From the sequence record MT446420.1: a stretch of DNA of 64,000 nucleotides. One strand, given 5' to 3'. This DNA is from Escherichia virus TH54. A program made the translations under genes and the position numbers. Of this stretch, positions 1 through 64,000 are shown one piece after another. How positions within the stretch are numbered: the first letter of the stretch is position 1; every line of letters begins with the position of its first letter. A model generated the notes under the pieces. It ran no database searches and was not told the origin of the DNA. It worked only from the letters and a program-made list of their open reading frames with translations.

Positions 1-1183
<1,183 letters not shown>

Positions 1184-1187
<4 letters not shown>

Positions 1188-1525
1188 TTTAATTCCTTAA
1201 CTGTCTTTTTAATGGCAGTAAAATCTTTACGAATATCGAGAACCAATTTGTAAAGATGTTTAATTGTATCTGTATCAAAATATGATACAGCGCAACGTGA
1301 TTGGCGAATATCTTCTAATGAATATTTGCTTTCACTTGTACCATATCCAATGATACCACTAATGCACTTGTCATTAAGCGTATATTTCTGTGGACCATCA
1401 ATATTATTTTTAGGATAGATGTAAAGGCTCCAATCAAATTTTTGTTCAAGCGTATTAACCTTAACTTCAAGAATCAGTTCAGGATGTGCATCATCTTTAG
1501 CAAAACAAGTGTATTCAGTAAGCAT
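1184..1525 (-). CDS. hypothetical protein
   Basis: 113-aa ORF, ATG with GAGGA SD; ATGA overlap with downstream ORF. Confidence 0.5.
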
Positions 1526-1716
1526 TATATTTTCCTCAAATATTTTTTAACCATGTAATATTGAAATTCAAACATTCTGGAATCAATTACCCAAATCTGA
1601 CGTCTAGAACACTCATTCAAACGCACCGCAGAACATCCAGAGGAAAGGAATGAATACTGTTCCTTTTCTGTATCAGAAAGGCATGTTCTTAAAAAGCGGA
1701 AAAATAAATCATGCAT
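1525..1716 (-). CDS. hypothetical small protein
   Basis: 63-aa reading frame from ATG 1716 (C-terminal part of track ORF 1525..1944); AAGG SD; fills gap between neighbours. Confidence 0.3.
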   Translation of the reverse strand: MHDLFFRFLRTCLSDTEKEQYSFLSSGCSAVRLNECSRRQIWVIDSRMFEFQYYMVKKYLRKI

Positions 1717-1957
1717 TTTTATTTGCCTTAGCAACTTTCCAGTCAGCTTTAAATTGGTCAACGTCAGAGTGATGAATCCAGAAACCAGATGAGCTGCCAT
1801 CTTCATAAAGAGGACAACCATCGCACTCATCTTTCCAACCCATCGCGCATAAAGTTTCTTCGGCTTTTTCCAGAGCTTCTGGATTGTTACCCTGGATTGT
1901 AAAGTACCATTTGCCTTTAACTTCTGAATCTTTGATGCTCTCACGTTGTAATTTCAT
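1709..1957 (-). CDS. hypothetical protein
   Basis: 82-aa ORF, GGAG SD, downstream of an early promoter cassette. Confidence 0.5.
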   Translation of the reverse strand: MKLQRESIKDSEVKGKWYFTIQGNNPEALEKAEETLCAMGWKDECDGCPLYEDGSSSGFWIHHSDVDQFKADWKVAKANKNA

Positions 1958-1994
1958 TTTATTCTCCAGTTATTTGGTAACTCAGTATGGGACC

Positions 1995-2024
1995 ATTATG
2001 TCATAGCCCCATTTGATTGTACAC
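1995..2024 (-). promoter_or_regulatory. early promoter cassette (AAAAAGTAGTGTACA ... CATAAT)
   Basis: Minus-strand A-tract, GTGTAC -35-like box, ~18-nt spacer, CATAAT, conserved leader. Confidence 0.5.
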
Positions 2025-2030
2025 TACTTT

Positions 2031-2402
2031 TTACTGAATATCAAAAGTTGCTTTAATCAGTGCAATGACTTCCGCCGCATTTTTATGATTTACCTGCACA
2101 TAAATGGTTTGGGTATCAACAGCAGGAGCATCGCCATCAACTTCCAGGAAGTGGCAGAATTCCCATTCACCAAGTTCAAAGTACTCATCATCATCACCCA
2201 TACTATTCAGGATGGTGCCATCTTTCATTTTAACTTTTTCAACAAAATAATCACCTTCAATATAACACATATCCAGGACTTTGAAGGAATTGCCATGTTG
2301 TTCCATCAACTTGGCTATGCACGAATTATCATCAGGACTACCAGCGATGAATTGTTTTTTAGCAGCAGGGTCTAATACGTAAAATTTACCAGTTTCCATC
2401 AT
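2031..2402 (-). CDS. hypothetical protein, paralog of 2749..3111
   Basis: 123 aa; shares GDD(D)EYFEL.E.EF and C-terminal ..I.LI/LQKAF motifs with 2749..3111. Confidence 0.5.
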   Translation of the reverse strand: MMETGKFYVLDPAAKKQFIAGSPDDNSCIAKLMEQHGNSFKVLDMCYIEGDYFVEKVKMKDGTILNSMGDDDEYFELGEWEFCHFLEVDGDAPAVDTQTIYVQVNHKNAAEVIALIKATFDIQ

Positions 2403-2458
2403 TTTAATTTCCTCATTTCAGTTGGGAACATATTAGCATTTTCCCGTTGGTTTGTATA

Positions 2459-2686
2459 CTAAGCTTCAATCAAATTCATATAAAATTCAGCGTCTTCCGG
2501 GTGCATCCCTTCGCAATATTCATTTTGCATAAAGCGGGTAAGGTCTTCAAGAGGACCTTGAACTTCAATTTGAATACTAAAGAATTGGGTATCTTTAATG
2601 TAAGTCATACACAAAGAAGGATACCGATTACGAATAACTTCGTAAGTGTATTCAAAATCAACGATATCAATATTAACTTTAGCCAT
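2459..2686 (-). CDS. hypothetical protein
   Basis: 75-aa ORF between the two paralogs. Confidence 0.4.
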
Positions 2687-2748
2687 TTTATTTTCCTCAT
2701 GTAGTTGATAGGTCTATAATAACATAATCATAGACCCGTTGTAAACTG

Positions 2749-3111
2749 CTATTTGAAAGCTTTTTGTAGAAGTTCAATGATTTGGTCGACGTTATTAGCA
2801 TCCACAACACAATTAATAGAAACCGCCCCCGAAGGTGTTTTTGCATAATTGGAGTATTCACGGAAGCAATAAAACTCTTCTTCACTAAGTTCAAAATAAT
2901 CATCACCCATGCCATCATCATTATAGATTGCACCATTAGCACAAATGATTTCGGTTACATAATCATAGCCGTCTGCACTTGATATTGATTTAACTTCAAA
3001 CCAACCGCCATTTTCTTGGATGATGTCGACCATACTAGCATTCGATGAACTAATATCAATGAAAGATTTAATACGATGTGGATTGAACTCATATTTTTTG
3101 CCGATTTCCAT
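2749..3111 (-). CDS. hypothetical protein, paralog of 2031..2402
   Basis: 120 aa; ATG at 3111 confirmed; promoter/leader cassette upstream. Confidence 0.5.
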   Translation of the reverse strand: MEIGKKYEFNPHRIKSFIDISSSNASMVDIIQENGGWFEVKSISSADGYDYVTEIICANGAIYNDDGMGDDYFELSEEEFYCFREYSNYAKTPSGAVSINCVVDANNVDQIIELLQKAFK

Positions 3112-3149
3112 TTTTATTTCCTCAGTTGTTATCAGTAGTTGATGGAATC

Positions 3150-3179
3150 ATTATGCCTTAGCTCAAAGGACTTGTACAC
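3150..3179 (-). promoter_or_regulatory. early promoter cassette after the gene 32 terminator
   Basis: Minus-strand AAAAAGTAGTGTACAAGTCCTTTGAGCTAAGGCATAAT then leader CATCAACTACTGA. Confidence 0.5.
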
Positions 3180-3193
3180 TACTTTTTGAAAAT

Positions 3194-3215
3194 AAAAAAG
3201 GGACCCGAAGGTCCC
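3194..3215 (-). terminator. intrinsic terminator after gene 32
   Basis: Minus-strand GGGACC-TTCG-GGTCCC then T-run. Confidence 0.6.
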
Positions 3216-3220
3216 CTATA

Positions 3221-4132
3221 TTAAAGGCCAGCCAGCAGGTCGTCGAGACCATCATCGGAAGGCTCTGGAGTGCTTGGAGCAGTCGCAGTGCGTTCAGACT
3301 TAGCAGGTTTGCTGGAAGCGAAATCTTCCATATCTTTATCAAAATCGTCCAGGTCAGCGCCCAGTTTATCAGCTTGTGCAGCAGCTTTAGAAGCAGCACC
3401 GCCGAGAGCAGCTGTACCCATTACTTTAGAGAATTTCTTCTGATTCTCTTCAAGGGATTTAAATACCAGCAATTCATTCAGGTCAGACATTTCGTCCCAA
3501 AGTTTTTTCTGGAATGCTTCATCATTGATACCAGCGATTTCAGACTGGTTCATGAATTTGGAATCATCGTAGTTTTTATAACCGGAAACCAGTTTAGATT
3601 TCAGTACAAAGTTTGCACCTTCAAAAGGACAAGTTACATCAATAGCTGTTTCGCCCATATCAACATCGACTTCAACCATCTGGTTGATTTTGTCCATGAT
3701 TTTCTTGCCGAAGCGATATTTGAATACTTGACCTTCGTTAGACGGAACAGCAGGGTCTTTAATGACCAGGATGTTAGCCCAGTAAGAAGTATTACGCTTC
3801 AGTTTACGATATTCGGATTCGTTTGTGTTGTACAGGTCATTCTTATTCATGTACGCACACACAGGGCAGTTTTCATAATCGCCGTGGGTAGAAGTACAGT
3901 TTTCAATATACCATTGACCGCCATTTTTAAAGCCGTGGTTAACGAGCTTGATGAACGGAGATGGATTTTCTTCATTCTTGGAAGGCAGGAAACGAATAAC
4001 CGCAGAACCGACGCCATCAGTATCTTTCAGTTTCCATTCTTTTTTATCGTCAGAAGAGAAACCAGAACCACCTTTCAGAGCGTTAAGGGAAGCAGCCAGG
4101 TCAGCAGGGTTTTTACGTTTAAACATAGACAT
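3221..4132 (-). CDS. 32: single-stranded DNA-binding protein gp32
   Basis: MFKRK...AVIRFLPSK...[13 protein letters not shown]...YWANILV...[11 protein letters not shown]...DDLLAGL collinear with T4 gp32. Confidence 0.95.
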
Positions 4133-4192
4133 ATGATTTTCCTTAGATTATTTGATTTTTAGCAGTTGTTTTGATTACGTATTAATTATACT

Positions 4193-4861
4193 TCAAAGTG
4201 CTTGAAGCGTTATTTGACAGTTTTTAACGGTCTCGATGAACAATTTACGAGCTTCAAGAGAATCGATATTTAAGATTTTCTTATAGGCATTTAGTTTGGT
4301 TGAATACTTTTCCCAAACCAAGTCGTTAGTCTGTTCATCATGTTTATTTATAATATCTAAAAATGAATCAAGCAAACAAAACGTTTCAAATGAGATAACA
4401 TTCGATTGGAGAAGTTTGAAAATATAACTTGTGTTTACTTTAGTATTATACTCGAAAATCTCTTGAAGCGATTTGACTTCGACTTTCTTACTGAAGTAAT
4501 AGATATTCTTTATATCATCTTCGTATACTTGTTTAATTCTTTTAAGTCTGCCAATGTATTCACGATAAAATATCAGAGCATCGGCATCGCTTATATCACC
4601 TATCCATGCATCCTGGTTCGCGACCAGGTTTGACATGAATATTAACGTTAATTCTTTGAGAGTGTACTTATCGCTAAGCTTTTCGAAAAAATACTTATCG
4701 CGACGTTTTTGATAAGCACTATCGGAGATTCGCATGGTCCAGTTATATTTGATAATATCATAACGACCCGAAAAATGCTGTTTGATGGATAAGTACAGTT
4801 GGTATACTGATTTACCATTTATATATCGGTTGTTATTTGGAGGCATGCGAATCGTAATCAT
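4193..4861 (-). CDS. 59: helicase loader gp59
   Basis: MITIRMPPNNNRYINGKSVYQLYL...YFFEKLS...NLVANQDAWIGDISDADALIFYREYIGRLK matches T4 gp59. Confidence 0.95.
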   Translation of the reverse strand: MITIRMPPNNNRYINGKSVYQLYLSIKQHFSGRYDIIKYNWTMRISDSAYQKRRDKYFFEKLSDKYTLKELTLIFMSNLVANQDAWIGDISDADALIFYREYIGRLKRIKQVYEDDIKNIYYFSKKVEVKSLQEIFEYNTKVNTSYIFKLLQSNVISFETFCLLDSFLDIINKHDEQTNDLVWEKYSTKLNAYKKILNIDSLEARKLFIETVKNCQITLQAL

Positions 4862-5151
4862 AACAAAAAGTCCAGCGTATTAGTTTTCTGTGTACGAGAC
4901 ATACTCGGACGAAGCAGGTTATCATCATAGGCTTCGTTCATAATCTTATCAATGATTCCCGCAGGAATGTATCGCGCAAAATTACCTTCAGGAATTCCAC
5001 GTTCTTCCAACCAGGCAGTCGCAGCTTCCAGATAAGACATTTCAGTTGACTCAACCATGGCTTCAATATCAAGCCCGTTTTGCTGCTTACTAATCGCCCC
5101 GGAAGGCGATTCAGTTTTCTGTGTATCGAAATTAACTAAAGAGGACATCAT
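4858..5151 (-). CDS. 33: late transcription co-activator gp33
   Basis: C-terminal LEAATAWLEE...ARYIPAGIIDK...LLRPSMSRTQ resembles T4 gp33; start set to ATG 5151 (GGAG SD); track ORF 4858..5244 extends further. Confidence 0.7.
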   Translation of the reverse strand: MMSSLVNFDTQKTESPSGAISKQQNGLDIEAMVESTEMSYLEAATAWLEERGIPEGNFARYIPAGIIDKIMNEAYDDNLLRPSMSRTQKTNTLDFLL

Positions 5152-5401
5152 AGAGCTCCACAGCTTCGGTTTTTTCATCTTCAAAACGTTCACGAGTGCC
5201 TTTATGATACAGGCCGAGCTGTGTATTGAACATCTTACCGTCAACGCCTAATTCAGTTTTTGCCTTATCTTTAAGGTCTTTAATTTCGTCTGCATATGCT
5301 TCCATTTTTAATTTGGTATCGGAAGCAGCTTTAATCAGCTTGGCCAGTTCAGCGCCATGAGTATCAGGACAAAATTCAACTTTCACTTTTTTCTCTTTCA
5401 T
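5132..5401 (-). CDS. dsbA: dsDNA-binding protein DsbA
   Basis: 89 aa; ELGVDGKMFN..L.LYHK...ELYD matches T4 DsbA. Confidence 0.85.
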   Translation of the reverse strand: MKEKKVKVEFCPDTHGAELAKLIKAASDTKLKMEAYADEIKDLKDKAKTELGVDGKMFNTQLGLYHKGTRERFEDEKTEAVELYDVLFS

Positions 5402-5409
5402 AATATACC

Positions 5410-6354
5410 TTAATAAAATTCAGCAATATTTGCAGTTAGTTTAGACAGACCAGACTTAACAAAGTAAGGATAAACTTTACTTTTGGCTGGGATAACGTAA
5501 TTATTATATCGTTCTAAGATTGAAGCGGATATTTCCGTTGGAATAAAGTCCATATCAATCAACAATTGGTTTTCACAGAATCTATTATATTGCTCTTCTG
5601 TTAAAAGCGTTTTCAAAACGTCATGGTCGTAATAGTTGAGTGCAATTTGTTCAAGCTCACCTGCGCGGGTCGGCGGAGTACGTTCACCTTCTTCATGAGT
5701 GTAATAAAAATCACCGCGAACTTTGATGCTCGACACGTTATCTTTTTTGTCGCCTTTGACAACCTTGGTCACGCAATCCATAAGAGCATCACCTGATTTA
5801 GTTTTGACATATTTTTTCTGCATCGGTGACCATTGTTTCACCCCAGGGAATTTATGCAGCTGGGTAAAGTCACCATCCGAAGAAACAATCATAACCGGAT
5901 GCCCGAGACTGGTGAGCAACTTCGTTAATACTGCAATATGGTCGTCGGCCTCAATTTTATCCATATTCATCACGATGTAAGGCATGTGTTTTTCCATTTC
6001 ATCAATGATGATGTGCATGGCAGCATGTAGGCCTTCCCAATCAAATTGTGACTCTTCACGGGCTTTTGCACGGTTTTTCTTATAATAATAAGATTTCGTG
6101 CGGCGCCAATAACCATTTTTCGAATTATCAACACAAATAATTGGGACTGTATAACCAAGCTTTTTAAACTGTACAATGTTTTTTCTGATAGAGTTCAGAA
6201 CCAGATGTCTGGTCATTGCGGTTGTCACCTTAGGGAAGCCTGCGTCTTTACCGAATTCCTGGAAGGCTGCTGCCATGATAAGCTGGCTAAAATCGAGTAA
6301 GAGAAAACCATCTTTTTGACGGTCTTCTTCAGGGAGTAAAAAATCTAAATTCAT
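5410..6354 (-). CDS. rnh: RNase H / flap endonuclease
   Basis: GYWRR..YYYKKNR.KAREES.WDWEG...YEADDHIAVL...SSDGDFTQLHK..VKQWSPM matches T4 RNase H. Confidence 0.9.
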   Translation of the reverse strand: MNLDFLLPEEDRQKDGFLLLDFSQLIMAAAFQEFGKDAGFPKVTTAMTRHLVLNSIRKNIVQFKKLGYTVPIICVDNSKNGYWRRTKSYYYKKNRAKAREESQFDWEGLHAAMHIIIDEMEKHMPYIVMNMDKIEADDHIAVLTKLLTSLGHPVMIVSSDGDFTQLHKFPGVKQWSPMQKKYVKTKSGDALMDCVTKVVKGDKKDNVSSIKVRGDFYYTHEEGERTPPTRAGELEQIALNYYDHDVLKTLLTEEQYNRFCENQLLIDMDFIPTEISASILERYNNYVIPAKSKVYPYFVKSGLSKLTANIAEFY

Positions 6355-6382
6355 ATGAACCTCTGTTCAATTAGTTGACTCG

Positions 6383-6413
6383 ATTATATTAGCATAAAAT
6401 TTTTAAAGCAATA
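6383..6413 (-). promoter_or_regulatory. candidate MotA-dependent middle promoter for rnh
   Basis: Minus-strand TTGCTTTA (MotA box) then ~15 nt then TATAAT; diverges from the gene 34 late promoter. Confidence 0.4.
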
Positions 6414-6419
6414 TAAATA
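6412..6419 (+). promoter_or_regulatory. T4-type late promoter TATAAATA for gene 34
   Basis: Exact TATAAATA about 30 nt upstream of gp34 ATG. Confidence 0.6.
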
Positions 6420-6449
6420 CACGTATACCAATCAATAAGGATAAAGCAC

Positions 6450-9400
6450 ATGGCCGATATTTTAAAACCAGCATTCAGAGCAACATCCGGTCTCGATGCT
6501 GCTGGTGAGAAAGTCATTAATGTCGCGAAAGCTGATTTCTCAGTTTTGTCAGACGGCGTAAACGTAGACTTCTTTATAGAAGAAAACACAATTCAACAAT
6601 ATGATGCAACACGCGGATATAAGAAAGATTTTGCAGTTATCTATGATAACCGTATTTGGGTTTCCCAACGTGAAATCGCAGAACCAGCTGGCCCGTTTGT
6701 TCAGCAATATTGGACCGCAACCCGTACTGACCCGAAATGGGAAACTGTTGCATCACCAACTCGTCAGCTTCGCTCCGGTGAATTTATCGCCGTCGACTCA
6801 GCTGCAAGCTTTACCACATTTACATTGCCTCCGAACCCGACTGATGGTGATACCATCGTTATTAAAGATATCGGCGGTAATACCGGTTATAATGAAATTA
6901 AAGTTCAATCGAGTAATGTGCCTGGTCAAGGTAACCAAAAGATTGTCCGTTTCGGTAACCAATTTACTGAAGTATTAATCAGTAAGCCGTTCTCTTATAA
7001 TATGCTTATTTTCTCCAACCGCTTATGGCAGTTCTGGGAAGCAGGTAACGAAGAACGCGGAATAAGAATTGAACCAAGCTCTGGTAAATATCGAACTCAA
7101 GCATCAGATTTTATTATGCGTCATTATACGACTGCAGAAAAAATTACATTTGTTCTTCCTAAGTATGCTAACCAAGGCGATATTGTCAAATCAGTGGATA
7201 TAGATGGATTAGGGCCATTATACCACCTGGATGTTGAAACGTTTGACGAGTCAAGCTCTCTGGGTAAACAGGGCCAGCACAGTATGGAATTCCGTACTAC
7301 TGGTGATGGTTTCTTCGTTTATAATGCCACCGAAAAGCTGTGGGTACCCTGGGACGGTGATAATAAAACTCGCTTGCGCGTAATTCGTGACAGTGTGAAA
7401 TTGCTGCCAAATGAAAGTATCATCGTGTTTGGTAATGATAACAGCACTTCACAGACAATTAACATCGACCTTCCGACGGGTGTTCGTTCTGGGGACGTAG
7501 TTAAGATTGCTCTGAACTATCTTCGCAAGGCACAGACTGTTAATATTAAAGCTTCGGCTACTGATAAAATCGCATCTTCTGTTCAGCTGCTTCAGTTCCC
7601 GAAACGTTCGGAATACCCACCGGATACTGAATGGGTGCTGGTTGACTCTTTGACTTTCAACGGTAACATAAGTTATACTCCGGTTATCGAATTAAGTTAT
7701 CTTGAAGATACAGTTAATAACGTTAACTACTGGGTTGTTGCTCAGAACGTTCCGACTGTTGAACGTGTTGACTCGAAAGATGATTTGACTCGTGCTCGTT
7801 TAGGTGTTATTGCACTGGCTAACCAGGCTCAGGCCAACGTTGACCATGAAAATAACCCTGAAAAAGAATTAGCGATTACCCCACAGACTTTAGCTAACCG
7901 TGTGGCCACTGAATCACGTCGTGGTATTGCGCGAATTGCTAACACCGCCCAGGTGAATCAGGATACGACTTTTGCTTTCCAGGACGACATCATCGTCTCT
8001 CCGAAAAAGTTAAACGAACGTACAGCCACAGAAACAAGACGTGGGCTTGCAGAAATCGCCACACAGCAAGAAACTGATGCAGGCACAGATGATACTACCA
8101 TCATCACTCCGCGTAAGCTACAAGCTCGTCAGGGCTCAGAAAGCCTATCTGGTATCGTTAAGTATGTTTCTACTACCGGGACTACTCCAGCGGCAAGCCG
8201 TATAACTGTTGGTACCAACGTTTATAACAAAAATACAACTACTTTGGTAATTTCTCCTAAAGCTTTGGACCAATATAAAGCTGACCAAAACAACCAAGGC
8301 GCTGTATATCTGGCCACACAGGCAGAAGTTAATGCGGGGGCAACAAATACAGGATTCAGTAACTCGGTCGTGACTCCGGAAACATTAGGTGCACGTAGGG
8401 CAACAGATGCAAACCATGGTTTAATCGAGATTGCAACTCAAGCAGAAGTTAATACAGGAACTGATTATACCAGAGCTGTAACTCCTAAAACGTTAAATGA
8501 CCGTAAAGCAACAGAATCATTATCCGGCATAGCCGAGATTGCTACGCAATCAGAATTTGATACTGGTACAGATGATACTCGTATCGCAACGCCATTAAAA
8601 ATTAAAACTAGACTGAATGATACTGCTCGTACTTCTGTTATTGCAGCAAGTGGTTTAGTAGAAACAGGGACGCTCTGGGACCATTATACGCTGAATATTC
8701 TTGAAGCAAATGAGACTCAACGTGGCACTGCAAGACTGGCTACTCAACTTGAAGTTAATACCGGTACTGACGATAAAACAATCGTTACTCCGCTTAAGTT
8801 GATGTCGAAAAAAGCTACAGAAGGCACCGAAGGTATTGTTCGCATCGCTACTCGCGCAGAAACTATCGCAGGGACAAGTTCAGTTCTGGCTGTTTCTCCT
8901 GTTAGTCTGAAATGGATTGCACAGTCCGAACCAACATGGGCGGCAACCACAACGACACGCGGCTTTGCTAAAATGTCTGAAGGCGCAATTACTTTTGTTG
9001 GTAATGCAACCGCAGGTTCGACCCAGGCTCTTGACCTGTACGAGAAAAATAGTTATGCTATCTCTCCGTATGAGTTAAACAAAACCCTTGGTAATTTCCT
9101 GCCACGTCTGGCTAAAGCAGCAGACTCGGATAAACTGGATAACCTGGATAGCACGCAGTTTATTCGTCGTGATATTGACCAAACTGTTTCTGGTTCATTA
9201 ACCTTACAGAAAAACCTTAGAGTTGAAGGTGATTTTGCTTGTGTTAAAACCGGTGAATTTGGTGGTTCATTGGCTGCTAACTCCACATTTACTCTACGTA
9301 ATACAGGAACTCCGACCCGTATCGTTTTCGAAAAAGGTCCTGCATCAGGTGCAAACCCGGTTCAGTCAATGAGCATCCGTGTATGGGGCAACCAGTATGG

Positions 9401-10349
9401 CGGCGGTTCGGACACGACTCGTTCTACCGTGTTTGAAGTCGGTGATGAAACATCTAATCACTTTTATTCGCAACGGAATAATCTTGGTAATATTACTTTT
9501 AGCATCAACGGTACAGTTCAACCGATTAACGTTAATGCATCCGGAACATTGAATGTTAATGGCACGGCAACATTTGGACGTTCGGTGACAGCACAGGGTG
9601 AATTCATATCTTATAGTTCAAACGCATTTAGAGCAATTAGCGGTAATTACGGATTCTTTATTCGTAACGATAATGCTAATATCTATTTTATGCTAACTAA
9701 TTTGGGTGACCAGACAGGTGGTTTTAATGGATTGCGCCCTATCGCGATAAATAATGCCTCCGGTTTAGTAACTATTGGCGAAGGATTAATTATTGCTAAA
9801 GGAGCTACTATTAACTCCGGTGGTTTAACTGTTAACTCAAGAATTCGTTCTCAAGGTACTAAACCTGCTGACCTTTATTCTAGAAAACCTGATGCAGATA
9901 ATACAGGCTTCTGGTCTGTTGAAGTTAATGATTCAGCTACCTATAATCAGTTCCCTGGTTATTTCAAAATGGTTGAAAAAACCAACGAAGTAACTGGTCT
10001 GCCTTATTTGGAGCGCGGTGAAGAAGTTAAATCACCGGGTACATTGACTCAGTTTGGTAACACGCTGAATTCACTTTATCAAGATTGGATTACATATCCG
10101 AATACTGCTAATGCCAGCACGACCCGCTGGACCCGTACATGGCAGCAGAACAAAAACGCATGGTCTGGTTTTGTTCAGGTCTTTGATGGTGGTAACCCGC
10201 CGCAGCCGTCGGATATTGGTGCATTGCCCGCTGATAACGCTTCGATGAGTAACCTGACTATCAGGGATTGGTTAAGAATCGGTAACGTACGTATTGTTCC
10301 GGACCCAGTAACCAAATCCGTTAAATTCGAATGGATTGATACACCATAA
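6450..10349 (+). CDS. 34: long tail fibre proximal subunit gp34
   Basis: 1299-aa plus-strand ORF after a TATAAATA late promoter; internal ATQAEVN.GTD...TPK.L repeats; size and position as T4 gp34. Confidence 0.9.
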   Translation: MADILKPAFRATSGLDAAGEKVINVAKADFSVLSDGVNVDFFIEENTIQQYDATRGYKKDFAVIYDNRIWVSQREIAEPAGPFVQQYWTATRTDPKWETVASPTRQLRSGEFIAVDSAASFTTFTLPPNPTDGDTIVIKDIGGNTGYNEIKVQSSNVPGQGNQKIVRFGNQFTEVLISKPFSYNMLIFSNRLWQFWEAGNEERGIRIEPSSGKYRTQASDFIMRHYTTAEKITFVLPKYANQGDIVKSVDIDGLGPLYHLDVETFDESSSLGKQGQHSMEFRTTGDGFFVYNATEKLWVPWDGDNKTRLRVIRDSVKLLPNESIIVFGNDNSTSQTINIDLPTGVRSGDVVKIALNYLRKAQTVNIKASATDKIASSVQLLQFPKRSEYPPDTEWVLVDSLTFNGNISYTPVIELSYLEDTVNNVNYWVVAQNVPTVERVDSKDDLTRARLGVIALANQAQANVDHENNPEKELAITPQTLANRVATESRRGIARIANTAQVNQDTTFAFQDDIIVSPKKLNERTATETRRGLAEIATQQETDAGTDDTTIITPRKLQARQGSESLSGIVKYVSTTGTTPAASRITVGTNVYNKNTTTLVISPKALDQYKADQNNQGAVYLATQAEVNAGATNTGFSNSVVTPETLGARRATDANHGLIEIATQAEVNTGTDYTRAVTPKTLNDRKATESLSGIAEIATQSEFDTGTDDTRIATPLKIKTRLNDTARTSVIAASGLVETGTLWDHYTLNILEANETQRGTARLATQLEVNTGTDDKTIVTPLKLMSKKATEGTEGIVRIATRAETIAGTSSVLAVSPVSLKWIAQSEPTWAATTTTRGFAKMSEGAITFVGNATAGSTQALDLYEKNSYAISPYELNKTLGNFLPRLAKAADSDKLDNLDSTQFIRRDIDQTVSGSLTLQKNLRVEGDFACVKTGEFGGSLAANSTFTLRNTGTPTRIVFEKGPASGANPVQSMSIRVWGNQYGGGSDTTRSTVFEVGDETSNHFYSQRNNLGNITFSINGTVQPINVNASGTLNVNGTATFGRSVTAQGEFISYSSNAFRAISGNYGFFIRNDNANIYFMLTNLGDQTGGFNGLRPIAINNASGLVTIGEGLIIAKGATINSGGLTVNSRIRSQGTKPADLYSRKPDADNTGFWSVEVNDSATYNQFPGYFKMVEKTNEVTGLPYLERGEEVKSPGTLTQFGNTLNSLYQDWITYPNTANASTTRWTRTWQQNKNAWSGFVQVFDGGNPPQPSDIGALPADNASMSNLTIRDWLRIGNVRIVPDPVTKSVKFEWIDTP

Positions 10350-10357
10350 GAGGTATT

Positions 10358-11494
10358 ATGGAAAGATTGATGGCAGAATTTGGACAGGGATATGTCCAAG
10401 TTCCCGTGCTTTCTGAAAATAACGCAGTAAGATATAAATTGTCGATTGCAGGGACTTGTACCAAATCGCCAAACTATCCCTACGTTAAGTTTCAAGATGA
10501 GGCCTTCGGGCCTCAAAACTTCCAGAATGGATTAAACCTTATTGAGATTGACCCTGTAACAAATACAATCACTGCAACTAAAAACTATGGCTTCACAAAA
10601 GACTATGATATTATTTCTCAGGCCTTTGTGACTTATATTAATTCCATCCCGGCGGGTAGGATTGTTTGTTTGATATCACAGGGGAAATTGAATGCTTCCC
10701 AAACTTTAATTGATTGGTTCAGAACACATGGCTCGACTGCATTTCCAGATAAGTGGCTGATTGACCAAGTTGATACTTCGTATTCGGCATTTTATATAAC
10801 TGGTCGAAATGCAATCGTTAAAGAGCATGTGCTGTATAACGATGGGGTAACTGTTGAGGATGTATTGACTCCATTGGAAATGGTGTATGACGACTTCGCT
10901 GATGTGGGTGGCACAGGATTTCCTCTGCGCGTCGTGGAAGACGAAAACACATATTACAGTAATAGTACACAAGAAATAAAACGTTTCCCTACAAACTCTC
11001 CTATCACTCCTGCGGCCGATTATAATATGGCTCCGGGTGATACTTTTTACCTGAAGTTTCAGCTGACATATGACCAGGCACTTAAAGACCTCGGAACAAC
11101 TCAGATGTCTGTTCGATTCTTTAATGGACAGACTATGATTCAGTCAAACGATTATGATATTCCTGCTACGGGTCAAGCAAGCCCTCCGGCTGGTGCATGG
11201 ATGACGTTTGAACGTTACGTTGTTGTTCCACCTGGTGCAGATGGATTTACATTATATGCAAGGAAGACCGTGGCTGCTGGACAAGGTGGAGTAAGGAATA
11301 TTTTCTTTACAGAAATCGCTCGCCAAGAAACACAGGCTAAATCCGCAGAAATCGGTGTTAACGGCATAAGAATGGTTGTTGCTGGAGAACCCGGTAATAT
11401 GGGTAATGTTATTGCTCAATTGAATGATAAAAATGCAACAAGGTCCAGTCAGTCTGGATTTGTATTTGCCGCGGAATTCCGTGAAAAAGAATAA
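10358..11494 (+). CDS. 35: long tail fibre hinge protein gp35
   Basis: 378 aa, position and size as T4 gp35; followed by terminator hairpin. Confidence 0.8.
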   Translation: MERLMAEFGQGYVQVPVLSENNAVRYKLSIAGTCTKSPNYPYVKFQDEAFGPQNFQNGLNLIEIDPVTNTITATKNYGFTKDYDIISQAFVTYINSIPAGRIVCLISQGKLNASQTLIDWFRTHGSTAFPDKWLIDQVDTSYSAFYITGRNAIVKEHVLYNDGVTVEDVLTPLEMVYDDFADVGGTGFPLRVVEDENTYYSNSTQEIKRFPTNSPITPAADYNMAPGDTFYLKFQLTYDQALKDLGTTQMSVRFFNGQTMIQSNDYDIPATGQASPPAGAWMTFERYVVVPPGADGFTLYARKTVAAGQGGVRNIFFTEIARQETQAKSAEIGVNGIRMVVAGEPGNMGNVIAQLNDKNATRSSQSGFVFAAEFREKE

Positions 11495-11514
11495 GGACCT
11501 TCGGGTCCTTTTTT
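11495..11514 (+). terminator. intrinsic terminator after gene 35
   Basis: GGACC-TTCG-GGTCC then TTTTTT. Confidence 0.6.
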
Positions 11515-11517
11515 CGT

Positions 11518-11525
11518 TATAAATA
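11518..11525 (+). promoter_or_regulatory. late promoter TATAAATA for gene 36
   Basis: Exact TATAAATA just after the gp35 terminator. Confidence 0.6.
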
Positions 11526-11550
11526 CTCCTATCTAATAAGGGGAACTAAT

Positions 11551-12216
11551 ATGGCCGATTTAAGAGTAGGCTCAACGACTGGCGGGTCAGTAATATGGCA
11601 CCAGGGTAATTTTCCGTTGACGCCGGTAAGCAATGATTTATTTTACAAAACATATAAAGTATATACAGAATTCAATAAACCACAAGCAGCAGATAATGAC
11701 TTTGTTTCTAAAGCAGCAGGTGGTACTTATGCAAGTCAGGTAACATTTAACCAGGGTATTCAAGTTCCTTATGCAGTTAATAATACCAATAAATCGGGTA
11801 TTTTTCCAGGGACAGGCGACGCCGCGACTTTTGATACAGCAAATATAGATATTGTATCTTGGTATGGGATTGGATTTAAATCCTCACAAGGCTCTGCACT
11901 ACGAACCGTAGTTATTAATACAAGAAATGGTGATATTAGCACAAAGGGTGTTGTTTCTGCGGCAGGTCAGGTTCGCACAGATATGAATGCGCCAATTGCG
12001 GCAAATGACTTAACACGCAAAGACTATGTTGATGGATTAATAAATACAGTCACAGCTAATGCTGACTCCCGAGTTCTCCGCAAAGGGGATACTATGACGG
12101 GTTTGCTGACAGCACCTAATTTCGTTTCTCAGAATAAAGGCTCGGCGGATAACCATGTTGCCCGTATTGACCAAGTTGTTCTCAGAGGCACATCAGAAGA
12201 TTTTGGATATTATTAA
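11551..12216 (+). CDS. 36: long tail fibre distal connector gp36
   Basis: 221 aa (T4 gp36 same length), late promoter upstream. Confidence 0.8.
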
Positions 12217-12224
12217 GAGGCACT

Positions 12225-15200
12225 ATGGCTACTTTAAAATCGATACAATTTAAAAGAAGTAAAATAGCAGGAGCCAAGCCTACTGCAGCTCAGTTAGATG
12301 AAGGTGAACTGGCAATTAACTTAAAAGATAAACTTATTTTTACTAAAGATGATGTTGGTAATATTATCGACCTTGGATTTGCTAAAGGTGGTACAGTTGA
12401 TGGCAATGTTACTATTAACGGCCTTTTAACTCTTAAAGGTGATTACACTCAAACTGGTGGAATGCAAGTAACAGGGGATATTTACTCTGGAGCTGGGATG
12501 AGTGCAGCTGTTTACCGCGCAAGAAATGGTTCTTTTTATTCTCGTGCGCAAAATGACACGTCTAATGCCCACTTGTGGTTTGAAAATACAAATGGTTCTG
12601 AACGAGGAGTGCTATATGCCAAACCACAACTTGAAAATGAAGGCACTATTACCATGCGCGTTCGTCAAGGTACAGCAGCAGGTGCCGGCAATATAGAATT
12701 CCATTTTATTTCTTCTGGTGGTGGTATTTTTCAGGCCCCTATTTTAAAGGCTACTACGTCAATTAACGCGCCTACTATTAGTGTCAATAGTATAAGCCAT
12801 GATTCTAAATCGTTCGGTACCTACGACAGCCAATCTTTGGTTAATTATGTTTATCCAGGTACAGGCGAAACGAATGGTGTAAACTATCTTCGTAAAGTTC
12901 GTGCCAAATCCGGCGGCACTATGTGGCATGAGCTTTGTACTGCTCAATTAGGCCAAGCTGATGAAATGTCTTGGTGGACAGGCAATACTCCACAGTCAAA
13001 GCAATACGGTATTCGAAATGATGGCCGAATGATAGGTAGAAACAGTCTCGCATTAGGTACTATGACTACTGATTTTCCATCTAGTGATTATGGTAATGTC
13101 GGGGCACTTGGAGATGTGTTCCTTGCTTTAGGCGATAATGGCACAGGTTTACGTTATCAAAAAACTGGTGTATATGATTTAGTTGGTTCTGGATTATCCG
13201 TTGCATCTATTACTCCCGATAGTTTCCGTAGTACTCGTAAAGGTTTATTTGGACGTTCAGAAGACCAAGGCGCAACTTGGATTATGCCGGGCACAAATGC
13301 CGCATTTTTATCAGTTCAAACACAGGCTGATGCGAATAATGCAGGTGATGGTCAGACGCATATTGGCTATAACTCCGGTGGAAAAATGTCGCACTATTTC
13401 CGCGGTAAAGGTCAAACCAATATTAACACTCAAGAAGGCATGGAACTTAACCCAGGTATTCTTAAACTGGTAACTGGCGCAAATAATGTAATGTTTTATG
13501 CCGATGGTGGTATTACTTCCACTAAACAGTTATCGATTTATAATGGTGTTTATCTTGCGGCTAATAACTCAACAGCAGGTTTGACTTTTTCAGCAACTAC
13601 CACGATTGATGGCACCAAACAAATTCTTTGGGAAGGTGGCACTCGTTCAGGGCAGAATAAGAGTTATGTAACTGCTAAAGCATGGGGTAATGCTAATAAT
13701 GCGACTGGTGATAAATCTCGTGAAACTGTGTTTGAAGTTGGCGATGGACAAGGATATCATTTTTATTCACAACGTGTGGCTCCTGCTTCAGGCTCAACAA
13801 CAGGCCCAATTCAATTCCGTATTGCTGGTGCTTTATTAACTTCTGGTGGTATTACATCGTCTGGTTCTATTGTTACAGAATCAAGTCTAGTTGCTAATAA
13901 CGGATTGTCTGTAAATGGTCAAGCCAAATTTGGCGGAACCGCTGATGCATTGAGAATTTGGAACGCCGAGTATGGTGCTATTTTCCGCCGTTCGGAAGCA
14001 TCACTGCATATTATCCCGACTCCTAAAGATGCAGGTGAATCTGGTGGAATAAGTAATCTTCGCCCATTAAGTATCAGCCTTAATAATGGTATGGTGCAAA
14101 TGCGTCATTCCGTTACATTAGGTGACGATGGCGTTGGCGGCAATATGATTACTGTGGATAACGACAATAAACTTGTTGTTTTGACTTCTAATTCACGTAT
14201 AAGTCCAAATTTCCGTATGCAAATAGGCCAGTCATCTTATATTGATGCTGAATGCACTGACGCGGTTCGTTCAGCTGGGGCTGGTTCATTTGCTTCACAG
14301 AATAATGAAAACGTTCGTGCGCCATTCTATATGAATATTACTAGAACTGATACTAGTACTTATGTTCCTATTTTAAAACAACGTTATGTTCAAGGAAATA
14401 GCTGTTATTCTTTAGGAACTTTAATTAATGGTGGTAACTTTAGAGTCCATTATCATGAAGGTGGTGACGGCTCGACAACCGGTGCAGCTGTTGCTGATTA
14501 CGGATGGGAATTTGGTAGAGATGGTTCTTTTAGAACGCCTAATAAACTAGTAGTTAATAGCGTCACAATTGGCACTGATGGCAATATCACGGGCGGTTCT
14601 GGTAATTTTGCTAACTTGAACACTACTTTAGACCGTAAAGTTAATGTTGGCACTTGGTCTGGTAGTTCAACTGCAGGTTGGTATAAATTTGCTACTGTAA
14701 CTATGCCACAGTCAGTATCAACCGCTCAATTTAAGATTATAGGTGGTAATGGATACAATGTAAATTCACCAGAACAGGCTACAATTACTGAAGTAGTTCT
14801 TCGTACCAGCAATAACAATCCTAAAGGTATTAACGCAACTTTATGGGGCCGCACGGGTAATGGATTTACTAATATAGCAACAATTAATACCTCCGGTGAT
14901 GATTATGATGTTTATCTGTATGCTGGGACTTATGCAGACAAACTTATAGTTGAATATGACGCCACAGAAAATACCAGTAATATTTCGGTAATTGGACTTA
15001 ATGGTGGGTATCAAACACCTGTAGCAGAATTACCTACCGGCCATCTGCGTGGACAAGTGTATATGATGTACTCTGATGCTCAGATACCTTATCCGGTTGG
15101 TGCCCCGATTCCATGGCCAAGTGATTCAGTTCCTGCTGGATTTGCTTTAATGGAAGGTCAGACCTTTGATACTGCAGCTTATCCTAAGCTTGCTGTTGCA

Positions 15201-15845
15201 TATCCTACAGGTACTATTCCGGATATGCGTGGGCAGACTATCAAGGGTAAGCCAAGCGGTCGCGCAGTGTTGAGTGCAGAAGCTGATGGTATTAAGTCTC
15301 ATAACCATGGCGCATCTGCTTCAAGTACTGACTTGGGTACTAAAACCACATCAAGCTTCGACTATGGTACTAAAACATCTTCAAGCTTTGATTATGGTAC
15401 TAAGACCAGCAATACAACAGGTAACCATAACCATACAGTAAGTGGTACTACCAGTTCAGCCGGTGCTCACCAGCACGCTCGTTCAGGTCCGCAGCTTTCT
15501 AACGGTATATCTACTAATATTTTCCCTGATGGGTACAGTGATGTTGGAACCAACTACAACTCAAAATTTAGTGGAACAGTTATAGGTAGCTCGGTGCCGT
15601 GTATCATTGGTAAAACATCAAATGATGGTGCTCATACTCACACTTGGTCAGGTACTACTAGCACTACAGGTAACCATGCTCATACTGTAGGTATTGGTGC
15701 TCATACCCATACGGTAGGTATCGGTGCTCACACTCATACTGTAGCGATTGGTTCTCACGGACATACTATCACTGTAAATAATACAGGTAATACAGAAAAC
15801 ACGGTTAAAAACATCGCTTTTAACTATATCGTTCGCTTAGCATAA
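12225..15845 (+). CDS. 37: long tail fibre distal subunit gp37 (receptor-binding tip with His boxes)
   Basis: 1206 aa; C-terminal [29 protein letters not shown] x2/GSHGHTI HxH repeats typical of T4-type gp37 tip. Confidence 0.9.
15336..15404 (+). repeat. 30-bp tandem repeats inside gp37 (GTKT[TS]SSFDY units)
   Basis: ggtactaaaac...tcaagcttcgactat / ggtactaaaacatcttcaagctttgattat / ggtactaag... Confidence 0.8.
15690..15770 (+). repeat. 27-bp tandem repeats inside gp37 (GIGAHTHTV His-box units)
   Basis: Three successive 27-nt units encoding [27 protein letters not shown]. Confidence 0.75.
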
Positions 15846-15850
15846 GGAGA

Positions 15851-15870
15851 GGGGCTTCGGCCCCTTTTGA
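15851..15870 (+). terminator. hairpin/terminator between 37 and 38
   Basis: GGGGC-TTCG-GCCCC then TTTTGA, directly before the gp38 start. Confidence 0.5.
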
Positions 15871-15872
15871 AT

Positions 15873-16418
15873 ATGAAAATTTATCATTTTTATTTTGACA
15901 CAAAAGAATTTTACAAAGAAGAAAATTATAAACCAATTAAAGGATTGGGTCTTCCTGCACATTCAACAACTAAAAAACCTTTAGAACCTAAAGAAGGATA
16001 TGCGGTTGTATTTGATGAACGCGTTCAAGATTGGATTTATGAAGAAGACCATCGCGGTAAGAAAGCATGGACTTTTAATAAAGAAGAAATCTTAATAGGC
16101 GAAATAGGAAGCCCAGTTGGTATAACTTTCGATAAACCTGGTGAGTTTGATTTATGGACAGACAATGGTTGGAAGGAAGACGAAACATATAAACGAGTAA
16201 TGATTCGTAATAGAAAAATTGAAGAGTTATACAAAGAATTCCAAGTATTGAGTAATATGGTTGGAGCCTCAGTCGCCGATAAGAAAGAAAAATTCTATCA
16301 CCAGAATCTTAAACGTTTCTTTGCTCTTTTAGAAAAACACGAACACCTTGGTGGTGAATTCCCGGCTTGGCCAGAGAAAGAGAAAAAATCATTCTTCAAA
16401 AGATTGTTTAAAAAATAG
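15873..16418 (+). CDS. 38: tail fibre assembly chaperone gp38 (T4 type)
   Basis: MKIYHFYFDTKEFYKEENYKPIKGLGLPAHSTTKKPLEPKEGYAVVFDER... near-identical to T4 gp38; track start 15867 is TTG, ATG is at 15873. Confidence 0.9.
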   Translation: MKIYHFYFDTKEFYKEENYKPIKGLGLPAHSTTKKPLEPKEGYAVVFDERVQDWIYEEDHRGKKAWTFNKEEILIGEIGSPVGITFDKPGEFDLWTDNGWKEDETYKRVMIRNRKIEELYKEFQVLSNMVGASVADKKEKFYHQNLKRFFALLEKHEHLGGEFPAWPEKEKKSFFKRLFKK

Positions 16419-16432
16419 TAGCACAAAAGCAT

Positions 16433-16440
16433 TATAAATA
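16433..16440 (+). promoter_or_regulatory. late promoter TATAAATA for holin gene t
   Basis: Exact TATAAATA 18 nt upstream of t ATG. Confidence 0.6.
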
Positions 16441-16458
16441 TCTTTAAAGGAGAAAAGT

Positions 16459-17112
16459 ATGGAACCAAAAGTAGGAATATCAATACCCGACCTACTTTTT
16501 GGACTTCTTGATAGAATTTTTAAAGATAATGCGACCGGGAAAGTTGTTTTTTCCCGGGTACTAGTTATTGTTCTATTATTTTTAATGGCGGTAATCTGGT
16601 ATAAAGGTGATGCAATTTTAGATGCGTACAGGGATGCTTCATACGCCTCGTACACTGAAATGATAAGGCAAGACCAGGATAACAGATTTAAAATTGCAGC
16701 TATCGAGCAAATCCAGATAGTCCACTCGTCAAGTGGGGCAGACTTTACAGCAATATATTCTTTTAGACCAACTAACCTTAACTACTTCGTGGATATGGTG
16801 GGATACGAGGGGATATTACCTGATACAGTCGATGAAAAAAACTTGGGTGGGTTTCCAATAGATAAGACTTCAGCGGAATATTTGGCGGGGGTTAATGGTA
16901 ATTATTTCGAATCCAGTACGGAATCTGTATTCTTACCAACAAAGAAAAAAAGCAGCTTCACATATATGTTCAGCTGCCCATTCTTTAATTTGGAAAACGT
17001 TTACGCAGGTACAGTCTCACTGTACTGGTATAAGCAAAAACCCGACCTTGGTTTTGATAGGCTTTCTGCTATGTGTGGACAAGCAGGTCGTACGCTCGGG
17101 CGTACACGTTAG
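16459..17112 (+). CDS. t: holin
   Basis: ISIPDLLFGLLDRIFKDNATGKV...QIVHSSSGADFTAIYSFRPTNLNYFVDM...YAGTVSLYWY matches T4 holin T; late promoter upstream. Confidence 0.9.
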   Translation: MEPKVGISIPDLLFGLLDRIFKDNATGKVVFSRVLVIVLLFLMAVIWYKGDAILDAYRDASYASYTEMIRQDQDNRFKIAAIEQIQIVHSSSGADFTAIYSFRPTNLNYFVDMVGYEGILPDTVDEKNLGGFPIDKTSAEYLAGVNGNYFESSTESVFLPTKKKSSFTYMFSCPFFNLENVYAGTVSLYWYKQKPDLGFDRLSAMCGQAGRTLGRTR

Positions 17113-17384
17113 AATCCGGAGGTATACATCATAAGATAACGGTGTATATCTTCGAATCCTTCGTTAAATTGTTCAATGATTTGTTCAATTTCATCTTCAG
17201 ATAAACTTTTAAACAACTTGTTAAACGATACATTGTTCAACTCATTCCCATTCTCATTTCTCAATCCCAACTCATTCAAAAACGCGATAAACACATCACG
17301 CTTCATCGTAATATCTTCCCGGTCGGTTTTAATCAAAATTGAAGTTATAGTAACAATTTCAGAAACGATTTCAAATTTAGTCAT
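17109..17384 (-). CDS. asiA: anti-sigma-70 protein AsiA
   Basis: 91 aa; ...TITSILIK..REDI...FIAFLNE.G...EQFNEGFE...RYL.MYT matches T4 AsiA. Confidence 0.85.
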   Translation of the reverse strand: MTKFEIVSEIVTITSILIKTDREDITMKRDVFIAFLNELGLRNENGNELNNVSFNKLFKSLSEDEIEQIIEQFNEGFEDIHRYLMMYTSGF

Positions 17385-17442
17385 TTTAATTTACTCAAGT
17401 ATTCAATAAGACATTCAATTGTTCAGTAAGAATATTATACTA

Positions 17443-17607
17443 TTATTCCTCTGGGTTGTACACATGATTTTCCATCTGTACAACATATTCCTGATACATC
17501 TGTTCAACTGGTTCCTGAAACTTAAAATCTGCTCCAAGGAATTCACCAAAGCAATCATGCTCGCGTGCACGCTGACCAGTGATGGTGTTCTCTAAGTTAT
17601 GACTCAT
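17443..17607 (-). CDS. hypothetical small protein (54 aa)
   Basis: Hand-translated MSHNLENTITGQRAREHDCFGEF...; below track size cutoff; ATGA overlap with arn stop. Confidence 0.3.
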   Translation of the reverse strand: MSHNLENTITGQRAREHDCFGEFLGADFKFQEPVEQMYQEYVVQMENHVYNPEE

Positions 17608-17894
17608 AGTGATTCCTCGATGTAATCTTCTAAACCAAAATCATCAATTTCTTCTTGAATTTCTCTTAATACTTGTTCTTCATCTAGACCAGGACCAAAA
17701 ATCACTTTAGCGTAGCCGGGTCGTTCACTAGAGAATCGAATTGTATATTCCGGTTGAATATAGCCAAAGCTGCTATCCAAATCACAAAGAATTTCTGCAT
17801 AGATTTCGGCTGGAACTGAAGCACTGATTTTAAAAAGCTCATCAATAAGAATAACCAATTCAGTTGCTTGATATGTATGGAGTTTAGTAATCAT
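17604..17894 (-). CDS. arn: putative anti-restriction nuclease inhibitor Arn
   Basis: 96 aa, acidic C-terminus ...EDYIEESL, sits upstream of asiA as T4 arn does; identity from position and composition only. Confidence 0.45.
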   Translation of the reverse strand: MITKLHTYQATELVILIDELFKISASVPAEIYAEILCDLDSSFGYIQPEYTIRFSSERPGYAKVIFGPGLDEEQVLREIQEEIDDFGLEDYIEESL

Positions 17895-17983
17895 AGCCTT
17901 TACCCTTATGTTTCTGTTTGCGATTGGACTCTTTAAAATTTTTCTTCTTGTCCTTATGGACAGATGCCTTATTGAAATCGTGT

Positions 17984-18265
17984 TTAGCTACCAGATTGTT
18001 CATGCAATTTCCTTAATTGATATTCCAAAGAGCCAATAATTTCTTTATTAGTAGCAATATACATATCACGCAAGAATGGCTTTAGGCCTTCCATATTTCC
18101 ATGAATTGTCTTGGAACTAATATTCTTTATATATTCATGGTCTAATGCATCCCAGGCCGGTTGGTTGACATAAGTTCCCCAGTTGTCTTCCAGCATAACA
18201 TTCAGACGTTTAATATGGTTAATATGGGCTTCGATTGCATCAATCTGGAGTTGTTTAAGATTCAT
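17984..18265 (-). CDS. hypothetical protein
   Basis: 93-aa ORF in the arn-motA interval. Confidence 0.4.
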   Translation of the reverse strand: MNLKQLQIDAIEAHINHIKRLNVMLEDNWGTYVNQPAWDALDHEYIKNISSKTIHGNMEGLKPFLRDMYIATNKEIIGSLEYQLRKLHEQSGS

Positions 18266-18753
18266 TAGTAAAGGTCCTCAGAGTAAAGTTCTTTTTCACT
18301 ACCACCACGTTCAATACGCACTTGATTTGCATAAGTCGCAATAATCATTGCTTCTTCACGGGTCCAGTAATTGCTGTATTGGTCAATGAATCCTTGATTA
18401 TCACCACAAACATGGTCTGATACAAGTTTATCACTTACCTGGTCAAGCACTTCTGCCATATCTTTTGAATAATGTCTGGCGCCAGGAATAACCAAAGTCC
18501 CGCCATCTTTTAATCTAAAGCGGTTGGCAGCGCATACAATTCGTCGCTGATATTTTTCATTGTTGTTCCAATGAGCAATCTGCCAACAGATTTCTGGGAC
18601 TTCTTCTAAAACATCTTCTTCTGTATATTCTGTATAGTCGCCGGATGCCTGTAATTTAGCTGCTAGACTTTCAGGTGTCTCACGAGAAAGAGCTTTATCC
18701 AATAAAGCCATACGGTCTTTAAAAGATAATTCTTTACCTTTTAATGGATTCAT
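18265..18753 (-). CDS. hypothetical protein
   Basis: 162-aa ORF. Confidence 0.45.
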
Positions 18754-19097
18754 TTGATAATCACCTTATAACCATTATATTTCACGAATTCATGAATTTT
18801 ATCACCAATACCAATCAACTCGCCTTTATCAGAAGAAGCCAATTTGATATCAACTGTTTGACATACACCAAATGAAGTTATGGATACTTTTTCTATAGTA
18901 ATAATCTCAAGAAAACGTGATAACTGCATACCAAACTCAAGAGGAATATTATCAATTTGGAGATGAAGGTTATAAATTACCTTAATACCATTCACCAGGG
19001 CACAACGTTCATCCCAAGCGTTACGTTGCTCTTCAATCAATTTAAGGGAATGGCCTTCGCCATCCCAATTTAGTTCCATAGGAATCATTTGAACCAA
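18750..19097 (-). CDS. hypothetical protein
   Basis: 115-aa ORF. Confidence 0.4.
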
Positions 19098-19417
19098 CCT
19101 TTAACACGTTGCCACAGACTTTTCTGTTGAGCTTTATTAACACCAATTGAGCGAATAACTGGTTGTGATTCCAGGTATTCTTTATAGTCAGCTTTATAGA
19201 CTTCATATGCTGCTGGAACAAAGGCGCCAATCGCTGCCATGAAGTTCTTGCGCGCGCCAAATGGAGCTACTGCATCGTCCTGGCGATGGATAAGATACTG
19301 ACCAGCTTTGACCTTGACAATAGTCCCAAGGTAAGCGCCATGATACCAAACATCCCAACCCTCTTGAGTAGGTTCTACGCAAGCACGCAATTCATTAACA
19401 ATATTCAGCTTATTCAT
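19085..19417 (-). CDS. hypothetical protein
   Basis: 110-aa ORF. Confidence 0.4.
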   Translation of the reverse strand: MNKLNIVNELRACVEPTQEGWDVWYHGAYLGTIVKVKAGQYLIHRQDDAVAPFGARKNFMAAIGAFVPAAYEVYKADYKEYLESQPVIRSIGVNKAQQKSLWQRVKGWFK

Positions 19418-19424
19418 AATTTCC

Positions 19425-20033
19425 TCACTTTAAGATGTTAATAACATGTTGAATGTTTTCAGTTGACATATGATTGTCAATGTAGGTATTCAATCCACCT
19501 ACTTTAACGCTAAATCCCACGTCTGTAAACTGTTTTACTATCTTTTGTTCAGTATTATACGCATGCACACGAATCTGACCATCACGACGTACATCAATCT
19601 GTTTTAATGTCTTGATACGCTTGAACTTCACAATCAGATTGCTACGGTCTTCTGAAATGCTCTTAAAGTCAATACCAATAGACAATAATTGCTCTTTGAT
19701 ATATTCTGCAGTCGCTTCCATTTCATCAGTCACACCGCGTTTTGTTCTTGTCTTCTTCACTTCCAGAAGGTCTGGATTATTTTCATTCGCCCACAGTTCT
19801 GCTGCATCCAGAATAAGGTCAACACCTTTTTCTGTAACCATCAAACCATCACCAGAAGCTTCAACATAGTTGTTATTCAACAATGTCTGCACGCTATCAA
19901 TTGACGTGTTCTGCTGGTCTAAAACAACCTCTGGACGCACGAAGTTGTTTTTGTATACAAACACCAGAGCATTGACATCAGTCTCATGTAGGGCGTTCTG
20001 GGAGCATTTAACGATATAATTTAACTTGTTCAC
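19425..20033 (-). CDS. motA: middle-transcription activator MotA-like
   Basis: 202 aa; N-terminal MNKLNYIVKCSQ.. and SGDGLMVTEKG resemble T4 MotA; position between arn cluster and 52. Confidence 0.6.
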   Translation of the reverse strand: MNKLNYIVKCSQNALHETDVNALVFVYKNNFVRPEVVLDQQNTSIDSVQTLLNNNYVEASGDGLMVTEKGVDLILDAAELWANENNPDLLEVKKTRTKRGVTDEMEATAEYIKEQLLSIGIDFKSISEDRSNLIVKFKRIKTLKQIDVRRDGQIRVHAYNTEQKIVKQFTDVGFSVKVGGLNTYIDNHMSTENIQHVINILK

Positions 20034-20035
20034 AA

Positions 20036-20263
20036 TTATCCCTTAATAGATTTCATATAATTTGACGCATATGATTGTACCACAGTACGTTTCATATGGG
20101 AAGTAGAAACAATCACATCAATCGCTTGTTTACGTTCTTCTTTAGAGTTTGCCAGTTTGAACATGTCAAAGTAATAATAACAAGCTTCTTTGTTAGATTT
20201 GAATTTGGCGTTGATGTATTCTTGACCTTCATTCTGTTGTGCAGTAAACATTTTATTCTCCAA
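20036..20263 (-). CDS. hypothetical protein (motA.1 position)
   Basis: 75-aa ORF. Confidence 0.4.
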   Translation of the reverse strand: MENKMFTAQQNEGQEYINAKFKSNKEACYYYFDMFKLANSKEERKQAIDVIVSTSHMKRTVVQSYASNYMKSIKG

Positions 20264-20300
20264 AATTTTTATGATTCAGTGTGTAACTCAGTATGGAATC

Positions 20301-20330
20301 ATTATGCATCGGGTCAAGGGACTTGTACAC
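20301..20330 (-). promoter_or_regulatory. early promoter cassette after the gp52-region terminator
   Basis: Minus-strand AAAAAGTAGTGTACAAGTCCCTTGACCCGATGCATAAT. Confidence 0.5.
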
Positions 20331-20349
20331 TACTTTTTAAAATAAAAAA

Positions 20350-20365
20350 GGACCCCGAAGGGCCC
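20350..20365 (-). terminator. intrinsic terminator downstream of 52
   Basis: Minus-strand GGGCCC-TTCG-GGGTCC then T-run. Confidence 0.5.
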
Positions 20366-20463
20366 TAGTCTTTATCTATCTTATTACCAATAAACATACC
20401 AACAATCACACCCGCGATTGCCGCGAAAATACAAAGCAATGCAAACTCAACTCCAAAACTCAT
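20365..20463 (-). CDS. hypothetical small membrane protein (32 aa)
   Basis: Hand-translated MSFGVEFALLCIFAAIAGVIVGMFIGNKIDKD; ATG overlaps gp52 stop (ATGA); terminator hairpin follows. Confidence 0.35.
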   Translation of the reverse strand: MSFGVEFALLCIFAAIAGVIVGMFIGNKIDKD

Positions 20464-21839
20464 AGAGCCTCCAAATCATTAAGGTATTCAGTTTTAACAT
20501 CAGTTGTCTTCCAGTACTCATGCTCGGCTTTCTTAGCCTTTGCTTCGTCTGCAAGCTTCTTGGCTTCATCAGAGGTCATATGGTAGATGTTCATCGCCAC
20601 TAACTTCTCTGCATAATCGCCATATATTTCACTCGCCTGGAGCTCCTCAATCAACTTCTTACGAGGTTTCCCCTGGATAACAACCTTACCATCAATCACT
20701 TCTTTAATAAAGAAGACTTTTGCCCGGGCTAGTTTAAACGCGGCTTCAGTTTCTTTAATCTTACTGTCAATTCGCACTTGAACATAAGTCTTACGGACAT
20801 CAACGAAATCGCGAATCAGGTCAAGCGTGTTGGTGTATTCAGCCAGTTTGCCTTTATGATTAAGCACCGTTAAGTTCTGGGAGAGCTTCTCAATCAGACC
20901 AAAGTCTTTCATGATTTTCTCATGATTTTCTTCTTCAGTGCCATCCAACTTGTATTCCTTACGGAATTTAATCTTAAACCCAAAACCATGCTCGCCACAG
21001 TTATCTTTCCAGGTGATAAAACCTTTCTCTTCCAGCGGGTCCAGGATTTTACTTGTATACTTTTCCAGGTTCCATTGGACTGGAATTTCAGTAATTTCCA
21101 TTTGAGTTCTGGAAGTCATTTTGTACGTGCCATGAAGCTCATACTTACCAGGCTCTTCCAGCTCAACAACTTTACCACGGAATTCTGGATATTTTACTTT
21201 CGGAGCAACCGGCTCACGACCTTCCACGATAGCTTTAACAGCTTCCTTGACGTCCTGGAACGAATGAGGAAGAATATCAGTAGCAAAGCCAACAGCAATC
21301 CCAGAAGTGGCGTTAAGTAATACAGTAGGAATAACAGGAAGATAAAAAGCAGGAGGCTTATGTTCTTCATCAGGATGGACCGGAGCATATTCTGTATCCT
21401 TAAACAAGTTGTAAAAGTTCTTTGAAACCCTTGCGAATACATAACGAGCTGATGATGCTTCTGGCACCATTCTGGAACCAAAGTTACCTTGCCCATCAAA
21501 CATAGGATATTCATTTTTATATGTTGCGACCAAACCAGAAGTTGCTTCTTCCGCTGATGCTTCACCATGGTGATAACCATAATCAGCTACGCCACCTGCG
21601 ATGGATGCAACCTTATGGAATTTATTCTTATCACCACGTGCCAGGTCTAATGCTCTCGCCATAACAAATCTGTGAACCGGTTTAAAACCATCAATCATGT
21701 TTGGGATGGCACGACCTTCCACAGTGTAGATAGCATATGACAATGCTTCCACATCAATAATGTCTTTTAGACTGCGTGGGTTAAGGGACCCCATGGAATC
21801 ACTGAACTGTTTGGACATCATACTTAAAACGTCAGACAT
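20460..21839 (-). CDS. 52: topoisomerase II medium subunit gp52
   Basis: ...AIPNMIDGFKPVHRFVMARALDLARG.K.KFHK.ASIAGGVAD.GYHHGE... collinear with T4 gp52. Confidence 0.9.
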   Translation of the reverse strand: MSDVLSMMSKQFSDSMGSLNPRSLKDIIDVEALSYAIYTVEGRAIPNMIDGFKPVHRFVMARALDLARGDKNKFHKVASIAGGVADYGYHHGEASAEEATSGLVATYKNEYPMFDGQGNFGSRMVPEASSARYVFARVSKNFYNLFKDTEYAPVHPDEEHKPPAFYLPVIPTVLLNATSGIAVGFATDILPHSFQDVKEAVKAIVEGREPVAPKVKYPEFRGKVVELEEPGKYELHGTYKMTSRTQMEITEIPVQWNLEKYTSKILDPLEEKGFITWKDNCGEHGFGFKIKFRKEYKLDGTEEENHEKIMKDFGLIEKLSQNLTVLNHKGKLAEYTNTLDLIRDFVDVRKTYVQVRIDSKIKETEAAFKLARAKVFFIKEVIDGKVVIQGKPRKKLIEELQASEIYGDYAEKLVAMNIYHMTSDEAKKLADEAKAKKAEHEYWKTTDVKTEYLNDLEAL

Positions 21840-21847
21840 ATATCACC

Positions 21848-21988
21848 TTACCAGATTAACGAATGTACTGCCATTATAGCATCAGAAATAAAAAGCACAA
21901 CCTGCACTAATGCAAACACAATTCCATAATACAGCGCCACCAATAAGGCAGCAAGGGCTAACGAGTAGCCCAAGATTTTCTTAATCAT
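21848..21988 (-). CDS. hypothetical small membrane protein (46 aa)
   Basis: Hand-translated MIKKILGYSLALAALLVALYYGIVFALVQVVLF...; below track cutoff. Confidence 0.3.
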   Translation of the reverse strand: MIKKILGYSLALAALLVALYYGIVFALVQVVLFISDAIMAVHSLIW

Positions 21989-22148
21989 TGCTCACCGCGG
22001 AAACCATAAATTTAACAAAGGCATCAACTACAAACCATCCACACAAGAAATAAACAAACCACATAGGCGGGATGAAGACACCTGCGACAAAAAGAGTTAC
22101 TAAAACAATGACCGCCACTAGATAAATGAATGAAAAGACTGATGTCAT
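21981..22148 (-). CDS. small membrane protein (position of T4 ac)
   Basis: Track ORF 21981..22169 starts at TTG; ATG 22148 with GAGGA SD gives 55 aa MTSVFSFIYLVAVIV... Confidence 0.4.
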   Translation of the reverse strand: MTSVFSFIYLVAVIVLVTLFVAGVFIPPMWFVYFLCGWFVVDAFVKFMVSAVSND

Positions 22149-22155
22149 ATTTTCC

Positions 22156-22236
22156 TCAAGGGCGTCCAAAGACGCCAGTTAATTTAAGATTATGACGATG
22201 CCATTGCATCACATGTTCGTTATGGAAATTACTCAT
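22156..22236 (-). CDS. stp: Stp peptide (26 aa), activator of the host PrrC anticodon nuclease
   Basis: Hand-translated [26 protein letters not shown], near-identical to recalled T4 Stp; one nt after ndd stop; missed by ORF track. Confidence 0.8.
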
Positions 22237-22237
22237 A

Positions 22238-22687
22238 TTAATAGCTCTGCAGAATGAATTTAAAGTTATCAGCAAGCATGCGATTCATTTCTGAAAGGGT
22301 CTGGCAATCAGAACTATGTGAGCGAGTGAACGCCATCGCAATTTGACCTTTACCATAACCAGTTGTCAAAGGTTTCATTTTAGAAACTGGAACAAACAGG
22401 ACTTCATAGATAACCCCATTGTTCGCCATTGTGCGAGACAGTTGAGAACGTTGTTTGCGGATGTGACTTAATACAGTGTCAAACCCTTGTTGCGAGCGTT
22501 GGTTACCAACATAAAAACGTGCGGCAACAATACGTGATTCGCCTTCACCTTTGACCATGAAATAAAAACCTGGTTGGGTGATAGCTTCTTTAGTCGGGCG
22601 ACCTGCAACATAATTACCATTATGGATGTAAGCAACAGTAGTAGCGCCAGCATTCAGTACGTCACGACGGGTCATATAAGTAGACAT
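22238..22687 (-). CDS. ndd: nucleoid disruption protein Ndd
   Basis: ...NAGAT...PGFYF.V......[28 protein letters not shown]...MKPLTTG.GKGQ.A.AFTR.H....[18 protein letters not shown] matches T4 Ndd. Confidence 0.9.
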
Positions 22688-22720
22688 ATTAATTTCCTCA
22701 GTAAGTTAAAGTTTTGTGCT

Positions 22721-22758
22721 CCAGTGGGGTCATTATACTCTGACCCCAAGAGTTTGTA
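22721..22758. repeat. 38-bp promoter/hairpin cassette, copy 1 (identical to 33493-33530)
   Basis: ccagtggggtcattatactctgaccccaagagtttgta; inverted repeat GGGGTCA/TGACCCC around a TATAAT. Confidence 0.9.
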
Positions 22759-22760
22759 TA

Positions 22761-23102
22761 CTATTTTTGAAGTTTTTCTAAAATAAATTCGGGGGTGTAA
22801 CAAGTAGCGTTATACACCTTATTCAGGTTTATCAAAGCATATCCATAGGTATTACGTAATTCTTTAATAACATTTTCATAGCTTACATAGTAAGCATTGC
22901 GATAGTCGGGGTCCATGCACATACGGAATTTAATAAATCTGTAAAAACCTGTATCAGGGTCCTGAACAAAAACAAAATCTGCGCTCATTACAGTTTTTAA
23001 ATGTAACCCTGGAATCTGCCCTTGATTACATAAAGCTGCATCTTGGAGACTAAGGTTCTTAAAGAACATAACATTGGCATTACCAAAAAATAATTTAGAC
23101 AT
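22761..23102 (-). CDS. hypothetical protein
   Basis: 113-aa ORF. Confidence 0.4.
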   Translation of the reverse strand: MSKLFFGNANVMFFKNLSLQDAALCNQGQIPGLHLKTVMSADFVFVQDPDTGFYRFIKFRMCMDPDYRNAYYVSYENVIKELRNTYGYALINLNKVYNATCYTPEFILEKLQK

Positions 23103-23117
23103 AATGATTTCCTCAAT

Positions 23118-23363
23118 TTATTCAGGGTCTACTGCGCCATCCCACAAGTCAACTTCTTCTGATGATTCCATCAGTTCATCAACTGTGAAGCACTCAGTAT
23201 TATTTTCAATTGCAAAGCGCTTCTGATAAAAAGGATAATCCAAACAGTTTTCAGTGCGTACGGGGCGCTCACTGTTATCCATTAAAGGCGAAATGCGAAT
23301 CAGTTGTTGACCATCACCCAGGACAAATTTTTCACCAACTGCAATGTCTTTAAAAAGTTTCAT
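23118..23363 (-). CDS. hypothetical protein
   Basis: 81-aa ORF. Confidence 0.4.
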   Translation of the reverse strand: MKLFKDIAVGEKFVLGDGQQLIRISPLMDNSERPVRTENCLDYPFYQKRFAIENNTECFTVDELMESSEEVDLWDGAVDPE

Positions 23364-23614
23364 TGCTTAGCTCCATTCCAAATTACATCAACAACAGACT
23401 TCAAACCATTATCCTGGATTTGTGTGAACACTTCAGCAGCAATCCAGAACTGGAAACCAATCATTGCAATGGCACCAATGAAAATCAGGATAATCATCGC
23501 CACAATAAACTTGAACATAAAGTCAAAGCGACGATTGGATTTCTGAAATTGTGAATTGTAATTCATAATATTATCCTCAAAAGAAATAGTTAAAGTAAAC
23601 GCGCACATGGTCAA
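23360..23614 (-). CDS. hypothetical membrane protein
   Basis: 84 aa, hydrophobic. Confidence 0.4.
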   Translation of the reverse strand: MTMCAFTLTISFEDNIMNYNSQFQKSNRRFDFMFKFIVAMIILIFIGAIAMIGFQFWIAAEVFTQIQDNGLKSVVDVIWNGAKQ

Positions 23615-23838
23615 TCATAAAAACAATTGGGAAAATGCTCAGGACAACAAACAGTACAAACATGTTCCAAATGGCTTTAAGTAACTTTTTCATAATCATC
23701 TCCAGTAGTTGATAGGTTCATTATACTACAACCACCGGAGATGTACACTCTTTTATGCAAGTTTCATTAATAATAAACTAAAACAAACGCAAATTACTGG
23801 GATACACAACATCCAGATAAGGCACCAGGTTTTGCTGC

Positions 23839-24105
23839 TCAAAATATCACCTCTTTGATTTCAATCAATCCTCTGTACAATGCGGTGCGAAGGTCATAAA
23901 GAATATCTATGCCATCAACATTATCCAGCTTGCCATCAATAAGCTTTTTCAAATCTTCCTTTGACGCAACTAGTGGGCGAAGAAATTTACAATCAGAAAG
24001 AGACAATTCTGTGGTAACATCATCACCATCACCTGACGCATCATACATAGCGGCAACAACCATACCTGTAATTTTGTGTTTGGCGTAGTATAATTTAATA
24101 TCCAT
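23839..24105 (-). CDS. hypothetical protein
   Basis: Track ORF 23839..24168; start re-set to ATG 24105 behind conserved leader ...CTGGAGAAACAAATG. Confidence 0.4.
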   Translation of the reverse strand: MDIKLYYAKHKITGMVVAAMYDASGDGDDVTTELSLSDCKFLRPLVASKEDLKKLIDGKLDNVDGIDILYDLRTALYRGLIEIKEVIF

Positions 24106-24138
24106 TTGTTTCTCCAGTTGGTAACTCAGTATGGAATC

Positions 24139-24168
24139 ATTATACATAGACGCCATACTGATGTACAC
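24139..24168 (-). promoter_or_regulatory. early promoter cassette
   Basis: Minus-strand AAAAAGTAGTGTACATCAGTATGGCGTCTATGTATAAT. Confidence 0.5.
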
Positions 24169-24178
24169 TACTTTTTAA

Positions 24179-24454
24179 TTAATTGTGCATTTGTTCTTTA
24201 ACTTCTTTGTATGCGCCAACTGCATTCACGACACCGGTAAAATCTGCTGTTCCACGATAGAGATAGAAAGCGATTTCAGTCAGGTGGTAGACTTCAAATT
24301 CTGAAAGATAAACGATAACGTCATAATATGCAACTTGACCCTGGACTTCGTTGAATACTACATCAAAAATTTCATGAGTTGGAAAATTGATGTTGTTGTT
24401 TTTGAGTGCTTGAATAAGAATTTGTTTGATGTTGTGAGTAGTAACTTGTTCCAT
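24179..24454 (-). CDS. hypothetical protein
   Basis: Track ORF 24179..24544; start re-set to ATG 24454 whose SD lies in a 9-bp hairpin. Confidence 0.4.
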   Translation of the reverse strand: MEQVTTHNIKQILIQALKNNNINFPTHEIFDVVFNEVQGQVAYYDVIVYLSEFEVYHLTEIAFYLYRGTADFTGVVNAVGAYKEVKEQMHN

Positions 24455-24457
24455 GAT

Positions 24458-24487
24458 AATGTCCTCATTTGTTGGTGTGAGGACATT
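24458..24487 (-). promoter_or_regulatory. SD-sequestering hairpin
   Basis: 9-bp stem ATGTCCTCA/TGAGGACAT with 10-nt loop; GAGGA SD of ORF 24179..24454 lies in the 3' arm. Confidence 0.45.
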
Positions 24488-24501
24488 ATTACATAGTTGG
24501 T

Positions 24502-25095
24502 TCAGCTTGTAAACCGGTGATAGGGAAATTTTTCTTCTGAACAAGAACGGAGGTACCAGCCATCCCCTTGTGACTTCTGCACAAGACCAGACTCAGGAAC
24601 AAAAGCCCCAGGCCCAGCAAGGAATTTTGGTTTAAATCTATAACCTTTGATAGTCTCTTTTACATTAAACATAATCATAAGGTCAGCAAGCTTGTGTTGC
24701 ATAAAAGGACCAAGATTAATCCCGTAACCATGTGGATAATCGCCATGACTACCAGTATGCACGGATATCCATTTGGAACCAGACTGGTGGGTCTTGACTT
24801 CGATTCTTACCCCTTCCTTCGAAACTACATCAAATGCAAAGGAATAGGGATTATCGTAATCTTCATCACCGCCGCATAAAAAGCCGGAGGTCCATTTAGC
24901 AATAGCTTGTTCTGCCATTGTAGCCACCATACATCTTTGCATGACTTGCTCACGGTCTTGACCTGGGTCTTTACGCAATGAATACCTGGCTGTGTCTACA
25001 ATCTTTTGCAGGGATTCAGGGGTTAAATCTTCTTTTGTATAAAGAAAGGAGGGCATCTTTTTCAGATGCTCCCATGTTTTACTCTTCTGAATCAT
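24502..25095 (-). CDS. hypothetical protein (denB-equivalent position, identity not established)
   Basis: 197-aa ORF between ndd cluster and rIIB. Confidence 0.4.
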   Translation of the reverse strand: MIQKSKTWEHLKKMPSFLYTKEDLTPESLQKIVDTARYSLRKDPGQDREQVMQRCMVATMAEQAIAKWTSGFLCGGDEDYDNPYSFAFDVVSKEGVRIEVKTHQSGSKWISVHTGSHGDYPHGYGINLGPFMQHKLADLMIMFNVKETIKGYRFKPKFLAGPGAFVPESGLVQKSQGDGWYLRSCSEEKFPYHRFTS

Positions 25096-25348
25096 CTTTT
25101 ACCTCATCGATGCCGACGATTCCCCGGATATGAAGCTCGCCATAGTACAAACGGTCATTAGCATCAAATGTATCAGAATCCGGGTCAGGGAATTCCCCAA
25201 CAACTACTTCATCACATTCCAACCAGCCATAGTGAACATCACCTTCATGCTTGATGAGCTTACCACAGTAAACTATTCCTGCGTAATGGTGACCCCGGAG
25301 ATTTGAAACTTTGATGTCACGGTCTGACACATTGAAATGCTTAATCAT
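25079..25348 (-). CDS. hypothetical protein
   Basis: 89-aa ORF. Confidence 0.35.
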   Translation of the reverse strand: MIKHFNVSDRDIKVSNLRGHHYAGIVYCGKLIKHEGDVHYGWLECDEVVVGEFPDPDSDTFDANDRLYYGELHIRGIVGIDEVKDDSEE

Positions 25349-25351
25349 AAT

Positions 25352-25561
25352 TTATTCACCAAAATAAGAGATACGAATTGCCAGTACATGAGCATAAGCG
25401 CTCATTGCATCTAACTGGGCATTCAAAAGACCTTGCTGACGAGCATCGAGAGTTTCAAAAACTCCACCCTTAATAAACTCTTCAAGAGCATTAATTTTCA
25501 AAACCAGCTGGTCATATTCTTCAACTACACGTGCTTGGAAACCTAACATTTCTTTAGACAT
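25352..25561 (-). CDS. hypothetical protein
   Basis: 69-aa ORF. Confidence 0.35.
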   Translation of the reverse strand: MSKEMLGFQARVVEEYDQLVLKINALEEFIKGGVFETLDARQQGLLNAQLDAMSAYAHVLAIRISYFGE

Positions 25562-26045
25562 TGTGTTCTTCCATATATTTTAATCGAGCTTCATTTGCTT
25601 CTTCTGGAGTTGCAAAAGCTCCGACTTGAATTTGTTTTTTATTTCGCATAATAGTGGCTCGCCATGGTTTATTCAAAGCTCGTTTATCAAACGAGACTCC
25701 TTTAAATCCAGACTTGTTGTTATTATACGGGCGCTTATTTAAAGCATTCTCGCCTGGACTAACCCATCTGCAGTTATCGGGAGAGTACCCTTTATCGTTA
25801 TCTGTTCGGTCAAGTTGATGTTTGTCAGTGGGTCGTGGCCCCATATCTGTATAAAATCTTTCAAAATCATGCAGCCATTCATCGCAAACAGTGATACCCC
25901 GACCGCCATATCGAGAATAACTAATATGTGTTGGATTGCAACACCGAGCTTTCATGCCAATCCATACAATGTATTCAGGCGTGTGACCTAGCCCGTGGAC
26001 AATACCACGAGCCGAGCCATCTTTAGCAATTGTTTGTTTAATCAT
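25554..26045 (-). CDS. putative HNH homing endonuclease with C-terminal AP2-like DNA-binding domain
   Basis: 163 aa; HQLDRTDNDKGYSPDNCRWVSPGENALN (H-N-N pattern) plus GFKGVSFDKRA..KPWRATI...VGAFATPEEANEARLKY (AP2-like); ATG lies inside the rIIB stop region. Confidence 0.55.
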   Translation of the reverse strand: MIKQTIAKDGSARGIVHGLGHTPEYIVWIGMKARCCNPTHISYSRYGGRGITVCDEWLHDFERFYTDMGPRPTDKHQLDRTDNDKGYSPDNCRWVSPGENALNKRPYNNNKSGFKGVSFDKRALNKPWRATIMRNKKQIQVGAFATPEEANEARLKYMEEHNV

Positions 26046-27018
26046 TGAAACGTTCGGTCACATCTTCAAGAACCAGGTAACCGCAAACCCTCATCTTACT
26101 ATCGGAATAATCCACCGGGATACTTACAACATCGCGCGGGTGAACTTTACATGATACGATGCGCCCATCACCATGACCAAAACCGCTTCCGATATAGCCT
26201 TTAGAGCAAACATGTAACCCGGTTGAACAGGTCTGTTCGTCATTGTCATTCACACGAGAGCGTGGCATTTTAACATATTGGCCAGGGCTGTTGTCGAATG
26301 TGTTTGAGTGACAATCTTTGTAGGTTGAACGAACCATTTTCCATGCGATGAAATAACCGTCTTCGGTGATTTCGATATCGTTCGCAACCAGGAAGTCAAA
26401 CAAACGCTGTACAGCTTTCTCACTCGGGTTCTCAAGGAGATTCTCGAGGAATGGCAGATAGAATTCAAAGTCTTCGCCATTTTGCATTGAATCAATGATA
26501 CGAGTAACCAGGCCAGAGCGCAGTTCAATTCCCTGATAGAACAGGCTACCACCTTCAATACGCACATCGCCTTTCACATATTTTTGTACTGCAGCTTTGA
26601 TTGAGATAAACTCGATAGCATCATCAAAACGAGATTCAATCAATGCCTGAATAATATCATTAAAGTGTTTATGGTCTTTTGTTGCGTTCCAGACCGTACG
26701 ACCTTCGGTGATGGAAACGAATTTGCTTGATGCATTCCATACGATTTCCGGGCGGCTTCCGCCAATTGTATCTTCAACAACCGGGACTTCAACCGTTACT
26801 GTCACCGGAGCATTAATCGCCACACCAACAGCTGCTTTCAGTGATGCAGAAATGGTTTTAGATAATTTTGATTCTTTATCATTTTTCAAAACACGGCGAA
26901 TGGTGTCAACCGATACACCGAAATTATCTGCTAGTTCCTGTTGGGTATAATTACCAGTTTTATAAAGAGAAACTACCTGGTTTTGGTCAAATTTGGATAA
27001 AGCTTTAATATTAAACAT
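26038..27018 (-). CDS. rIIB: rIIB membrane-associated protein
   Basis: GNYTQQELAD..GVSVDTIRRVLKN...GDVRIEGGSLFYQ.IELRSGLV.RI.DSM..GE.FEFY.PFLENLLENPS.KAV.RLFDFLVANDIEITEDGYF collinear with T4 rIIB. Confidence 0.95.
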   Translation of the reverse strand: MFNIKALSKFDQNQVVSLYKTGNYTQQELADNFGVSVDTIRRVLKNDKESKLSKTISASLKAAVGVAINAPVTVTVEVPVVEDTIGGSRPEIVWNASSKFVSITEGRTVWNATKDHKHFNDIIQALIESRFDDAIEFISIKAAVQKYVKGDVRIEGGSLFYQGIELRSGLVTRIIDSMQNGEDFEFYLPFLENLLENPSEKAVQRLFDFLVANDIEITEDGYFIAWKMVRSTYKDCHSNTFDNSPGQYVKMPRSRVNDNDEQTCSTGLHVCSKGYIGSGFGHGDGRIVSCKVHPRDVVSIPVDYSDSKMRVCGYLVLEDVTERFND

Positions 27019-27019
27019 A

Positions 27020-29254
27020 TTATTCCTTATTGGCCGCTTCCACGGCCTTCATGATTTGAGCAACGTTCTGTACTTGTTCAGTTGACATGGCGTTACGGTT
27101 ATATAAAAAGTGTGAAACAATCGGGTGATTCTTTTCAAATTCAAAAACCATTTTATCGCTTGTTACCGAAGCGTTTTTGGTCAGGTCGTCATAAATCTTA
27201 TTACAAAGGACCAGAGTTTCCTGCATGGTCTTATCAACTGTTCCACTGTTATATGCATTATAAGCAAAGAACTTATTGAACTGCATTAGTTCAGCATAGT
27301 CAGTGTTCACATCTTTCTGAACATCTTTTGCATAAAAATACTTGAACATAAAATTCAATTCTGCATATTCAGACAGGATAGGAATATAATAACGCGAACG
27401 GCTTGAAGCGGCAATGTACTGGTCCGCATCAACTGAATCAATCAATTCCACATAACGATTGACTGCAGCTTCAATCAGACAATCACACTGCGCCAGCTTG
27501 GTAACCTTTTTCTGAAGCTGCGGGCGAATAACACAGAATTCATTGATTTCCAACAGGTTTGCCAGTTTGCACAATGTCTGGGTCCCGAAGTTCGTGACGC
27601 CATAATCCTGATTCAACGGGGAAATGCTGCTGCGGTTAATGAATACAGCATAACCATCGATTTCCTCTGCATCAGCTGCACACGTAAATTCTTCAACAGC
27701 CTGCCAGCGACCATTGGTTTTAGTCCAACGAATCACCGATGGAGTCTTTGACTTAACACGCTCTTTCGGGTCCGCAACCGGAATCCAGTCTTTTACAAGG
27801 GCGGTCAGTTCAGACGTACGATAGATATTAACTGTATCGCCTTTAAATCGTTCTTGAAGTTGAACCATCAGACGTGTTTGAATTTCGCTGGTTGGGTCAA
27901 CGAACAATAGACTACTACCTTGTACAGTCGGAACTTTACCAGATGCTTTGAGCTTTTTGGCTTTCGCGCTGGTGTCATACAGCATTGAACTGATACCACG
28001 AATCATCGCAATTCGCCCTTTAGCATCGTCAATAACAATATTCAAGGTATCATTATGAATACCAAACATGCTTGTCAGGCTTGCAGTATTCGTGTTCGAG
28101 CTTGAGTTACGCAGACGTTTCAGACGGGTAGTGCTATAGATATCATAGACAACCCCGGCATTAATAAGGTCTTTGTCCAGCTCGAACATTTCGTACATCT
28201 GGTTAAAAGTCAATTGTGATTTTGTAAATTTCGTTTCAGCATTACGAGCTTTCAGAAAATTACGAGCTTCATAACTCAGACTCTGCAATTCGCGATACGT
28301 ATGGCGGATACATTCTGATTCCTGCCATTTCTTACAATCATCTTCCATGACCTTCTTATCAAGCGATTCAATACGTTCAACGATATTTGCGACCGTACGT
28401 TTGTCCAGTGATAATGCTTCGCGAGAAGGTGCAATATCCAACGAACCCATCGGGAACTTAATAAAGACAACATCATTTTTGGCAGTCATCCAGGTTTTCT
28501 TTGTATAACCGTCACCAATCGGATAAACAATACCGCCGTAAATTGCATAAAGTCCATAACGTTCTGGGCTGCTATAATCAATACGCGCTGGAGCATAATA
28601 ATCATCAAATTCTGGGAAGTAATTAATTTCGCCTACGCCTTGCACTTCAGCCAGTCCAGCAAATGGACGCATGATATACGCAATCTCGTAGCGGAACTTA
28701 CCAAAATCATTACTATCAACCGGGACAACAACTTCAATCCCTGTGCGGTCACCAGGTTTCATTGGTTCGCTAAAGGTTGGCTTAATCTGTGGACCATCGC
28801 CATCCATATAAGCGACATAACCGTTAACTTGACCATCATGATATGAAATCAGGCTAAACGTCTCGGTATAACTGAACGGAGATTTAGAACCCAGGCCAAA
28901 GCCACCAATAAAATCGTTGGATTCAGCCTTGGATGATGCAAAGAAACTGTTATACAGACCTGGAGTATTTTCATCACCACGAATCTGGAAATCACTCATA
29001 CCCGGACCAAAGTCACGACATACAAAACGTGGGTCCAGTTCACCAGGAGCTTGCACAATGAATTTATCCTGACAACCATTGAGCATATGAGCATCAATCA
29101 TATTGGTAATCAGCTCACGAACAACCGCGCGCACCTTGTTTGTATAAAGGTCGCTGGTCAGAATCTTAAACACCTTTGGAGATGCCTGGATTGTGAATGC
29201 TGATGCCTTGGCACCATTACCAAGGATTGTTTCCTTTTCAGTTTCTAAAATCAT
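27020..29254 (-). CDS. rIIA: rIIA protein
   Basis: 744 aa; N-terminal ATPase-like ...VRELITNMIDAH...GGFGLGSKSPFSY; size and position as T4 rIIA. Confidence 0.9.
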   Translation of the reverse strand: MILETEKETILGNGAKASAFTIQASPKVFKILTSDLYTNKVRAVVRELITNMIDAHMLNGCQDKFIVQAPGELDPRFVCRDFGPGMSDFQIRGDENTPGLYNSFFASSKAESNDFIGGFGLGSKSPFSYTETFSLISYHDGQVNGYVAYMDGDGPQIKPTFSEPMKPGDRTGIEVVVPVDSNDFGKFRYEIAYIMRPFAGLAEVQGVGEINYFPEFDDYYAPARIDYSSPERYGLYAIYGGIVYPIGDGYTKKTWMTAKNDVVFIKFPMGSLDIAPSREALSLDKRTVANIVERIESLDKKVMEDDCKKWQESECIRHTYRELQSLSYEARNFLKARNAETKFTKSQLTFNQMYEMFELDKDLINAGVVYDIYSTTRLKRLRNSSSNTNTASLTSMFGIHNDTLNIVIDDAKGRIAMIRGISSMLYDTSAKAKKLKASGKVPTVQGSSLLFVDPTSEIQTRLMVQLQERFKGDTVNIYRTSELTALVKDWIPVADPKERVKSKTPSVIRWTKTNGRWQAVEEFTCAADAEEIDGYAVFINRSSISPLNQDYGVTNFGTQTLCKLANLLEINEFCVIRPQLQKKVTKLAQCDCLIEAAVNRYVELIDSVDADQYIAASSRSRYYIPILSEYAELNFMFKYFYAKDVQKDVNTDYAELMQFNKFFAYNAYNSGTVDKTMQETLVLCNKIYDDLTKNASVTSDKMVFEFEKNHPIVSHFLYNRNAMSTEQVQNVAQIMKAVEAANKE

Positions 29255-29261
29255 GTTTTTC

Positions 29262-29471
29262 TCACTTTATGTTACGTTTGATTAATTCTGCAACTTCAAG
29301 AAGTTCATCCTTTGTTGCGGCGTCTGAAGCTATTTTAATACGGATTTCTTTGAAGCGTTCTTTAAACTCTTCAGCTTCTCTTATATCAAAAAATCGTTGG
29401 ATAACACGGTACTCTTTATGGATAGCCTTATCAAACAGTTCCATATTAACTTTGAAGTTCGTCATTTCCAA
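29262..29471 (-). CDS. hypothetical protein (rIIA.1 position)
   Basis: 69-aa ORF. Confidence 0.4.
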   Translation of the reverse strand: MEMTNFKVNMELFDKAIHKEYRVIQRFFDIREAEEFKERFKEIRIKIASDAATKDELLEVAELIKRNIK

Positions 29472-29730
29472 TCTCCTGTAATATTTTTCTCATACTACGC
29501 ATGGTAGCTTTATGTTCTTGGTCATGGTATATCAATGCAAGGAGTGCTTCAATTCGCTCCTCAGGGACCTTCTGGCCAGCCTTAATGCTCATGGCTGTTG
29601 TTCTTACAGCTAACAAGTAACTTCGCTTCCTGTCGTTATCTGGGAGCCCCTGCACCTTCCTTAGACCTGCTTCCATAATACACCGTGCAACATTTTGCAG
29701 ATTAACTAAACTTCCGTCAGACATAATCAT
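29446..29730 (-). CDS. hypothetical protein
   Basis: 94-aa ORF. Confidence 0.4.
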   Translation of the reverse strand: MIMSDGSLVNLQNVARCIMEAGLRKVQGLPDNDRKRSYLLAVRTTAMSIKAGQKVPEERIEALLALIYHDQEHKATMRSMRKILQEIGNDELQS

Positions 29731-29784
29731 ATTTTCACCTCAAAGACATCTTAACACAATTTTTGTGGCTTGTACATAATAAAA

Positions 29785-29802
29785 AGGTCTCCCGAAGGAG
29801 AC
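29785..29802 (-). terminator. intrinsic terminator
   Basis: Minus-strand GGTCTCC-TTCG-GGAGACC then TTTTT. Confidence 0.55.
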
Positions 29803-29808
29803 CAAATT

Positions 29809-29997
29809 TTATTCTACTTTATAGACTTGACCATACGCCATGAAAGTTTCACCTTCCCAGGTTTCGCACGTGATTGTTACAAATTCTGCAAACAAAGGTT
29901 TTTTCTCTGCCCAGAGAAAACCATATTCACCGGTAGCGAGTGTAATCCAGTATTTAGTCATATTGTCTCCTAGTAGCGGGAGAATATTCTCCCACAT
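29809..29997 (-). CDS. hypothetical protein
   Basis: 62-aa ORF followed by terminator hairpin. Confidence 0.35.
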   Translation of the reverse strand: MWENILPLLGDNMTKYWITLATGEYGFLWAEKKPLFAEFVTITCETWEGETFMAYGQVYKVE

Positions 29998-30001
29998 CTA
30001 T

Positions 30002-31834
30002 TTATAGCGTCGCATTCATCCAATCTTTACGCTGTTGGGAATCTTTACCGAATAGCATTTCGAACAGTTCTTTCCAGTTGTCGGGCAATTGAACAACTTC
30101 GAATACCGGCTCGAGCAATACGCGTTTGTACTCGGAATCTTCCAGAGAGCCAAGCCCCTTGATATATCGGATGGTGTGCTTCGGAAGTTTATCCTTAGCT
30201 TCTTCATAATCAGGAAGAGAATAGAACCATTCTTGTTTATCTTTGAGCTGCGCAATAATAACAGGAGTTTTCACAAAGCGAATTCGTCCTTCATGGAACA
30301 GCTCTGGCCAGTTACTGAAAAACGCCAATAACGATGGATAGATACTACCGACACCATCCACATCCGCATCTGTCATGATAGCAATGTTTCGGTAATTCAT
30401 ATTCTCGGCCGGTTGTCCAATCGTTAATCCAGTAATTGCACACACATCAAAGGCTTCAGCGTTCTTCATAACGTCAATAGCTTTCAGGCCCCATGTGTTT
30501 TTAAACTTGCCCCGTAATGGATAAGCACCCTGCAATTCACGGTCGCGAACCTTGATAAATGGGCCAGTTGCAGAATCCCCTTCGGTCAGGAATAGAGTCG
30601 TTTCCAACTTATCATTGCCCCATTCGTTGGCCTTGATATGCTTTTGTACCTTGGCCTTTGAAGCTTTCTTATTTGCCTTAGTCTCTGCTGCTTTCTCTGC
30701 AGCCAATTTACGGGCTAATGCAGCTTCAACAATCGGCATAATCAGCGGTTCATTTTTCAGAATAGCTTGCGCGATTTTCTTAGCATCAATCTTAATGTGA
30801 TTTCGGATTTCACCAGCCGGAGAAGTCAATCGCTCCTTGGTTTGGGAATCAAATCGCATGTTGCTCATATCGCGGATGAACATAAGCATGGTGAGACATT
30901 CTTTAACTCGTGCCTTGGTCACCTCAATGCCTTTATATTTGCGCTTAATCGCCGGCTGAAGGTGTTCACAGATATCATCCATAACACATTCAACGTGGTG
31001 TCCGCCATTCTTTGTATGAATGTTGTTGACATAAGTCAACTGACGGAAACCGTCTGGGCTGGTCGTAAAGGCCATCGATACTGTATCAGTTTCCTGGATA
31101 ACAACTTCGGTTCCGAATTGCTTGGAGAACTTCTTGAAGTTGCCATCAACCTTTTTACCATTAAAGGTGAACTGAATATCCGGATAAACAACAGCAAGAG
31201 TCTGCAGACGGTCCAATGTAATATCCAGATAAATCTGGGACAGACTATTTTCTTCAAAGTGACTAAAATCTGGAATAAATATAACAGTCGTACCTTTACC
31301 CTTTGATTTCTTAGTCGACCAACATTTGTTTTCCATACCGTTGGAGCAGTTAACAGTAATTTCGTTCGCCCCATCAGCGGTAATCCCGGTGAACAATACG
31401 GAGAAAATATTGGTCAGAGAAGACCCGACGCCATTCATCCCGCCAGTTTTACGTTCAGCATCATCGCCGAAGTTGCCACCTGCTTTTGGAATAGTCCATG
31501 CTGCAACAGGGCCAGGGATTTGTTCACCGTTTTGGTCTGTAACCATTGCCTGTGGAATACCACGGCCATTATCAGAAACCGAAATCTGATTATCTTTAAT
31601 TTGGACATCAATTTTATTGGCAAATTTAAAACTGGTGCGAATTGCTTCATCAACAGAGTTATCAATAATTTCATCAATCAGTTTTACAATACCAGGAACA
31701 TAGCTTACGGACTTATATTCACCAAACAAGAATCGCTCATGCGCTTCATTTGAACTGGAACCAATATACATCCCGGAACGTTTTTTGATATGCTCGACGT
31801 CCGAGAGTACTTTAATTTCATTATTAATCATCAT
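30002..31834 (-). CDS. 39: topoisomerase II large subunit, uninterrupted gp39+gp60-type ORF
   Basis: 610 aa; N-terminal GHKL ATPase (MINNEIK.LSD.EHIKKRSGMYIGS), C-terminal TOPRIM-like part in one frame. Confidence 0.9.
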   Translation of the reverse strand: MMINNEIKVLSDVEHIKKRSGMYIGSSSNEAHERFLFGEYKSVSYVPGIVKLIDEIIDNSVDEAIRTSFKFANKIDVQIKDNQISVSDNGRGIPQAMVTDQNGEQIPGPVAAWTIPKAGGNFGDDAERKTGGMNGVGSSLTNIFSVLFTGITADGANEITVNCSNGMENKCWSTKKSKGKGTTVIFIPDFSHFEENSLSQIYLDITLDRLQTLAVVYPDIQFTFNGKKVDGNFKKFSKQFGTEVVIQETDTVSMAFTTSPDGFRQLTYVNNIHTKNGGHHVECVMDDICEHLQPAIKRKYKGIEVTKARVKECLTMLMFIRDMSNMRFDSQTKERLTSPAGEIRNHIKIDAKKIAQAILKNEPLIMPIVEAALARKLAAEKAAETKANKKASKAKVQKHIKANEWGNDKLETTLFLTEGDSATGPFIKVRDRELQGAYPLRGKFKNTWGLKAIDVMKNAEAFDVCAITGLTIGQPAENMNYRNIAIMTDADVDGVGSIYPSLLAFFSNWPELFHEGRIRFVKTPVIIAQLKDKQEWFYSLPDYEEAKDKLPKHTIRYIKGLGSLEDSEYKRVLLEPVFEVVQLPDNWKELFEMLFGKDSQQRKDWMNATL

Positions 31835-31856
31835 CTTTCCTCTTGTGTATGGAGGT

Positions 31857-31884
31857 ATTATAAGTCACATATTTTAAAGCAAAA
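31857..31884 (-). promoter_or_regulatory. candidate MotA-dependent middle promoter for gene 39
   Basis: Minus-strand TTTGCTTTA, 12-nt spacer, TATAAT, just after a terminator hairpin. Confidence 0.45.
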
Positions 31885-31898
31885 AGGCCCGAAGGCCT
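31881..31898 (-). terminator. intrinsic terminator after lipoprotein gene
   Basis: Minus-strand AGGCC-TTCG-GGCCT then TTTTTG. Confidence 0.5.
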
Positions 31899-32158
31899 TA
31901 TTCAAATCGGATGGTTGAATTCTTGAACAACAATCCAGAACAAACAGTTCCTTCAACTTTCTTACCAGTTGGACCCACTGCTGTAAAACCAGTATGCTGG
32001 AAATCATCTTTAGAGCATCCAAACCAGTTATATCCAGTGATTTGGATTTGCTCAAAACCATTGGCATTCAAAACCTTAGTAGCATTATCTGCATCAGTAC
32101 AACCGGCCAATGAAACAGCCAAAACCAGCGCGGCAATAGAACGATTAATATATTTCAT
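31898..32158 (-). CDS. putative lipoprotein
   Basis: 86 aa; signal peptide with lipobox LAGC (MKYINRSIAALVLAVSLAGC). Confidence 0.5.
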   Translation of the reverse strand: MKYINRSIAALVLAVSLAGCTDADNATKVLNANGFEQIQITGYNWFGCSKDDFQHTGFTAVGPTGKKVEGTVCSGLLFKNSTIRFE

Positions 32159-32164
32159 ATTTCC

Positions 32165-32338
32165 TCATTTAAGCAGGTCGTAAAACCCACCATTAACATG
32201 TTTAGGGGCTGAAACTAACCGAACAGCCAGCCGATGACAATCAGGACAAACATCATTATCTCTTTCAGAGATTTTCTTGATTTTTTCGTATTCTTTTGCG
32301 CAGTCTTCAGATTGGCATTTGTAATCATAAAGTGGCAT
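32165..32338 (-). CDS. small zinc-ribbon protein (57 aa)
   Basis: Hand-translated MPLYDYKCQSEDCAKEYEKIKKISERDNDVCPDCH...; two CxxC pairs; below track cutoff. Confidence 0.45.
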   Translation of the reverse strand: MPLYDYKCQSEDCAKEYEKIKKISERDNDVCPDCHRLAVRLVSAPKHVNGGFYDLLK

Positions 32339-32345
32339 CTCTAAA

Positions 32346-32705
32346 TTATTCCTTAAAGTGTGCTTTCAACATCTGGAAAACTGACCAGGCTTCTTCATTA
32401 TTACTAATGGTGATTTTAGTCAATGGGAATGCAGTGATTTCTGGAGCTTCAGTTTCTTCATCGCCGTCATCTTTTTCTTCTTCAAAGAAACGGAATTCAT
32501 CTTCCTTTATGAATAGGCTCACAAATTCACCAGTTGATAATTCCATTTTACACACATCACCATCTTCAATTCTGACTGGTCTAAATCCCTCGCCATTGAT
32601 TATAGCATTGGCTATATTATCATTATCTGTGCATAACAAACGGAATCTGCTTTCAGCAACATTATCTTTAAAATAATACCACTTATCAGTTTCAAATTTA
32701 GACAT
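32346..32705 (-). CDS. hypothetical protein
   Basis: Track ORF 32346..32828; start re-set to ATG 32705 (GGAAGGAGA SD). Confidence 0.4.
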   Translation of the reverse strand: MSKFETDKWYYFKDNVAESRFRLLCTDNDNIANAIINGEGFRPVRIEDGDVCKMELSTGEFVSLFIKEDEFRFFEEEKDDGDEETEAPEITAFPLTKITISNNEEAWSVFQMLKAHFKE

Positions 32706-32922
32706 TATAAATCTCCTTCCAAAAATCTGTACCATCTTCTGATTCTTCACGGAACAACGCATAGCTAGGTAGTTCTGCGTCTTTGTCTGCATACACATAA
32801 ATGATATCAGTGGTGCAAAGAAATTCATTGATGTTTTTCTTCACAATCACTTTATCACTTTCAGCAGTATCCCAAAACTCTTCAGCAGTCAGGGAAGTGG
32901 TCACACAATCTTCATTAAACAT
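32698..32922 (-). CDS. hypothetical protein
   Basis: 74-aa ORF. Confidence 0.35.
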   Translation of the reverse strand: MFNEDCVTTSLTAEEFWDTAESDKVIVKKNINEFLCTTDIIYVYADKDAELPSYALFREESEDGTDFWKEIYNV

Positions 32923-32969
32923 AATATTCTCCTCATTGATAGGGCAAATTACCCTATCATTTTTATAAT

Positions 32970-33461
32970 TTAGGCAAAATGAATATCAGCATACTCGACA
33001 ATAAAGCTCTCAGGAACAACCTTAAAGGTTCCAAGGAACACGATATTATACAGTTTGACACCTTCTTCAACCCATTGGTCTGTGATATAACCAGACATGC
33101 TAGTGGTTTCATAAGTCGGACCATACTGACAATTATATTCAAACGGTTTAGGTGAAACAAAAAAGACACCTTTGCCCAATTTCCATTTAAAATCAACCCC
33201 AATATGAGACTGGTCAATGGTTTCAACGTCTTCAGCCACAGGAGCGATGTACCCAGTAAATTCGGTTGATTCCAGGAATTTAGGATGTACATAAGCCAAT
33301 TGAGTTTCAGTCTGGCCATGTTTAGGAATAATACGCACTTTAACTTCTTTAATTCCACCTACTAAATTAGTGCGAAGACTCACAACCTCAACAAAACGAC
33401 CAGCAGCTTTGGAACGAGATTCTTTAGAAACACGTACAATATCACCAGCTTCAACTTTCAT
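32970..33461 (-). CDS. hypothetical protein, paralog of 33540..34295 C-terminus
   Basis: 163 aa; C-terminal YITDQWVEEGVKLYNIVFLGTFKVVPESFIVE aligns with GWVTDQWIEDGVELLNVVHAGEFTVVPRFMVVE. Confidence 0.45.
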   Translation of the reverse strand: MKVEAGDIVRVSKESRSKAAGRFVEVVSLRTNLVGGIKEVKVRIIPKHGQTETQLAYVHPKFLESTEFTGYIAPVAEDVETIDQSHIGVDFKWKLGKGVFFVSPKPFEYNCQYGPTYETTSMSGYITDQWVEEGVKLYNIVFLGTFKVVPESFIVEYADIHFA

Positions 33462-33492
33462 AATTTTCTCTCTTGGTTAATAAGTTTATTCT

Positions 33493-33530
33493 CCAGTGGG
33501 GTCATTATACTCTGACCCCAAGAGTTTGTA
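33493..33530. repeat. 38-bp promoter/hairpin cassette, copy 2
   Basis: Identical 38-mer to 22721-22758. Confidence 0.9.
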
Positions 33531-33539
33531 CACTTAAAT

Positions 33540-34295
33540 TTAATTAAAAATTTCAACAACCATGAAACGTGGTACAACAGTAAATTCACCAGCATGAACA
33601 ACGTTCAGGAGTTCAACACCATCTTCAATCCACTGGTCTGTTACCCAACCACAAATAGAACTGTTAAATGGGCGTTTGATTTGAACTGGTTTACACAACA
33701 AGTCAATAGGGTCACCCAGTTCGCTAACTTCTTTCAGCAGTACAGATTCGCGCGGATAAAGGATAGCTTCAAGATTGTCACCTGATTCATTAATTGCAGT
33801 AAATTCAAAGATGCTTTGGTGATTGTGGTACTTAACTGTTTTAACGGTAAATGGAGCAAATCCAAAAATACCTTTCAGTACCCGCCAACCAGCATGCATT
33901 GCGACAGTCTTTCCAAATTGACTATCATCTTCAATAAGCTGGTAGGTTTTACCAACTTTGATAGGAGTTTCTTCAACTTCTTTGAAGAGTTCAATCTCAG
34001 CTTCATAAACCATAATTTTTTCTACTTCATTAGTATCAAGGCGACGTGCATGCAGAATATATGCTTTATCAAACCAGTTACTTTTTACAAAAGTTTCAAC
34101 AATAAATTCGCCTTCACCTAAAGCATCAGTCAGAGTATTATACCCAGAAACCATAGCTGCGTTTTGAATAATAGGTTCAATCAGTTGATAAGTTTTGTTA
34201 ATTTCAATAGTCATATTTTGTTTCTCAAGTTTTAATGGTTTAATTGGGCGAACATACATACTTACAACATCAAAGTCAATAAATTCTGGTTTCAT
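33540..34295 (-). CDS. hypothetical protein, paralog family
   Basis: 251 aa; shares C-terminal domain with 32970..33461. Confidence 0.45.
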   Translation of the reverse strand: MKPEFIDFDVVSMYVRPIKPLKLEKQNMTIEINKTYQLIEPIIQNAAMVSGYNTLTDALGEGEFIVETFVKSNWFDKAYILHARRLDTNEVEKIMVYEAEIELFKEVEETPIKVGKTYQLIEDDSQFGKTVAMHAGWRVLKGIFGFAPFTVKTVKYHNHQSIFEFTAINESGDNLEAILYPRESVLLKEVSELGDPIDLLCKPVQIKRPFNSSICGWVTDQWIEDGVELLNVVHAGEFTVVPRFMVVEIFN

Positions 34296-34600
34296 TATGC
34301 AACCTTATTGAACATCGCCAGTTGATTAGGTTGTACAACCATAATTTCACGACGACCTTTTGTATTTGACACGTTCAAGTAGATGCCTTTGTTCATGTCT
34401 GTTTCTTTATCATATACCGCAATTTTATTGACAGTAAAGATTTTACCACGAATATTTGTAAATGCGCATTCAAACGCTTTAGTCAGACCAGCTTCAGCAG
34501 CTTGAAGAGCAGACATTTCATATTGTTGGCCAATTTCAAAAGAAGTAATCATTTTGTTATCCTCATCAGTAGTTGATGAGATGATTATGTCTCTTTCCAT
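34295..34600 (-). CDS. hypothetical protein
   Basis: 101-aa ORF. Confidence 0.4.
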   Translation of the reverse strand: MERDIIISSTTDEDNKMITSFEIGQQYEMSALQAAEAGLTKAFECAFTNIRGKIFTVNKIAVYDKETDMNKGIYLNVSNTKGRREIMVVQPNQLAMFNKVA

Positions 34601-34619
34601 TGGCCTTGTACACTACTTT

Positions 34620-35303
34620 TTATCGTTTTTTCGGTAAAGATAACGGGTCTGCATCTTCTTCGGAAGGAACTTCATCTAAACCAAGAGCATAGCGTTGGGC
34701 ATACTTAAGCATCAAAATATCTTTCGCGCAGTCATGCACCGAATCATGCGCCACAAATCCATCTAAAGTCCCCTTCGGTAATGGAGTTTCACACATCTTA
34801 CGGACGAGTGACAAGGCTTCGATTGCTGTCCTGATATCTCGCTGGTTCCAGAATACAACCGGTTCCAGACCGTAGGTATTCAATTCACGCTCAGGGATAC
34901 CCTCATTGCGTTGCAGGTCGCGGATAAGGTCAACAAACAACGGGAAGTCAAAGGACATTCCACGACACCACATAAGACTTTCGTATTTGTTAATTCCATT
35001 ACCATTCAGATAATCAATTGCCTGTTGGATACCGGTCAGAGTATCAACATCTTGTGCAGAAGGAGCCAAGTTAACACGGGCTTCCGCTGATTGTTTTTTC
35101 CACCAACCCATGGTTGTTGTGTCGAACAACCGCTTACCTTTTTGGTATTCGAGACTGAACTTAATACGTTTGCCGCGATTAACCAGGGTTTCGAATGATT
35201 CCACAATAGCAGGGTCAGATTCGAATGTAATCAGAGCCAGGTCAATAACGGCTCCCTTCGAGCCGTTTCCCAGAGTTTCAAAATCAATAATAGCATCAAT
35301 CAT
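34620..35303 (-). CDS. dexA: exonuclease A (DEDD family)
   Basis: 227 aa (same as T4 DexA); MIDAIIDFETLG... N-terminus; position upstream of dda. Confidence 0.8.
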   Translation of the reverse strand: MIDAIIDFETLGNGSKGAVIDLALITFESDPAIVESFETLVNRGKRIKFSLEYQKGKRLFDTTTMGWWKKQSAEARVNLAPSAQDVDTLTGIQQAIDYLNGNGINKYESLMWCRGMSFDFPLFVDLIRDLQRNEGIPERELNTYGLEPVVFWNQRDIRTAIEALSLVRKMCETPLPKGTLDGFVAHDSVHDCAKDILMLKYAQRYALGLDEVPSEEDADPLSLPKKR

Positions 35304-35380
35304 CGCACATCTCTTTTAATTTTTGAATTTCACCAGCAACCATCGCACATCTCTTTTAATTTCTGAATTTCACCAGCAAC
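35301..35380. repeat. 40-bp tandem direct duplication (2 copies, 1 mismatch) at the dexA start
   Basis: 35301-35340 and 35341-35380 both read catcgcacatctcttttaattt(t/c)tgaatttcaccagcaac. Confidence 0.95.
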
Positions 35381-35575
35381 ATAGTCGGAGATAAAAATCC
35401 CTGGCTCTTCATTGTTAAAATATTCAATCGCGGCCATACGTTTCCGAATAAGATTCAGTTCCAGCAAAACGTAATTACCCTGCACGACGATAGTTGGATT
35501 ATCTTCGAAAAATTCAACCGCGTCCTGAATACCATAGATAAGATTATCTAAATCTTCTTTATGTACCTTATACAT
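35330..35575 (-). CDS. hypothetical protein; C-terminus altered by 40-bp tandem duplication
   Basis: 81-aa ORF whose last codons (..EMCDGCW) are encoded by the second repeat copy. Confidence 0.4.
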   Translation of the reverse strand: MYKVHKEDLDNLIYGIQDAVEFFEDNPTIVVQGNYVLLELNLIRKRMAAIEYFNNEEPGIFISDYVAGEIQKLKEMCDGCW

Positions 35576-36896
35576 AATATGCGTCGTACCTCGCTCGTGT
35601 GATTCCTACATAAGCCAACTGGCTCGCTAATGAAGCTTCGGCCATATGGATGCATGGAGTATAGATGAATGCTTTGTCCACTGAAACGCCCTGTGCCTTA
35701 TGGATTGTACTGACCGGAAGAGCACGAACTTTCAAGAAGGTCCTGCGCGCTTTCCAGAAGTCTTTCCACTCTGGACGTTTACCAGCGGCTTTCATCTGTT
35801 TGTATGTGTCAGCAACTTTCGCCAGATATGCCTGGAATTTTGGTTGCTGGTCTTCTGGTAAAACTTTAATGCGGTCAACCTGATATTCTTCATCTTCATC
35901 AATTGACTCAACTTCCAGGTCCCAGTAATTAATCACTAACTGGTGCGATTCACCTTTACAACGGAGAATGGTGGAAGTGTATTTGCAATCCTTGATGCGA
36001 ACCAACTGACCATTATTAAAAATAATTTCGCTGAATTTCTTTCCTTCAAATTCCAGCTCTTTCATGTGCGGCTCTTGCATAACCAGGACTTCATACAGTA
36101 AAAATGCTTTATCCGTTTCATATAGCTTGCGACGAATAATATTATTCAGTTTTTCAACTGATTTATTCGTGTACGCATACATCCTGTTTTCCATCAGCAT
36201 ATCAGCATCTTTTACAATACTGAAATAGTTTATCATGAAATCCTTTAAAGCGGTTTGTGAGGTGAAACCTTGTACGCCATGACCTTCATACATACAGTCA
36301 CGGAACCAACCCCCATTACGAATTTCTGTCGCCACTTCAATGATAGGAGCATTGCTTCGCATGACCTCAGTCAAATGAATCTGTTTGAACTTAGGATGCG
36401 TAAAGAATGGGCTTATCTTTTGTTGTGTGCTTCCTGGGTCAACTGGCTGCAGCTGGTGCATATCACCAATCCCAAGAATAGTACACCATTCAGGAACAGA
36501 GTTAAGAATAATCTTAAACAGAGACCCGTCATACATACTTGCTTCATCACAAACCAGAACATTGCATTTTGACATGTCAGGCATTTCGCGCTGTTCAAAA
36601 ACGTTTTGGTCTTCATACGTAGTCGGGTTAATCTTTAGGATACTATGGATTGTATTCGCTGTTTGACCAGACAATTTAGATAAAACTTTTTTCGCCTGGT
36701 GAGTTGGTGCAGCGAGCACAATTCCCATAACTCCATTTCGCACCAGATGGTCAATGACAAATTTTGTCAGAGTAGTCTTACCTGTGCCAGCTGGACCATT
36801 CAGAGTGATACATTCCCCTGAACGTCGCTGAATAGCTTCAGTGATATAATCAAAAGCTTCTTTTTGTCCTGTGTTCAAGTCTTCAAATTTAATCAT
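35568..36896 (-). CDS. dda: Dda DNA helicase (SF1B)
   Basis: ...GQK.AF......I......TLNGPAGTGKTTLTKF.I..L......GI.LAAPTH.AKK.LSKLSG..A.TIHSILKINP.TYE... collinear with T4 Dda. Confidence 0.95.
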   Translation of the reverse strand: MIKFEDLNTGQKEAFDYITEAIQRRSGECITLNGPAGTGKTTLTKFVIDHLVRNGVMGIVLAAPTHQAKKVLSKLSGQTANTIHSILKINPTTYEDQNVFEQREMPDMSKCNVLVCDEASMYDGSLFKIILNSVPEWCTILGIGDMHQLQPVDPGSTQQKISPFFTHPKFKQIHLTEVMRSNAPIIEVATEIRNGGWFRDCMYEGHGVQGFTSQTALKDFMINYFSIVKDADMLMENRMYAYTNKSVEKLNNIIRRKLYETDKAFLLYEVLVMQEPHMKELEFEGKKFSEIIFNNGQLVRIKDCKYTSTILRCKGESHQLVINYWDLEVESIDEDEEYQVDRIKVLPEDQQPKFQAYLAKVADTYKQMKAAGKRPEWKDFWKARRTFLKVRALPVSTIHKAQGVSVDKAFIYTPCIHMAEASLASQLAYVGITRARYDAYYV

Positions 36897-37192
36897 GCCA
36901 ATTTTACTCGCTTAACATATAAAGTATCTAAAATTAATTTCAGTTCGCGGACACGTTCTTCAGTAGGAAAAACAGTTTTTGTTTCCCACTTGTTGAACCA
37001 CCATTTTCTGGGAGTACACCGTGTTTCTATACGTCCCATACTTAAATATCTTTTTGTATTATATAAATAGCCAGCCATTTCATAATCTGCGACAGCTTTT
37101 GTGGTGTATAAGGTCACCTTTCCATCATACTCTAATGGGTGTTCAAAACCATCTTTATCTTTGTGAACCAGTGCATATGCGTAGTACATCAC
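36893..37192 (-). CDS. hypothetical protein (dda.1 position)
   Basis: 99-aa ORF. Confidence 0.4.
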   Translation of the reverse strand: MMYYAYALVHKDKDGFEHPLEYDGKVTLYTTKAVADYEMAGYLYNTKRYLSMGRIETRCTPRKWWFNKWETKTVFPTEERVRELKLILDTLYVKRVKLA

Positions 37193-37193
37193 A

Positions 37194-37940
37194 TTAACCT
37201 CTAATCAGTTTAAAAATTGACGCGTTCAAAGGCAGACCACGTTTCAGTTTTAATTTACCAATAAAACCAATCTTCTCAAAACGTTCAAGACCTGAAATGA
37301 TTTTATCATAGCAATCAAAAAGCGTTTCAGCATCAGTTAATTTCTTGGTAACTTTCCAGTCATTACCTTTGAGCAAGACGTTCAATTTAGTAAGCTCATG
37401 ACCTTCCGCAACACGGGAACCATCAATGCGAGCCTTCAGCGCAACCATTTTTAATTGGTTTTCTTTTGACTGCTCTGATTTACTCATTTGAGCATAATGC
37501 TTAACGCGATTCTCACGTTTGTGCTGAATGTTCTTTATATGGTTATATGCCTTTTTAATCTGTTCCCATTTCTCTGAAGTCAGATTTAACTTTTCAATCT
37601 TCTTGGCGGACGGGCGAGCAATTTTTACAGCAACATCATCACGACGTTGTTTAAGCTCATCCAGGGACCAATCAGAACGCATGGTGTTGTATTTCTTTTT
37701 AACAGGAATAACATTACCCTTGATATAACCAATATCATTGTTAAAACGTTCTAATGATAACTTCTCGTCTTCAACAGAGTTATTAAATGCTTCACCAGAA
37801 TAAGCACAAACTTTTTGGTCAAGAATGTTAACCAGGTAATTGAAATCCAGGTTAAAGTCCTTACCACGACGTTTAGCAGAAGCTTGAGTGTGTTCCAGAC
37901 GACGTTTAACTTTCAGTGTTTTGGTTTTTGATAAAGTCAT
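37194..37940 (-). CDS. hypothetical basic protein at the srd position
   Basis: 248 aa (T4 Srd 250 aa), between dda.1 and ADP-ribosyltransferase genes; assignment positional only. Confidence 0.4.
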   Translation of the reverse strand: MTLSKTKTLKVKRRLEHTQASAKRRGKDFNLDFNYLVNILDQKVCAYSGEAFNNSVEDEKLSLERFNNDIGYIKGNVIPVKKKYNTMRSDWSLDELKQRRDDVAVKIARPSAKKIEKLNLTSEKWEQIKKAYNHIKNIQHKRENRVKHYAQMSKSEQSKENQLKMVALKARIDGSRVAEGHELTKLNVLLKGNDWKVTKKLTDAETLFDCYDKIISGLERFEKIGFIGKLKLKRGLPLNASIFKLIRG

Positions 37941-38073
37941 GATATTTTTCTCATCTTACGGACGTGAATAACTCAGTACGGAATTATTATATACTATTCA
38001 TCTTTTATGTACACTACTTTTTCACCTTTAACGCTTTTATTTTTACTGTGTATAATGGTTCTAAGGTCTTTGG

Positions 38074-38721
38074 TTAGTTCAAAACAGTTAAATGCCAAAC
38101 AGTATACAGGTTATTCAATGGGTGTGTTTCAATCAAGTCTACGCGGAGCGTAGTCCCAGCGGGAAACATAAACTCATCTTCATCATTAACCAGGTGCAAG
38201 TTTGACTTCCTGGTTGCTTCTGGATATGCACCATTGAACTCTTCAGGAGGAGCACCGCAAATCATTTTGAAGATTGCTTCCTGATAGTTATACGCATATG
38301 GTGCATTGTTTATACAGAAAATGTTCCTTGTGCCATAGAAACTGTATGATGCAAAATTTCTTGCAACCTGCCAGTCCCTGGAAAAACTCATTACACGGTT
38401 GAACTCAATTGTCGCACCAACATATCTTAAATCTTCCAGGTATTCCATAGTTTTCTTTGATATACCACGGAACAATGCCGCAGGCGGTGCAGTATTCAGA
38501 TTGTTGCGGATAATCCTGGTTAAGTCTTCTTGAATCAAGTCGGGTTTATTTTCCATACACTGCCAGAGTACTGATTGCTCATTATCTGTATAAAGAGCAT
38601 CAATCTCAGCTTGACATTGGTCACGAAAAGACTCACTAGAAGCGGCAGTGTCAATAATTCCATTCAAAACGTCATCAGTGTACAGCATTTTATTATCCTC
38701 ATCAGTAGTTGATAGGAACAT
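38074..38721 (-). CDS. ModA/ModB-family mono-ADP-ribosyltransferase (R-S-E class)
   Basis: 215 aa; candidate catalytic triad LFRG (Arg), SFS (Ser-x-Ser), DEDEFMFPAG (Glu-x-Glu); T4 modA position. Confidence 0.6.
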   Translation of the reverse strand: MFLSTTDEDNKMLYTDDVLNGIIDTAASSESFRDQCQAEIDALYTDNEQSVLWQCMENKPDLIQEDLTRIIRNNLNTAPPAALFRGISKKTMEYLEDLRYVGATIEFNRVMSFSRDWQVARNFASYSFYGTRNIFCINNAPYAYNYQEAIFKMICGAPPEEFNGAYPEATRKSNLHLVNDEDEFMFPAGTTLRVDLIETHPLNNLYTVWHLTVLN

Positions 38722-38732
38722 ATTAACGTGTC

Positions 38733-39293
38733 TTATTGCTCTTGTACACAGTCAAGAACATAATAATCACCAACAAATCCAGCATCAACTATCACGAATT
38801 TCTGGTCAGCTGGAACAAACCATTCAAGCTCAGAATCAATCATGTCCATATATTCTTCACGTCTTAACGTTGCCGCCTGTTCGGAACCAGAAGCAGTATT
38901 GAAGAATTCCAGTGGAACATCAAGCGCAATTTTGCGCATCGCATCATGGTAACAAAAAGCTTTTGTATGATTCAATCTGATGATAGTCCTTGATACATAT
39001 TCCATTGCAGCAAAATCCCTGGCAATACCATAGTCTTCTGTAAAGGAGGTTATCCTTCCAAATTCAAAAGGTTGCATTGATTCTTTTGCTTCATCTAATA
39101 AATCAATCTCTTGCTGGGTTACCCCACGATACAAGACTGTATCGGGTATAGATAACCTTGACTTGATGATTGAGTTGACATTTGAATGCAAGGTCTTATC
39201 AACCTTTGCTGTACGGCACTCAAATAATGAAGCTATCTCCATTTCACTAAATTTTAACTGGTTGGGTTCGGTATCAGATTTGATGATGTTCAT
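38733..39293 (-). CDS. ModA/ModB-family mono-ADP-ribosyltransferase (R-S-E class)
   Basis: 186 aa; LYRG, TSFT, ELEWFVPA motifs; T4 modB position. Confidence 0.6.
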   Translation of the reverse strand: MNIIKSDTEPNQLKFSEMEIASLFECRTAKVDKTLHSNVNSIIKSRLSIPDTVLYRGVTQQEIDLLDEAKESMQPFEFGRITSFTEDYGIARDFAAMEYVSRTIIRLNHTKAFCYHDAMRKIALDVPLEFFNTASGSEQAATLRREEYMDMIDSELEWFVPADQKFVIVDAGFVGDYYVLDCVQEQ

Positions 39294-39349
39294 AATGGCC
39301 TCTCTGTTGTAAGAAAGACCATTATGTCATTAGGAGGGGAGTAAGTAAA

Positions 39350-39583
39350 CTACTTAAATACTCCAAGTGGGGCGCCAAAGACTGCAATGTCTACGGCCAT
39401 GCCAATCGGAGATTGATATGATGAGTAAGAACTTTTCGATTCTGTCGGGCGTTTGACTTTAATTGTCTCGGATTCAGTCTTAAGCCTTTGTAAACGATTA
39501 ATTTTTTGTTGCTCAATTTCCTTATGAGCATGTTTACGGTCGATATCCAGTGCCGATGTGGGGATATTTGTTAACCAGTTCAT
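39350..39583 (-). CDS. hypothetical protein
   Basis: Track ORF 39350..39604 shortened to ATG 39583 (ATGA overlap with upstream small ORF). Confidence 0.3.
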   Translation of the reverse strand: MNWLTNIPTSALDIDRKHAHKEIEQQKINRLQRLKTESETIKVKRPTESKSSYSSYQSPIGMAVDIAVFGAPLGVFK

Positions 39584-39759
39584 TGTTTCACCCATGGTGC
39601 CCATGGAGGTGGGTCGTCGTAATATGAGGCCAGGTCGCGTAGAACTTCCATTGGGAGACTAAAACCGTGCTTCTGTATAATCGCATCAAGTTCGTCAACT
39701 AGGTCCACACGGGCTTCCGTATGAGCTTTAGGCTCTTCAAAAAGTTCAAATAAATCCAT
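39580..39759 (-). CDS. hypothetical small protein (59 aa)
   Basis: Hand-translated [33 protein letters not shown]...; below track cutoff. Confidence 0.3.
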   Translation of the reverse strand: MDLFELFEEPKAHTEARVDLVDELDAIIQKHGFSLPMEVLRDLASYYDDPPPWAPWVKQ

Positions 39760-40247
39760 TAGTAACCACCAATCGGACCGTAACCATACATACGAGCACG
39801 CATTTTAGTATCTTGAATAGCTTCTTCTGTTAAAGTAAAGCGTAAACCAATATCAAAGTGCTTCCAAATCTGACGTTCGACTTCAGTAAGGTCTTCAGGT
39901 GCAGAAATCAGATAAGTGCGACCCTGAAGACGTTCATTGGAATTTTTATCAGTATCTTTATAGAAAATATCCGCGGTTCCTTCTGCATAATGGTCCGGAT
40001 AACGATAGCCTTTGATATGCAGAGCTTCGGAAACAGTAAACGGGCACCCTTCGGCAACATTAACGTTTTTTCTATGAAATACCTTCAGCATAACGTTTTC
40101 TGGCATCGTCAGGTTCATTAATTTTGTTTCCAATGCAGTGACCGAATCCATGCCATTGTAAACCATGATAAGGCATGCGGTAGCATCGTAAGGTCGTGTC
40201 TGTCCAGCGGAATCACGGACATAGAATTCTAATTCATATACTTTCAT
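39759..40247 (-). CDS. hypothetical protein (mrh position)
   Basis: 162 aa (T4 Mrh 161 aa); positional only. Confidence 0.4.
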
Positions 40248-40393
40248 AATGATTTCCTCTTACCAACTAATGGACCATCAGGAACTTTATTTTCCTTGAT
40301 GTACTTTTCGTTTTCTTCCATCATTTTACTGCCAATTTTCAAAAGCAAATCCAGTGCTTCTTTTGCTCGGCGTTCAGCATCTTCTTGTGTCAT
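40235..40393 (-). CDS. hypothetical small protein (52 aa)
   Basis: Hand-translated [36 protein letters not shown]...; below track cutoff. Confidence 0.3.
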
Positions 40394-40584
40394 GATTTAT
40401 CTCCGTAGATATCACGCATCAGTTTAAGCGCTGCTCGTTCAGTCTTCTTTTCCTGCATGGCTTTAAGCCCGTTAACAGCCCATTCTTCGGCTTCGCGCTG
40501 CATTTCTTCCTCGGCTCTGGCCACCCAGGAATCATCAATCCCTGGAGTAACCAACCAATCTTTAAGCCAACTTGTAATTCTCAT
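40390..40584 (-). CDS. hypothetical protein
   Basis: 64-aa ORF. Confidence 0.35.
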
Positions 40585-40944
40585 TTAATCACACGAGCTG
40601 GAAGACGAATCACAGCTTCCTGAATCATAGGAGGAATAAGACGAATCACCGGTCCAGGAACTGACTGCAGCGGCCGTAACCACAATCGAAGTAGTATCGA
40701 TAACTGGAGTGGTATTAATATGGTTTGCAGGACGTCTTGAATCCAGATGCTCTTTTAACTTTTTCGAATTCAATGGCAATGCACCTGGTCCGACATTACC
40801 GGCTTTTTCTGGACGTCGACGAACTTCTTCCATCATACCATCGCCCATGTAAACATATTCTCTTAGCTTAACATCTGACACGCTAACTGGAACCACACCC
40901 TCACCAGGTTTAGTCTTGAATAAATTCTTGAGCCAACTAATCAT
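40585..40944 (-). CDS. hypothetical protein with Ser/Cys-rich C-terminus
   Basis: 119-aa ORF ending ...SSYSSYDSGSCDSSSSSCD. Confidence 0.35.
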   Translation of the reverse strand: MISWLKNLFKTKPGEGVVPVSVSDVKLREYVYMGDGMMEEVRRRPEKAGNVGPGALPLNSKKLKEHLDSRRPANHINTTPVIDTTSIVVTAAAVSSWTGDSSYSSYDSGSCDSSSSSCD

Positions 40945-41138
40945 AGGAAACCTCGTTTAAATTCAACTTTACCATCATCACATCGGATTTCAATATTGAA
41001 TTCTAAAGAGTCATCGTCATGCATCATGAATGAATGTACGATAACTTCATCAAACACACCCAATCCGTACTTAAAATGGACATCATGAGCAATAATTTCA
41101 TCTAAAGCTTTGTTTGGTTTAATCCAACGGTTTAACAT
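40941..41138 (-). CDS. hypothetical protein
   Basis: Track ORF 40941..41273 shortened to ATG 41138 (GAGGAG SD) so it does not overlap soc. Confidence 0.35.
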   Translation of the reverse strand: MLNRWIKPNKALDEIIAHDVHFKYGLGVFDEVIVHSFMMHDDDSLEFNIEIRCDDGKVEFKRGFL

Positions 41139-41163
41139 AGTATTCTCCTCTGTAATTGAAATA

Positions 41164-41190
41164 ATTATACCGCTTCTATTAAAAGCAAAA
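41164..41190 (-). promoter_or_regulatory. candidate MotA-dependent middle promoter
   Basis: Minus-strand TTTGCTTTTA, ~10-nt spacer, TATAAT, after the soc terminator. Confidence 0.45.
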
Positions 41191-41191
41191 A

Positions 41192-41209
41192 GGGACTCCG
41201 AAGAGTCCC
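41192..41209 (-). terminator. intrinsic terminator after soc
   Basis: Minus-strand GGGACTC-TTCG-GAGTCCC then TTTTTG. Confidence 0.55.
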
Positions 41210-41214
41210 TATAA

Positions 41215-48720: not shown

Positions 48721-49888
48721 GGTCTTCCATCATATCTAAATCGTTTTCGATATCTGCTGCAGATGGTTTTGCCTTACCTTCAGGAGCAGAGTATTTTTCA
48801 ACCTTGGAGGCAATAAGCGCATCAACTTCGGCATCAACAACAGCATTGCTATCAATTGCACCCAGCTGGTAATGACGTTTGATTGCGTCACGGAAAGGTT
48901 CGTGCTTGAACAACGGACCCCAGAATTCAGTACAGTTAGTATCTTTTGCACGCCATGATTTTTCTTCGCGGACCATTTCACCGGTCTCAACATCAAGATA
49001 TTCACGGTTATACCAACCAACTTTCGGTTTCACTACAAATCCGATTTCCATTGCCATATCAAGCAGGCCAGAATATGGGTCAATACCACCATCGAATTTT
49101 ACATCAATGAAGAATTTACTTTTCTCTTTGACCATACGAGATTTTTCGGCATTCAGAACAAATTGGAAACCTTCAAGTTCTTTACCAGTTTCTTTAATCT
49201 GGCGTTTGCCGATAATGAATACGGTGTCCGCAGAATACATAACACCTGTACCACCGGTCATAACGGTTTTGCTATACATCTCAATCGTCTCGATTGTATG
49301 GTTAACCGCGACACAAGGAATATCCTTGATACTAAAATATGGGGTAACAATACGGAACAGAGATTTCAGGGATTTAGCACGAGTCATATCGCCAACGACT
49401 TTTTCGTTCATCGCATCTTCTGTTTCTTTTTTTGACGCCATGTTACCGATTGAGTCAATAAAGATAATGACTTTTTCACCACGCTCAATTGCTTCAAGCT
49501 GGTTAACCATATCAACTTTCAATTGTTCAACCGACTGGATTGGTGTGTGGATAACACGCTCCGGGTCTACTTTCATTGCACGCAGATAGGCTTCTGTGAT
49601 ACCAAATTCTGAATCATAGAACAAACAGATTGCTTCGGGGTATTTGTTCATATATGCAGAGACCATCGTTAAACCCATATTGGATTTAAAGTGTTTTGAC
49701 GGACCAGCAAAAATAGTCAAACCTGACTGCATACCACCATCTAGTGCACCGCTGATTGCAATGTTCAGCATCGGGATTTTTGTACGAACTACATCTTTAT
49801 CATTAAAAAACTTGGACTTAGTAAGAGTCGCAGTCATTTTGGATGTAGAAGCTTTAATCAAACGGGATTTCAAATCTGCAATAGACAT
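48710..49888 (-). CDS. uvsX: UvsX recombinase (RecA-like)
   Basis: MS..DLKSRLIKASTSK.TA.LT.SKFFN.KDVVRTKIPM.NIA.SG... collinear with T4 UvsX. Confidence 0.95.
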   Translation of the reverse strand: MSIADLKSRLIKASTSKMTATLTKSKFFNDKDVVRTKIPMLNIAISGALDGGMQSGLTIFAGPSKHFKSNMGLTMVSAYMNKYPEAICLFYDSEFGITEAYLRAMKVDPERVIHTPIQSVEQLKVDMVNQLEAIERGEKVIIFIDSIGNMASKKETEDAMNEKVVGDMTRAKSLKSLFRIVTPYFSIKDIPCVAVNHTIETIEMYSKTVMTGGTGVMYSADTVFIIGKRQIKETGKELEGFQFVLNAEKSRMVKEKSKFFIDVKFDGGIDPYSGLLDMAMEIGFVVKPKVGWYNREYLDVETGEMVREEKSWRAKDTNCTEFWGPLFKHEPFRDAIKRHYQLGAIDSNAVVDAEVDALIASKVEKYSAPEGKAKPSAADIENDLDMMEDLDE

Positions 49889-49973
49889 TCATTTTTTCCA
49901 TAGGCACCATTATATTTTTCTCACAGGTTTAAGATAGGATAATTATATCACTGTATTTTTAGAGCAATTAATG

Positions 49974-50477
49974 TTAGTTAATACCTTGGCGGGCTTTCTC
50001 TTTAGCCACACATTTATTAATATAGCTCAGACGATTTTGAGCAGACCGCTGATACATATCGCGATACTCATTGGCTTTTGGAGAACCCGTCTCCGCTGCC
50101 TGATAAGCTTCCGCGCGTATGATGTTTATCTGCATATTGATGTATGACATGCAGACCTGTGAAATCTGGTTAACAGTATCCAAGTCATTTTGTCGCTTAG
50201 TTTCTGCTTCCAGCTTGGCAATGATTTCGTCATGCTTTGCAGCTTGCTCGCGTTTGTACTCAATTTCTTGTTGAGCATATTTTGCGCAGTTGTTTCCACA
50301 TTGATTGTTGTCGCGTTTGTAGATAAGTCCAGTACCACCTTTGAAATCAAAGGAACCATTATGCACCTGACGGTCTGCAGCAATTCGCGCTTTACCAATT
50401 TCACTGACATTAACTACATCGCCCTGGTAAGCACAACCAGATAGCAGCATAACAGCTGCGATAGCTAACTTTTTCAT
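49974..50477 (-). CDS. putative lipoprotein
   Basis: Track ORF 49974..50504; ATG 50477 (GAGGAA SD) gives MKKLAIAAVMLLSGC lipobox; occupies the T4 beta-gt/42 position. Confidence 0.5.
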   Translation of the reverse strand: MKKLAIAAVMLLSGCAYQGDVVNVSEIGKARIAADRQVHNGSFDFKGGTGLIYKRDNNQCGNNCAKYAQQEIEYKREQAAKHDEIIAKLEAETKRQNDLDTVNQISQVCMSYINMQINIIRAEAYQAAETGSPKANEYRDMYQRSAQNRLSYINKCVAKEKARQGIN

Positions 50478-50627
50478 TGTATTTTCCTCAATTAAAACAT
50501 TCATAGCGAGCTTGGAGCCCCAAAAATACCCAACCCAAAATTAAAGTTGGAATCATATGCGGAGTCATTATTGCCCAATAGATTGACATACTAAAAAATG
50601 CAATCAGTATAATAATTGTAATTATCT

Positions 50628-50870
50628 TCATTTGGTTTCCTTGATGATAATTACTTGTGCGTTTGATTTACGCTCAGCAACGAGTGCCCAGATAAATGCA
50701 ATAAACCATCCGACCATTGTCCAACCTAACAGGAGGTTAACAAAGAAGATTCCGCAATTACTTTTGGTTCCTCGCAGTAGTGCGATAATCCACGGCAGAA
50801 AATATGCCAGTGCAGCCAGGAAGAAAGAGCCAGCACCCAGAACAACAGTACCCGCAATTAATGTTTCCAT
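50628..50870 (-). CDS. small two-helix membrane protein (Imm position; Pmp3/YqaE-like)
   Basis: 80 aa; ...FLPWIIALLRG....GIFFVNLLLGWTMVGWFIAFIWALV; positional match to T4 imm. Confidence 0.45.
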   Translation of the reverse strand: METLIAGTVVLGAGSFFLAALAYFLPWIIALLRGTKSNCGIFFVNLLLGWTMVGWFIAFIWALVAERKSNAQVIIIKETK

Positions 50871-50939
50871 TTTAATATCCTTAAGTTATTCATCAGTTGA
50901 TGGAGTAATCATACGGCAGTCCTTTGCCGTTGTAAACAC

Positions 50940-53654
50940 TTAAAAGTCAAACATATCAAAAAGAGATGCTTTTTTCTCGTAATCAACCTTAGCTGCTTCA
51001 GAGAACCCTGTCAATGGCTTAACAAAAGTCTTCTGGAACAGTGTGTTGTAGTCCATCCACTGCAAGACTTGGTCACGAATTTCAATCGGGAGTTCAATCC
51101 CTGATGGCCACGCAATCACGGTTTCGCCAAACGGGTTACCAACTTTAAGAGGAAGCACATACACCTTTTCCCCTTCCATGATTTGTGGAACAGTCTTCAG
51201 CCCTTTGGTTGCACGCATGTAAGCAAGCACGCCTTTGATATGAGCCGGACACTTAAATCCAGGGAAACCACCCTCATTATATTTCTGGATGTTGTTAACC
51301 GATGATACACCTGCGATGGTCATGTAATTAAGCTCATTAAATTCCTTGTTGAATTCCTTGAAGTACGTCTGCAGAGATTCTTCACCTTCTTGCAACATAC
51401 GGCGGATACATTCTTTCAGAGCTTTCTGACATGCTTTTGGTGTGCTCGACTTTTGAGTTTCCAGACCCATGATTTTCAGTTTCGGAACAGCATATCGTGT
51501 GCCTTCCATATCGTACACGTTCAGAGCATAACGCTTCTTCGCCGTCCAGAATCCACCAACACCTTTAGAACCAAGTGGAGGACATGCAATCGCTTCACGG
51601 TCCATAAACATAAGGTGCTGTTTGTTGTTCATGTATTCAGCTAGTTCACGGAAAGCTTTATCGATTGCCGGTTCCAAACGGTCTTTCGCGAACTTGTCCA
51701 TGAAGTCAACCAGGTGGTTTGTATCGCGGAATTTAGATTCGCCACCAACCTTTTTAATCAGGTTATCGCACTGGATATAAATGGAGTCAGTATCGCCATA
51801 GAATACATATGTTTCACCACTTGTACCACAAACACTATCAAAATATTCGTTAACTTTACGCTCAATCCACTGCAATGCAAGTTGCCCGAAAGATGTAATC
51901 GCGGTTGCATTTCGCAGGTCAAAGTAACGGAACCAGATATTACCCAGAGCACCATAACAACTGTTGATAAGCAGTTTACGGTTAATCTGTGCGGTCATGC
52001 CTGCGACTTCTTCCATCTGCGCTTTGTACAACATACCATTCAGAACTGTTTGATTCAGACCGTGCAAGGTTGTTTTCATATTGTCATCGAAGTCATAACG
52101 ATAATCAACTTCAGGCTCGGTTGTACCAGTTCCTGGATTACGCAGGGCTTCCTTAATCAGTTCACCATTACGTTGAGCCGCAAGCATATAACCTTTGTGC
52201 TCTTTACGCTGATTAAACACCTTGGTGACTTCTGTTGGAATAATACCCGCAACATCTTTAAAATACATCATACCGTTTGGAGCACAACTAAATGTATCAG
52301 ATGGACGGTCAGCAGTTCCTGCAATGTATTCATACATCGGCGCTGGTGCAAATGACCCGGCAATCGTTTCTGGACTGATGTTAATCTGTCGGATGATGCT
52401 CGGATACAGAGATGTTAAGTCACAGCTCATAACGTATTTGTATGCGTTCGGAATAGGTTCCTTAACAAATGCACCTGGGAACGATTGACGAACATGCGAT
52501 TTGGTTTCCGGAATGACTTTGTTTTGAGTCTTCAGGCTGTTAAAGATAATCGCATCCCAAGTTTTGATTGGGCTGAATACAGACTGAATCTGCATTTTTG
52601 CGTAATAACCCATTGACTGGCTAAGGTTAATAAACTGGCGCTTACGGTCAATCTGTACAACACGATAAACATCGATGATGTTATAAGAAATATACCGTTG
52701 GTGATTTGATTCACGCAGTTTAGAAATCGGACCATCATATGGGAGTTTACCAACACCCAGCTCAGATTCCGCAACATAATCCAACGAATAAGATGGCTGG
52801 TTTGTGAAGCTGAACTTTTTATACAGGTCCAGATAATCCAGAACAGAGATACCCAGAATCTGAATGATTTCTTGTTCTTCACCGAATCCGTTGTTAATGA
52901 CCTTAACTTTTGTACGACGATGTGGACTCAGACGTTTTGCTGTAGCTTCACCAAACACATTTTTAAGGCGGTTGTAGATATATGGAATATCAAACTTCTC
53001 GATGTTCCAACCAGTTAACATAACCGGAGTTTTCTCGTTCCAGAATACCAAATACTGCTGGAGCATTTCTTCTTCTGAATCGAAAGCCATATAAACAATT
53101 TTTTCCAGGATTTCTTCAGGGACTTCATCGCCGCCATCTTCTTGCAGCTTAGCAGCAATATCGATAGACCATTGCTCCACAGTGGCGTATGGTGAGCTCA
53201 AAAGGTCAAAGACATAGAATTTATCGTCTACCGAATCATAGTGCGTCAGGGCATCAATAGGGTGACGTGCTTCAGACGGCTCAGGGAACCCATCAGGAGA
53301 TGTCACCTCGATATCGAAGTTAGCCACACGGATTTTACTTGAATCGTATTTGATTTCGTGCGGGTAACGGTCGGACAAGTATGCGAGTTTAAAGTCATCC
53401 ATACCCATAGCTTCGAGACCCATGTCATTCATTCGCTTCATCCACTGGGATGCATCACGCATGGAGTCGAATTCTTTTTTCACACAACCTTTATTATAGA
53501 TGTCTGTATACTTTGCAGCCTGGTCTTCGCGGGCATGCATAAACAAGCATGGAGCATAAGGGATTTCACGAACACGTTCATGACCGTTCTTGTCAATGTA
53601 TCGTTCGAGTAGATTGTCACCGATTTGTTCGATAGTTAAATAAAATTCTTGCAT
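50940..53654 (-). CDS. 43: DNA polymerase gp43 (family B)
   Basis: 904 aa; exo motifs FDIEV, polymerase motifs DLTSLYPSII, YGDTDS; by recall the N-terminus looks closer to RB69 gp43 than to T4 gp43. Confidence 0.97.
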   Translation of the reverse strand: MQEFYLTIEQIGDNLLERYIDKNGHERVREIPYAPCLFMHAREDQAAKYTDIYNKGCVKKEFDSMRDASQWMKRMNDMGLEAMGMDDFKLAYLSDRYPHEIKYDSSKIRVANFDIEVTSPDGFPEPSEARHPIDALTHYDSVDDKFYVFDLLSSPYATVEQWSIDIAAKLQEDGGDEVPEEILEKIVYMAFDSEEEMLQQYLVFWNEKTPVMLTGWNIEKFDIPYIYNRLKNVFGEATAKRLSPHRRTKVKVINNGFGEEQEIIQILGISVLDYLDLYKKFSFTNQPSYSLDYVAESELGVGKLPYDGPISKLRESNHQRYISYNIIDVYRVVQIDRKRQFINLSQSMGYYAKMQIQSVFSPIKTWDAIIFNSLKTQNKVIPETKSHVRQSFPGAFVKEPIPNAYKYVMSCDLTSLYPSIIRQINISPETIAGSFAPAPMYEYIAGTADRPSDTFSCAPNGMMYFKDVAGIIPTEVTKVFNQRKEHKGYMLAAQRNGELIKEALRNPGTGTTEPEVDYRYDFDDNMKTTLHGLNQTVLNGMLYKAQMEEVAGMTAQINRKLLINSCYGALGNIWFRYFDLRNATAITSFGQLALQWIERKVNEYFDSVCGTSGETYVFYGDTDSIYIQCDNLIKKVGGESKFRDTNHLVDFMDKFAKDRLEPAIDKAFRELAEYMNNKQHLMFMDREAIACPPLGSKGVGGFWTAKKRYALNVYDMEGTRYAVPKLKIMGLETQKSSTPKACQKALKECIRRMLQEGEESLQTYFKEFNKEFNELNYMTIAGVSSVNNIQKYNEGGFPGFKCPAHIKGVLAYMRATKGLKTVPQIMEGEKVYVLPLKVGNPFGETVIAWPSGIELPIEIRDQVLQWMDYNTLFQKTFVKPLTGFSEAAKVDYEKKASLFDMFDF

Positions 53655-53668
53655 TTGGTTTCCTTTAT

Positions 53669-53684
53669 AGTCGAGTGATTGACT
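53669..53684 (-). promoter_or_regulatory. hairpin next to the gene 43 SD (candidate gp43 translational operator)
   Basis: Minus-strand AGTC-AATCACTC-GACT (4-bp stem, 8-nt loop) followed by ATAAAGGAAACCAAATG. Confidence 0.4.
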
Positions 53685-53713
53685 TTTGTTTTATGACTTG
53701 ATGTTATTATACT

Positions 53714-53733
53714 ACAAAAGGGACCGAAGTCCC
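53714..53733 (-). terminator. hairpin/terminator upstream of gene 43
   Basis: Minus-strand GGGAC-TTCG-GTCCC then TTTTG. Confidence 0.5.
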
Positions 53734-53739
53734 TTTGCT

Positions 53740-53967
53740 TTAAATTTCTATTGTACGCCGTTCGATGGTTGGATTACCCTTTTCATCTTTAGTTCTAACC
53801 ATAGCCTGGAAGGCTCTCTGTCCAGGATGCAATAATTTATTGAGTTCCTTTTGAAATTCTATTTGAAGTTCTTCGGAAAGGTCAAAAATAGTTTGAGTTG
53901 GGGAAAGTCCATATATTTCTTTAAGGCGTTCGCATGTTTCAATTTCATGCTTCATATCAATTACCAA
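53740..53967 (-). CDS. hypothetical protein
   Basis: 75-aa ORF between regA and 43. Confidence 0.35.
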   Translation of the reverse strand: MVIDMKHEIETCERLKEIYGLSPTQTIFDLSEELQIEFQKELNKLLHPGQRAFQAMVRTKDEKGNPTIERRTIEI

Positions 53968-54325
53968 TTGTATATTTGGCTACGAGCTTCCAGTCGTCTT
54001 TTTGTTTAAAGGAGATAACACGGAAGTTGTTTGTTACTGCGAACAATTCATTATGCTCTTCTTCTTTGATAGTGATTAAGCCCCAGTCTTCGAGCAGTTG
54101 AGCAATGGAATCACGGCGCTGATAGTCTTCACCATCAATATCTACCTGGCGACCATCCATACGCAGCATTTCTTTGAAGTGAACAATATAGTAACGACCT
54201 TGCTTCTGGAGGATGTGGCAGCTCTGGTACAGCACACGGTCTTTATTATTTGCGATGCCCATACGGGTCAGAGTTTCTTTAACTTTCAGGAAGTCTTCAG
54301 GTTGCTTTAATGTAATTTCAATCAT
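53957..54325 (-). CDS. regA: translational repressor RegA
   Basis: 122 aa; MIEITLK.PEDFLKVKETLTRMGIANNKD.VLYQSCHILQK.G.YYIVHFKEMLRMDGRQV near-identical to T4 RegA. Confidence 0.95.
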   Translation of the reverse strand: MIEITLKQPEDFLKVKETLTRMGIANNKDRVLYQSCHILQKQGRYYIVHFKEMLRMDGRQVDIDGEDYQRRDSIAQLLEDWGLITIKEEEHNELFAVTNNFRVISFKQKDDWKLVAKYTIGN

Positions 54326-54326
54326 T

Positions 54327-54905
54327 TTACCATTCCAATATTTGTTTTTTAATTTCTTTTTGTTCTTTCACATTACTGGTAACGGTCTTTAAGAATTCAT
54401 CCGTTACCAGACCTTTTGTCTTTTTCAAAACATCTTTAAGACTACCTTTGACTTTCAATGTTTCCATATACATCAAAGCATCATCTGCATTAATTGTATA
54501 ATATTTCATTAAAAGCTTTAACACAAGCTGGACGTTGACCGCATCCGGCTCAGCCTTTGCCCATTTGCCATAACGCTTGCCTTGTGGAACTGCATGCAGC
54601 AAATAATTATAATGCTGTTGGTCTGTTAACCCGGAACCGATTAAGTTCATCACATTTACCTGCATGATACAATCGACATGTTGGCTCAATGCGTTTTCCA
54701 ACCAGAATTTATTGTAGTTTTCCGATTGAATCAAGTTCCGTGGTTTTTTGCTAACGGTTATGTCATTAAGAATCGCGAACAATTCATTTTCTGCTTTCTC
54801 TTTGTATGAATCGGACAATTCCTGAATTTTGTTAAAGTCGCGTGATTTCCACGCGACCTCATGTTCGTTTAATTGAACGTCATCATCAAAGAGACTTACA
54901 GCCAT
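54327..54905 (-). CDS. 62: clamp loader small subunit gp62
   Basis: 192 aa; QLNEH.VAW.S.D...ENALSQ......MNLIGSGL.D...NYL..AVP.GKRYGKWAK as T4 gp62. Confidence 0.85.
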   Translation of the reverse strand: MAVSLFDDDVQLNEHEVAWKSRDFNKIQELSDSYKEKAENELFAILNDITVSKKPRNLIQSENYNKFWLENALSQHVDCIMQVNVMNLIGSGLTDQQHYNYLLHAVPQGKRYGKWAKAEPDAVNVQLVLKLLMKYYTINADDALMYMETLKVKGSLKDVLKKTKGLVTDEFLKTVTSNVKEQKEIKKQILEW

Positions 54906-55855
54906 TTCATTTCCCCAGCCAGTTGAGCAAACAGATAAGTCAAGTGAACTTCGGTATTGGCTGCAATACCATGGTACTGATTATTCTCGCCCACAATCTC
55001 ATACATACGGATGATGCTTGCACCAGTCAGTTTGCCGTACATTTCATCAGCCAGCTTTGCAATGAAGTTTGAATAATCATTTGCATGTTTAGGAGCCAGG
55101 CCACGAAGAATTTTAAAGTTACGGTCCTTAAGGGCATCAATCACATCATCAATTGGCGTGCGATTGTTTGTCACGATGCTTAGAATACCGGAATCGATAA
55201 CACCCTTTGCAGAGTAACGGTCAAGCTCATTAATTGTCTTACGCAGGTCCGGGAAGTTATGCTTAACCAGAGCAGCAACAACTTTCAGGTCTTCGATTTC
55301 AACGCCTTCGTTTTTACATATCGCGACTGCACGATGAATCATCTCTTTCATCATAGTAGTCTGGTCAGCTGGAGTTGCTTCACCAAACTTAATTACGCGA
55401 CAACGAGACTGCAACGGAGTGATGATGCCATCGATATTGTTCGCGGTCATAATGATTGAACAGTTGCTCGAATAAGCTTCCATAAAGCTACGAAGGTGTC
55501 GTTGTGATTCAGCCAGCCCCGCACGGTCAAACTCATCGATAACGATTACCTTACGGCGCCCTTCGATTGATTTAGATGATGCAAAGCGAGTCAATTCATT
55601 ACGCACAAAGTCAATTCGGCAATCGGAGCCGTTAACAAACAGCATATCAGAATTCGTATCCGCGCACATAGCTTTCGCAACTGTTGTCTTACCAGTACCA
55701 GGTGAAGAACTGACCAGAATCAAGTTAGGAATCAAACCTTTTTTAACAATCGCCTCTAATGTTTCTTTATCATGAGCAGGGAGAATACACTCTGATAATG
55801 TACCTGGGCGGTATTTTTGTTCCCACATGAATTCTTTGTCATTAACCGTTAACAT
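54896..55855 (-). CDS. 44: clamp loader large subunit gp44 (AAA+)
   Basis: 319 aa; EQKYRP.T..ECILPA.DKET......KG.IP...L.S.SPGTGKTTVAKA as T4 gp44. Confidence 0.95.
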   Translation of the reverse strand: MLTVNDKEFMWEQKYRPGTLSECILPAHDKETLEAIVKKGLIPNLILVSSSPGTGKTTVAKAMCADTNSDMLFVNGSDCRIDFVRNELTRFASSKSIEGRRKVIVIDEFDRAGLAESQRHLRSFMEAYSSNCSIIMTANNIDGIITPLQSRCRVIKFGEATPADQTTMMKEMIHRAVAICKNEGVEIEDLKVVAALVKHNFPDLRKTINELDRYSAKGVIDSGILSIVTNNRTPIDDVIDALKDRNFKILRGLAPKHANDYSNFIAKLADEMYGKLTGASIIRMYEIVGENNQYHGIAANTEVHLTYLFAQLAGEMKWL

Positions 55856-55890
55856 ATATTTTCCTCATATTAGTTTCTACTTTGTACTCC

Positions 55891-55908
55891 ATGGGGCCGA
55901 AGCCCCAT
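55891..55908 (-). terminator. RNA hairpin between 45 and 44 (weak terminator or processing structure)
   Basis: Minus-strand ATGGGGC-TTCG-GCCCCAT, no strong T-run. Confidence 0.4.
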
Positions 55909-55911
55909 TTA

Positions 55912-56607
55912 TTAATCTTGGAATTCGTGGCTAGAGCCTTGTTCCATTGCAATCACATAGCTTGCTTGCGTGCCTTCAAACTTCGTAGCAAATTTATCAT
56001 CTTTCGCCCAAAGCATAACACGGTAATCAGCCGGAATCATTTTCATGTTCAGTTTGTTAATGATAAATTTAAACGCTGCATCGCCTTCGTAGTCGCCACA
56101 TACCAGGGAATACAATGGACGCGCTAACTCTTTATCTTCGAGCTGATTATAACCATGGATAACAATCTTACCGTCTTTGTTGGTGATTGCAAAAGTATCC
56201 AGAGACAAACCACCAGCCACACGCAGAAGCTGCTGCAGGTCACTGCCTTTCAGGTCGAAAATAACCTTAGCTACCGGGAAAGGAATCTTCTTAGCAGGGA
56301 ACACGATAGTGCTCGGGTCTGCTGCAGGCCAGTGAATCGTTGAACGTTGGTCTTTGATAATGATGTTTGATGCATCTTCAGCCAGAGATACTTCAGCTTG
56401 GTCAGTTACCAGGCCCAGGATACTTAAGAAGCCGTTCAGGTCATAAATTGCAGCTTCAAAGTCAATTGTATCATTGATTTCGGCTTCGCCATATGACGCT
56501 CCAGTTACGGAACGAGTCAGGATAGTATTACCTGGTTTAAGCATAATGCCAGAGTAAATGGAAGTGAAGTTTTTCAGAACTGCGATAGTGTCTTTAGAGA
56601 ATTTCAT
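55912..56607 (-). CDS. 45: sliding clamp gp45
   Basis: 231 aa; MKFSKDT.A.LKNF..I.SGIMLK.G......V.G..Y.EA.I.D.IDF..AIYDLNGFL.IL.LV collinear with T4 gp45. Confidence 0.95.
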   Translation of the reverse strand: MKFSKDTIAVLKNFTSIYSGIMLKPGNTILTRSVTGASYGEAEINDTIDFEAAIYDLNGFLSILGLVTDQAEVSLAEDASNIIIKDQRSTIHWPAADPSTIVFPAKKIPFPVAKVIFDLKGSDLQQLLRVAGGLSLDTFAITNKDGKIVIHGYNQLEDKELARPLYSLVCGDYEGDAAFKFIINKLNMKMIPADYRVMLWAKDDKFATKFEGTQASYVIAMEQGSSHEFQD

Positions 56608-56637
56608 TTAATTACCTTTTATTCAAATCAAAATTAA

Positions 56638-57069
56638 TTAAGCAACAACTGCCATTTGTTTGCGGATAGCTTCCGGAAGAGATTCAATATACTCTGGAAG
56701 TTGTGCAGCAATAATAGAACCAGCTTGCACCAGATGGTCGTCAGAGTTAACGCAATAATCATCTTCAAGACGTTCGGAACCGTCACGGTCGATAACCAGT
56801 TTAGCACCAGCAGCCAGTGAATCGTTGTAGTGATTACGCATCAGTTCAATCCACTTATCAGATACATCAGTATCAATCACACCGTACAGCATGAATTTAA
56901 TTTCTTGCGGCAGAGACTGCAGACGGGTAGCAGATGCTTCATCACAGGCCAGAACCCAGGATTTGCGCACACGGTTTTGGTTATGCGGGTTAGCGTCAGT
57001 GCGGATGGTTTTAACTTGGATATCTTTAGCAGTTACGTTGTTCATAATATTCTCTCTATTCATTATCAA
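56638..57069 (-). CDS. rpbA: RNA polymerase-binding protein RpbA (positional)
   Basis: 143-aa ORF between 45 and 46. Confidence 0.5.
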   Translation of the reverse strand: MIMNRENIMNNVTAKDIQVKTIRTDANPHNQNRVRKSWVLACDEASATRLQSLPQEIKFMLYGVIDTDVSDKWIELMRNHYNDSLAAGAKLVIDRDGSERLEDDYCVNSDDHLVQAGSIIAAQLPEYIESLPEAIRKQMAVVA

Positions 57070-57321
57070 TTAATCAAAGTATTCATATGCGAACCAGGCA
57101 TTGTGTCTGTTCGCGATTATTTTAACATATTCTTCACCGAAAGCGTTTTGCAAGTCACGTTCAGTGACAAGGTGCTCATCTTTCGAAAAGGTATTAACTA
57201 ACACATACCGTTTAATTTCAGGGACAGCCAGTAAATGCTGCCCGGTTAAGAAGTCAGCCATAATAGCCTCTATTATAACATCCTTGTTTAAAGCATTATT
57301 CCATAACGGTGAATCGACCAA
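57070..57321 (-). CDS. hypothetical protein (45.2 position)
   Basis: 83-aa ORF. Confidence 0.35.
   Translation of the reverse strand: MVDSPLWNNALNKDVIIEAIMADFLTGQHLLAVPEIKRYVLVNTFSKDEHLVTERDLQNAFGEEYVKIIANRHNAWFAYEYFD

Positions 57322-64000: not shown

Follow-up and report, generated by a model that had tools for sequence, protein, structure and literature searches.

The DNA analysed here, which we call the window, is the whole stretch of 64,000 nucleotides from Escherichia virus TH54 (sequence record MT446420.1). A short frame read as the stp gene lies on the minus strand of this window directly behind ndd, and the genes and features of the locus are arranged as follows.

22732..22760, minus strand: promoter-like site TATACA-17-TATAAT upstream of ndd, recognised by consensus only (10/12 matches)
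22238..22687, minus strand: ndd (nucleoid disruption protein), 61% identical to T4 Ndd (E = 2e-69), with the stop codon TAA at 22240..22238
22236..22156, minus strand: stp coding sequence of 81 bases, 26 codons plus TGA, with ATG at 22236..22234 and TGA at 22158..22156
22161..22176, minus strand: hairpin GGCGUC-UUUG-GACGCC in the last stp codons, from G21 to the first base of P26
22146..22158, minus strand: stp/next-gene junction TGAGGAAAATATG, comprising the stp stop, a GAGGA Shine-Dalgarno sequence and the ATG of the next ORF
21981..22148, minus strand: hydrophobic ORF of 55 aa at the position of T4 ac, whose ATG at 22148 is the annotated start in VR25 and VR7
21848..21988, minus strand: counterpart of 52.1, from the ORF list and synteny
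20460..21839: counterpart of gene 52, from the ORF list and synteny

From ndd through stp, the small membrane ORF, and 52.1 to gene 52, the order is that of T4 and of the relative VR25, in keeping with T-even synteny. The original prediction placed the stp start one nucleotide past the ndd stop and the stp stop inside the Shine-Dalgarno sequence of the next gene, and both junctions are built in this way: the single base 22237 separates the TAA of ndd (22240..22238) from the ATG of stp (22236..22234), and the TGA of stp (22158..22156) overlaps the GAGGA that precedes the next ATG (22148..22146). The upstream junction thus reads TAA-T-ATG in the window, in contrast to the overlapping TAATG of T4. 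T4, Gaprivervirus, Dhakavirus, and the variants ending in GVFGR* all have the identical downstream junction, TGAGGAAAATATG, despite differing downstream genes. The 55-residue ORF behind this junction was considered as T4 ac and rejected, as BLASTP against T4 Ac gives no alignment. After the identical junction, at least four different small genes occur in the relatives, namely T4 ac, a VR25/VR7 type, a VR20/VR26 type, and a JS98 type. By its appearance, the stretch from the hairpin to the Shine-Dalgarno sequence looks like a module boundary.

The 26-residue frame at 22156-22236 had been proposed with its strand left unstated. Its translation holds on the minus strand, and the plus-strand frame over the same positions contains an internal stop. 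Reading starts at the ATG at 22236 and runs for 26 codons that open with the conserved MSNFHNEH; T4 has no counterpart of a longer, TTG-initiated frame (39 aa) that covers stp. The T4 Stp sequence given in the original prediction proved to be correct when stp of NC_000866, whose product is NP_049878, was translated, and the claimed identity of 20 of the 26 residues was reproduced, with differences at residues 12, 13, 15, 19, 20, and 26. Searched against Pfam, the window peptide matches the anticodon nuclease activator family PF08133 (Nuclease_act) over residues 1-25 of 26, with 55.3 bits (E = 4.4e-15), where the gathering score (cut-off) is 25. It also matches PHROG 6763 ('activator of host PrrC lysyl-tRNA endonuclease') with E = 2e-19. 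NCBIfam holds no model that matches any form of Stp, and a PDB sequence search with Stp returned matches at chance level only (a plant complex I subunit, E ~0.3), with no related chain and no structure of Stp, free or in complex.

Over the 2.5 kb around stp, the DNA shares 93% identity with VR25 and VR7, both Gaprivervirus phages, and 97.5% with TH57, whose record is without annotation. The identical 26-residue peptide occurs in 37 phage records among the matches listed, and 39 records match at 99% or more. The carriers of the identical peptide are Gaprivervirus phages (VR7, VR20, VR25, VR26, SP18, and others) and phages of the Dhakavirus type (JS98 and IME281). VR25 Stp is 100% identical to the window peptide and has the same neighbouring genes, with DNA that is 93% identical over the 2.5 kb; JS98 Stp is likewise 100% identical, but the gene upstream of stp differs. 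The DNA differences between the stp genes of VR25 or JS98 and that of the window are synonymous only. To judge from these comparisons, the window stp is the allele common to Gaprivervirus and Dhakavirus, carried by a Gaprivervirus-like T-even phage.

RefSeq names the identical peptide of VR25 (YP_009210023.1) and JS98 (NC_010105) 'activator of host PrrC lysyl-tRNA endonuclease'. Annotation of stp in the 37 records listed is uneven: two name it as the PrrC activator, six call it 'hypothetical protein', 21 are annotated records with no CDS at stp, and eight are records without any annotation. The finding is therefore already known, since the identical peptide is present and named in public phage genomes, and the missing annotation of stp is a frequent gap for a gene of 81 nt, being neither a new gene nor new biology.

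We compared the variable sites of stp among phages with the same peptide. In the five distinct DNA versions of the window-type stp, 6/6 variable sites are synonymous third positions, whereas by chance only 18% of all single-base changes, or 31% of transitions, in the stp ORF would be synonymous. The T4-type set shows a similar picture, in which 7/10 variable sites are synonymous and the remainder consist of one L17F replacement and a Q26/stop polymorphism. Because all six variable sites among the phages with the window peptide are synonymous, the stp frame is under purifying selection.

These data bear on the question of whether the frame is a chance ORF with a mere likeness to Stp. Its length of just 26 codons would fit such an origin, and small ORFs arise commonly by chance in this region, where 57 ORFs of at least 20 aa were counted within 3.5 kb. 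A chance ORF is nevertheless hard to reconcile with the Pfam E-value of the peptide, with a position that agrees with T4, with the identical peptide in 37 of the records listed, and with purifying selection on the frame; we regard its probability as negligible, and the family-model scores together with synteny effectively refute it already. Membership in the Stp family follows from the curated family models, the length, the synteny, and the selection on the frame. The identity proposed in the original prediction is thus supported by PF08133, PHROG 6763, the length, the place after ndd, the synonymous-only variation, and the RefSeq naming of the identical peptide, and by its sequence the 81-base frame is a genuine copy of the T4 stp gene.

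Stp homologues are also present beyond the T-even phages, in Kagunavirus, Webervirus, N5822 (an Enterobacter phage of the Drexlerviridae), Tempevirinae, Tlsvirus, Skatevirus, and Veterinaerplatzvirus, with lengths of 25-35 aa. The siphophage peptides of Tlsvirus, Stevie-type T1-like phages, Webervirus, Kagunavirus, and Skatevirus have the core (S/N)-(F/W/Y)-H-N-E-H-(V/I)-M-(Q/R)-(F/W) in common, and, as in the window peptide, W12, H13, or H15 is found in them. They differ from it in their C-terminal halves, in the N-terminal extension of some of them, in the absence of the hairpin, and in their genomic context. In the free-standing copies of siphophages, the ATG is preceded by an AAGGAG or GGAG of its own, unlike in the window stp. 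The Webervirus form scores 23.1 bits against PF08133, which is just below the cut-off of 25, and is placed in PHROG 28068 ('unknown function'). The occurrence of Stp-like peptides with polynucleotide kinase in T1-like siphophages has already been published for TLS and Stevie (PMC4319613), and T1-like phages also carry a polynucleotide kinase/phosphatase (PMC4319613).

Several siphophage and metagenome loci have an arrangement of their own. In Salmonella phage KFSST1, the Stp-like ORF (301-381) is located ~250 bp upstream of a gene for a 'Lar-like restriction alleviation protein' (634-654), and this region suggests a small anti-restriction gene cluster. In N5822, the Stp-like ORF (2501-2596) is located ~500 bp upstream of an ORF (3087-3623) for a 178-aa 'polynucleotide kinase', which aligns to the phosphatase half of PseT only (residues about 155-300). 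The 'polynucleotide kinase' homologue of the Webervirus loci lies ~9 kb from the Stp-like ORF. In one IMG/VR metagenome contig (225-450), the Stp-like N-terminus is fused in frame to the next ORF to give a 74-aa product, and the stop found in the Kagunavirus relatives is missing.

The hairpin GGCGTC-TTTG-GACGCC that had been noted in the coding region is present at 22176..22161, where it encodes G-V-F-G-R and the first base of codon 26 and ends 3 nt before the Shine-Dalgarno sequence of the next gene. Its predicted energy is -10.8 kcal/mol in the window and -11.5 kcal/mol in T4, and it appears in both short and long folds of the two sequences. Among 200 shuffled sequences, five fold as well as the stp hairpin, and the RNA fold of the whole ORF is not unusual (z = -0.9 in the window and -1.1 in T4). 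The loop is UUCG in T4 and JS98, forming a C(UUCG)G hairpin, and UUUG in the window through the synonymous change of TTC to TTT. The stem differs among the T-even copies by two changes only, both of which keep the pairing: GGC to GGT converts a C-G pair to U-G, and the GVFGR* variants have C16 changed to T, which converts a G-C pair to G-U. Both are one-sided, and no compensatory double change was found in the stem among the T-even copies. We roughly estimate a ~16% chance that the four wobble sites of the stem would show no disruptive change under neutrality. The case for selection on the hairpin at the RNA level is weak, and the amino-acid conservation of GVFGR confounds the signal.

The hairpin is not found in all homologues. 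Kagunavirus copies encode the same G-V-F-G through GGG/GGA and GTG codons and form no hairpin. In the Tequatrovirus SHFML-11 (locus 301-387), residues 1-18 of Stp are normal, and the C-terminus is longer and different (NFGILGSKNS), with no 3' hairpin. Neither the hairpin nor GVFGR is thus universal in T-even phages.

Perfect 6-bp G+C-rich hairpins with 4-nt loops occur five times in the window (3200-3215, 10499-10514, 15850-15865, 22161-22176, and 55892-55907), compared with 0.16 expected from shuffles; four have TTCG/CGAA loops, and the stp hairpin has TTTG. C(UUCG)G hairpins of T4 mRNAs are reportedly the subject of work by Tuerk and colleagues in 1988. The stp hairpin resembles that type in its G+C-rich 6-bp stem, its tetraloop, and its placement at a gene boundary, but differs from it in the UUUG loop and in its location inside a coding sequence. 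This enrichment, five against 0.16 expected, places the stp hairpin in a hairpin class known from T4.

A role as an intrinsic terminator on the sense strand was rejected, as there is no U-tract, the hairpin is followed by CUUGAGGAAAAUAUG, and no minus-strand terminator is predicted there. The antisense (plus) strand of the hairpin is flagged as terminator-like, with a weak tail, AGTTAATTTA, in the window and a stronger one, TTTAGTTTTA, in T4. Two such terminator-like hairpins on the plus strand, at 21955-21971 and 22161-22176, lie inside the minus-strand 52.1-like ORF and stp, respectively, and both are present at the same places in T4 (T4 locus coordinates 4817-4833 and 5011-5026). These two hairpins may stop antisense or late-strand transcripts. 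The stp hairpin most likely acts as an RNA structure; it may insulate or stabilise the mRNA before the next ribosome site, stop antisense transcripts, or mark a module boundary.

It could be argued that the conserved feature of this region is the RNA itself, that is, the hairpin and the Shine-Dalgarno junction, and that the short frame is either untranslated or yields a product without a role in this phage. Indeed, no part of the region is better conserved among T-even phages than the hairpin and the TGAGGAAAATATG junction, the window is strongly enriched in G+C-rich tetraloop hairpins, and stp lacks its own Shine-Dalgarno sequence. However, the synonymous-only variation spans the whole frame, including codons 1-20 outside the hairpin. 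The T4 peptide itself was found to be necessary and sufficient for activation (PMC3014915). Furthermore, the siphophage homologues, which are without the hairpin, keep the peptide (with GVFG written in other wobble bases) and have their own Shine-Dalgarno sequences, which favours a translated peptide over a pure RNA element. We therefore consider a purely RNA-level explanation very improbable.

No Shine-Dalgarno sequence is recognisable before stp in the window. This lack, together with an stp ATG one base past the ndd stop, makes it probable that translation of stp is coupled to the translation and termination of ndd. The promoter-like site at 22732..22760 is a candidate promoter of an ndd-stp transcript, and the minus strand shows no terminator-like site from there to stp. 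The promoter scan as a whole was not enriched, with four sites found against 4.8 expected. At 22716-22760 (minus strand), a GGGGTCA/TGACCCC stem carries the -10 hexamer of the promoter-like site in its loop. T4-type phages have early-promoter stem-loop cassettes, and this stem resembles them. In JS98 and a second phage locus, the sequence upstream of stp is not the 3' end of ndd but another sequence, which ends in frame with …AKCVVCM or …AKCVVSM and has no stop for 16-19 codons upstream of stp. In loci of the JS98 type, stp may therefore lie in another gene context or be N-terminally extended.

Compared with T4 Stp, the window peptide carries the substitutions F12W, Y13H, N15H, T19L, K20T, and Q26P; both peptides have 26 residues, and residues 1-11, 14, 16-18, and 21-25 are unchanged. 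The original prediction had the substitutions clustered at residues 12-20, and a comparison of the two T-even alleles bears out this cluster: codons 1-11 and 21-25 differ synonymously only, and codons 12-20 hold five replacements. Several of these replacements are out of reach of a single base change and require two or three (TTC to TGG, ACT to TTA, and AAA to ACT). According to a review (PMC3014915), the function of T4 Stp is carried by the N-proximal 18 residues, most loss-of-activation (suppressor) mutations of T4 stp fall between residues 4 and 14, and loss of the last eight stp codons has only a moderate effect. The window peptide is identical to T4 Stp at 15/18 of the N-proximal residues; the three that differ are 12, 13, and 15, of which 12 and 13 lie within the 4-14 mutational cluster. 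For nine T4-type phages, the same review, published in 2010, called these 18 N-terminal residues 'almost absolutely' conserved (PMC3014915), a statement to which the window allele is an exception.

In an alignment of ten sequences, S2, N3, H5, N6, E7, H8, V9, M10, and K18 are invariant, and all of them are present in the window peptide; this invariance is partly circular at the positions of the motif N-[FY]-H-N-E-H-V-M, with which the IMG/VR loci had been searched. Among five further siphophage homologues, obtained by tblastn with no motif used, the variants S3, G7, and I9 occur. W12, H13, and H15 are each natural states in other members of the family (N5822, Webervirus, INT55, and Mishu). In our reading, the window peptide appears to keep the core of the family and to vary where the family varies, and the allele likely retains the activities of T4 Stp.

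The replacements could also indicate that this allele, with W12, H13, H15, L19, and T20 and also P26, is a specificity variant with a changed spectrum of activity. Such a variant might keep the anti-restriction activity against type IC enzymes and evade PrrC-type guards or trigger them differently, or it might target other type IC enzymes or guard proteins. The five amino-acid changes are confined to codons 12-20, several of them by multi-base changes, next to codons 1-11 and 21-25 that differ synonymously only; residues 12 and 13 lie within the suppressor cluster at 4-14 (PMC3014915); and each allele is otherwise unchanged in many phages, with the identical peptide in 37 listed records. If an arms race had produced such a variant, the dense multi-base replacements in codons 12-20 would be a trace of diversifying selection. 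However, most residues on which PrrC activation depends are required for the inhibition of EcoprrI as well (PMC3014915), so that the two activities would be hard to separate. The substitutions are, moreover, of a conservative kind (an aromatic residue replaced by another or by His), the recurrence of these states in distant members of the family suggests tolerated variation, and the relative VR25 keeps pseT and rnlA, as expected if PrrC-type attack remains a risk. We consider a change of specificity unlikely.

The biology of T4 Stp given in the original prediction, in which EcoprrI restriction is inhibited and PrrC cleavage of tRNA-Lys is triggered, agrees with the review PMC3014915, where Stp inhibits EcoprrI and unmasks PrrC, and Pnk and Rnl1 counter the effect. 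On binding to the type IC restriction-modification complex, T4 Stp inhibits restriction and leaves modification intact; when the host is prr+, PrrC is thereby unmasked and cuts tRNA-Lys 5' to the wobble base, and the cut tRNA-Lys is repaired by T4 polynucleotide kinase and RNA ligase 1 (PMC3014915 and 2025 reviews). The mode of inhibition by Stp is still described as unknown in a 2025 review.

Taking these data together, we hold it to be highly probable that stp is present here in the Gaprivervirus/Dhakavirus allele, is expressed through coupling to ndd, and acts as in T4 by blocking restriction and triggering PrrC. The 26-residue peptide would be an early product of the ndd-stp transcript. 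As in T4 Stp, to which the peptide is homologous, its N-proximal 18 residues would bind the host type IC complex (EcoprrI / EcoR124I family), and this binding would block restriction and leave modification unaffected. In hosts with prrC in the type IC locus, the same binding would unmask the latent PrrC anticodon nuclease, and tRNA-Lys would be cut. Survival of the phage in prr+ hosts would then depend on tRNA repair by its polynucleotide kinase and RNA ligase 1. The data establish the ORF, its place in the family, its synteny, the purifying selection on its frame, and the identity with peptides named in RefSeq; we infer the translation, the molecular target, and the retention of both activities by the window allele.

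With regard to the repair genes, tblastn with PseT and RnlA of VR25 gave no match for pnk (pseT) or rnlA in the window. The relative VR25 encodes both pseT and rnlA. Their absence follows from the extent of the window, as by synteny the two genes would lie 4-9 kb before its start, and it is not evidence that the phage lacks them.

The meaning of the finding is mainly one of annotation hygiene, in that the 81-nt stp is easily missed by routine gene calling and has no CDS in 21/29 annotated records that carry the identical peptide. For the user of such a phage, recognising stp indicates that a type IC anti-restriction peptide is probably carried, and that abortive infection of the prr type may hit the phage if the tRNA repair genes are lost.

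Follow-up and report, generated by a model that had tools for sequence, protein, structure and literature searches.

A probable homing endonuclease gene of the HNH-AP2 class at the rIIB-denB.1 junction of phage TH54 and other Gapriverviruses

In phage T4, rIIB is followed by a 27-nt spacer and then by denB.1 and denB, with no gene in between. In Escherichia virus TH54 (MT446420.1) the same junction is occupied by an open reading frame of 163 codons, which raises the question of what this gene is, how it came to stand there and what its product may do. The analysis covered a window of 64,000 nt of the TH54 sequence. Gaprivervirus genomes (VR7, SP18, MN01, TH57 and others) match the region with 93-97% identity, and the phage is a Gaprivervirus, a VR7/SP18-like T-even. 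An earlier note, made from the letters of the DNA, had held that no such gene is known at this position in T4, which proved correct, and had read the ORF as a mobile, free-standing HNH/AP2 endonuclease gene.

The gene and its two junctions

The features of the locus, in order of transcription, are the following.

27020..29254, minus strand: rIIA
26038..27018, minus strand: rIIB, upstream neighbour, 326 aa (PHROG 609, E = 9.5e-104)
26038..26045, minus strand: start codon of the gene within the final codons and stop of rIIB, ATGATTAA (read from the sequence)
25554..26045, minus strand: homing-endonuclease-like gene, free-standing, 163 aa (ATG-initiated ORF)
25554..25561, minus strand: stop of the gene overlapping an upstream denB.1 ATG, ATGTCTAA (junction alignment of occupied versus empty alleles)
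25352..25549 or, from the upstream ATG, 25561, minus strand: denB.1, downstream neighbour (PF21825, Sequestin family; Pfam E = 2.2e-19)
25079..25348, minus strand: DUF7418 gene (Pfam)
24502..25095, minus strand: denB (PHROG 1360, E = 4e-80)

Both the 163-aa ORF at 25554-26045 and its initiation at an ATG inside the final rIIB codons, with an overlap of 8 nt, had been claimed in the earlier note and are borne out on the minus strand. The end of rIIB, TTC AAT GAT TAA, is read by the gene as ATG ATT AAA. Homologs of the ORF number 6743 in the database at E <= 1e-5, PHROG 374 'HNH endonuclease' matches it with E = 7.9e-59 and its AF2 model has a mean pLDDT of 89.4, indicating that it is not a chance ORF.

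A second overlap, on which the earlier note was silent, occurs at the other end, where the stop of the gene, AATGTCTAA (AAT GTC TAA), shares bases with an ATG located upstream of the annotated denB.1 start. If used, this ATG would add four residues to the denB.1 product, giving 69 aa; the start annotated in relatives (MLGFQ) lies at position 25549. In occupied genomes this overlap stands in place of a GAGG Shine-Dalgarno and a UUCG hairpin that belong to the empty allele. The neighbour affected is a member of the Sequestin family, which acts as an anti-Thoeris sponge (bioRxiv 10.1101/2025.07.12.664507).

Inspection of the sequence upstream of the gene revealed no strong Shine-Dalgarno, making translational coupling to rIIB likely, and a search for a promoter or terminator of its own returned nothing convincing. 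We infer that the gene is co-transcribed with rIIB and translated by coupling.

Occurrence, empty site and flanking sequence

The gene is not new to the databases, its VR7 orthologue (VR7ORF292c, 98.8% identical) being already labelled 'HNH endonuclease' in RefSeq. At the DNA level it was recovered from only 7 of 50,697 phage records, corresponding to VR7 (2 records), MN01, DCP80, 212 and Morganella phage MP1 (2 records). Within Gaprivervirus, the carriers are VR7, MN01 and DCP80, plus phage 212 with a frameshifted copy. The empty junction, probed with 240 nt of phage CJ20 spanning the uninterrupted rIIB-spacer-denB.1 sequence, was found in 569 records at >= 80% coverage, across T-even phages, and the matches at >= 90% identity include 28 Gaprivervirus records from about 23 distinct phages. 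Presence/absence comparison at the rIIB 3' junction, which the earlier note had named as a check on its claim of mobility, thus shows a gene that is not conserved in all relatives, and this favours mobility.

Comparison of occupied and empty alleles delimits the additional segment sharply.

25550..26051, no strand: segment found in occupied genomes, 502 nt (BLASTN breakpoints against CJ20 and P8, alignments and hairpin fold)

Where occupied genomes hold these 502 nt, empty Gapriverviruses have a spacer of 41 nt between rIIB and denB.1, in which a GGGGC(UUCG)GCCCC hairpin and, for denB.1, a GAGG Shine-Dalgarno are found. Homology between both types of genome picks up exactly after the last rIIB sense codon and at the denB.1 ATG. 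In phage 212, an insertion of 2 nt within the invariant GGRG codons shifts the reading frame of the resident copy; unless this is a sequencing error, the copy is a pseudogene and represents a stage of decay.

Another possibility considered was that AP2 targets the GC-rich UUCG hairpin at the empty junction and that insertion destroys this target. This idea was weakened by two copies from other lineages, since contig L019 retains a UUCG hairpin 3' of its copy and MP1 has none.

The sequences flanking the gene were mapped for mismatches among carriers and for differences fixed between occupied and empty genomes.

25494..26121, no strand: mismatch-free tract versus MN01, 628 nt (mismatch maps)
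25517..26133, no strand: mismatch-free tract versus DCP80 (mismatch maps)
26046..26110, minus strand: gene-linked rIIB 3' tail allele (differences fixed between occupied and empty genomes)

The DNA of the gene is identical in MN01 and DCP80 (100%) and 99.2% identical in VR7. The identical tracts (617-628 nt) take in the cassette, 36-60 nt from denB.1 and 76-88 nt from rIIB, and beyond them mismatches occur once per 10-25 nt. At a flanking divergence of 4.8%, the probability of 628 nt without a mismatch is about 5e-14. The rIIB gene itself is composed of two parts of different affinity. The 105 nt adjacent to the gene are 97-99% identical to the carriers VR7, MN01 and DCP80 versus 83-93% to non-carriers, whereas the other 868 nt are 88-92% identical to carriers versus 97-98% to the non-carriers TH57 and CJ20. 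Likewise, nucleotide diversity over the last 75 nt of rIIB falls to a trough of 0.019 among carriers, and rises among non-carriers to a local peak of 0.111 versus 0.03-0.05 in neighbouring windows.

Carriers also share a distinct rIIB tail. Their protein ends in DYSDSKMRVCGYLVLEDVTERFND, immediately before the stop, where empty genomes have DY(N/G)D..LVLDDVTEQF; the extreme C-terminus is LVLEDVTERFND in carriers versus LVLDDVTEQF in non-carriers. Fixed differences between occupied and empty genomes are located at 26056, 26059 and 26105-6, and in addition there are a change of CAA to CGT and two added codons. The coding ends read GTG ACC GAA CGT TTC AAT GAT TAA in carriers and GTA ACT GAA CAA TTC TAA in empty genomes. 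This tail allele may be a mark of target-site immunity, or it may be derived from the donor. The pattern of the identity tract fits that of a homing co-conversion tract, and on the aligned sequences could also have been produced by ordinary recombination. Taken together, the sporadic occurrence, the clean empty site, the co-converted flanks and the decaying copy are marks classically left by a homing element. The mobility proposed in the earlier note is in this way upheld by patchy presence, by these marks and by the co-inheritance of flanking markers.

Outside the genus, the nearest homologs occur in Morganella phage MP1 (70% identity) and in three metagenomic T4-like contigs (64-67%). All four sit right after rIIB and before denB.1 or denB, with start codons that overlap the rIIB 3' end. 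Among the five lineages, pairwise identity of the protein encoded by the gene is 58-71%, compared with 37-58% for rIIB, 34-41% for rIIA and 24-45% for denB. Such high identity across lineages fits transfer between them into one conserved target, and the C-terminal codons are the best conserved stretch of rIIB.

The pairing of lineages is nevertheless the same for the gene and for rIIB (the TH54 phage with MP1, and L019 with L020), and this rough congruence leaves room for long residence with repeated loss. The gene would then be an old inhabitant of the rIIB-denB region, vertically inherited and deleted in most lineages, with flanks made mosaic by ordinary T-even recombination. The occupation of one locus in five divergent lineages suits such a history, as do the GC content of the gene, which equals that of its flanks (0.41 vs 0.42), and the lack of paralogs elsewhere in the window. 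Also, the adjoining DUF7418/YopX cassette is likewise polymorphic and has no nuclease of its own. Vertical descent, however, does not readily explain a base-identical cassette in backgrounds that are 8-12% diverged in rIIB, with tract ends lying 36-88 nt off in two independent genomes. Nor does it explain why across lineages the protein is better conserved than every flanking gene, or why the diversity trough of carriers and the peak of non-carriers fall exactly at the junction. We consider this history quite unlikely, and a homing element is the reading followed below.

Fold of the protein and its candidate active site

In the AF2 model, the protein consists of an N-terminal domain, helical with a predicted beta-beta-alpha-metal fold (residues ~15-105), and a C-terminal AP2 domain (~112-160). 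The second of these had been anticipated in the earlier note and is confirmed by three lines of evidence. Residues ~112-160 are modelled as a three-strand sheet and a helix; the Pfam AP2 model matches the protein itself with E = 2e-4 (21.9 bits, a value under the gathering score) and 58 of 96 family members with a best E = 3e-11; and the family profile, compared with plant AP2 structures, matches the AP2 domain of WRI1 with E = 1.5e-9. In the N-terminal part (residues ~20-105), the model places three helices ahead of two strands (77-80 and 92-95) and a further helix (97-102), and these last three elements make up what is, as modelled, a beta-beta-alpha-metal unit. A search of NCBIfam with the protein gave no match.

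The claim of an HNH-like core was not supported in the form given. A nuclease-like domain is present and retains the metal-binding Asp/Asn and structural Asn positions (D79, N91, N100, N103), but the catalytic His of the classical motif is missing. No Pfam HNH model matched the protein at E <= 0.1, and HNH_3 matched 2 of 96 relatives, weakly (best E = 0.0054). Twelve residues are invariant in all 96 relatives (R34, C35, G47, G48, R49, W57, F64, R80, Y87, N91, W94 and N103); position 79 is D or E in 94, position 100 is N or Q in 95, and His76, the histidine that opens the core string (residues 76-103) quoted in the earlier note, occurs in only 60. The profile alignment to I-HmuI, which is not significant (E = 0.44), pairs D79-R80 with D74-H75, N91 with N87 and N100 with N96. 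Since Arg80 aligns with I-HmuI His75, the general-base His appears to have been replaced by Arg80. The earlier note had held that a lack of the catalytic His/Asn residues on proper alignment would speak against its reading, and the alignment finds the His absent and the Asn positions present.

25737..25820, minus strand: candidate PacI-type catalytic core, residues 76-103, HQLDRTDNDKGYSPDNCRWVSPGENALN (family conservation, alignments to I-HmuI and PacI)

A closer counterpart of this core is found in the restriction enzyme PacI, a His-Me finger that has no such His, in which a Tyr of the omega loop takes its role and an Asp and an Asn bind the metal (PMC5714182, PMC4081073). The link arose from fold comparison, followed by direct pairwise comparison. 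Searches of PDB sequences with the single protein and with the family profile returned AP2 matches only, plus the non-significant I-HmuI, and Foldseek of the nuclease domain against the PDB gave nothing significant (PacI, E = 1.7). In the pairwise comparison (VDRSDSFEGYSPQNARL), BLASTP gave E = 2e-4 and hhalign E = 0.0015, with D79-R80...G86-Y87-S88-P89...N91 aligned to D92-R93...G99-Y100-S101-P102...N104 of PacI. The invariant Tyr87 therefore lies within a GYSP motif common to both proteins, and its partner, Y100, is the only Tyr of PacI between D92 and N113. The PacI sequence was checked against the PDB, and the roles of its residues were drawn from PMC5714182 and PMC4081073 in addition to the sequence.

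The two enzymes differ in other respects. PacI (PDB 3LDY / 3M7K), a homodimeric type II enzyme of 142 aa, has two Cys4 zinc sites, lacks an AP2 domain and recognises TTAATTAA, whereas in the TH54 protein, presumably a homing enzyme, AP2 forms a module of its own. No counterpart of the CxxC pairs or of the two Cys4 sites was found in it, and only three Cys (C35, C54 and C92) are conserved among the 96 relatives, for which reason the domain is filed as PacI-like in its active site and not as a PacI orthologue. Judged from these alignments, the domain belongs with the His-Me fingers of PacI type and not with the classical H-N-H. The roles proposed are those of metal ligand for D79, of substitute for the HNH His for R80, of base or nucleophile for Y87 and of structural residue for N91, and N100 and N103 are counted with this set. 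The resemblance to PacI is not wholly new, given that a 2025 paper superposed on PacI a hidden phage HNH having AP2-domain proteins among its BLAST relatives (PMC11855218).

The N-terminal domain is very abundant. On its own it retrieves 111,668 clusters (50% identity) at E <= 1e-3, of which 82,798 reach E <= 1e-10, and models of it are lacking in both Pfam and NCBIfam. Many of the top matches carry 2-4 tandem copies of the domain; in such proteins some copies have Phe for the Tyr or Gln for the Asp, but another copy is unaltered, suggesting that the Tyr matters beyond folding. Tentatively, the domain might define a branch in which an invariant Arg stands for the general-base His and the invariant omega-loop Tyr is catalytic, possibly via a transient covalent phosphotyrosyl step.

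The same replacement of the general-base His by Arg in all 96 relatives, together with the silence of the Pfam HNH models, could instead indicate a catalytically dead derivative. The protein would in that case be a site-specific DNA-binding regulator or silencer, using AP2 and a degenerate His-Me finger for DNA contact, and by analogy with SMAD MH1 and the CasPR repressors it might control neighbouring or competitor genes. His-Me fingers that bind DNA without catalysis are known (PMC5714182), and the tandem copies of many relatives could be taken in the same sense. The CasPR anti-CRISPR repressors (CapR + AP2; bioRxiv 10.64898/2026.02.23.707548) are, like the TH54 product, phage AP2-domain proteins and have been proven to be transcriptional silencers; a CapR-like N-terminal extension occurs in 5 of 96 relatives, the longer ones. 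Compared by description, however, CasPRs act through DNA binding and not cleavage, whereas the TH54 protein keeps PacI-like catalytic residues and gave no Pfam match to the CapR domain. Moreover, the residues kept invariant coincide exactly with the set of the active site of PacI (D-R, GY, N, N/Q), tandem proteins with altered copies keep one intact, and the sporadic distribution, the pseudogene and the gene-centred identity tract suit a selfish element rather than a regulator beneficial to its host. A dead derivative is in our view unlikely, and an active nuclease is the reading retained here.

Known relatives and the proposed homing cycle

The gene fits a class that has already been described. 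'HNH-AP2' genes were listed for RB49, RB43 and JSE (PMC1524935, PMC2993671), and for T4-related phages 'HNH-AP2' appears among the classes listed (PMC2993671). More recently, IPA-HNH homing endonuclease genes were defined as having at the N-terminus a domain related to HNH but so diverged that Pfam HNH_3 misses it, and at the C-terminus an AP2 domain, T4 being without them according to Barth et al. (PMC10448857). The founding proteins of the class are Gp59, Gp209 and Gp115-116 of ICP1. The TH54 protein answers to this description, with an atypical HNH that is unseen by HNH_3 and a C-terminal AP2, and by its sequence belongs to the class. The genes are also alike in being free-standing, sporadic and placed beside conserved phage genes; the rIIB-denB.1 locus, in contrast, is absent from the discussion in the papers on this class. 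BLASTP against ICP1 Gp59 gave E = 3e-6 (27% identity over 115 residues), although Gp59 has a Lys where the family of the TH54 gene has Arg80, and comparison with the ICP1 Gp115 fragment gave no match.

Among His-Me fingers, I-HmuI and HNH_3 (group 2) share with the protein the beta-beta-alpha-metal fold and the D-x...N...N order, and members of this group often bear AP2 or NUMOD DNA-binding modules (PMC5714182). I-HmuI differs in having His75 in place of Arg80, in being intron-encoded and in nicking one strand. PacI-type enzymes form group 20 (PMC5714182), which the protein resembles in the replacement of the His, the Tyr and the Asp plus Asn. The SegA-G and MobA-E genes of T4 are comparable in their way of life, since they lie between conserved genes, occur sporadically in T-even phages and co-convert flanking markers; they are, however, GIY-YIG or classical HNH nucleases with other DNA-binding modules, and none is located at the rIIB-denB.1 junction.

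These observations suggest that the gene, which is free-standing, is probably a homing endonuclease gene of the HNH-AP2, or 'IPA-HNH', class that resides at the rIIB-denB.1 junction of a Gaprivervirus. It would be transcribed together with rIIA-rIIB, and coupling to the stop codon of rIIB would give weak translation. [quoted passage not shown] During mixed infection, the enzyme would nick or break the rIIB-denB.1 junction of a gene-less genome, and T-even recombination-dependent repair would take from the carrier the 502-nt cassette together with a few dozen bases of its flanks. Carrier genomes would be protected in this proposal by the loss of the 41-nt spacer and by the altered final codons of rIIB. 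The element would pass through a cycle of gain, decay and loss, with the frameshifted copy of phage 212 as its decay stage. The anatomy of the locus, the domain folds, the residue conservation, the distribution, the identity tract, the pseudogene and the constancy of the locus across lineages are what the sequences show, and cleavage, target, catalytic roles and mode of expression are deduced in this scheme.

T-even phages recombine so freely that a short cassette could also be carried over by ordinary homologous exchange.

Phage homing endonucleases, such as those encoded by the T4 seg and mob genes, are known to cause localized marker exclusion as a by-product. This, and the setting of the gene among genes for host takeover and anti-defence (rIIA/rIIB, the Sequestin-family denB.1 and denB), would accord with a nuclease for competition or defence, one that degrades or excludes co-infecting related phages or attacks host DNA alongside denB and ndd. 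Yet an AP2 domain implies high site specificity and not bulk degradation, most successful relatives are without the gene, and the mechanism overlaps with homing to an extent that makes them hard to separate in silico. Such a primary function appears highly improbable, and homing is the preferred explanation.

For phage genomics, the locus offers a tidy example of the homing life cycle, in which carriers, empty genomes, a decaying copy and a sharply bounded co-converted tract are found within one genus. Current understanding is not overturned by it, the class being known and an orthologue already annotated; the value of the case lies in the clean co-conversion signature, in a PacI-type site, as read from the alignments, within a very abundant domain that has no profile model, and in the position within an anti-defence block. 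Because the gene is located inside a block of countermeasures to host defence (rIIA/rIIB, denB.1), the spread of the element drags along an allele of the rIIB tail and the 5' end of the sponge gene, and the element also rewires the translation start of denB.1. Since carriers, non-carriers and a natural pseudogene exist in culture, this rIIB-linked element would be handy as a test case. As a warning for annotation, 'HNH' labels on AP2-linked phage proteins mask a putative PacI-like, His-less active site. If the reading of an Arg/Tyr branch is true, most phage 'HNH-AP2' homing endonucleases would share a mechanism that has been documented for only one restriction enzyme.

Junction with denB.1

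In carriers of the HNH-AP2-class endonuclease gene, which lies between rIIB and denB.1, a stop/start overlap (ATGTCTAA) takes the place of both the native GAGG Shine-Dalgarno of denB.1 and the UUCG hairpin upstream of it.

window 25352..25561, minus strand: denB.1, downstream neighbour of the endonuclease gene (PF21825, 'Sequestin' family)

Recent work (bioRxiv 10.1101/2025.07.12.664507) has demonstrated that Y16O, the T4 homolog of denB.1, is a 3'cADPR sponge that counters Thoeris. The stop/start overlap may alter expression of the denB.1 sponge in carriers. A metagenomic T4-like contig (L019) encodes an endonuclease homolog, and between this gene and denB.1 it has a promoter-like stretch along with a GGACTC(TTCG)GAGTC hairpin that bears a T-run (2139..2237); in this lineage the homolog is located upstream of the hairpin, which has not been replaced.

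Other features in and around the rIIB-denB region

Three further features lie in or next to the region:

window 26796..27020, minus strand: rIIB 5' end, N-terminal ~75 codons (HTH_7-like Pfam match, E = 2.8e-6)
window 25079..25348, minus strand: DUF7418 gene, between denB.1 and denB
window 24179..24454, minus strand: 91-aa ORF (VR7ORF288c), downstream of denB

Within the genus, the N-terminal ~75 codons of rIIB are hypervariable, with a diversity of 0.19-0.27 vs ~0.05 in the remainder of the gene. Diversity at the DUF7418 gene position is ~0.27 among non-carrier genomes, and the gene is a swappable cassette, a 321-nt YopX-domain gene being found instead in P8, DK-13, EAWsc9, RZ and others. The 91-aa ORF of the window had no match in the Pfam search; VR7 carries it under the label 'similar to Staphylococcus phage G1 ORF058 putative HNH nuclease', and the EAWsc9 annotation reads 'MafI family immunity protein'.

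Relatives of the N-terminal domain

The N-terminal domain of the endonuclease protein, a beta-beta-alpha-metal domain with a PacI-like active site, is without a model in Pfam or NCBIfam, and its relatives form ~110,000 clusters at 50% identity. Many of its best matches (among proteins P0121-P0270) contain 2-4 tandem copies, often followed by a helix-turn-helix-like module in place of AP2. In certain copies among these top matches, Phe replaces the Tyr, or Gln the Asp, at the proposed catalytic positions.

Endonuclease copies in phages 212 and DCP80

PQ765507 (phage 212), L005 2155..2650: endonuclease orthologue, with a 2-nt insertion within the invariant GGRG codons
PQ671644 (phage DCP80), 46747-47238 and 37034-37273: rIIA-rIIB-denB region, two copies (L007 and L021)

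Annotation of the phage 212 orthologue is limited to a 321-nt C-terminal CDS; either this copy is in decay or the insertion is an error of sequencing. The 140,978-bp 'complete genome' of DCP80 contains the rIIA-rIIB-denB region twice, once with the endonuclease gene and once with an empty junction, and is probably a chimeric assembly from two co-occurring phages. Read in this way, the record would capture two phages occurring together, which is the condition required for homing.

Follow-up and report, generated by a model that had tools for sequence, protein, structure and literature searches.

Gene organization at the dexA.2/dexA junction

The stretch of DNA analysed here (the window) comprises 64,000 nucleotides of Escherichia virus TH54 (MT446420.1), a T4-like phage of the Gaprivervirus kind. 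On its minus strand it carries, in the order of transcription, dda, a homologue of dexA.2, dexA and motB.1. The same order is found in annotated relatives and in T4, which has an additional gene, dexA.1. The three genes that frame the region of interest are as follows.

35568..36896, minus strand: dda helicase, 442 aa (Pfam Dda SH3 domain and AAA_30; PHROG 325)
35330..35575, minus strand: dexA.2 homologue, 81 aa, ending ...EMCDGCW (PHROG 5263, E 2.9e-32)
34620..35303, minus strand: dexA, exonuclease A, 227 aa (65% identity to T4 DexA over 227/227 aa, E 8e-115)

The identification of dexA is based on this full-length homology to T4 DexA and on the retention of its position downstream of dda and dexA.2; profile matches to PHROG 255 (6.5e-75) and Pfam PF16473 were also obtained. 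The open reading frame (ORF) upstream of dexA, which was left unnamed in the preliminary description of this DNA, is by sequence comparison the dexA.2 homologue, and belongs to the DexA.2 family. The match of its product to PHROG 5263 spans residues 1–78 of 81, the added GCW lying beyond the end of the profile, and the protein is 31% identical to T4 DexA.2 (E 2e-9). A Pfam scan of the window's DexA.2 homologue gave no match at E<=0.01; PF26837 (Phage_T4_Y00H_G) is assigned to an identical 81-aa protein in precomputed hits. In T4, DexA.2 is an expressed, uncharacterised 9.5-kDa protein (PMC10097602), and co-expression has been reported for dda.1, dda, dexA.2 and dexA.1, perhaps as one polycistronic RNA (bioRxiv 10.1101/2024.04.04.588121).

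The upstream gene dda, which is read in the same direction, overlaps the start of dexA.2 by 8 nt. A 12-residue N-terminal extension of DexA.2 (MLESHERGTTHI) is annotated in UPEC01, UPEC07, CJ20 and many metagenome gene calls, but in the window (35576–35614, minus strand) a TAG stop closes this extension, which supports the ATG of MYKV... as the real DexA.2 start. On the other side of dexA, the ORF between dexA and motB.1 (window 34295–34600, minus strand) has 101 aa (306 nt), as it does in VR7, SP18, CJ20, DK-13, P479, PSD2001 and RZ, and 85 aa (258 nt) in MN01, VR20, VR25, ECML-359 and others. This is a second length polymorphism beside the duplication described below, and shows no co-variation with it.

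Anatomy of the repeat

The preliminary description drew attention to a near-perfect 40-bp tandem duplication across the dexA translation start, and our analysis bears this out. Two head-to-tail 40-nt units, catcgcacatctcttttaatttTtgaatttcaccagcaac at 35301–35340 and then catcgcacatctcttttaatttCtgaatttcaccagcaac at 35341–35380, abut with zero spacer and are identical at 39 of 40 positions, the sole difference being T35323 in one copy against C35363 in the other. As expected of a tandem duplication, the copies are adjacent and in the same orientation, and close relatives have exactly one copy at the same site. Tandem Repeats Finder reported the array as 35297–35380 (period 40, 2.1 copies, 95% matches) with a score of 154, the highest of the 23 tandem arrays in the 64-kb window (the runner-up scored 107), and a separate repeat search of the window returned the identical 40-nt pair. 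When tandem units at >=90% identity were scored in 100 simulated windows (first-order Markov versions of the real one), the best had at most 12 matching bases, compared with 39 for the real repeat, which is thus far above chance expectation. The parts of the duplicated region are listed here.

35341..35380, minus strand: copy 2, transcriptionally upstream; supplies the usual C-terminal residues of DexA.2, VAGEIQKLKEMCD, and also contains a second, decoy dexA Shine–Dalgarno sequence and ATG (35343–35341)
35301..35340, minus strand: copy 1, on the dexA side; begins with 11 nt that complete DexA.2 in another reading frame (..G C W stop), and the remainder consists of a 26-nt spacer with the dexA Shine–Dalgarno GAG (35313–35311), plus the dexA ATG (35303–35301)
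35304..35329, minus strand: the new 26-nt intergenic spacer, between the DexA.2 TGA (35332–35330) and the dexA ATG
35296..35343, minus strand: mini-ORF of 15 codons, MVAGEIQKLKEMCDD plus stop, predicted from a reading of the sequence

The base at 35363 in copy 2 (C) is the majority allele among single-copy relatives, while that at 35323 in copy 1 (T) occurs as a single-copy allele only in phage pEC-M719-6WT.2. The mismatch is therefore not a unique mutation that followed the duplication, each copy's allele being also a single-copy allele in other phages.

Elsewhere in the window there are in-frame tandem repeats of 30 nt (15336–15408, plus strand) and 27 nt (15681–15767, plus strand), near the 3' end of an ORF of 1206 aa (12225–15845) that is followed by one of 183 aa; one unit reads HTVGIGAHT. 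These look like the His-x-His repeats of the tip of a gp37-type long tail fibre, and we presume the 183-aa ORF to be a gp38-like partner.

Consequences for the two genes

In single-copy genomes, the start codon and ribosome-binding region of dexA lie inside the last 37 nt of dexA.2. All 17 of these genomes encode a DexA.2 of 79 aa ending in ...EMCDD, the C-terminus that had been proposed as ancestral from the window alone, and in all of them the TGA of dexA.2 and the ATG of dexA overlap within 8 nt (ATGATTGA). The duplicated unit consists of exactly those last 37 nt of dexA.2 plus the dexA ATG, and both genes therefore survive. The dexA.2 frame passes through copy 2 and stops 11 nt into copy 1, so that the last Asp is replaced by Gly-Cys-Trp; in all 10 duplicated genomes of our alignment (see below) DexA.2 has 81 aa, ends in ...EMCDGCW and terminates 26 nt before the dexA ATG. 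The placing of copy 2 in the 3' end of the upstream ORF, with the resulting ..EMCDGCW terminus, and of the dexA ATG (35303–35301) and its leader in copy 1, had been correctly read beforehand; both follow from the sequence and its ORFs.

The dexA leader in copy 1 is unchanged as far as –37, including the GAG at 35313–35311, 7 nt before the dexA ATG, but now lies outside the upstream ORF. DexA itself has 227 aa in all duplicated genomes and in all single-copy ones except TH44 (229 aa). As far as can be judged from their reading frames, both DexA.2 and DexA are intact in every carrier.

Copy 2 provides a second GAG-N7-ATG (ATG at 35343–35341), out of frame with dexA, and the predicted mini-ORF that begins there has as its stop the ancestral TGA, which overlaps codons 2–3 of dexA. 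The overlapping stop/start arrangement is thus no longer found between dexA.2 and dexA in the window, its geometry being kept only by the mini-ORF. Initiation at the decoy ATG was considered as a source of DexA with an N-terminal extension, and rejected: 40 is not divisible by 3, and the frame stops after 15 codons. A promoter and terminator scan of 34500–37300 found none in the repeat, with counts at or below the shuffle expectation, and an Rfam scan of 34400–36000 (E<=1) gave as its sole match a chance-level isrF (13 bits, where the gathering score is 40).

Distribution among Gaprivervirus phages

A megablast search with 35150–35550 against 50,697 phage records matched 33, all Gaprivervirus-like (VR7, VR20, VR25, VR26, SP18, MN01 and the TH series among them), at 92.6–99.5% identity. 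None was identical to the query, which marks the window as a distinct member of the genus. Some of the matches were in one piece over 401 nt and others in two pieces spanning 361 nt. When 26 non-redundant GenBank Gaprivervirus loci were aligned with the window (27 sequences), the duplication was present in nine of the 26 (10 of 27 with the window included), and the remaining 17 were single-copy, with a clean 40-nt alignment gap. About one in three of the sampled Gaprivervirus genomes thus has the duplication. Carriers besides the window are MN01 (Bangladesh), TH57, TH55, TH22 and TH41 (USA), ECML-359, UPEC07 and UPEC01 (Uganda) and VR20 (Lithuania), and so come from different laboratories and continents. 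The exact T/C mismatch of the window is found in seven GenBank genomes.

Further carriers came from metagenomes. The exact 81-aa DexA.2 was present on 14 contigs in a public protein collection (NCBI, Logan, ENA and others), and on 23 in a second look-up. At least six metagenome or SRA contigs (L032, L033, L035, L037, L038 and L040), unrelated to the GenBank isolates, have the duplication with the same boundaries; having been retrieved by an exact match to the 81-aa protein, they bias the haplotype sample towards alleles that keep ...GCW. A scan of IMG/VR for the duplication junction and the right-hand junction returned only VR20, VR25 and VR26, all already in GenBank, of which VR20 is the only carrier, and a scan of JGI metagenomes for the duplication junction gave no match. 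Literature searches on the genus, on dexA/dexA.2 and on the VR phages found, in the library searched, no paper describing the duplication.

Some other features of the aligned region may be mentioned. At 35283 (dexA codon 7) the window has GAT, against GAC in 26 of 26 GenBank relatives, the change being synonymous (Asp). From its nearest relative, MN01, the window differs at 104 sites across a 3.4-kb region, and may accordingly be regarded as a distinct mosaic genome. In the record of DCP80 (PQ671644.1, 140,978 bp), tail sheath and terminase genes adjoin dexA and the flank is 29% divergent from the others; this record probably reflects a large rearrangement, a deletion or a misassembly.

Haplotypes, recombination and probable copy loss

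Among the duplicated sequences there are at least five haplotypes, the two copies differing at 0–3 sites (92–100% identical). With positions numbered on the coding strand within the 40-nt unit, they are:

Type A: CAG in the upstream copy and CAA in the downstream copy (position 18); window, MN01, TH57, TH55, ECML-359, TH22, UPEC07, TH41, L032, L035
Type B: TGC in the upstream copy and TGT in the downstream copy (position 36); VR20, UPEC01
L033 and L040: copies differing at positions 5, 18 and 36
L037: copies differing at positions 5 and 9
L038: both copies identical

Single-copy alleles mostly correspond to the upstream copy, the exceptions being pEC-M719-6WT.2 (CAA) and DK-13 and PSD2001 (TGT). 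Of the 16 duplicated sequences, three (L033, L037 and L040) have a C-to-T change at position 5. This change is confined to downstream copies and is tied to different neighbouring single-nucleotide polymorphisms (SNPs). It would change Ala to Val in DexA.2 if the gene were single-copy, but is synonymous in the ...GCW frame of the downstream copy.

In a neighbour-joining tree built from 600 + 600 nt of flanking sequence, duplicated genomes are interleaved with single-copy ones, and the deepest clade (VR7, VR25, TH15 and TH40) is single-copy. Three phages with one copy, EAWsc9, vB_YenM_P8 and pEC-M719-6WT.2, agree with the duplicated TH55, TH22, UPEC07 and ECML-359 at 62 of 62 variable sites within ±200 nt. 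The occurrence of both copy numbers on one such haplotype indicates, at the level of sequence comparison, occasional loss or gain of a copy. EAWsc9 and vB_YenM_P8 carry the CAG of the upstream copy, and pEC-M719-6WT.2 the CAA of the downstream copy; this would fit loss of a copy through slippage or unequal exchange to one or the other side of the SNP, and would also fit formation of the duplication by unequal exchange between two such single-copy genomes. The type B genomes VR20 and UPEC01 differ from each other in both immediate flanks, which implies that the duplication has recombined onto different backgrounds. Taken together, the shared boundaries, the varied flanks and the minimum of five haplotypes point to an established, recombining population polymorphism.

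Origin of the duplication

It seems likely that the 40-bp duplication of the dexA.2/dexA junction is a genuine, heritable length polymorphism of Gaprivervirus that arose once, is nearly neutral, has been spread by recombination and is occasionally lost. The argument for a single origin comes mainly from the boundaries of the unit. These are unique, because the preceding base (T) differs from the last base of the unit (G) and the following base (A) from its first (G), and they are identical (...GCGATG|GTTGCT...) in 16 of 16 duplicated sequences. Between the junction and the flanks ...GACTAT| and |ATTGAT... 0 nt are shared, so the exact microhomology at both ends of the unit that characterizes slipped-strand events is absent, and since no microhomology would steer repeated events to this spot, a single origin is much likelier than several. 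The only local similarity is a quasi-repeat (5/7), with GTTGCTG beginning the unit and ATTGATG immediately following it. Slippage on a TTG microhomology was rejected, as the second copy would then begin with A, and not with the G that is observed.

The imperfect 7-mers GTTGCTG and ATTGATG, 40 nt apart, may have been the sites of the originating event, whether template slippage or illegitimate recombination; slippage, topoisomerase-mediated joining and other illegitimate joining are all candidate molecular routes. Because both gene ends were regenerated, the new allele would have been nearly neutral, and could then have reached different backgrounds through homologous recombination, which is frequent in T4-type phages. 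Occasionally one copy would be removed by slippage or unequal exchange involving the two 40-nt units, giving single-copy descendants with the allele of either copy. A frequency of about one-third, across continents and on several backgrounds, could nevertheless reflect selection instead of neutrality.

Possible effects on dexA translation

A role for selection would most readily involve the synthesis of DexA. The duplication might be an adaptive regulatory variant that resolves the overlap between dexA.2 and the dexA initiation region and thereby re-tunes DexA synthesis, an interpretation that we think rather unlikely. Ribosomes translating dexA.2 would stop 26 nt upstream of the dexA ATG and no longer on it; the decoy site would open a 15-codon leader ORF ending on the dexA start, with scope for termination–reinitiation or for competition; and any repressor site in the leader, such as one for RegA, would be doubled. 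The allele is certainly common (10 of 27 sequences including the window), geographically wide and present on several backgrounds, and the mini-ORF and the second Shine–Dalgarno sequence and ATG follow directly from the sequence. Also in favour of this interpretation, none of the 17 aligned single-copy alleles has the position 5 C-to-T change of the downstream copy. On the other hand, the leader peptide is not conserved (three carriers have Ala to Val), and on the same haplotype the single-copy form has either been retained or come back, which argues against any strong advantage.

Predicted mRNA folding gave a mean unpaired probability, over the stretch from the dexA Shine–Dalgarno sequence to the ATG, of 0.59 for the duplicated allele against 0.36–0.50 for simulated single-copy mRNA; the somewhat higher value favours a regulatory effect, but the differences are small and model-dependent. 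With regard to RegA, T4 dexA is a RegA-repressed message with the operator AAAAUUUAAUGUUU (PMC3014915), and a RegA operator would be expected to be A/U-rich and unstructured and to include the AUG and a 5' poly(A) tract. The dexA leader of the window has an A-rich stretch, AAAUUCAAAAAUUAAAAGAG, 11–30 nt upstream, but the GUGCG directly before the AUG is not A/U-rich, unlike the T4 RegA operators (PMC3014915), and a doubled RegA site in the duplicated leader is only a possibility. DexA degrades host DNA and 5hmC phage DNA (PMC12153337), and its dosage plausibly matters for that reason. It is possible, as the sequence stands, that dexA translation is altered by way of the decoy start and mini-ORF, and this is the only route by which the duplication would acquire greater interest.

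Somewhat less probable again is the more specific proposal that the event was selected because it resolved the overlap, freeing the dexA ribosome-binding region and the dexA.2 coding sequence to evolve separately, with the mini-ORF and decoy start setting the level of DexA. If that were so, the duplication would be a balanced expression variant, or one dependent on host or temperature.

Alternatives to a single heritable event

Could the same 40 nt have been duplicated independently in several lineages, in the course, for instance, of unequal exchange among genomes infecting one cell? Such recurrence would explain why the allele of each copy matches a different single-copy allele, and the facts that duplicated genomes are polyphyletic in the flank tree, that the copy-1 alleles CAA and TGT exist as single copies (in pEC-M719-6WT.2, and in DK-13 and PSD2001, respectively) and that both copy-number states occur on an identical local haplotype are all compatible with it. 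However, the boundaries are identical in all 16 carriers although there is no junction microhomology to direct repeated events; a SNP private to copy 1 is common to haplotypes that differ elsewhere, which indicates shared descent with later recombination; and one origin, coupled with T4-type recombination and occasional copy loss, accounts for the same pattern. We therefore consider recurrence at a hotspot very improbable.

The suggestion that the duplication is very recent and private to this isolate, or an assembly artefact, draws support only from the near-identity of the copies (39/40) and can scarcely be entertained, as the same boundaries occur in nine GenBank phages and at least six contigs, making 15 other independent assemblies, with several haplotypes and backgrounds. 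The same structure and mismatch occur in seven of these GenBank genomes, and the duplication is internal in GenBank records that begin at many different genome positions. Comparison with related isolates, which had been proposed as a check, has thus upheld the duplication itself, shared by nine of 26, and not the recent or artefactual cause offered for it. The whole structure, at 80 nt, is shorter than a typical sequencing read, so that one read could cover it entirely, which would leave an assembler little cause to invent it.

Significance

The chief use of these findings is corrective: the duplication, probably an old and nearly neutral polymorphism with a single origin, should be neither flagged as a misassembly nor edited out of TH54 or related genomes, and it is no marker of recent laboratory evolution. 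Since the 40-bp difference in length can be scored by PCR, it offers a natural marker for recombination and lineage mixing among Gaprivervirus, several members of which are in development for therapy or biocontrol. It also provides a natural example of a tandem duplication that falls exactly over a gene overlap and separates two functions without harm to either gene. An effect on DexA expression, if real, would make it a small case of leader-ORF evolution in a T4-type phage.

Comparison with known systems

Short tandem-duplication polymorphisms produced by slippage or illegitimate recombination are classic in the rII and lysozyme mutants of phage T4, and the Gaprivervirus duplication is a new instance of this well-known kind of variation. 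Like those duplications, it repeats some tens of bases head to tail, is derived with respect to single-copy relatives, can apparently collapse to one copy, and has imperfect short repeats flanking the unit. Unlike the laboratory mutants, it is a natural allele present in about one-third of the sampled genomes; it damages neither of the flanking genes, and its junction has no exact microhomology.

The neighbourhood dda, dexA.2, dexA, motB.1 is also that of T4, and in both cases an 8-nt ATGATTGA stop/start overlap follows dexA.2. In T4 this overlap is at the dexA.2/dexA.1 junction, and is the same as that between dexA.2 and dexA in single-copy Gaprivervirus. DexA.1 and DexA.2 of T4 are paralogous proteins (E 4e-8, with 35% identity across 51 aa; NC_000866, 909–1389), from which it seems that the junction region was duplicated on the scale of a whole gene in the T4 lineage. 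The two cases differ in extent and divergence: T4 duplicated a whole gene of about 240 nt, which has diverged to 35% identity, whereas in Gaprivervirus only the last 37 nt of one gene and the ATG of the next were duplicated, and the copies are still 92–100% identical.

Finally, the single-copy Gaprivervirus allele has the stop/start overlap typical of coupled overlapping gene pairs, and the duplicated allele, whose short ORF runs to a stop on the start codon of the next gene, is like the leader-ORF coupling of bacterial and phage operons, a resemblance that, judged from the predicted reading frames, is structural only.

Follow-up and report, generated by a model that had tools for sequence, protein, structure and literature searches.

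The stretch of DNA analysed here (the window) comprises 64,000 nucleotides from Escherichia virus TH54 (sequence record MT446420.1), a T4-like phage of the genus Gaprivervirus, of the SP18/VR7/TH57 type (96-98% identical). The genes of the interval from uvsX to gene 43, all of which lie on the minus strand, are as follows.

48710-49888, minus strand: uvsX recombinase, 79% identical to T4 UvsX and 72% to JS98 UvsX
49889-49973, minus strand: intergenic region of 85 bp upstream of uvsX, the place where the cassette described below is missing; alignable with the DNA that immediately precedes uvsX in JS98
49974-50480, minus strand: 168-aa lipoprotein, homolog of JS98 gp043; lipobox LSGC; phrog_1754 at 9e-47
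50488-50631, minus strand: 47-aa hydrophobic ORF (membrane peptide), homolog of JS98 gp044 and RB69 ORF054c
50628-50870, minus strand: imm, superinfection immunity membrane protein of 80 aa, 68% identical to JS98 Imm and 52% to T4 Imm
50940-53654, minus strand: gene 43, DNA polymerase, 78% identical to JS98 gp43 and 60% to T4 gp43

The sequence-only reading held that neither beta-gt nor gene 42 lies between uvsX and 43, and that a 168-aa lipoprotein and an 80-aa membrane protein are found there. Both statements were borne out, the 80-aa protein being Imm and the 47-aa ORF being additional. The T4 gene order given in that reading was also right, both for this interval (uvsX, segA, b-gt, 42, imm, imm.1, 43) and for a second one (47, 47.1, a-gt, mobB, a-gt.2 to a-gt.5, 55), where the window carries the following features.

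59434-60480, minus strand: gene 47, recombination endonuclease subunit
60651-61654, minus strand: a-gt.2, a-gt.3, a-gt.4 and a-gt.5 (57, 66, 103 and 83 aa), named after their counterparts in the SP18 record
61620-62177, minus strand: gene 55, late sigma factor

As had been stated, alpha-gt is missing between 47 and 55, where only ORFs of 103 aa or less (a-gt.2 to a-gt.5) are present.

The lipoprotein ORF extends over 49974-50504, and its second ATG (50480) is likely the true start, giving a product of 168 aa which begins MKKLAIAAVMLLSGC. No Pfam domain was matched in this protein, and it is not a DNA-modification enzyme. It was found in 114 phage records, with a constant neighbourhood wherever this was checked, and at an identity of at least 95% the lipoprotein occurs in 31 phage records.

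In JS98 and VR5, members of the sister genus Dhakavirus, five genes (gp038 to gp042), which resemble RB69 gp47, gp48, gp45, gp51 and gp52/53, separate uvsX from the gene for this lipoprotein. The flanks of this gap align between the window and JS98, the flanking lipoprotein, small ORF and imm of Dhakavirus are common to the window, and the RB69-type five-gene cassette is cleanly absent here at the locus where Dhakavirus has it. Because this is a fixed gene-content difference of the whole genus (31 records), the absence is neither chance nor an assembly artefact. The RB69/Dhakavirus system occupies the same genomic slot, from uvsX to 43, and the DNA modification of RB69 is now known to be arabinosyl-5-hydroxycytosine and not arabinosyl-hmC (PMC13326640), which corrects the earlier statement that RB69 arabinosylates hmC. 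Related genera keep what appears to have been lost here, namely gene 42 and beta-gt in T4 and the five-gene arabinosyl-5-hydroxycytosine set in Dhakavirus and RB69; the proteins left in this interval of Gaprivervirus are all membrane proteins.

The modification genes were also sought away from this locus, as the sequence-only reading had suggested that they could be kept elsewhere or that the phage could use an RB69-type modification. When three T4 proteins (gp42, alpha-gt and beta-gt) and five RB69 proteins (gp3, gp45, gp46, gp47 and gp48) were searched by tblastn against the whole window, no match had an E-value below 0.14. For T4 gp42, the dCMP hydroxymethylase, the best window match was E = 0.61 (tblastn), for the alpha- and beta-glucosyltransferases no window match was better than E = 1.3, and none of the three was found in the complete SP18 genome. 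RB69 gp3, gp45, gp46, gp47, gp50-53 and gp55 and JS98 gp038 and gp040-042 had no matches in the window or the complete SP18 genome. Of the RB69/Dhakavirus enzymes, neither the window nor SP18 has the flavin-dependent 5-hydroxy-dCMP synthase, which is recognised by D169N, either of the two arabinosyltransferases, the kinase, the phosphatase, the NTP-transferase/kinase or the isomerase, and the genes for activation of the sugar are likewise missing. In the search for a homolog of RB69 gp48/JS98 gp039, td alone was matched (E = 3e-4), and td keeps Asp169 and has no Asn at that position. Neither option was upheld, and even though the nearest genus, Dhakavirus, carries the RB69-type cassette at this very locus, we regard RB69-type arabinosylation, or gene 42 and glucosyltransferases elsewhere in the genome, as extremely improbable; for SP18 both are refuted by the whole-genome search. 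A glycosyltransferase appears to be absent throughout the genome.

Several genes that discriminate against cytosine-containing DNA, or that may be associated with its modification, are retained.

41774-42289, minus strand: gene 56, dCTPase/dUTPase, 68.6% identical to T4 gp56 and 86% to JS98 gp56; phrog_173, PF08761; dN/dS 0.13
24502-25095, minus strand: denB, endonuclease IV, 47% identical to T4 DenB over residues 9-183 of 185; dN/dS 0.08 in comparison to SP18
17604-17894, minus strand: Arn-like ORF of 96 aa at the arn position; phrog_8202 at 1.5e-39, phrog_3151 at 7e-6

T4 DenB cuts single-stranded DNA which contains cytosine. Within the genus, dN/dS was 0.04-0.13 for denB, gp56 and td, indicating purifying selection, and SP18 encodes both Alc and DenA at full length. 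The sequence-only reading took the presence of gp56, which is confirmed, as an indication that cytosine is still excluded from the DNA. The exclusion probably holds, with denB and alc intact, but gp56 alone is a weak argument for it, because T4 relatives with unmodified DNA also carry gp56: almost every T4 relative has it, even phages of the RB49 type, whose cytosine is ordinary, while the presence of denB and alc follows that of gene 42 (Petrov 2010). The RB49/Krischvirus trait, in which denB and alc are gone along with gene 42, was not found, both genes being intact here or in SP18. These observations bear on the possibility that cytosine is unmodified in this DNA, the pathway for its modification having been lost, gp56 kept as a dUTPase, and the specificity of denB, alc and denA changed or tolerated. 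Such a reading agrees with the occurrence of gp56 in unmodified relatives and with the lack of a recognisable dedicated modification gene in the window and SP18, but the intact state of denB and alc, which elsewhere co-occur with gene 42, and the purifying selection on denB argue against it, and it leaves a fixed Asn-to-Asp change at an otherwise invariant thymidylate synthase (TS) position unexplained. We consider it improbable.

This change lies in Td, whose gene overlaps frd at the left edge of the window.

2-382, minus strand: td, N-terminal 127 codons, running off the left edge of the window
379-975, minus strand: frd, dihydrofolate reductase (DHFR), overlapping td; 64% identical to T4 and JS98 Frd

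DHFR is the partner needed by a TS-family enzyme that methylates and produces dihydrofolate. The sequence-only reading left out td itself as a possible cytosine-modifying enzyme. The Td fragment (residues 1-127) is identical to TH57 Td at 127/127 positions and to SP18 Td at 126/127. With residues numbered as in E. coli ThyA, Gaprivervirus Td has Asp at the position of Asn177: the motif GLPFDIGSY was found in Td of SP18, VR7, TH57, ECML-359 and vB_YenM_P8 and in all four Gaprivervirus-type protein clusters (P0001-P0004), in comparison to GLPFNIAS in 114 of 120 related Td proteins. For TH54 itself, Asp177 is predicted from the complete N-terminal identity to TH57, the codon lying about 150 bp to the left of the window. 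The substitution has become fixed in nature, in a clade that comprises about 32 phage records, together with 20 other lineage-specific substitutions, and Td forms a long branch in the genus, being 64-69% identical to Dhakavirus and Tequatrovirus Td, while those two are 80% identical to each other. SP18 Td matched T4 TS (1TIS) at 6e-128, with R21, R126, R127, C146, R166 and S167 conserved; Leu143 and Asp169 are kept in Gaprivervirus Td, and apart from Asp177 the other catalytic residues are those of canonical TS. Asp177 also occurs in the dCMP methylase of Xp12, in T4 gp42 and in RB69 gp48. Since Gaprivervirus Td retains His147, Gln165 and Phe176, positions which are changed in the natural dCMP enzymes Xp12 TS and gp42, it resembles the engineered N177D mutants, and it may still act on dUMP or have both activities.

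In earlier work, N177D was found to confer dCMP preference and a 5mdCMP product (PMC8670742), and Leu143 was associated with a methyl instead of a hydroxymethyl product and D169N with 5-hydroxy-dCMP synthases (PMC13326640). Under these published rules, the combination of Asp177, Leu143 and Asp169 is likely the signature of a dCMP methylase, although the methyl-product rule is not universal because Xp12 TS itself has Asn at position 143. The same residues bear on whether Td(Asp177) is instead a dCMP hydroxymethylase, in which case the DNA would contain unglycosylated 5-hydroxymethylcytosine, like that of T4 alpha-gt/beta-gt mutants. Asp177 is common to gp42, no glycosyltransferase was found in the window or SP18, and the Arn-like ORF would make sense against McrBC, all of which fit such a product. 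However, the retained Leu143 has a published link to water exclusion and a methyl product, hydroxymethylcytosine synthases having Asp or Glu at this position, and the overlap of td with frd is as expected for a dihydrofolate-producing methylase. The hydroxymethyl product is therefore regarded as unlikely.

EcoRII and SalI are both blocked by C5 methylation. These two enzymes and Csp6I, with and without T4 beta-glucosyltransferase, were used in the assay of VR7 DNA by Gordeeva et al. (PMC6326788). According to that paper, this DNA "has modified cytosines" but no glycosylation and is entered apart from the hydroxymethylated T4147, while the cassette-bearing VR5 is glycosylated. The modified cytosines speak against ordinary cytosine, and the lack of glycosylation against RB69-type arabinosylation or glucosyltransferases elsewhere. 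The same paper shows that BREX restricts VR7 fully, like the unmodified VpaE1, as ordinary cytosine would predict, and to the same degree as the hmC-containing T4147, as unglycosylated hydroxymethylcytosine would predict; on the other hand, with T4 beta-glucosyltransferase in use, T4147 was named "hydroxymethylated" and VR7 merely "modified". This 2018 paper describes VR7 DNA as modified without saying how. Two comparative-genomics papers (2021, 2025) describe the Gapriverviruses as having no known base-modifying enzyme while keeping the nucleases and the transcription blocker directed at cytosine DNA, and in both an "unknown protein" and an "unknown base" are put forward. Because the nature of the base was left open, one of these two papers gives no advice on therapeutic use.

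Consistent with that proposal, another cytosine derivative could be made by an unrecognised enzyme among the small hypothetical ORFs, Asp177 in Td being incidental, and for about a dozen window ORFs of 75-125 aa, comparison with parts of JS98, T4 and RB69 gave no homolog. All lineage-specific ORFs are small, however, homologs of the two largest (141-147 aa) are among the proteins of another phage that are listed with mass-spectrometry data, and no enzyme domains were found; nor were methyltransferase, glycosyltransferase or dioxygenase domains found in the 20 largest hypothetical proteins of SP18. The explanation through Td requires no new gene, and an unrecognised enzyme seems doubtful to about the same extent as the hydroxymethyl product.

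We consider it reasonably probable that Gaprivervirus has lost the whole uvsX-43 cassette and that cytosine is still replaced, most likely by 5-methylcytosine (5mC) through Td(Asp177). td is the only TS-family gene in SP18, according to the whole-genome search and the annotation, and the supporting enzymes are present, frd and gp56 in the window and cd and gene 1 in SP18. In the proposed pathway, gp56 would convert dCTP to dCMP, Td(Asp177), with Leu143 and Asp169 kept, would convert dCMP to 5-methyl-dCMP, and Frd would recycle the dihydrofolate produced by Td; gp1 and host kinases would then raise 5-methyl-dCMP to 5-methyl-dCTP, the substrate for the polymerase. The dTMP may be supplied by deamination of 5-methyl-dC nucleotides by Cd and/or by host ThyA. 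DenA, DenB and Alc would still be selective against cytosine DNA, with DenB and Alc presumably sparing 5mC DNA. From the cassette absence, the Asp177 signature and the gene content, we infer 5mC as the most likely identity of the base. McrBC and Mrr of E. coli K-12 should attack fully 5mC DNA, which, with an Arn-like ORF that is not universal, counts against 5mC. That ORF is an accessory gene, lacking in SP18 and not present in all members; its match to phrog_3151 ("inhibitor of MrcBC restriction") spans profile positions 9-86 of 87, and it is a possible McrBC inhibitor.

It is somewhat likelier than even, in our estimate, that these would be the first T4-like coliphages in the open-access literature with all cytosine replaced by 5mC, a natural Asn177Asp change having made a dCMP methylase of their own Td once the cassette was lost, with dTMP from deaminated 5-methyl-dC nucleotides or the host. 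If true, this would answer the question left open in the literature on the Gaprivervirus base. If confirmed, a T4-type phage would have exchanged a bulky sugar for a mark as small as a methyl group through a single changed residue of a housekeeping enzyme, the sensitivity profile of the genus towards BREX, McrBC, Mrr, MspJI-type and GmrSD-type systems and CRISPR would become predictable, and an E. coli phage with fully 5mC DNA would be available as a standard for sequencing and enzymology beside Xp12.

In comparison to the T4 glucosyl-hmC system, gp56, gp1, Cd, Td/Frd, DenA, DenB, Alc and Ndd are present and the gene order around the locus is the same, while gp42, alpha-gt, beta-gt and dam are absent here. 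The same single substitution in an otherwise canonical site makes dCMP methylases of the engineered E. coli ThyA N177D and L. casei TS N229D, but in contrast to these laboratory mutants the Gaprivervirus change is natural and clade-fixed. In Xp12 and PaMx74, all cytosine is replaced by 5mC via one TS homolog, a deaminase supplying dT, and T4 gp1 together with such TS homologs put 5mdC into E. coli DNA (bioRxiv 10.1101/2024.12.05.627091). Xp12 carries a TS, dCMP deaminase and DHFR module, and Gaprivervirus likewise has a single TS-family gene with Asp177, accompanied by a DHFR and by a deaminase of the dCMP family; in both, a second thymidylate synthase is lacking. Xp12 is, however, an unrelated siphovirus whose enzyme is about 32% identical and is also changed at positions 142, 143, 147, 165 and 176, whereas the putative methylase of Gaprivervirus is an ordinary T4-type Td save for Asp177 and a few neighbouring changes, set in a T4 background with gp56, DenA, DenB and Alc.

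Megablast of window positions 46000-58000 retrieved 31 phage genomes at 93-98% identity and at least 80% query coverage, all of the SP18/VR7/VR20/TH57/ECML-359 type. SP18 and VR7 are classified in the Tevenvirinae, genus Gaprivervirus, and the collinearity of SP18 with the window extends from inside td, past the ends of the SP18 record at rIIB/rIIA, as far as the region of gene 55. The features from uvsX to gene 43 are as follows:

48710-49888, minus strand, uvsX
85 bp beside uvsX, spacer
49974-50504, minus strand, lipoprotein ORF
50488-50631, minus strand, 47-aa ORF
50628-50870, minus strand, imm
50940-53654, minus strand, gene 43

The results showed that the uvsX-43 interval consists of the spacer, the lipoprotein, the 47-aa ORF and imm, and the absence of beta-gt and gene 42 noticed by the sequence-only reading, whose T4 gene order is correct, was thus confirmed. 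The same is true of alpha-gt between genes 47 and 55, where all ORFs are 103 aa or less and carry the names a-gt.2 to a-gt.5 in the SP18 record. The 168-aa lipoprotein it had called was also borne out: the second ATG of ORF 49974-50504 is preceded by GAGGAAAA, and a start there gives a 168-aa protein with the N-terminus MKKLAIAAVMLLSGC, which has a lipoprotein signal with a lipobox. Its sole profile match was phrog_1754 (9e-47), a PHROG without known function, and no Pfam family was matched. Conservation of the protein is at least 95% in 31 phage records, and falls to about 50% in Dhakavirus and about 30% in several other genera.

In JS98 and VR5 of Dhakavirus, the genus closest to Gaprivervirus, the order is uvsX, gp038, gp039, gp040, gp041, gp042, gp043, gp044, imm and 43. 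JS98 gp038 to gp042 are homologous to RB69 gp47, gp48, gp45, gp51 and gp52/53, which serve as arabinosyltransferase 1, 5-hydroxy-dCMP synthase, nucleotide kinase, phosphatase and NTP-transferase/kinase, respectively (PMC13326640), while gp043 and gp044 correspond to the lipoprotein and the 47-aa ORF of the window. The 85-bp spacer of the window aligns with the sequence that lies immediately upstream of uvsX in JS98 and adjoins the lipoprotein stop codon, so that Gaprivervirus cleanly lacks about 4.3 kb, comprising precisely the modification genes. Since T4, RB69 and Dhakavirus all retain a thymidylate synthase (TS) family gene in this slot, loss of the cassette in Gaprivervirus would be the simpler history. 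An IMG/VR scan with the lipoprotein found three close relatives only and no intermediate form with a partial cassette. The region around uvsX is also mosaic: UvsX (48710-49888) is 79% identical to T4 and 72% to JS98, unlike the nearby gp41, gp43 and gp56, which are closer to JS98 than to T4, and gp56 (41774-42289) is 69% identical to T4 in comparison to 80% for VR26 gp56. These identities suggest recombination breakpoints near the missing cassette.

The sequence-only reading had offered two explanations, namely that the modification genes are kept elsewhere or that the phage uses an RB69-type modification, which it took to be arabinosylated hmC; the RB69 base is in fact arabinosyl-5-hydroxycytosine (PMC13326640). 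In the window, tblastn of T4 gp42, alpha-gt and beta-gt and of RB69 gp3 and gp45-48 found nothing (best E = 0.14). The complete SP18 genome was then put together from five pieces, and 30 proteins (T4 gp42, alpha-gt, beta-gt, dam and imm.1, the full RB69 cassette, and JS98 gp038 to gp044) served as tblastn queries on this assembly, on the window and on three relatives from IMG/VR. In SP18 there was no homolog except a weak match of RB69 gp48 to td (E = 3e-4), and td was likewise all that the search for hidden cassette homologs returned over the whole set of targets. Both explanations are thus contradicted, and there is hardly any chance that either holds; overall, the sequence-only interpretation was partly right. 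The SP18 annotation has td as its single TS-family gene and lists no DNA methyltransferase or glycosyltransferase gene. A lineage-specific modifying enzyme was also considered and rejected. All window ORFs of at least 60 aa were run against 137 kb of JS98, 69 kb of T4 and 45 kb of RB69; those left without a match were 75-163 aa and were assigned by PHROGs and Pfam to an HNH-AP2 homing endonuclease, an Arn-like protein, a Soc-related fragment and function-unknown proteins, and none of 20 large hypothetical proteins of SP18 has a methyltransferase, glycosyltransferase or dioxygenase domain. Two comparative papers came to the same conclusion of a genus without known modification genes, so the bare observation is already in print and its explanation is not published.

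Exclusion of cytosine from the DNA had been argued from the dCTPase gp56. The argument is weak because Petrov et al. record gene 56 for nearly every T4 relative, phages with ordinary cytosine among them, while the exclusion itself is probable on other evidence, namely intact denB, alc and denA and the modified DNA of VR7. Window denB shares 47% identity with T4 DenB across almost the entire protein, SP18 Alc is full length (167 aa, 55% to T4 Alc), SP18 DenA is 72% identical to T4 DenA, and dN/dS within the genus is 0.08 for denB, 0.13 for gene 56 and 0.04-0.13 for td. The split 'alca/alcb' annotation of SP18 suggested decay, and a pseudogene was rejected: alca is the full-length Alc, and the 77-aa ORF preceding it (alcb), which resembles only the N-terminal third of Alc, is an extra partial paralog (both at NC_014595 138071-138821). 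Since denB and alc are present, and their distribution was the same as that of gene 42 in the survey by Petrov et al., plain cytosine as in RB49 is very unlikely.

Gordeeva et al. describe digests of VR7 DNA with Eco32I, MboI, EcoRII, SalI and Csp6I, with and without T4 beta-glucosyltransferase, EcoRII being blocked by Dcm methylation and SalI by CpG methylation; they conclude that VR5 and T4 DNA is glycosylated, that T4147 DNA is hydroxymethylated and that 'VR7 has modified cytosines', and their main text gives VR7 DNA as unglycosylated (PMC6326788). This is consistent with the cassette content of each phage, present in VR5 and absent in VR7. Unglycosylated hmC is judged improbable as the base of the genus. 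Restriction-site avoidance was discarded as an indicator that the DNA is unprotected. Six-base palindromes showed no marked depletion (observed/expected 0.93 in SP18 versus 0.94-1.00 in JS98, T4 and RB69), and GATC alone stands out and does not discriminate because it is depleted in SP18, JS98, T4 and RB69 alike. GATC occurs zero times in window 1-64000 (232 +/- 14 expected from dinucleotide-preserving shuffles), 5 times in 170 kb of SP18 (two within tRNA genes), 15 times in 74 kb of JS98, 23 times in 45 kb of RB69 and 76 times in 69 kb of T4; SP18, JS98 and RB69 have no dam in the interval from gene 56 to gene 61.

SP18 Td, the thymidylate synthase encoded by td, was aligned with E. coli ThyA, JS98 Td, T4 gp42, RB69 gp48 and JS98 gp039, and was found to carry Asp in place of ThyA Asn177 (GLPFDIGSY versus GLPFNIASY). 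Among 120 close relatives from a database search, all four Gaprivervirus-type clusters (one of 73 member sequences, the other three 86-87% identical and including Yersinia phage vB_YenM_P8) have Asp at 177, while Asn is found in 114 further proteins, which come from Tequatrovirus, Dhakavirus and other T4-like phages. Asp was also found in one more metagenomic T4-like contig (Logan SRR24146912, 5.4 kb, frd.2-frd-td context), whose Td (3953-4831, GLPFDIAS) shares only 67% identity with SP18 Td, and the switch may have more than one origin in T4-like lineages. T4 relatives described in the literature as having no gene 42 homolog include Acinetobacter phages 133 and ZZ1 and Morganella phage MP1. 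Td read from the genomes of VR7, TH57, ECML-359 and vB_YenM_P8 has Asp in all cases; the window, whose left edge falls about 150 bp short of the Asp codon, holds the N-terminal 127 residues, identical to TH57. About 32 phage records have a Gaprivervirus-type Td, with the next-best relatives at 70% identity or less.

Among the catalytic positions checked, Gaprivervirus Td differs from canonical TS only at 177, and agrees at R21, E58, W80, Y94, R126, R127, A142, L143, C146, H147, Q165, R166, S167, D169, G173, F176, H207 and Y209. The Xp12 enzyme, T4 gp42 and RB69 gp48 have Asp177 as well, and the nearest solved structure, T4 thymidylate synthase 1TIS (6e-128), aligns with no gaps around the motif. 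Gaprivervirus Td lies on a long branch, because its identity to the Td of Dhakavirus and Tequatrovirus is 64-69%, compared with 80% between the latter two, in contrast to gp43 and gp41, for which Gaprivervirus is clearly nearest Dhakavirus; 21 lineage-specific changes are fixed, including N177D, A179G and A182G. A greater divergence of td than of its neighbour frd was dropped as an argument, since Frd is likewise only 64% identical to JS98 Frd. The bulky Leu143 is thought to keep water out and so to give a methyl rather than a hydroxymethyl product, and 5-hydroxy-dCMP synthases are marked by Asn at 169 (PMC13326640), so that Asp177 together with Leu143 and Asp169 predicts a dCMP methylase. The enzyme could be inefficient or bifunctional, because it retains His147, Gln165 and Phe176, which are altered in natural dCMP enzymes.

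Replacement of all cytosine by 5mC through one such TS homolog is known in Xp12 and PaMx74, and T4 gp1 is promiscuous enough to bring 5mdCMP into E. coli DNA (bioRxiv 10.1101/2024.12.05.627091). In the proposed pathway, gp56, Td(Asp177), gp1 and the polymerase would act in that order, with dTMP supplied by Cd and/or host ThyA. It requires no unknown gene and fits the reported restriction behaviour of VR7. Besides td, whose overlap with frd is seen in the window, Gaprivervirus has gene 1, gene 56 and a cd gene (product 86.5% identical to T4 Cd). The pathway would presuppose that Alc and DenB tolerate 5mC DNA and that such DNA is protected from McrBC and Mrr. The locus lacks the defining enzymes of both the T4 glucosyl-hmC and the RB69 arabinosyl-5-hydroxycytosine systems, and denB and alc set the genus apart from the unmodified RB49 type, while at the sequence level Gaprivervirus resembles the Xp12-type dCMP-methylase route. 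In Xp12 the TS homolog adjoins a dCMP deaminase and DHFR. Unlike the Xp12 enzyme, the putative methylase is an orthologous T4-type Td altered at its specificity residue and sits in a T4-type cytosine-exclusion network. On these residues and gene contents, we consider 5mC the probable base of Gaprivervirus; a base of another, unrecognised kind seems a poor prospect given the domain searches. Literature searches found no identified base for the genus, and no open-access paper tied 5mC to it or to any T4 relative; 5mC would be a specific and cheaply testable answer to a standing question.

Several other ORFs were observed. A 96-aa Arn-like ORF (17604-17894, minus strand) occupies the place of arn; it gave a match to phrog_8202 (1.5e-39) and a weak one to phrog_3151 (7e-6), the Arn 'inhibitor of McrBC' family. 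SP18 does not have it, about 12 phage records have it with at least 80% identity (TH57, IME341), and about 165 Mosigvirus-type records have it at about 31% (RB69ORF259c). A 163-aa HNH/AP2-type homing endonuclease ORF (25554-26045, minus strand) is inserted between denB.1 and rIIB, with no counterpart at this position in SP18, JS98 or T4. Between soc and gene 56 lies a 93-aa ORF (41490-41771, minus strand), missing from SP18, whose first 48 residues match the 'virion structural protein' PHROG phrog_5782 (3.7e-15). In SP18, two adjacent ORFs of 125 and 170 aa (NC_014595 44914-45818) match the C-terminal and N-terminal halves of Pfam DUF7235 and correspond to the single 297-aa gp086 of JS98, reflecting either a split gene or an SP18 sequencing error.
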